A stretch of 24,125 bases of DNA, taken from contig JAGWDQ010000125.1 in the NCBI GenBank assembly GCA_018260615.1, positions 1 to 24,125 on the forward strand. The letters run 5' to 3'. This DNA comes from Candidatus Altarchaeum sp. (GTDB lineage: Archaea > Altiarchaeota > Altiarchaeia > Altiarchaeales > Altiarchaeaceae). Below the pieces are notes generated by a model. It had not been told where the DNA came from, did not search any database, and saw only the letters and a program-made list of their open reading frames with translations. This document shows, piece after piece, positions 1-24,125 of the stretch (the stretch's first letter is position 1; each line of letters opens with the position of its first letter). A program made the translations under genes and the position numbers.

Positions 1-1
1 T

Positions 2-1093
2 CTTTATGAAGAAATCACAGAAGAATTTTGGGTTGCCGATGAATATCTCGTAGTTTATAGTGAAAATAGTATGAAAAAGTGTTTGAAAATGATAAAGGAC
101 AAGGAGGAATTGTATAAAACCGAAGGCGTCTATATTGAAAAGGACGGTGATAATGAAGTTATTAAAATGAGAACTATCATAATCTGGAATAAAAACAGTG
201 ATAAAAAAATCTGGTTTTATCCACTTACCTCCAGAGAGGAACTGTCTACTCTTGATGCTATAGATTTCACAAAATCAAGACAATGTATTGAGAACTCTTA
301 CAAACGAGGAATAAAAAAGTGTTTACTTGACGCATTCCCTGGCGGAAGATGTCTTGTAGAGAAACCACGCATCGAGAAACCGGACGCAGCACAAATTAAA
401 CAACTTGAAAGACAGATAAAGGTTTCTGACAAATGGATAAAAAAATATAATGAAAGAATAGCGAATCTGAATCAGTTACTTGAAGGTAGTAAAATTACAA
501 GTAAATGGCACAGAAGAGGAGTTGATGAATGTCTTTCGAATATAGAGAAACACGAAAATGAGAATCTTGTCAGACTGGCAAAAATCAGATATGGCGAAGG
601 AGGGCCAGAACCAGTGATTGAGGATGTTGAACTTGTTGATATGTCTGGTATGCAAATCCGTAATCAAATCAAAAATTTCTCGATAATTGGTCGCGATGAG
701 ACAATGAGGTCTTTTATTGAAAATGGTCTTAAACCTATTTTGAAGAAAGAATCAGAAGATAGAGCAAAAAAGAATGGAAAAAACGCAGATGAGATTTATC
801 AAAAGAGAATTAGAAACATCAAACAATGCAATGTGGAGAAGCCATTATTCCGAAGTGATGGAATAATTATAGTTGATGATTCAAGAAGAGTTGCTGTAGT
901 CGTGATAGATGTAGATGATGATGAAATATACAAAAAAGCATTCATGCGATGGTATCCAATGTTGAATAAAATGGGAGGTAAACTACGAATTGATGATGAT
1001 GTCGGATATGATTTGAAGTTTTATGGATTAGATGACGGTGAAAAATTTGAGGATGTGGTTTCGAGAGGAATCGACGCACTGGATGTTTTATAA
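2..1093 (+). CDS. Probable DDE transposase, C-terminal part (IS1380/IS4-like); 5' end lies outside the window
   Basis: The frame is open from position 2 (LYEEITEEFW...), upstream of the ORF-track ATG at 71. The segment RTIIIW...FYPLTS...FTKSRQCIENSYKRGIKKCLLDAFP resembles the last-catalytic-Glu motif (R-x3-E-N-x-K...K...LD-x-F/L-P) of IS4-superfamily/IS1380 transposases. The N-terminal DD residues are not in the window. Confidence 0.5.
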   Translation, partial: LYEEITEEFWVADEYLVVYSENSMKKCLKMIKDKEELYKTEGVYIEKDGDNEVIKMRTIIIWNKNSDKKIWFYPLTSREELSTLDAIDFTKSRQCIENSYKRGIKKCLLDAFPGGRCLVEKPRIEKPDAAQIKQLERQIKVSDKWIKKYNERIANLNQLLEGSKITSKWHRRGVDECLSNIEKHENENLVRLAKIRYGEGGPEPVIEDVELVDMSGMQIRNQIKNFSIIGRDETMRSFIENGLKPILKKESEDRAKKNGKNADEIYQKRIRNIKQCNVEKPLFRSDGIIIVDDSRRVAVVVIDVDDDEIYKKAFMRWYPMLNKMGGKLRIDDDVGYDLKFYGLDDGEKFEDVVSRGIDALDVL

Positions 1094-1271
1094 AATTTTG
1101 AACATGCAAAACTTACGAAATCAGGGGTCTTAAAGAAATTACTGAAACAATTACCTTTATTTTAAATTTTATATACTCCCAAATTTCTGAACGATTTTAA
1201 ATATGGACGAAGTGAGCTTTTAAGCGAGTGAAATAAATTTAACCATCAAATGTTAATAAATTCAATATATA

Positions 1272-3467
1272 CTATAATTTCTTAAGTAATTTCACAACCT
1301 CAAGATGATTATGCAGATTAAACCTTGAATATGACAGGAACATTCCGACTTTAATAGTATATGCATCCTTCGGAAGAATTTTAAACAAGTCCTCATCTGT
1401 CCAGTCATCACCTATTGCCAGTACAAAATCATAATCATCATTCATAAATTGCATTGCCGCACTGCCCTTATTTACTCCTCCGTTCCTGACTTCAATTACC
1501 TTGCTTCCCTGTAAAACCTGAACATCTAAATTTGCAGTGAAATTTATTATTTCATCCCTAAGTTCCTTTGCCTTTTGCGATGCCAGTTCAACATCGCTTT
1601 TTCTGTAATGCCACACTACTGAAAAATCCTTTTCTTCAATAAAAGAATAAGGGACCCTATCCACATAATCCTGAAGTATGGAAAGTATTTTTGGTTTCCA
1701 TTTTGTATCTAATTTTCTAATCTGTCTCCATTCACCATCACCATCCTTTTCTTTTATATGGACACCATGTTCTGCTATGAATCCAACATTAAAATTTCCG
1801 AACAGTTTCTGAAGCGTTTTCCTGTCCCTGCCACTTATAATTATTACATAATTTTTATCATCATCTGAAATTTTCCTTAAAATTTCTAAAATTTCGTCGC
1901 CCGGAATTGCATCTTCAGGACGGTCAGCAAAAGGAACTAATGTTCCGTCGTAATCTAAAAATATAAGTCGTTTGTTTGCATTAACATAGTCATTTATCAT
2001 CAGTCCTTCATCATTCTTATTCAGCAATCTCATTTCAAGTATTTTCTGTTCTTCCTTCACAGATAACAACTCTGAAATAAAATCATCGCCCCATTTAATT
2101 ATGTCATACCTTCTCAATCTGTCCTGCATAATTTTATTGCGTCTGATTTGTTCTTCCACAGGCATCTCTAATGCCAACTTTAATCCGTCTGCTATTTCTT
2201 CAAGGGAGTTTGGATTTATTATAATTGCCTCTCCAAGTTCTTTTGACGCTCCTGCCATCTCACTCAAAATTAAAACGCCCTTTTCATCACTTCTTGTGGC
2301 AATATATTCCTTTGCGATTAAATTCATCCCGTCTCTCAAAGGAGTTATTAAGGCAACATCGCTAATTGCGTAATAAGATGTCAGCATCTCAAACGGAAGT
2401 GAAGTGAACTGATAATTTATCGGAGTCCATTTAATATTTCCAAATTTTCCGTTTATCCTTCCGATATATTCATCAATCTGTCTTTTCATCGCCTGATAAT
2501 GCTCAACCACAACGCGGGAAGGAACTAAAACGAGAACAAGCGCGACTTTATTATGCCACTGCGGATTCTTCTCCAAAAATAATTCATATCCCTGCAAACG
2601 ATTTATTATACCTTTCGTATAGTCCAGGCGGTCAATTGATAAAATAATTTTAAAATTTTTCAACACCTTTTCAATTTTTCCAAAATTTTTCTTTACCTTT
2701 ATGTTATCAATAGACCTGTTAAATTTGTTAAAGTCAATACCCATCGGAAATACATCCGCTTTAATGATTCTGTTGCCATAAATTTTTCCCATCTCATGAT
2801 CATAGCCGAGAACGCGAATAATTGACCTTAAGAAATGCTGAACATATCCATGCGTATGGAAGCCAATAATATCCGCTCCTAACATCCCGTCAAGTATATC
2901 TCTTTGCCATTTTCCCGGAATAAGGCAAAATATTTCATAAGAAGGAAAAGGAATATGAAGGAAAAAGCCAATAGAAATGTCTTGAATTTTGCCTCTCAAA
3001 ATTTTTGGGAGAAGCATCAAATGATAGTCCTGTATCCAGACGATATCGTCTTTCCTTAAAATTTCCATCAATGCATCGCAAAAAATTTTATTAACCTCGT
3101 TGTAAAAATTCCAGTATTCCTCCTTATACCTGACATAAGAAGAGAAGTAGTGGAATAACGGCCATAATGTGCTATTGCAAAATCCGTTATAAAAATTTTC
3201 CATACTTTTTTCAGGCAGAAAAACAGGATGGCATTTAAATTTTTTAAGTTTCTCTTTAACCACTTCCTTTTCTTCATCTCCGAATGTAGCTCCGGGCCAC
3301 CCAACCCACACATAATCATCAAATGCCTCATGTTTGCCCTCCAAATATGTCTTTAATCCGGAAACCAGACCGCCGGGACTTTGCTGAAATTTAAATTTTT
3401 CTCCGTTCTTTTTTGTTGCGAGCGGCAAACGATTTGCAACAATAACCAGTCTTCGCTCTTTTTTCAT
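1272..3467 (-). CDS. otsAB: Bifunctional trehalose-6-phosphate synthase/phosphatase (GT20 OtsA + HAD OtsB fusion, TPSP)
   Basis: GT20 motifs: IVANRLP, WPLFHY, WIQDYHL, FFLHIPFP, IDRLDYTKGI, LRDGMNLIAKEY. C-terminal HAD motifs: FLDYDGTL, ISGR, NKG, GDDWTDED. 731 aa. Confidence 0.95.
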   Translation of the reverse strand: MKKERRLVIVANRLPLATKKNGEKFKFQQSPGGLVSGLKTYLEGKHEAFDDYVWVGWPGATFGDEEKEVVKEKLKKFKCHPVFLPEKSMENFYNGFCNSTLWPLFHYFSSYVRYKEEYWNFYNEVNKIFCDALMEILRKDDIVWIQDYHLMLLPKILRGKIQDISIGFFLHIPFPSYEIFCLIPGKWQRDILDGMLGADIIGFHTHGYVQHFLRSIIRVLGYDHEMGKIYGNRIIKADVFPMGIDFNKFNRSIDNIKVKKNFGKIEKVLKNFKIILSIDRLDYTKGIINRLQGYELFLEKNPQWHNKVALVLVLVPSRVVVEHYQAMKRQIDEYIGRINGKFGNIKWTPINYQFTSLPFEMLTSYYAISDVALITPLRDGMNLIAKEYIATRSDEKGVLILSEMAGASKELGEAIIINPNSLEEIADGLKLALEMPVEEQIRRNKIMQDRLRRYDIIKWGDDFISELLSVKEEQKILEMRLLNKNDEGLMINDYVNANKRLIFLDYDGTLVPFADRPEDAIPGDEILEILRKISDDDKNYVIIISGRDRKTLQKLFGNFNVGFIAEHGVHIKEKDGDGEWRQIRKLDTKWKPKILSILQDYVDRVPYSFIEEKDFSVVWHYRKSDVELASQKAKELRDEIINFTANLDVQVLQGSKVIEVRNGGVNKGSAAMQFMNDDYDFVLAIGDDWTDEDLFKILPKDAYTIKVGMFLSYSRFNLHNHLEVVKLLKKL

Positions 3468-4522
3468 TGTTTCTCATTTTTAAAATATATATTCCTTGCA
3501 GGAAATGAAATTTCTATTCCTTCTTTATCATATCTTGCTTTTAATTTTTTAATAAATTCGTGAGTAACCGGATATTGGTCAACAAATTTCTCAACCCTTA
3601 AAATTATGCTGAAATTTATATTTGAATCATCAAATTTATTGTATCTGATGAAAGGTTCAAAATTTTTAACTGCTCCGGCAACATTTTGCTGTATTTCCTT
3701 TGCCACTTCAATAGTTATTTTTTCAACATTTTCAAGGTCAGAATTATAAGAAACCCCGCAAGGCAGAACTACTGCCATCTCCTCTTCAAGAGTATAATAA
3801 TTTGTAACTATGTTTTGTGATAATTTTAAATTAGGGATTATAATATAATTATTTTGTAATGTCTTAATGCGAACGCTTCTCCACCCGACATCTTCAACAT
3901 AACCCTTCATCCCGTTTTCCAGTTCTATATACTCGCCAATCTTTATACGACGATCTGCGATAATAAAAACGCCTGCAAAGAAATTTGATAAAGGATCCTG
4001 CAATGCCAAAGCAATTGCCAGTCCGGCAATTCCCAAGCCGGCTATAAGAGGAGTAATTTGAACTTTAAAGACCTCGCTTAAAATATATATTGCAGCAATC
4101 GCATACACAAATCCGATAATTATTTTTCTTAATATCGGTAAAAACTGCTCTTCAAATTTTGTGTCTGTTTTTATTGGTATTTCTGAGCTGTACCATTTTA
4201 TAAATCCATTAATTATTCTATCAACAAACAATACTATAATTAAAATAAATATCAGAGTAAAAATTTTCTGAATCTCGGAGTGATAATTTAAAGTAAGATT
4301 TAATTGCATTAATGCGAAATATAATCCGATAAAAATCATCAGGAAATTTACAGGCAATTTTATTATTTTCAAAATTTCATCGTCAAGTGTCGTTTTTGTT
4401 TTTTTCACCCATTTTATAACAAATTTTTCAAGAATGAAATTTGCGAGCTTTGCAACAATTGCAGAGACCGTTATTATAATTAAAGCAATTACTACATCTG
4501 AATAATTTTCAATACCCAACAT
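3464..4522 (-). CDS. mscS: Small-conductance mechanosensitive channel (MscS family), copy 1
   Basis: N-terminal TM helices, AGLGIAGLAIALALQDPLSNFFAG, IGEYI, VEDVGWRSVRI, IIIPN, C-terminal GIEISFP. Its stop overlaps the TPSP start (ATGA at 3464-3467). Confidence 0.95.
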   Translation of the reverse strand: MLGIENYSDVVIALIIITVSAIVAKLANFILEKFVIKWVKKTKTTLDDEILKIIKLPVNFLMIFIGLYFALMQLNLTLNYHSEIQKIFTLIFILIIVLFVDRIINGFIKWYSSEIPIKTDTKFEEQFLPILRKIIIGFVYAIAAIYILSEVFKVQITPLIAGLGIAGLAIALALQDPLSNFFAGVFIIADRRIKIGEYIELENGMKGYVEDVGWRSVRIKTLQNNYIIIPNLKLSQNIVTNYYTLEEEMAVVLPCGVSYNSDLENVEKITIEVAKEIQQNVAGAVKNFEPFIRYNKFDDSNINFSIILRVEKFVDQYPVTHEFIKKLKARYDKEGIEISFPARNIYFKNEKQ

Positions 4523-4537
4523 TTTAAATTTTTGATT

Positions 4538-4563
4538 ATATATTACGATTAAAACAATAAAAA
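4538..4563 (-). promoter_or_regulatory. 26-bp upstream block shared by both mscS paralogs (copy 1)
   Basis: ATATATTACGATTAAAACAATAAAAA (+ strand) is identical at 4538-4563 and 8018-8043. This copy lies 16-41 nt upstream of the mscS1 ATG. Promoter function is inferred. Confidence 0.55.
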
Positions 4564-4928
4564 ATAAGTTCGTTTCACTCTCATTTAAAATTTATTTGTA
4601 ACTATTCAGCCATCTAAATTACGGGTAAGTCCTTTGACTTTTTACGCTCACTTCCTTCGTGTATTTACAAAATGTTTCAAACATTTTGTAAGATTGAAAA
4701 TCTTATAGATTTTCAGTATTTCAAACAAGTTTGAAAATTGCATTTTTTGAAAATTTTCACAGGTAATTTAAAAATGCTTCAGCATTTTTAAAGATTGAAA
4801 ATCTTATAGATTTTCAGTATAGATTTTCAGTAATTTTATACTATATAGGACTTACGCATTTTACCTTGTGAAAAAACTTAAAAACCAAAAATTTGTATTG
4901 CTTTTGCGTAAGTCCTGCTATGTATATT
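4563..4928 (+). repeat. Long direct repeat, copy A (366 bp)
   Basis: Near-identical to 5157-5602 (start offset 594), from AATAAGTTCGTTTCAC to GCTATGTATATT. It differs mainly in the number of internal hairpin modules. Confidence 0.95.
4846..4917. mobile_element. 72-bp MITE, copy A (AGGACTTACGCA TIR)
   Basis: 12-bp perfect TIR AGGACTTACGCA (4847-4858) / TGCGTAAGTCCT (4905-4916). Flanks CTATA / CTATG (5-bp TSD with one mismatch). Confidence 0.75.
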
Positions 4929-4929
4929 A

Positions 4930-5155
4930 GACCAGTTGCGAAATAATTTTCAATCTATTGTTATTTTAAATTTATTTAAAATCTCCGAACAGAGTGAGGT
5001 GACAATATATTTACAACAATTATGAATTTTTTCCCTCATTTTAAATTTATTTAAAATCTCCGAGCAACAGCGAGGTGATAAAAAAATAAATTTTAAGAGG
5101 GTTAATCTATTGTCATAGTATAAAATAGCTCATATAAACTATTTCGCAACAACTC
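4930..5155. mobile_element. ~226-bp MITE with TA-flanked ends, between repeat copies A and B
   Basis: Imperfect TIR, 19/23 including flanks, with a perfect core GTTGCGAAATA (4935-4945) / TATTTCGCAAC (5140-5150). TA on both sides (4928-4929, 5156-5157). Two internal copies of TTTAAATTTATTTAAAATCTCCGA...GAGGTGA. Confidence 0.7.
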
Positions 5156-5156
5156 T

Positions 5157-5602
5157 AATAAGTTCGTTTCACTCTCATTTAAAATTTATTTGTAACTATT
5201 CAGCCATCTAAATTACGGGTAAGTCCTTTGACTTTTTACGCTCACTTCCTTCGTGTATTTACAAAATGTTTCAAACATTTTGTAAGATTGAAAATCTTAT
5301 AGATTTTCAGTATTTCAAACAAGTTTGAAAATTGCATTTTTTGAAAATTTTCACAGGTAATTTAAAAATGCTTCAGCATTTTTAAAGATTGAAAATTTTA
5401 TAAATTTTCAGTATTTAAAAATCTTGTAGATTTTTAAAGATTGAAAATCTCATTTAAAAATACTTCAAGTATTTTTAAAGATTGAAAATCTTGTAGATTT
5501 TCAGTAATTTTATACTATGTAGGACTTACGCATTTTACCTTGTGAAAAAACTTAAAAACCAAAAATTTGTATTGCTTTTGCGTAAGTCCTGCTATGTATA
5601 TT
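5157..5602 (+). repeat. Long direct repeat, copy B (446 bp)
   Basis: Matches 4563-4928, with about 80 bp of additional hairpin modules around 5414-5480. Confidence 0.95.
5520..5591. mobile_element. 72-bp MITE, copy B
   Basis: Same element as 4846-4917. Here both flanks are CTATG (5515-5519, 5592-5596), a perfect 5-bp TSD. Confidence 0.8.
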
Positions 5603-5713
5603 GTACAAAAGTTTCCCATTTCAATTTATTCCCTTAACAAATCACCTCAATGTTGTTCGGAGATTTTAAAATCTGCTGATTTTAAAATCACCTCATTTCA
5701 TTCAGAGATTTTA

Positions 5714-5898
5714 ACTTGACTTTGTCATATTTCAAAACATCATCTAAAAATTTAAAATTTTTAAAGCCGAAAATTGCCGAAATACGAATTTAAAATTTTT
5801 ATTTTTAAGCAATAAAAAAATCACACAGATTTTTTTAGATTGAAAACTCAAAGTTTTCAGTATAAAGCATTTAAAATTTTAATCTGACAAAGTCAAGT
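5714..5898. mobile_element. 185-bp MITE with TA duplication (ACTTGACTTTGTCA TIR)
   Basis: 14-bp perfect TIR, with TA at 5712-5713 and 5899-5900. Removing it restores AGATTTTAAAATCTGTTGATTTT, matching the uninterrupted sister motif AGATTTTAAAATCTGCTGATTTT about 45 bp upstream. TA duplication is typical of IS630/Tc1-mariner. Confidence 0.75.
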
Positions 5899-5937
5899 TA
5901 AAATCTGTTGATTTTTAAATGACATTTTGAGTTTATT

Positions 5938-6090
5938 TAGGGCGTCCTAACTCGTGAAAAAAACCACCTGCTTACTGGTGCCGATTAACGAGTTTTTACC
6001 TTAAAAACCCACAAAATATGCTGGTTTCAAAAAAACCAGTATCGTTTGATTAGATTTAGGAGTGGTTTTTTGGAGCATTAGGACGCCCTA
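5938..6090. mobile_element. 153-bp MITE (TAGGGCGTCCTAA TIR)
   Basis: 13-bp perfect TIR TAGGGCGTCCTAA (5938-5950) / TTAGGACGCCCTA (6078-6090). Subterminal complementarity AAAAAACCAC / GTGGTTTTTT. Higher GC than its flanks. The terminal TA may be the TSD. Confidence 0.8.
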
Positions 6091-6227
6091 TATGTATATA
6101 TTTAATCTTAATAATTTAACGAACTCGGAAACTTTTGATTGTATTGATATATTCGTACCATTAAAATGTATTCAACACCTCTGAATAGTTACATTTGTTT
6201 TAAAGATTGAAAATCTCAAAGATTTTC

Positions 6228-6398
6228 GGTGCTCATCCCTTTAAATTGGGTTAATTAATTTGTGAGTGATATTTTAAAAATCTGCTTAAAAGAAATCTCA
6301 AAATTGAATATTATAAATTTAATTTTAAACACCATATTTATAAAAATATTGGCAAAAAAACAAATATATAATTATCCCAATTTTAGTGGGTCAGCACC
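6228..6398. mobile_element. 171-bp MITE with 8-bp TSD (GGTGCT... TIR; IS1/IS1595-like ends)
   Basis: 30-bp imperfect TIR (24/30) starting GGTGCT and ending AGCACC. Perfect TSD AGATTTTC (6220-6227, 6399-6406). Removal restores an intact hairpin module GATTGAAAATCT-CAA-AGATTTTCAGTA. The family assignment is inferred from the GG start and 8-bp TSD only. Confidence 0.85.
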
Positions 6399-6410
6399 AG
6401 ATTTTCAGTA

Positions 6411-6576
6411 TTTAAAAATTTCGTAAATTTTTAAAGATTGAAACCTCACAGGTTTCAGTATATTTCAAAAATTTCATTTTTGAAATCACTTCACTCTGAT
6501 AGTTTATTTTCAAGATAAATCTTGAAAATAATTTCGCTTCGTTCAAATATTTTCAAATAATTTACTTATTTGAAAA
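6411..6576. repeat. Cluster of perfect AT-rich hairpins downstream of mscS2
   Basis: TTTAAAAATTT-CGT-AAATTTTTAAA; TGAAACCT-CAC-AGGTTTCA; ATTTCAAAAAT-TTC-ATTTTTGAAAT; TTATTTTCAAGAT-AA-ATCTTGAAAATAA; TTTTCAAATAA-TTTAC-TTATTTGAAAA. Confidence 0.8.
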
Positions 6577-6686
6577 TGACACCTTTCAAATGGATTCAGG
6601 AGTATTTGTTTATGACTGCTATTCAAAGGATATTTTCAAACTTGTGAAAATTTTTATAACTCCAATTAAAACCATAAAGTAAATGC

Positions 6687-7757
6687 TTACTGCTCATCTT
6701 TTTTGATAAAAACCATTTGGGTGGGATATGCAAACTCTATCCCCTCTTTCTCAAATCTTTCCCTGATAGCAAAGTTTATATCCTGCTGGATGTCCATGTA
6801 TTTATTGTAGTCGCTGGAGTTAACATAATAAACAATTTCAAAATTCAAACTGAAATCGCCGAATTCCTTAAAGTGAACTCTGTTGAGGTCAGCCAGTTCG
6901 ATTTTATCAAAAATATCCTTTATTATTTTAAGAATCATTTTCAGTTTTTCTGTCGATGTCTCGTAGATCACACCACACTTAAAGACAATCCTCCTTTTTT
7001 CCATCTTTTTATAATTATTGATTCTGCTGGATGTCAGTTCCTGGTTTGAAATGACTATTTCCTGGCCCCATAAACTCTCCAGCCTGGTGGTTTTTATACC
7101 CGTGTGCTTAACAACTCCCATATCATTTCCCACTATGATAAAATCGCCTCTCTTAAAGGGTTTGTCAAAATATATAGAAAAAGATGCGAATATGTCGGCA
7201 AGGACGCTCTGCAGAGCAATGGCAATCGCAAGCCCGCCGATTCCAAGCCCGGCGATTAATACAGATATGTCGTAAAAATTTGATAAAATGAGGAGTGCTG
7301 CAATCAGCCACAAGGAGAATTTCAGGATTCTACTAAGGAGCTCTATAACAGAAGTGTCTTCTTCCCCTTTCTCTTCGCGCCGCCTTTGTATTGTTTTGTG
7401 CGTAATGTAATCAATTACATCTTGTAGGATCCTAACAGCGTAATAAATAATGGACAAAAGTATGAAGTAATACATAAAGGTCCCTATATGCTCTGGTATT
7501 TTGATGAACATCATAGCAAAATACAACGACAACAATACATAAAAAGGCCAGCCCACCTTATCAATACTATTAATCACAAAATCATCTAAATCTGTTTTGG
7601 TTTTGTAGGATAATTTTTTTAGTTTGCGGATTACCCAATATTTAAAAATTTTTAAGATACCAATCGCTAATACAAATATCACTAAAGCTACTATGTATTC
7701 ACCTATAGAATTACCTACAATCGGGTAAGCCAAAATATCCGTGCTGTTAAATGCCAT
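6687..7757 (-). CDS. mscS: Small-conductance mechanosensitive channel (MscS family), copy 2
   Basis: AGLGIGGLAIAIALQSVLADIFAS, DKPFKRGDFI, GIKTTRL, C-terminal GIEFAYPTQ. 356 aa. Confidence 0.95.
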   Translation of the reverse strand: MAFNSTDILAYPIVGNSIGEYIVALVIFVLAIGILKIFKYWVIRKLKKLSYKTKTDLDDFVINSIDKVGWPFYVLLSLYFAMMFIKIPEHIGTFMYYFILLSIIYYAVRILQDVIDYITHKTIQRRREEKGEEDTSVIELLSRILKFSLWLIAALLILSNFYDISVLIAGLGIGGLAIAIALQSVLADIFASFSIYFDKPFKRGDFIIVGNDMGVVKHTGIKTTRLESLWGQEIVISNQELTSSRINNYKKMEKRRIVFKCGVIYETSTEKLKMILKIIKDIFDKIELADLNRVHFKEFGDFSLNFEIVYYVNSSDYNKYMDIQQDINFAIRERFEKEGIEFAYPTQMVFIKKDEQ

Positions 7758-7781
7758 AGTAAATATTATTATTCAATTTTT

Positions 7782-7976
7782 GTAATTACTCACCCCCTAT
7801 AAAAAATTACGGGTAAATTTTTGATTTTTACGCTCACTCCGTTCGTGTATTTCAAAAACTTCGTTTTTGAAATTGTATTTTTTTTGAAATTTTCACAGGT
7901 AATTTAAAAATCTTGCAGATTTTTAAAGATTGAAAACTCATAGTTTTCAGTAATTTCCTACCCCGTGAGTAGTTAC
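7782..7976. mobile_element. 195-bp MITE of the GTAA(C/T)TA(C/T)TCA family carrying the hairpin cargo
   Basis: TIR GTAATTACTCAC (7782-7793) / GTGAGTAGTTAC (7965-7976), 11/12. Perfect 8-bp TSD CAATTTTT (7774-7781, 7977-7984). The interior (TTACGGGTAA...TTACGCTCACT...TTCACAGGTAATTTAAAAAT...TTTTCAGTAATTT) is homologous to 4619-4835 and 5213-5510. A solo end-like GTAATTATTCAGAGG follows at 7987-8001. Confidence 0.85.
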
Positions 7977-8017
7977 CAATTTTTTAGTAATTATTCAGAG
8001 GTCTTAATTTTATGATA

Positions 8018-8043
8018 ATATATTACGATTAAAACAATAAAAA
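8018..8043 (-). promoter_or_regulatory. 26-bp upstream block shared by both mscS paralogs (copy 2)
   Basis: Identical to 4538-4563. Separated from the mscS2 ATG by the 7782-7976 MITE. Confidence 0.5.
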
Positions 8044-8151
8044 CCGCATCAAATTTAAGTAAATCATTCATAAGTTTTAACTTATTTCAATTTCGTTAAA
8101 ATCGTTAAAATAATCTCACCTCGTTCGGATATTTCAATACTTTGTATTTGA

Positions 8152-8217
8152 AATGCTTTCAGTGGTTGTTCATCTCATCATAATGATCAGACCGCCCGTT
8201 ACTCATCATAAAGCATT
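8152..8217 (-). ncRNA. Box C/D methylation guide sRNA (predicted targets 16S C1402 and 23S U2552, E. coli numbering)
   Basis: Minus strand reads AATGCTT-T-ATGATGA(C)-GTAACGGGCGGT-CTGA(D')-TCATT-ATGATGA(C')-GATGAACAACCA-CTGA(D)-AAGCATT. All four boxes are consensus, there are two 12-nt guides and a 7-bp terminal stem. The guides complement the universal rRNA motifs ACCGCCCGU and UGGUUGUUC. Confidence 0.92.
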
Positions 8218-8223
8218 AGATTA

Positions 8224-8368
8224 TGGGGCCGGAGGGATTTGAACCCCCATCTGCGGGTATCTCCAATGCATGATTAAATCATGTTATTTTTTCGTCATAG
8301 CCAAACGGCTCAGCGCTCCAGCAAAAATTTCTGGAGCCCATCAGGATGCCAGGTTACCCCACAGCCCC
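8224..8368 (-). tRNA. tRNA-Trp (CCA) with a 72-nt intron at 37/38 (intron 8259-8330)
   Basis: Acceptor stem GGGGCTG/CGGCCCC plus discriminator A; T-arm GGGGG-TTCAAAT-CCCTC; anticodon CT-CCA-G. Canonical BHB: CTCC/GGAG helix with bulges AG^A and AT^A. The mature body is 73 nt and CCA is not encoded. Confidence 0.95.
8259..8330 (-). ncRNA. tRNA-Trp intron with partial box C/D elements (Cm34 guide)
   Basis: Guide CTGGAGC (8315-8321) complements exon G31-G37 and is followed by G-CTGA (8310-8313), so the +5 rule points to C34. Then a GCC-GTTT-GGC hairpin and the C'-like ATGACGA (8292-8298). Confidence 0.6.
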
Positions 8369-8474
8369 TAAATTTATCAAAACATTAAAAATTAGAAATA
8401 AAAACAAAAAATATTTATTAAATTTAAGTGTTTAAAGGACGAAACATTAAATTTAAAATAAAATATTAAATTTT

Positions 8475-9020
8475 TCATGCCCTGTTCTTTCTTACTTTGT
8501 GTCCTGCAGGTGTCAGACCTCTGAAGACCCTGTGCTTTTGTTTAGGGGCACATAAGTAATTTACATCTTTGTCTGCCATTATTACGGGATGATACGGATC
8601 CACCATTATTACTTCATAATATTTATACTGCCCGTCCTCATAAAGCGGATACGAAGCCAAAATTTCCAGATTCATAAATTTTCTTTGTGTTCTTTCTTCT
8701 CCGATTCTCTGAATTGACTTTATCGGAGTTAGTTTTTTATATCCCGTTGGTTTCCTTCCTCCTGATGGAATGCCTATATTTCTTCCCCCTTTTCTTACTC
8801 TGCAGACAGCCGTAACAAAGCCCTGCTTTGCTTTGTATCCGTACATTCTTGCCTTGTCTAATCGTATCGGCTTTTCTGTCTGGGTTATCGCTTCTTCATT
8901 GTGTCTGAATTTCATTACTCTTTCCTTAATAATTGTCTTTAAGTCCCTGAAATTCGGGTCTTTTAATTTTTTTCTAAGTCCTCTGTAAAGTAATCCTATG
9001 TGCTTATACATTGACGGCAT
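8475..9020 (-). CDS. rpl15e: 50S ribosomal protein L15e
   Basis: PIRLDKARMYGYKAKQG, RVRKGG, QRIGEER, LEILASY, YKYYEVIMVDPYHP, RVFRGLTPAG. Confidence 0.97.
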   Translation of the reverse strand: MPSMYKHIGLLYRGLRKKLKDPNFRDLKTIIKERVMKFRHNEEAITQTEKPIRLDKARMYGYKAKQGFVTAVCRVRKGGRNIGIPSGGRKPTGYKKLTPIKSIQRIGEERTQRKFMNLEILASYPLYEDGQYKYYEVIMVDPYHPVIMADKDVNYLCAPKQKHRVFRGLTPAGHKVRKNRA

Positions 9021-9267
9021 TTTTTAAATTTAATTATATTTTGTAAAATTTTAGGTTAGTAATTTAATTTATAAGTATTTAAATTTATCATTTATTTCAA
9101 GTTTGGAGATTTCAAAATGCATTGGAAATAACAAAAAAGGAATTTATCATAAGATATAAAGTTCGAATATTTTAAAGATTATTTTAATTTATTTACGGGT
9201 AGTTCTAATTTATTTCAATAAAATTTTAAAAAATTAATCAAGTATCATTTGCTCAACAAAATAAATA

Positions 9268-9687
9268 ATGGCATTAGAATTACCTTTTGCAATAAATTTA
9301 AACTTTCCTCTTTACGCAATTGCTATAATATCAGCATTTTTAATGACAACATTTAATATGTTTGGTAAATCTATACTAATGCCTAAACAGAAAAGCGATG
9401 AAACAATGATTAGGTTTTTGATAATGTCTATGCAAATAATATTTATTTCTATTATTCTCATAGCATTGTTTTATATGTTCGGACTTGTTTTCTCTGCTAT
9501 TTCTATGGAGATTGTTGCTTTTATAGGATACATAATTTTGTTTATTTCAATGATGGGTATTTTCTTTTTTTCGCTCTCACTACTTATTCTATTACATTCT
9601 ATGCTTCCGGTTAACATATTCAACGAAAATTTTAAATCCAAAGAAAATGGAAAAAACGAAAAACGAAGGGAGAATAAAAGCAGTTAG
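9268..9687 (+). CDS. Hypothetical membrane protein (3-4 TM)
   Basis: 139-aa ORF dominated by long hydrophobic stretches. No family recognised. Confidence 0.6.
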   Translation: MALELPFAINLNFPLYAIAIISAFLMTTFNMFGKSILMPKQKSDETMIRFLIMSMQIIFISIILIALFYMFGLVFSAISMEIVAFIGYIILFISMMGIFFFSLSLLILLHSMLPVNIFNENFKSKENGKNEKRRENKSS

Positions 9688-10483
9688 TTTGGTGGTTTTT
9701 GTAGCTCTTATATTTTTTGTGTCTGCAATGAATGTGTGTGCTCAAAACATCGGAGAAGATTCACAAAAACTTTCATTCTCTATGGCAGTTTTAGGAACAC
9801 TTATAGGAATAATTTTTTTTATCATTATATTTTATTTTTCCTATAAAAGCACAGCTAAAGGATTTGTGATAGGCAAATTATCATCATGTGGCGGATTAAG
9901 TAACCTGATAGAAAAATATAGTGCGGAACCTAAATGTGGAGAAGCAGGAGAGTTAAATCCGGCAATATTTGACGAAGAATTAACCAATATGATGTATGAA
10001 AAAGGACAGGAATATAAAATTTTGATAGATAAATATCTTTGTATAGGAAAAGAAGAAAATGAAAAATTTATGCCTTCACAATGGTTGATATACATTTTGC
10101 AAATGGGGGAATTACGACGAAAGAAAGATTCCAACACAAAATTTGACAAAGAGTCAGGAATTGTAATGCATGGTAGCAAGGGGAACCCTGTCACACATTA
10201 CATAATAACTACTGGTTTTGTGTTATATCACAAACACGAAGGTAAAGAAAGGACGGGATGGTATATAGTTCCATTTTCTTCTGAAATAAAAAAATTTGAG
10301 AAAAAATTTTCAGATGATTTTGAAAATAGAGGTGTTATTTATAAACCTGTACTCAAAAAAGAGTTGGAAGAAGCAAAAGAGAATTCAAAAGAAGAAATAT
10401 ACTTTTTAACATATGTTGGGGGAAAGTATAGATATGCAAAAAATGAGGAAATAGAAGATTTATTAAGACATCTGAATAACTAA
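9647..10483 (+). CDS. Hypothetical membrane-anchored protein
   Basis: Signal-like N-terminus (…VSAMNVCA-Q), a second TM segment (MAVLGTLIGIIFFIIIFYFSY) and a ~200-aa soluble domain. 41-bp overlap with the upstream ORF. Confidence 0.7.
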   Translation: MEKTKNEGRIKAVSLVVFVALIFFVSAMNVCAQNIGEDSQKLSFSMAVLGTLIGIIFFIIIFYFSYKSTAKGFVIGKLSSCGGLSNLIEKYSAEPKCGEAGELNPAIFDEELTNMMYEKGQEYKILIDKYLCIGKEENEKFMPSQWLIYILQMGELRRKKDSNTKFDKESGIVMHGSKGNPVTHYIITTGFVLYHKHEGKERTGWYIVPFSSEIKKFEKKFSDDFENRGVIYKPVLKKELEEAKENSKEEIYFLTYVGGKYRYAKNEEIEDLLRHLNN

Positions 10484-10643
10484 AGATTTTGAAATATGCA
10501 TGTATTTCATGGGGGAGGTAAATTTTACTCTTGTTCACCTTTTTACTTTTCTTTATAGATTATTTGTTTCTTATTTTTCATTTTGAGAACATAATTTATA
10601 AAATAAAAAATTTTATTAGTTACAAACAAATTTAAATTTTAAA

Positions 10644-11972
10644 ATGGAAAATAAAAAGATAAACATAGGGATAGTAGCAGCAGAATTTAATTACGATGTT
10701 ACTTATGCAATGGTTGAACTTGCAAAGGAGCATGCAAAATTTTTAAATGCAGAAGTTGCTGAGGTAATGAAAGTGCCGGGAACTTATGACATTCCTTTCG
10801 GGGTTAAAATTTTGCTGTCAAAGAAGAACATTGATTGTATTGTAACATTAGGGGCGGTTATTGAAGGGCAGACGGACCATGACGATGTTATAGCACAGCA
10901 GGCATCAAGGAAGATCATGGATTTAGGACTTGAATTTAACAAGCCGGTTGCACTGGGAATTTCAGGCCCGGGAATGAGTCGTCTTGAAGCACATGAAAGA
11001 GTGGATTATGCAAAGAGAGCGGTTGAGGCGGCAGTTAAGATGTGCAGAATTAAATTTGCGAGCGAAGAGAAAGAAAGCGGAGAGTATGCAAAAATAGAAG
11101 AAAAAGTTAAAGAACCTAAGGAAGAAACACATAAAGAAAAAGCAGAAGCACCAAAAGAAGAATTGCCTAATGAAGAAGCACATAAAGAAGATGAAAGGTG
11201 GATGACATCAGACGAATTTATGAAGAACATTACAGAATGGAAAGGGAAAAGAGGCAGGCCAAAAAAAGCAAAAGGTGAGACAAAAGCAAAAGATAGAGCG
11301 AAACGCATGGTAATCGGGAATAAAGAAGGGAAAAAAATCATTGAAGAACCCGGGGAAGAAGTACATAAAGAAGAAATACCTAAAGAAGAAGCAGAAGGAT
11401 GGATGAGTGCGGATGAGTTTATGGACAAACTTAGGAAGGGACGACACACAGAAGAGGAAAGAAAAGAGAAAACAACAAAGAAAGCGGAGAGGCCAAAGAA
11501 AGCAAAATCCGGGAAAAAGTCAAATATCGGAGGAAAACCAAAAAAAGCAGAGGGACTCGCAGAAGGTAAAAAGATTGCAGAGATTGCTGAAAAAAAAATT
11601 GAAGAGCCAAAAGAAGAATTAGTGAGTGCGGGGGAATCCGCGAACAAAATTGAGACGGGGATTGCAGAAGAAAAAAAGAAAAGCGGAAAGAAAAGAGGCA
11701 GGCCAAAAAAAGCAAAATCTGAGTTAAAAATAAAAGGCAAAGAAAATACGGGGGAGCCCGGAGGACCGGCAAAACTCAAAAAGATCAGGGATGAAGAAAA
11801 GGGAAAAATTATTGAAGAAATCAAAAAGAACGGAAGGATCACAACCGGAGAAGTAATGAAAATGTTTAATGTTGCAAAGAGCACGGCATGGAATGCGATG
11901 AATGAGCTTTTGAAAGAGGGATGGATTGTAAGAAAGGGAAAGAAAAATACATCCCATTATGTCCTCGCGTGA
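10644..11972 (+). CDS. ribH: 6,7-dimethyl-8-ribityllumazine synthase fused to a Lys/Glu-rich linker with AT-hook motifs and a C-terminal winged-helix domain
   Basis: aa 1-137 are archaeal RibH (AEFNYDVT, VPGTYDIP, TLGAVIEGQTDHD, LGISGPGM, AKRAVEAAVKM). KRGRPKKAK occurs at aa 202-210 and 350-358. aa 383-442 match a DeoR-like wHTH pattern (KIIEEIKKNGRITTGEVMKMFNVAKSTAWNAMNELLKEGWIVRKG...Y). Confidence 0.9.
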   Translation: MENKKINIGIVAAEFNYDVTYAMVELAKEHAKFLNAEVAEVMKVPGTYDIPFGVKILLSKKNIDCIVTLGAVIEGQTDHDDVIAQQASRKIMDLGLEFNKPVALGISGPGMSRLEAHERVDYAKRAVEAAVKMCRIKFASEEKESGEYAKIEEKVKEPKEETHKEKAEAPKEELPNEEAHKEDERWMTSDEFMKNITEWKGKRGRPKKAKGETKAKDRAKRMVIGNKEGKKIIEEPGEEVHKEEIPKEEAEGWMSADEFMDKLRKGRHTEEERKEKTTKKAERPKKAKSGKKSNIGGKPKKAEGLAEGKKIAEIAEKKIEEPKEELVSAGESANKIETGIAEEKKKSGKKRGRPKKAKSELKIKGKENTGEPGGPAKLKKIRDEEKGKIIEEIKKNGRITTGEVMKMFNVAKSTAWNAMNELLKEGWIVRKGKKNTSHYVLA

Positions 11973-12002
11973 TACAAAAACCAGGTGAACGGCAAAATGA
12001 AT

Positions 12003-12126
12003 AAAGATCACCTCGCTTACGCTCGGAGATTTTCAAAACTTACGCTCACTTCGTTCGTGTATTTTAAAAACTTCGTTTTTAAAATTGCGTTTTGAAAATA
12101 ACCTCACTTCGTTCGGAGATTTAAAA
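12003..12126 (+). repeat. Dispersed repeat cluster (same family as the MITE cargo)
   Basis: ATCACCTCGCTTACGCTCGGAGATTTT, TTACGCTCACTTCGTTCGTGTATTTT, hairpin ATTTTAAAAAC-TTC-GTTTTTAAAAT and AACCTCACTTCGTTCGGAGATTT. Homologous to 7828-7880 and 5640-5713. Confidence 0.85.
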
Positions 12127-12145
12127 TTTTTATGAGAAATTTAAA

Positions 12146-12469
12146 ATGGGATGTGAAGAGGAAAAAAAGGAGCCAGAGTGCATATTTTGTTTTTCCATAA
12201 AGGAATCAATACTTAAAGAGATTGACAAAATCGCAGAAGAGGATATGAGTAACAGGGAAGTAATAGTTAAAAAGATGGTCGGACTTGGATTGAGAGAGTT
12301 CAGAAAAGCAAAAGCGGCAAAACTATACAAAGAAGAACGGCTGTCCCTTTCCGAAGCGGCGAAAATGGCGGGACTTACGATGAAGCGTATGAAAGAATAT
12401 CTGGCAGAGAAGGATTACCGGCTGGATTATAGTATTCTGGATATTGAAAGAGAGCTGGGAATTTTATAA
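12146..12469 (+). CDS. UPF0175-family protein (RHH-like N-terminus + HTH; antitoxin-like)
   Basis: C-terminal pattern LYKEERLSLSEAAKMAGLT…MKEYL. N-terminal SIKESILKEIDKIAEEDM…EVIVKK resembles a ribbon-helix-helix. Confidence 0.7.
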   Translation: MGCEEEKKEPECIFCFSIKESILKEIDKIAEEDMSNREVIVKKMVGLGLREFRKAKAAKLYKEERLSLSEAAKMAGLTMKRMKEYLAEKDYRLDYSILDIERELGIL

Positions 12470-12475
12470 TTCACT

Positions 12476-13213
12476 ATGGAAGATGTTGAAATTTACGGAG
12501 CAAGGGTTATTGATTTAGCGTTGCTGGCTGATGAAAATTTAATTATTGCCGATTTACATTTGGGATATGAAGAGGCATTGATGAACGAAGGAATAGTTAT
12601 TCCTAAATTTCAGTACAAAAAGATAATAAATCGTTTAGAGAAAATTTTTCAGGCGGCAAATTCTTATGGTAAAGTAAAACGACTTATAATTAACGGTGAT
12701 TTAAAGCACGAATTCGGAAGGAGCAGCAGACAGGAATATAAGGAAACATCAGAAATTATAAATTTTTTGAAAAATTATGCGGATGATATTGTCTTAATCA
12801 GGGGAAATCACGATAACTTTGTAAGCGCAACCGCAGAAAATTTAAATGTTAAATTTTGTGAAAATTTTGCAGTTAAAAATTTTTTCATATTGCACGGTGA
12901 TAAAATTCCAAAAAATTTTGATGATTTGGCTAAAAATAAAACTATTGTTATTGCTCACGAGCATCCCTGTGTCGGATTGAGAACAGCAGAAAGAACTGAA
13001 AAAATGAAGTGCTTTTTAAAGGGAAAATTTGAGGAAAAAAATTTAATCGTCATGCCTGCGTTTAATTTTATTGCCGGGGGAACGGATATTTTGCAGGGAA
13101 ATTTACTGTCTCCGTTTTTAAAAGAAAATATAGAGAATTTTGAGGTTTTTGGGGTTGAAAATTTTGAGGTATTTTATTTTGGCACTGTCGGGGATTTGAT
13201 AAATTTAATTTAA
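12476..13213 (+). CDS. Metallophosphoesterase (calcineurin-like, archaeal COG1407-type)
   Basis: IADLHLGYE, INGDLKH, RGNHD, LHGD, AHEHP, VMPAFN motifs. Confidence 0.9.
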   Translation: MEDVEIYGARVIDLALLADENLIIADLHLGYEEALMNEGIVIPKFQYKKIINRLEKIFQAANSYGKVKRLIINGDLKHEFGRSSRQEYKETSEIINFLKNYADDIVLIRGNHDNFVSATAENLNVKFCENFAVKNFFILHGDKIPKNFDDLAKNKTIVIAHEHPCVGLRTAERTEKMKCFLKGKFEEKNLIVMPAFNFIAGGTDILQGNLLSPFLKENIENFEVFGVENFEVFYFGTVGDLINLI

Positions 13214-13236
13214 ATTTAATTGCATTTATTTGTAAT
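13209..13236 (+). repeat. Direct repeat upstream of the R-M methylase (copy 1)
   Basis: TTTAAATTTAATTGCATTTA (20 bp, 13209-13228) plus TTTGTAAT recurs at 15159-15188 upstream of pspA. Confidence 0.75.
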
Positions 13237-13276
13237 ATATTTTTAATTACAATATCCAAACTTTGAATAACAAAAA

Positions 13277-14350
13277 ATGGCAAATCATTTTGTTAGATTA
13301 TTGGAAGAAAGCGGGCAGCACAAAATTTCAAAGGAACTTCCCGATAAAATAAATATACTTGCTCATAAAATCAGAGCATATAAAGAAGGCAAAAATCTTA
13401 CCTTATTTGAAACGTGTCTTATTGACAGCAAAAAAGAAATATTTTTAAATAGCATAAGGAGCAAAAATCCGGACAGTATGAATAAATACAAGAGAGTTTG
13501 TTTGTCACCCATTCGTTATGCAGGAGGTAAAAGTTTGGCTGTTGGCTATGTTTCGGAGTTACTTCCGGATAACATAAAAAGATTAATATCACCTTTTTTT
13601 GGTGGCGGCTCTGTTGAAATATCCTGTAATATAAATCTCGGGGTAGAAATTATTGGCTTTGATATTTTTGAAATACTTGCTAAATACTGGAATGTGCAAA
13701 TAAAATATCCTGATATTTTATATGACAAACTTAAAGAACTAAAACCAACAAAAGAAAATTATAATAAAGTAAAAGAAATCTTAAAAAAACACTGGTTGAA
13801 AGAAATTACATTAAACGATATTGATTTAGCCACTTATTATTACTTTAATCATAATTTATCTTATGGACCAAGTTTTTTGGGATGGACTTCTGACATTTAT
13901 CTTAATGAAAAAAAATATGAATCAATGTTAAATAAAGTAAAAAATTTTAAAGTAAAGAATATAAATGTATCTTGCGCTGATTTTGAAAAAGTATTTAATG
14001 ATTATCCAAATGATTTCTTTTATTGCGACCCCCCTTATTATTTAGGCAGTGACAGCAAAATGTTTAAAGGTATATACCCGCAAAGGAATTTTCCGATACA
14101 TCATAATAATTTTAACCACGAAAAGTTAAGGGAATTGTTACATAATCATAAAGGTGGTTTTATTTTATCATATAATGATTGTCCTACAATAAGAGAGGGC
14201 TATAAAGATTATAAAATGATATTTCCTTCGTGGCAATACACTATGGGACAGGGTGAAACAAGAATTGGCTTAAACAGAAAGAATAATAATTGCGATAATA
14301 ATATAAAAAAATCACATGAAATAATAATTTATTCCATACCAAATGAGTAA
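13277..14350 (+). CDS. N6-adenine DNA methyltransferase (D12/Dam-like class) with a PspAA-like N-terminal extension
   Basis: SPIRYAGGKS, SPFFGGGSVE (motif I) and YCDPPY (motif IV). aa 1-35 are 18/35 identical, ungapped, to the 16049 ORF. Confidence 0.92.
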   Translation: MANHFVRLLEESGQHKISKELPDKINILAHKIRAYKEGKNLTLFETCLIDSKKEIFLNSIRSKNPDSMNKYKRVCLSPIRYAGGKSLAVGYVSELLPDNIKRLISPFFGGGSVEISCNINLGVEIIGFDIFEILAKYWNVQIKYPDILYDKLKELKPTKENYNKVKEILKKHWLKEITLNDIDLATYYYFNHNLSYGPSFLGWTSDIYLNEKKYESMLNKVKNFKVKNINVSCADFEKVFNDYPNDFFYCDPPYYLGSDSKMFKGIYPQRNFPIHHNNFNHEKLRELLHNHKGGFILSYNDCPTIREGYKDYKMIFPSWQYTMGQGETRIGLNRKNNNCDNNIKKSHEIIIYSIPNE

Positions 14351-15107
14351 AAGGAGAGCGATGAGTTCTGCCGAAGCAAGCAGAGTAAAAAAAGCAGGGC
14401 ATTCTGCTGAAAAAGAATTTGCAGAGTTAATAGGGGGCAAAGTTTATTCGTCTCATACTGGAATGAAAAAAGATGTATTGGACAAAAATAATGACTTTCA
14501 TTCTGTAAAAAGCGGAAATAAAAAATGGCAAATCTTTTTGTATGGTAAGAAAAGATTTGAAGACGATGATATTTTTCAAGTTCTTAATGGGTTTGCGGAA
14601 TTATTTTTGGGATGTATATACAGTTTTCCCGAAAGTAGAGAAGAATATTTGAATGATAAAAGATATTTTAAAGAAAAATTAACAAAGTATATGATTGCTT
14701 TGAAAGAGAAATTAGAAGTAAAAATTAAGTTAAAAGCATTTTTATCTATGTCATTATTTAATGGCGGAGAAGTTAATTATCTGACTATTAAAGAACATGA
14801 CGGAACATTTCACATTTTCAAAAATAATGAAGTAATAAATATTTTGTCTGATAATATTGTTGCTGAAAATTCAAAAGCAAGGCAAGATAACCAATTTAAC
14901 AACCAAAAAGTTGTTTTCAAATACGATGATGTTGCCATTGGAGAGATAGAAATGCGCAACGATAGCAATGTGCATTATAGACAAGTAAAATTCTGGTTGG
15001 GCAGAGATAAAACATTTTCCTTACTAACAAAGAACATAAATAAAAAAGAAGAAATGTGTAGTAGAATATTTGTATATGGTCAAGCTATAAAGACCTTTAC
15101 TTGTTAA
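14343..15107 (+). CDS. Putative type II restriction endonuclease (PD-(D/E)xK-like)
   Basis: Overlaps the methylase stop by 8 bp. GHSAEKEF...KKDV...HSVKSG fits an E...D...(S/E)xK nuclease core. Specificity unknown. Confidence 0.65.
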   Translation: MSKRRAMSSAEASRVKKAGHSAEKEFAELIGGKVYSSHTGMKKDVLDKNNDFHSVKSGNKKWQIFLYGKKRFEDDDIFQVLNGFAELFLGCIYSFPESREEYLNDKRYFKEKLTKYMIALKEKLEVKIKLKAFLSMSLFNGGEVNYLTIKEHDGTFHIFKNNEVINILSDNIVAENSKARQDNQFNNQKVVFKYDDVAIGEIEMRNDSNVHYRQVKFWLGRDKTFSLLTKNINKKEEMCSRIFVYGQAIKTFTC

Positions 15108-15158
15108 ACATCTTTAACATACTATTGATGGATGTAACGGATTTAATAAATTTAAACA

Positions 15159-15188
15159 TTTAAATTTAATTGCATTTAAATTTGTAAT
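15159..15188 (+). repeat. Direct repeat upstream of pspA (copy 2)
   Basis: Same 20-bp core as 13209-13228, followed by AA-TTTGTAAT. Confidence 0.75.
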
Positions 15189-15246
15189 CATAAATTATTT
15201 AAATAAAAAATAAAAATTTAAAAAGTAAATAGATAAATAAACAAAA

Positions 15247-15954
15247 ATGGGTATACTGAAAAGGACAGCAGATATTTTGTCTGCGAAGATACACGGGTTG
15301 TTGGACAGGGGAGAAAATCCGAAAGAAATGCTGGACTATAGTTATGAAAAGCAGAAGGAATTATTACAAAATGTAAGCAAAGGAATTGCCGATGTTATGA
15401 CTGCAAAAAAACAACTTGAAATAAAGAGGGACGAATTGAATGTTGCAGGCGAGAAATATCAGAGGCAGGCAGAGGCGTCTGTAAATGCGGGAAGGGATGA
15501 TCTGGCAGCAATGGCATTAAGCAGAAAGCAGGAAACAATGCAGTCAATTGAAAATTTAAACCAGCAGATTGCCGGATTAGATAAAAATCTGGAAAATTTA
15601 AAGGCAACAAAGCAGAAGTTAGAGGTAAAAATACAGCAATTCGGGGCACACAAGGAAATTTTAAAGGCACAATATGATGCAAGCAAAGCGACAGTTCAGG
15701 TGCAGGAATCATTAACCGGATTAAGTGAGGATATGATGGATGTCAAATCAACGGTTGACAGAGTTGAAGGAAAGATACAAAAGCAGAAAGCGAGAGCAGA
15801 TGCGATAAGCACGATGGTTGATGAGGGAACACTTACTGAGGTTTATTTCGGCTCGGAAAAGAAGGACGATATTGACAGGGAACTGGCAAAAATCGGAGGC
15901 AGCAGCGGAGTTAATAACGAATTAGCGGCATTAAAGGCAAAAATGGGAAAATAA
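15247..15954 (+). CDS. pspA: PspA/IM30 family protein
   Basis: MGILKRTADILSAKIHGLLDRGENPKEMLDYSYEKQ, AGRDDLAAMAL, long coiled coil, KARADAI, C-terminal ELAALKAKM. Confidence 0.93.
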   Translation: MGILKRTADILSAKIHGLLDRGENPKEMLDYSYEKQKELLQNVSKGIADVMTAKKQLEIKRDELNVAGEKYQRQAEASVNAGRDDLAAMALSRKQETMQSIENLNQQIAGLDKNLENLKATKQKLEVKIQQFGAHKEILKAQYDASKATVQVQESLTGLSEDMMDVKSTVDRVEGKIQKQKARADAISTMVDEGTLTEVYFGSEKKDDIDRELAKIGGSSGVNNELAALKAKMGK

Positions 15955-16048
15955 TAATGTAAAAGTAAAAGTAAAATTTAAGAGGTAAAACATTTAATAC
16001 ATAAAATTTAAAAATTTTAAAAACATCTAAATTTTAAATAAATTTAAA

Positions 16049-16333
16049 ATGACAAACTTTGTTGTCAGGTTGCTGGGAGAAAGCGAGGAATATGAAATTT
16101 CAAAGGAACTTCTTGATGAAATGAACGTGCATGATAATAAAATTACGGAATACATAAAAGAGGCAGAGATATTGCAGGATAAAATAAGAAAGGAAATAGA
16201 GAAAATGCAGGAAATTGCCAGAAAAGGAAAGGCGGTTGATTTTAAAAAGAGCGATTATGTAATTCCTTTAAAAGATATTACAATTGATGAGGCAATGGAA
16301 ATTTTTGAAGGCGAAGGGATTATTAAGGGATAG
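16049..16333 (+). CDS. PspA-associated protein (PspAA-like)
   Basis: VVRLLGESEEY...SDYVIPLKDITIDEA...EGEGIIKG resembles the small PspAA domain. It sits directly downstream of pspA. Confidence 0.75.
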   Translation: MTNFVVRLLGESEEYEISKELLDEMNVHDNKITEYIKEAEILQDKIRKEIEKMQEIARKGKAVDFKKSDYVIPLKDITIDEAMEIFEGEGIIKG

Positions 16334-16458
16334 GGAAAATCACTCATGATTGTGTGGAATTTGAAGTTTGAAGGCGGAGAAAGAGCAAGTCCAAAAATTT
16401 AGATTATAAAGAATTAAGTCATTAAATTTGAGTGAGTAAATTTAAAAGTAAATTTAAA

Positions 16459-17628
16459 ATGTTCAAAGATTCTGATTTTGAAGTAGATGTCGAACATGAG
16501 GTAATTAAATGGCTCGTTGATAGTTCGGGATACACTACTGAAAAGCTTAGTGAACAGTTTGGAACAGGTGGTGAAAATACTATCAAAGAATGGATTGAAG
16601 GCAAAAAGAAACCAACAGAAAAGCAATTGGAATATTTGGCTAAATACTTAAAAAGACCCTTGGCAGCGTTCTTTTTGCCAAAACCTCCCGAAGAGAAGCC
16701 GCGACCAAAGGACTATAGAATGCTTCCTGGAAAAGAAGGAAAATTTGATCCGAAAACACTTCTTGCGATTAGAACAGCAAGAAGACTTCAGAAAATTAGC
16801 AAAGAACTTGCTGAAAATTTGGACAATAAAATAAAACAAAATATTTTTTCTGCGGATTTAACAGATAATCCCAAGAAAATTGCAGAAAGATATAGAAATA
16901 TCTTTCAGATTACAGACGAGACACAAAAAAACCGGAAAACCCCTCGTGATGCTTTTAAAATGCTAAGAGAATCCATTGAAAAAAGAAATATCCTTGTTTT
17001 TCAGATTCCGATGCCTATGGAAGATGCAAGGGGGTTTGCATTATCAGACGATAATCCTTGTGTAATTGTTGTAAATTCAAAAGAAGACCGGATTGAAGCA
17101 AGATTATTTACTCTTATGCACGAGTTTGCTCATATTCTTTTAAATAAATCTGGAATTGATATGCCCGAGAATTCTTTATTTATCCTGAACAACCAAAATG
17201 AAGTTGAAAAATGGTGCAACGAATTCGCATCCGAGTTCTTACTACCGGAAAAAACAGCTATGGAGATATTCACTAAAAATAAAATGACTCTTACCACTAC
17301 AGAAACATTGAATACATTTAAAAAAAAATACAAAGTAAGCAAACTTATGCTTCTTTACAATATGCGAAAACTAAATTATATAACTGACATACAGGTTGAC
17401 GAGGTCGTTGGAAGATACAAACCAGTTCAAAAAGAATCTAAAAAAACAAAGAGGAAACCAGGTGGACCTGCACCGGATGTCAGATGTCTTAGTGAAAAAG
17501 GAAAGAAATTTATCTCTCTCGTATCTAAAAATCTTGACAAAAATTTTATAACCGAAAGAGATGCATTGGATTATCTCTCAATAAAATCTACACAATATAA
17601 TAAAATATTATCTAAAATAAGGGAATAG
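16459..17628 (+). CDS. XRE-type HTH + ImmA/IrrE (M78) metallopeptidase
   Basis: N-terminal HTH (EKLSEQF...IKEWIEGKKKPTEKQLEYLAKYL), RPLAAFFLPKPP, DYRML, RGFAL, zinc motif FTLMHEFAH, EKWCNEFASEFLLP. The ORF-track start is a GTG at 16432; I prefer the in-frame ATG at 16459. Confidence 0.9.
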   Translation: MFKDSDFEVDVEHEVIKWLVDSSGYTTEKLSEQFGTGGENTIKEWIEGKKKPTEKQLEYLAKYLKRPLAAFFLPKPPEEKPRPKDYRMLPGKEGKFDPKTLLAIRTARRLQKISKELAENLDNKIKQNIFSADLTDNPKKIAERYRNIFQITDETQKNRKTPRDAFKMLRESIEKRNILVFQIPMPMEDARGFALSDDNPCVIVVNSKEDRIEARLFTLMHEFAHILLNKSGIDMPENSLFILNNQNEVEKWCNEFASEFLLPEKTAMEIFTKNKMTLTTTETLNTFKKKYKVSKLMLLYNMRKLNYITDIQVDEVVGRYKPVQKESKKTKRKPGGPAPDVRCLSEKGKKFISLVSKNLDKNFITERDALDYLSIKSTQYNKILSKIRE

Positions 17629-17629
17629 C

Positions 17630-18400
17630 ATGACAAGAAATATTTATGTTATTGATACCTCTTCTTTACTCGAAATAAAACCGGAAAAATATCCTTTTGA
17701 TATATTTGTCGGTATGTGGAAAGATTTGGAAAAGTTAGTAAAAAATGGAAGGATCATATCCTCTAAACTTGTTTTTGAAGAATTAGAAAAAATGGATGAT
17801 GGTATGTACAAATGGGCAAAAGAAAATGAAAACATATTTACAGAAAATACTCCTGAACGAAACAAGTTAGTTTCCGAAATTCTTAAATATGATAATTTTT
17901 CTGCCCTAATTGATCCTGATGCAAAAGGAGAACAGGCAGATCCTTTTATTATTGCAATGGCATTAGAAAAAGAGCAGCGGCATTTATCTTTTAACGAAGA
18001 AATAAAAAAGATTGTGGTTACAGAGGAAAGGTCGGACAAGTATTTGTTTACCTGGGATGATAATGACAATGACGGAATCCGAAAATTTTTGAAGAATAAA
18101 TTAAAACAAGAGTGGGTAAAAGATGCAGAAATCAGAAAAACAAACGGCAATATAATCATTACAAAAAATGAAAACAAAATTACACTCAAACTTCACAATG
18201 AAGAAAACAAAGCAAACTTAGAAATCTACGATGGAAAGAATTATAATTACGACGAATACATTTCTAAAAAAAATGTTAATGGCAAGATAGGCATCTATAA
18301 GAAAAGCAATAAGATAAAAATATCTTTTGTATGTCAACATTTTAAAATTGAATGCATAAATATTTTTGGTTTATTCAGAAAAGAAAAATGGAGTTGGTAA
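17630..18400 (+). CDS. PIN-domain protein (DUF4411-like) with an 86-aa insertion
   Basis: YVIDTSSLL, VFEEL, ADPFIIAMA, VVTEE and C-terminal KIKI.xVC...ECI...W. Begins 1 nt after the IrrE gene. XRE-IrrE plus DUF4411 is a recurring gene pair. Confidence 0.85.
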   Translation: MTRNIYVIDTSSLLEIKPEKYPFDIFVGMWKDLEKLVKNGRIISSKLVFEELEKMDDGMYKWAKENENIFTENTPERNKLVSEILKYDNFSALIDPDAKGEQADPFIIAMALEKEQRHLSFNEEIKKIVVTEERSDKYLFTWDDNDNDGIRKFLKNKLKQEWVKDAEIRKTNGNIIITKNENKITLKLHNEENKANLEIYDGKNYNYDEYISKKNVNGKIGIYKKSNKIKISFVCQHFKIECINIFGLFRKEKWSW

Positions 18401-18409
18401 AAACAATTA

Positions 18410-19075
18410 ATGTTTCCTAATAATATGATTGAAATAATTCCGGTAATAGATATAAAGAAAGGCAAGGCGGTCAGAGCATATAAAGGAGAAAGAGAGAAGT
18501 ATAATGAGATTGGCGATGTGTCAGATATCGTTGAAAAATACCGTCTGAATAAATTTACCAAAATTTACATTGCGGATTTGGATGCGATAATGCATGGTTT
18601 TAAATTTGGAAATTTTGATTTAATCAAAGACATTGCTGCAAACAATGCAGTAAATTTAATGGTTGATTTCGGAATAAAGAACATTGAAGAATATAATGTG
18701 ATAAAAGAAAAGGTAGCAAAGACCAGTACTAAAAATATTGACCTGCTCGTGGGAACAGAGACCTATTTGTCATCGGAATTTCCAGATGATGCAATTATAA
18801 GCATAGACGCGTTTGACGGAGAAGTTTCAGGCAGAAATTTTGAGTCCGTTGTCCGATTTTTAAAGAGCAATACAAATCCATTCATAACTATTGACTTAAA
18901 GCGCATCGGAACTTCAAATCCAAACACTGAATTGTGCAAAAAGATATACGAAGGTGTCGGAAGGAAATTTATTTATGGTGGCGGTGCGACAAGCAGCAAT
19001 ATTCTTATATTAGCGCAATACTGCAGCGGTGCAATTATAGGCACGGAAATTTATGGAAAATTAAATCTGATATAG
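18410..19075 (+). CDS. HisA/HisF-related TIM-barrel protein
   Basis: IIPVIDIKKGKAVRAYKG, IYIADLDAI, VDFGI, VGTET, ITIDLKRIGT, YGGG, GAIIGT. Looks more like the HisA-like proteins of C1-cofactor gene clusters than canonical HisA (inference). Confidence 0.75.
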   Translation: MFPNNMIEIIPVIDIKKGKAVRAYKGEREKYNEIGDVSDIVEKYRLNKFTKIYIADLDAIMHGFKFGNFDLIKDIAANNAVNLMVDFGIKNIEEYNVIKEKVAKTSTKNIDLLVGTETYLSSEFPDDAIISIDAFDGEVSGRNFESVVRFLKSNTNPFITIDLKRIGTSNPNTELCKKIYEGVGRKFIYGGGATSSNILILAQYCSGAIIGTEIYGKLNLI

Positions 19076-19190
19076 GTTTGATTAGATTACATTTGGGTTT
19101 AAATTTTTAAATTTATTTGTTTAATTTTATTTCGTTCTAATTTATAACTGATTGTAATATATAACATAATTTTATTATTCGTTTATCAAA

Positions 19191-19535
19191 ATGAAATGTG
19201 AATGTGGCGGAGAGTTTGAACCATATCTGGAGGAGATTGACGGTATTTCAATGGACTGTCTTAAGTGTAACAAATGCGGAAAAATTCTATACACTTCCGA
19301 GCAGATGAAGGATTTTATGAGTATGAAGGCAATGATAAAGAAAACTACCACAAAAAGAAAAATTATTGTTTTGGGGCATTCTTATGCTATTACCCTTCCG
19401 AAATCACTTGAAAAAATCGGATTGAAGGCGGGACAGAGGGTTTCTATGAAGATGACCGGGAAGAAAACATTAGAGGTTAAATTCGGGGAAGAGGGCGAAG
19501 AGAAAAAAGAAGAGGTTGCAGAAGAAGAGAAATAA
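19191..19535 (+). CDS. Zn-ribbon (YgiT/MqsA-like) + AbrB/MazE-type DNA-binding protein
   Basis: CECGG...CNKCG followed by RKIIVLGHSYAITLPKSLEKIGLKAGQRV (AbrB pattern) and an acidic tail. Confidence 0.75.
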   Translation: MKCECGGEFEPYLEEIDGISMDCLKCNKCGKILYTSEQMKDFMSMKAMIKKTTTKRKIIVLGHSYAITLPKSLEKIGLKAGQRVSMKMTGKKTLEVKFGEEGEEKKEEVAEEEK

Positions 19536-19738
19536 GTATTGATAAAGTGTATTTTGGGAAATTTAAAAATTTATAGAAACTATTTAGAGGCGTATGGAAA
19601 TATACCTTACAAACTCGAAATTTTTTAAATTTAATCGTATAACATGTATTTATTTTCGTACAGGAAAGTTCGTTTTATTATTTTCACACAGAGACACGAA
19701 GACACAAAGAGCAGAGTTACCCCCTATCTTTCTGGCTT

Positions 19739-19786
19739 TTTAAAAAACTTGTAGTTTTTTAAAGATTGAAACCGAAGGTTTCAGTA
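19739..19786 (+). repeat. Isolated copy of the double-hairpin module
   Basis: TTTAAAAAACT-TGT-AGTTTTTTAAA directly followed by GAT-TGAAACC-GAA-GGTTTCA-GTA. Same architecture as the modules at 4767-4819 and 7903-7952. Confidence 0.85.
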
Positions 19787-19893
19787 TGTGTGAGTATTCT
19801 TTTATCAAAATTTAATTATTTATTTAATATCTAATTATTTGCAGGAAAATTATTAATCCTGCATCATTATAACCGTTTTTAAACTAAAATAAA

Positions 19894-20418
19894 ATGAGTG
19901 CCCAGAATATAGGAATGAAAATATTTGGTCTTTTAGGAATACCTGTAATTGAAAGTTGTTCTTCCGAAGATTTTCCGGAAAAAGTGCCAAACTTATTTAA
20001 TATTGCAAAACAAGAAATACTAATATCAACTGACCTTCACCCCGATTTTTACAATAATGAATCAGTTAAAGCTTCTATTAAAGCCGCAATTAATAGGAAT
20101 GTTGATATTGAGATTCTAATTGATAAAGGACCTCATGACATTTTTAAAATTCAATGGTTAAAAGAAAATTTAGATAAAGGCAGAATAAAGGCATTTTATA
20201 GTAAGGATAAAATTAGACATATTATAGTGGCGGATGGAAAACATATCCGGGAGGAAACTACTCATGATAGAAGCAATTACGATAAAGCAAAAAATGATAT
20301 AATAATAAATGCAGGCAGTATAGCGGCTTTTACTAGAGATACTCTTAAATTAATGATGAGTGAATCAGAGCCATATAAAACTGATAAGACCAATGACAAA
20401 AATAGCAAAAATGTTTGA
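19894..20418 (+). CDS. PLD-like fold protein with degenerate HKD motif
   Basis: AKQEILIST...AAINRNVDIEILID...RHIIVADGKH. The strand pattern is PLD/TrmB-like, but the catalytic Lys of HxKx4D is replaced by Ile. Confidence 0.55.
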   Translation: MSAQNIGMKIFGLLGIPVIESCSSEDFPEKVPNLFNIAKQEILISTDLHPDFYNNESVKASIKAAINRNVDIEILIDKGPHDIFKIQWLKENLDKGRIKAFYSKDKIRHIIVADGKHIREETTHDRSNYDKAKNDIIINAGSIAAFTRDTLKLMMSESEPYKTDKTNDKNSKNV

Positions 20419-20977
20419 TTTTTTATTTAATAGTTTGTATTCATTGTATTCGTATTTATCTCAACTTTTGTTTGAATATTGCCCGGGTAATGATTCTTCG
20501 TATTATGGATCATTGCTGATTTTTACGGGTGTTTCTTTTGGCATGGTTTCTGCTTTTATTTCGTTAACACATAGTAATTATTCTAAACTTGTTAAGGATA
20601 ATAAAGAAAACATTAAATCAGGAAATGATGTCGGAAGAAAATTTAGTTTAGAAAAACTGGCTGTAATTGAATGTTACGCATCTAAAAATACCGGGATATT
20701 CCTTTTTATAGCATTCTTATTTTTGTCGGGTGGTTTTTTTGACATTTTTTATATGATTTTCAATTGGTTAACTTTCGGGAAATTTTCTTTTATCGTTATT
20801 CTGGTTGCATTAATTATTTTATTAAGTGTCGTGTTTTGGATGGGCTTGTTAATTATAAAAACAATATACATAAGAGAGATTAGAATGAAATTATTTAAAG
20901 CATTGAAAAATGTAATTGATTGGGCGAAACCAAAAGTAGATAAACAAATAGATAAACACGGGCAAAATACAAAATAA
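20411..20977 (+). CDS. Hypothetical membrane protein (3 TM)
   Basis: Hydrophobic segments SLLIFTGVSFGMVSAFISL, GIFLFIAFLFLSGGFFDIFYMIF, FSFIVILVALIILLSVVFWMGLLII. I prefer the start at 20411, overlapping the upstream stop by 8 bp; the ORF track starts at 20360. Confidence 0.7.
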   Translation: MFDFLFNSLYSLYSYLSQLLFEYCPGNDSSYYGSLLIFTGVSFGMVSAFISLTHSNYSKLVKDNKENIKSGNDVGRKFSLEKLAVIECYASKNTGIFLFIAFLFLSGGFFDIFYMIFNWLTFGKFSFIVILVALIILLSVVFWMGLLIIKTIYIREIRMKLFKALKNVIDWAKPKVDKQIDKHGQNTK

Positions 20978-21077
20978 TCATATAAAATATTTATGGGTGA
21001 TGTTAGATTGTATGGATATTCTAAACCTTGACAGATTATTTACTTCTTACTTTTACAATAATTTCGCTTCATTCAAA

Positions 21078-21986
21078 ATGGAAAAATTTCATAAATTTGA
21101 TTTAGAGGAAAATTTAGGGGAAAAGCAAAAATATATTGATGAGGGCTGGATAGAAACAAAACTGACATTTGCGGCAAAGGATAAAACCGAAGCAGGGGAA
21201 TTCTTTGCTCTTGCTGTTGAAAATTTTGAAACAAAAAGGACAAAACCCATTAGGATTTCATTTCACGAGATTCAGCAATCTCCCTTTGTCGGTGCAATAA
21301 TCATAAACACTTTAATTTATGATATTGAAGAGTTAATACGGCTTGTATTAAATTTTGCCCCGGTTGCAGTTGAAATAAAAAAAGAAAGAGTTGAATTGAG
21401 TTTGGTTACTCTGAATCAGATTTTTCTTGATATAAGTGACATCGTTAAGACATTTGAACACCTCTCCAAAATGGAAATTTATTCAAAGGATACAAATATT
21501 GAAAGTGCGGAAATTTATGCAAATGTCATACTTGAATTTCATCATGAAAACAGGGAATTAGTTGAAGAAAGGATGAACGATGCGCTCAATAAGATAAAAG
21601 CAATTGCAAATGTTATTTCCCAAAACAGGGATGAAATTTTGGAAGAATATGAAGAAGCAGGCGGTAATGCAAAATGCGGATGTGCGGGAAATACGGAAGA
21701 AACAGAGGAAACTGATGAAAGAGATGAGACCGAAAGAGAGACCGAAAAAGAGGCAGAAAAAAAGAAATTTTATTTCGGAAATGTTGAAATGGAGTTAAAA
21801 GCAAATCTTTTTGCATTTGTTGATATAATAACACAGTTTAAGCCAGTATCAATAGAAGCAGGTGCTCCCCACAGCATGACGATGAGCAGGGATGAAATTT
21901 ATACTCTGATAGGAAAACTTTTGTTAATTACTCAAAGGCATACCGAGAGGATTGTTCAGTCAAAAAAGGTTGCCGATGAATCATAA
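21078..21986 (+). CDS. Hypothetical protein with two tandem homologous domains
   Basis: The two halves share a pattern ending LIRLVLNFAPVAVEI / FVDIITQFKPVSIEA followed by a helix. The second copy has an acidic insert. The ORF track starts at a GTG at 20997; the in-frame ATG at 21078 is preferred but uncertain. Confidence 0.65.
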   Translation: MEKFHKFDLEENLGEKQKYIDEGWIETKLTFAAKDKTEAGEFFALAVENFETKRTKPIRISFHEIQQSPFVGAIIINTLIYDIEELIRLVLNFAPVAVEIKKERVELSLVTLNQIFLDISDIVKTFEHLSKMEIYSKDTNIESAEIYANVILEFHHENRELVEERMNDALNKIKAIANVISQNRDEILEEYEEAGGNAKCGCAGNTEETEETDERDETERETEKEAEKKKFYFGNVEMELKANLFAFVDIITQFKPVSIEAGAPHSMTMSRDEIYTLIGKLLLITQRHTERIVQSKKVADES

Positions 21987-22387
21987 TTTTCTTCCAGCTC
22001 AACGGAAATTTTTAAATTTTTACTCTTAAATTTTTCCTTTAATCGGTTTACGATATATTCCGCAACATATTCTGCTGTTGTTGCCCGTATAGGTATAAAA
22101 GCGATATCATCATTCGGAATTTCATAATTTTTCCCCTGAACACTGATTTTATTAGTTGCAGTATTGTCTTTTCTGTTTTCTGCGGACAGGGGCAGCATAA
22201 CCTTATGGTCAAATTCATTGCAGATGTCATCAAGCGTCTCTTTTGCTTTGTCAAAATCAATTTGCCTTCCGTCTTTATCTAAATTTCCATAAAATTTTGC
22301 CGTAATCTTAAAGTTATGTCCGTGAATATACTCGCTCTCCAAAAAATGTGCAGCGGAAAAATCCGACGAAATTTCAACATACTGCAT
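21956..22387 (-). CDS. queD: 6-carboxy-5,6,7,8-tetrahydropterin synthase / PTPS family (QueD-like)
   Basis: FSAAHFL, HGHNF, DF...L...FDH, TTAEYVAEYI, VELEE motifs of the T-fold PTPS family. Overlaps the convergent ORF by 31 bp. Confidence 0.85.
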   Translation of the reverse strand: MQYVEISSDFSAAHFLESEYIHGHNFKITAKFYGNLDKDGRQIDFDKAKETLDDICNEFDHKVMLPLSAENRKDNTATNKISVQGKNYEIPNDDIAFIPIRATTAEYVAEYIVNRLKEKFKSKNLKISVELEENYDSSATFFD

Positions 22388-22505
22388 TTTATCGTTTAGA
22401 AAAATTTAAAATGAAAAACCAAACTATGAAAAACGAAATAAAGTAAGTAAATAAAAAATAATAAAAATAAAAAATTTCTGTCTTCAGACAATATCAATAT
22501 ATTTC

Positions 22506-22775
22506 TTACTGCTGAAGTACGCTGCTCAACTTTGCAATAATGTCGTCTATAATCTTCTGGTCTGCAGGGAAACCTAAACCTTCCTTGTATTTCTTGCCTC
22601 CGTCGGGTGTAAAATATCCCTTTGAGATACTTACAAATTCATTTTCGTTCTCTCCCCCTTTGACTTTCTTCCTTGCAATTTCCAAAAACTTGTTGTTTCC
22701 ATAAGTCACTGCATCTGTCTTAATCACTTCATACTCTACTCTTTCCCTTCTTTCATCTCTTCTGTCATACGCCAT
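22506..22775 (-). CDS. Small hypothetical protein, predicted PC4/PUR-like nucleic-acid-binding fold
   Basis: Four-strand plus helix pattern (FLEIARKK...FVSISKGY...KEGLGFP...IIDDIIAKL) and an Arg-rich N-terminus. The fold call is an inference. Confidence 0.55.
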   Translation of the reverse strand: MAYDRRDERRERVEYEVIKTDAVTYGNNKFLEIARKKVKGGENENEFVSISKGYFTPDGGKKYKEGLGFPADQKIIDDIIAKLSSVLQQ

Positions 22776-22866
22776 TTTATTTTCTTGTTTTTGTGTTTTG
22801 TATTTTATTGAATTTAATTACGAATAGGTATAAATATTAATAAATAAAATTTATAAAATTTATCCA

Positions 22867-23655
22867 CTAAATACTGATTATTCTTTCCGGATGTGCATAA
22901 ATGTTAAATCTACTGCCCCTCACAAAGCCAATTAATGTTACATTCGTATTTTCCGCAACTTTAATTGCCGAATATGTTACAGCAGTTCTTGTTACCGCAA
23001 CAGGAATTCCAAGCCGTGAAATTTTTGCTATGATATCTGCGGGCAATCTTCCGGATGTGAAAAGAATACTGTTTGCAAAATTTATGTTGTTGATTATTCC
23101 ATATCCGAAAATTTTATCCGCCGCAACATGCCTGCTTATGTCCTCAATAGCAATAAATTGAGCCAAATTTTCTCCGAACATCAGGCCCGCTATATGCATT
23201 CCGCCTGTCTTTTTCCATATTTCCGCACTTTCCATCGTTCTGTTCATTCCTTCAAAAATTTTTTCAGGAGTTACGGATAAATCCGATAAAACAACAATGT
23301 CCTGCACGGTAACATCGTAGTCCTCTTTTCCTTTTATTATTTTTCTTGGCCTTAACTTGCTCATACAGTCAGAGGAAAGATACAATTCAAATTTCTGGCT
23401 GAAATTGGTGTCATCCGTATAAATTCTCACTTCATCTTTCTCAATTAAAATTTTCTTTATGGCATCTTTTTCCAAAATTCCCTCTCCGACACACAATCCA
23501 ACTGCTAATTCCTTTTCATAACCTCCTGAACAGGATAAGTCAGCGATAAATAGAGCATTAATGTAAAATTTTAAATTTTTTTCAATTACAACATCGTCCA
23601 TAATGGTTGTAAAATTTTTACCTTCAACCCTGATAATTTTAAATTTTTCATACAT
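22867..23655 (-). CDS. fdhD: Formate dehydrogenase accessory sulfurtransferase FdhD
   Basis: EKELAVGLCVGEGI, KTGGMHIAG, EDISRHVAADKIFG, TSGRLPAD, RTAVT...AENTNVTLIGFVRG.RFNIY. The ORF-track start 23691 is TTG; the in-frame ATG at 23655 is preferred. Confidence 0.92.
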   Translation of the reverse strand: MYEKFKIIRVEGKNFTTIMDDVVIEKNLKFYINALFIADLSCSGGYEKELAVGLCVGEGILEKDAIKKILIEKDEVRIYTDDTNFSQKFELYLSSDCMSKLRPRKIIKGKEDYDVTVQDIVVLSDLSVTPEKIFEGMNRTMESAEIWKKTGGMHIAGLMFGENLAQFIAIEDISRHVAADKIFGYGIINNINFANSILFTSGRLPADIIAKISRLGIPVAVTRTAVTYSAIKVAENTNVTLIGFVRGSRFNIYAHPERIISI

Positions 23656-23687
23656 TTTTAAAAATTTTACCGATAAATTTTGTGCTT

Positions 23688-24125
23688 TCAATTTTTTCGT
23701 TTTTTCCTTTCAATAAAATTAATTGCATTCTTAATAATTTCTTTGCCATATATCAAATTAAATCTCTCAAGAACTTCAAGCGCTTCCCTTAAATAGATAA
23801 GTGCATTATCCAAATCCCCTTTATCCGAATAGATGATCCCGATATTTCCCAATTGATTTGCTTCACCCTGCTTATATCCGATTTCCCTGTCAATTTTTAA
23901 AGCATCCTGATGATATTTAAGTGCATTATCCAAATCCCCTTTATTTTTTAAGATGAGCCCGATATTTCCCAAGTCAGATGCTTCACCCTGCTTATATCCG
24001 ATTTCCCCGTGAATTTTTAAAGCATCCTGAAGATATTTAAGTGCATTATCCAAATCCCCTTTATCCGAATAGATGAGCCCGATATTTCCCAAGTCAGATG
24101 CTTCACCCTGCTTATATCCGATTTC
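23688..24125 (-). CDS. Tetratricopeptide-repeat protein (40-aa repeats), 5' end outside the window
   Basis: The frame is open to the window edge (EIGYKQGEASD-LGNIG...). Repeats of EIGYKQGEA..LGNIG.I...KGDLDNAL.Y...AL. Confidence 0.9.
   Translation of the reverse strand, partial: EIGYKQGEASDLGNIGLIYSDKGDLDNALKYLQDALKIHGEIGYKQGEASDLGNIGLILKNKGDLDNALKYHQDALKIDREIGYKQGEANQLGNIGIIYSDKGDLDNALIYLREALEVLERFNLIYGKEIIKNAINFIERKKRKN
23798..24125. repeat. 120-bp tandem repeat encoding the TPR units (~2.7 copies in window)
   Basis: TAAGTGCATTATCCAAATCCCCTTTAT recurs at 23798, 23918 and 24038. Confidence 0.95.

Follow-up and report, generated by a model that had tools for sequence, protein, structure and literature searches.

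Related systems

AT-hook proteins are exemplified by HMGA and by Myxococcus CarD, with hook-like motifs found as well in H-NS/Lsr2. Enzymes, too, can handle DNA, with PepA of E. coli wrapping it about its own folded surface. PepA, that is, is a hexameric aminopeptidase which wraps ~230 bp (PMC6245113). Riboflavin-pathway enzymes, for their part, can act as regulators, as seen with RbkR, in which an N-terminal MarR-like winged helix-turn-helix (wHTH) is carried on a CTP-dependent riboflavin kinase and which dimerises on palindromic operators (PMC5397151). Lumazine synthases (RibH) are pentamers, some of them decamers or 60-mers, with a lumen of 80 Å (PMC13151069, PMC10366380), and in the Aquifex shell both native termini face outward (10.1101/2025.10.22.683813). 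The engineered nucleocapsids NC-1 to NC-4 combine that Aquifex enzyme (AaLS) with a nucleic-acid-binding element.

The protein considered here, a RibH which continues into a charged linker and a terminal wHTH, resembles each of these in part. PepA is the best functional analogy, i.e., for the role proposed below, as both would be oligomeric housekeeping enzymes serving as DNA-architectural scaffolds. The two are not homologous, however, and PepA has no appended arms of hook plus wHTH. RbkR shares the pairing of a riboflavin-pathway enzyme with a winged helix, but the RibH fusion involves another enzyme, a C-terminal wHTH of another family, a long disordered linker, and an operator that was not found. 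NC-1 to NC-4 likewise join a lumazine synthase to a nucleic-acid-binding element, though they are artificial, circularly permuted, and hold their cargo inside, whereas the natural fusion retains the native topology. AT-hook proteins resemble the linker in having a basic-flanked RGRP within a disordered region that includes acidic blocks; the RibH hook nevertheless falls below the Pfam cut-off, is often V/K-substituted in orthologues, and is borne by what should be an enzyme oligomer. We class the protein as an enzyme/DNA-binding fusion, one which by analogy would work most like PepA. The papers searched included none describing a lumazine synthase that naturally bears a DNA-binding domain, none on Altiarchaea together with lumazine synthase, and none on a RibH-wHTH fusion, and in UniRef an orthologue (A0A098E737/A0A098E6A6) is labelled merely ‘modular protein’.

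The fusion gene and its reading frame

The window, i.e., the whole 24,125-nucleotide stretch of DNA that was analysed, holds at 10644-11972 (+) a single frame of 442 aa with no internal stop. An earlier, sequence-only reading had claimed that RibH here runs on without a stop into its tail, and that is confirmed. The features of the gene and its flanks are these:

10593..10643, + strand: AT-rich 5' region with a TATA-like box
10644..11057, + strand: archaeal lumazine synthase (RibH) domain, aa 1-138 (from Pfam/NCBIfam, invariant residues and dN/dS)
11058..11780, + strand: Lys/Glu-rich linker, aa 139-379, predicted disordered, net +11 (pLDDT <50 over most of it)
11199..11225, + strand: short helical motif WMxxEEFM, copy 1, retained by most, not all, orthologues
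11247..11273, + strand: AT-hook-like motif 1 (KRGRPKKAK), in a duplicated module
11487..11552, + strand: degenerate hook copies (ERPKKAK, GKPKKAE), repeat family D2
11691..11717, + strand: AT-hook-like motif 2 (KRGRPKKAK), orthologous to the single basic patch of relatives
11781..11969, + strand: C-terminal wHTH, aa 380-442, pI ~9.9 (from Pfam and AlphaFold2)
12002..12147, no strand assigned: one copy of a genome-wide AT-rich hairpin repeat (from depth and blastn)

No stop or frameshift is present near 11055, the point at which a break had been thought worth checking for. In one study, two groundwater samples gave read contigs that span the enzyme-linker junction, X1 covering 10891-12067 and X2 10300-11603, and no indels are listed for them. 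One of these contigs may come from the source sample itself. The substitutions seen in the other agree with P0002, an intact 442-aa protein on a separate record which is 98% identical to the RibH fusion.

Two neighbouring genes could in principle have been merged, as an artefact of assembly or of gene calling, and one NCBI record, P0033, does give the wHTH alone, as a 67-aa protein. The DNA under that record is, however, a single 237-aa in-frame fusion, while at the present locus read contigs cross the junction, and many independent assemblies have the frame uninterrupted. The artefact explanation is refuted at the DNA level, and we assign it a negligible probability. P0033 was considered also as a stand-alone gene which might have donated the wHTH; it is rejected as such, being a mis-called part of another in-frame fusion.

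The lumazine synthase domain

Pfam DMRL_synthase matches aa 6-136 (E 8.7e-36), the equivalog model TIGR00114 scores 145.9 bits versus a cut-off of 84.6, and the best Foldseek matches of the enzyme domain are lumazine synthases. The fusion, by sequence and by fold, belongs to the RibH family. Residues F15, H79, R119, R125 and E128 are invariant among orthologues and align with Aquifex F22, H88, R127, K135 and E138, which we take to be active-site residues, with Arg replacing Lys at R125. Selection on this domain is strong, at a dN/dS of ~0.07. The genome encodes ribB, ribC and ribK as well, and its ribH is single copy, i.e., the fusion is the sole ribH match and the only other PF00885 match is ribC. 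We infer that the cell relies on the N-terminal domain as its lumazine synthase, and that this domain is enzymatically active. Fold, catalytic residues, a predicted oligomer interface and single-copy status are common to the fusion and to archaeal RibH generally (TIGR00114, PF00885). The difference is that relatives stop ~0-57 aa past the core, whereas the fusion adds a C-terminal extension of 100-340 aa with hook and wHTH.

That this enzyme core assembles had been proposed along with the fusion, and oligomer prediction supports self-association. ESMFold2 runs with four copies of aa 1-160 scored 0.84, versus 0.01 for the best control, with at least 75% of contacts agreeing, pLDDT of at least 82, and residues beyond 140 not among the interface residues listed. 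Among solved homo-oligomers 20 of 30 reach the mark applied, as does 1 of 23 monomers. This score probably is owed to likeness with solved lumazine synthases. The core should still oligomerise, probably into the kind of assembly that homology suggests.

The linker and its hooks

AlphaFold2 predicts two folded ends (pLDDT ~70-89) with a low-confidence linker between them. Within that linker acidic and basic blocks alternate, and across relatives its length varies from ~40 to 241 aa. The length seen here has come about by duplication of a module (repeat families D2 and D5) that comprises the short helix, a hook and the first part of the wHTH, with the second copy of WMxxEEFM found at aa 253-260. 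Lys/Glu-rich tails as such are common in this proteome, occurring in 21 ORFs, and the RibH linker is only mildly basic.

Both KRGRPKKAK motifs lie where they had been reported (11247-11273 and 11691-11717). The pattern [KR]RGRP[KR] is expected 0.02 times genome-wide and is found three times, twice in the RibH fusion and once in Rpo11, so that the fusion carries an RGRP core with basic flanks, in two copies, far more than chance would supply. The Pfam AT_hook model nonetheless is not reached, at 10.1 bits versus a cut-off of 17.4. As both perfect hooks are copies of one duplicated module they do not represent two independent events. Most relatives carry one basic patch, with cores of RGRP, VGRP, RGRL, VGKP, RMP or RGWP, i.e., with the canonical RGRP present in some orthologues only. 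The presence of two hooks therefore holds for this species but not as a general feature. What the orthologues compared have in common is an enzyme, a charged linker, usually one basic GRP-type patch, and a winged helix.

The winged helix

The sequence-only reading described the C-terminal domain as a ‘DeoR-like winged helix’. The winged helix stands, with aa 387-430 matching HTH_24 at E 6e-9 and HTH_DeoR above its cut-off, whereas kinship with DeoR regulators does not, the nearest domains being the wHTHs of Fic, AlbA_2 and small membrane proteins. DeoR factors combine an N-terminal HTH with a C-terminal sugar-phosphate sensor; in the RibH fusion the HTH is C-terminal and the sensor domain is absent, and identity as a DeoR transcription factor was on those grounds rejected. 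The same wHTH family also terminates Fic and AlbA_2/HATPase_c_4 proteins, plus many small membrane-anchored proteins, and has ~14 paralogues in this genome. Going by this distribution, it is a mobile terminal module rather than a DeoR regulator. A Z-alpha identity was considered and dropped, its signature residues being absent by eye.

Median dN/dS for the wHTH is 0.30, with closer pairs at 0.20-0.23 (p<=0.003) and some pairs near 1, these pairs not being independent of one another. The domain, as far as such ratios indicate, is under purifying selection, though weaker than that on the enzyme, and in one species it has been duplicated. Its fold residues are fixed, while positions 411, 413 and 417 of the recognition helix vary (3-6 residue types among 8 sequences). 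A varying recognition helix on a fixed fold is the pattern that would be expected given low specificity. Separately, several proteins of 400-1000 aa (P0030, P0031, P0034-P0037 and P0097) carry 4-11 tandem copies of the wHTH family of the RibH tail, which may be viewed as another route to a multivalent module.

Distribution of the fusion

The fusion is present in all four Ca. Altiarchaeum genomes, at 442 aa here and at 278, 387 and 480 aa in the other three (Ca. Altarchaeum / Altiarchaeales A3). Further Altarchaeaceae have it too, with metagenomic fusions of 260-278 aa and, in one genome, the 237-aa fusion mis-called as the lone wHTH of P0033, making for an overall range of 237-480 aa. The search for long RibH homologues which the sequence-only reading had called for thus finds the fusion conserved. 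In the phylum's other families RibH is plain, with a tail of 0-57 aa and no fusion, and a wHTH query against 57 other genomes of the phylum returned no comparable match, one weak match aside. A search for long RibH proteins beyond the clade yielded only 11 proteins, of 243-774 aa; being word-based, it misses distant lumazine synthases, and fusions elsewhere are conceivable.

Fused enzymes form one clade, with support of 100/98 in one tree and 94/87 in another. A hot-spring RibH, P0011 (L031:5001-6071), has a 220-aa Lys-rich, histone-H1-like tail but no wHTH. It is sister to the fusion clade in the larger tree (98/92) and less clearly so in the smaller, and probably represents a sister lineage with a different though likewise long Lys-rich tail. 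The ~85-aa folded domain of that tail had no Pfam, Atlas, homologue or fold match (best Z 3.9, model pLDDT 64). Within the fusion clade itself, a RibH on a 1.4-kb contig (L152:64-606) ends 34 aa past the core and retains, of the wHTH, no more than a remnant of its first helix, out of frame, suggesting, from this single short contig, that the wHTH can be lost. As a further observation, in one Altiarchaeota family (L039-L069) RibH bears an acidic tail of 24-50 aa which ends in a conserved amphipathic motif of FLEMG / FFKEFG type, possibly a docking peptide.

Histones and other nucleoid proteins

The histone family PF00808 was found in 0 of 4 Altiarchaeum genomes (65-87% complete) versus 55 of 57 other genomes of the phylum. 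Queries by tblastn with six relatives' histones against Altiarchaeum gave nothing, with E of at least 0.16 at best, and argC, which is the histone's neighbour in three relatives, is here without an adjoining histone. The lineage, by these searches, appears to have lost histones; the literature searched included no paper stating such a loss in Ca. Altiarchaeum. HU was searched for and not found, MC1 occurs in one genome only, and Alba in three of the four.

Rpo11 (L100:1749-2225 = G000:C8:8248-8724; L119-L121) has in all four Altiarchaeum genomes a charged Lys/Glu tail of 54-104 aa, as compared with 0-18 aa in ten others, and in all four this tail ends in an AT-hook-like motif of RGR(P) type. 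It is the sole other protein with a hook in this genome, and is a subunit of a DNA-bound machine. DUF5679, a small basic zinc-ribbon protein of 50 aa, is encoded by three tandem genes at L136 (G000:C70:17731-18271), by a pair in each of the three remaining Altiarchaeum genomes, and mostly by single genes in three related families, and is a good candidate nucleoid protein. Alba and the tandem DUF5679 are rival candidates for histone substitutes, and the more conventional ones. The ribosomal L40e frame (L231, G000:C70:14675-14776) is longer as well in Altiarchaeum, at 84-90 aa versus 53 and 71 aa in two relatives.

As histone loss and tail gain fall on one branch, they constitute one event rather than a statistic. 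Likewise, histone loss, the Rpo11 tail, and the RibK and DUF5679 changes all are on one branch and so are not countable as independent support. Characterised archaeal nucleoid proteins are smaller than 290 aa, and investment in them falls with growth temperature (PMC7613761). The RibH fusion, at 442 aa, exceeds that size, while most orthologues, at 237-278 aa, are within it, and a DNA-binding domain is present in the form of the predicted wHTH, above Pfam cut-offs. A codon proxy, NNC/NNT, failed to separate highly expressed genes.

Proposed role and its alternatives

What we propose, tentatively and with a little less than even confidence, is a two-function protein, that is, an active enzyme oligomer bearing at least five outward, low-specificity DNA-binding arms and having an accessory nucleoid role. 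The enzyme domain would form at least a pentamer, with every subunit extending outward a flexible, charged arm consisting of the basic GRP hook and the terminal winged helix. The hook would contact the minor groove or backbone, and DNA binding by the arms would be weak and only slightly sequence-specific. Five such arms, or up to 60, would then supply avidity and the bridging of DNA segments, the oligomer thereby serving as an accessory nucleoid organiser in a lineage without histones. Outward placement is suggested by homology: as both termini are outside in the Aquifex shell, RibH tails should radiate outward, and as the natural fusion keeps the native topology its arms should point the same way. 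If arms do bind DNA, then nature has made an outward-display counterpart of a standard engineered display and nucleocapsid scaffold.

The sequence-only reading had suggested just such multivalent DNA binding. Apparent histone loss lends that suggestion circumstantial support, while binding itself is a prediction. Consistent with an accessory nucleoid role are the fusion's presence in 4 of 4 Altiarchaeum genomes, selection on the wHTH, histones which were not found, and the hook tail of Rpo11; on the other side are the wHTH remnant in L152, the non-canonical hooks, the mildly basic linker and the 442-aa size. A broader version, that following histone loss Altarchaeaceae rebuilt chromatin using DNA-binding tails, with RibH, a metabolic enzyme cage, as an abundant bridging hub of 5-60 arms and a major organiser of the chromosome, and with RNA polymerase tethered by its AT-hook, we consider unlikely. 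RibH tail, Rpo11 hook, DUF5679 triplet and Alba are in any case expressible candidates for the chromosome organiser of an uncultivated archaeon.

The same parts might be read as a natural nucleocapsid, with nucleic acid packaged within the lumazine synthase shell, since such packaging is achieved by engineered cages of lumazine synthase that carry an RNA-binding peptide (PDB 7a4f-j). Those cages needed circular permutation, however, because both native termini are outside (10.1101/2025.10.22.683813), and by homology the termini here should face outward too. Room is a further difficulty: by our own arithmetic, at 0.133 nm3 for each residue, 60 tails 304 aa long would occupy ~2400 nm3, or ~9 times a T=1 lumen of ~270 nm3 (from an 80 Å inner diameter), and even 100 aa each would occupy ~800 nm3. 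Packaging of this kind, one of the roles first floated for the protein, is highly improbable. Rather less so, though still improbable, is a sequence-specific enzyme-regulator, i.e., RibH-wHTH having taken over the flavin genes once RibK had lost the HTH of RbkR, with substrate or product in the active site tuning binding to DNA. RibK is indeed only 125-131 aa and without an HTH in 4 of 4 Altiarchaeum genomes (L137, L249-L251), while most genomes of three other families have frames of 213-245 aa consistent with RbkR. Short RibK, apparently likewise lacking the HTH, occurs also in two other families, though, and there without a RibH fusion. The rib genes moreover are scattered, with ribK at or near the end of an upstream gene, and the conserved upstream block is in this genome parted from ribH. 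Among 14 upstream regions (ribH/ribB/ribC) the only shared operator candidates were pure A/T dyads, a weak test in DNA of 33% GC, and a sigma-70 scan was at chance level, with a model that is unsuited to archaea. As no operator common to these genes was found and the recognition helix varies, the flavin regulator suggested by the sequence-only reading is not borne out; in addition, a long disordered linker would presumably be a poor allosteric coupler. Variable linker, interchangeable arm number, variable recognition helix and lack of a shared operator fit better with avid, low-specificity binding than with operator recognition.

A more serious competitor, possible if somewhat doubtful, is that the tail is a tolerated appendage, with a promiscuous wHTH and slippage-prone Lys/Glu repeats having been added to a free C-terminus and playing a minor role. 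With similar doubt it could be supposed that the appendage tethers the enzyme to nucleic acid or to a partner protein, or affects solubility or capsid assembly, without shaping the chromosome. The same wHTH family does cap many unrelated proteins (~14 paralogues here, membrane-anchored proteins elsewhere), its dN/dS is ~4.5-fold that seen for the enzyme, some pairs coming close to 1, and in L152 it has decayed. Charged tails are found on other housekeeping proteins too, and in another family of the phylum RibH bears a short acidic tail of its own. Against mere tolerance, the wHTH has stayed in frame across linkers of ~40-241 aa and across lineages near synonymous saturation, having even been duplicated once, and the hook is seen again on just one other protein, that being a subunit of a DNA-bound machine.

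Flanking DNA and neighbouring genes

The AT-rich hairpin repeats, one copy of which follows the gene, had been put forward as a ligand of the fusion. The repeat is a dispersed element, with 394 blastn hits on 89 contigs and a depth ~70 times that of the RibH-fusion gene, and in the relatives examined it was not found directly behind ribH. Dispersed and without positional conservation, the repeat module was rejected as cognate ligand. Elsewhere, on L138 (G000:C53), intact ribB is preceded by a partial copy of its own 5' end, and a hairpin repeat interrupts that copy. An Rfam search of the window gave no match.

In relatives rpl15e and ribH are adjacent, whereas here two inserted genes (9268-10483 of the window) lie between these divergent genes. 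An upstream block which is conserved in relatives consequently stays at 9048-9104, cut off from ribH by that insertion. Further along, at 13277-15107, a gene for a D12-class adenine methyltransferase overlaps a 254-aa ORF, together probably a restriction-modification pair, between metallophosphoesterase and pspA genes that are adjacent in relatives. At 16432-18400 an HTH + IrrE/M78 peptidase gene is followed by a DUF4411 gene with a long insertion in its product, in what looks like a mobile toxin-antitoxin-type pair. At 1272-4522 and 6687-7757, a fused trehalose-6-phosphate synthase/phosphatase is found beside two MscS channel genes, forming an osmotic-stress cluster.
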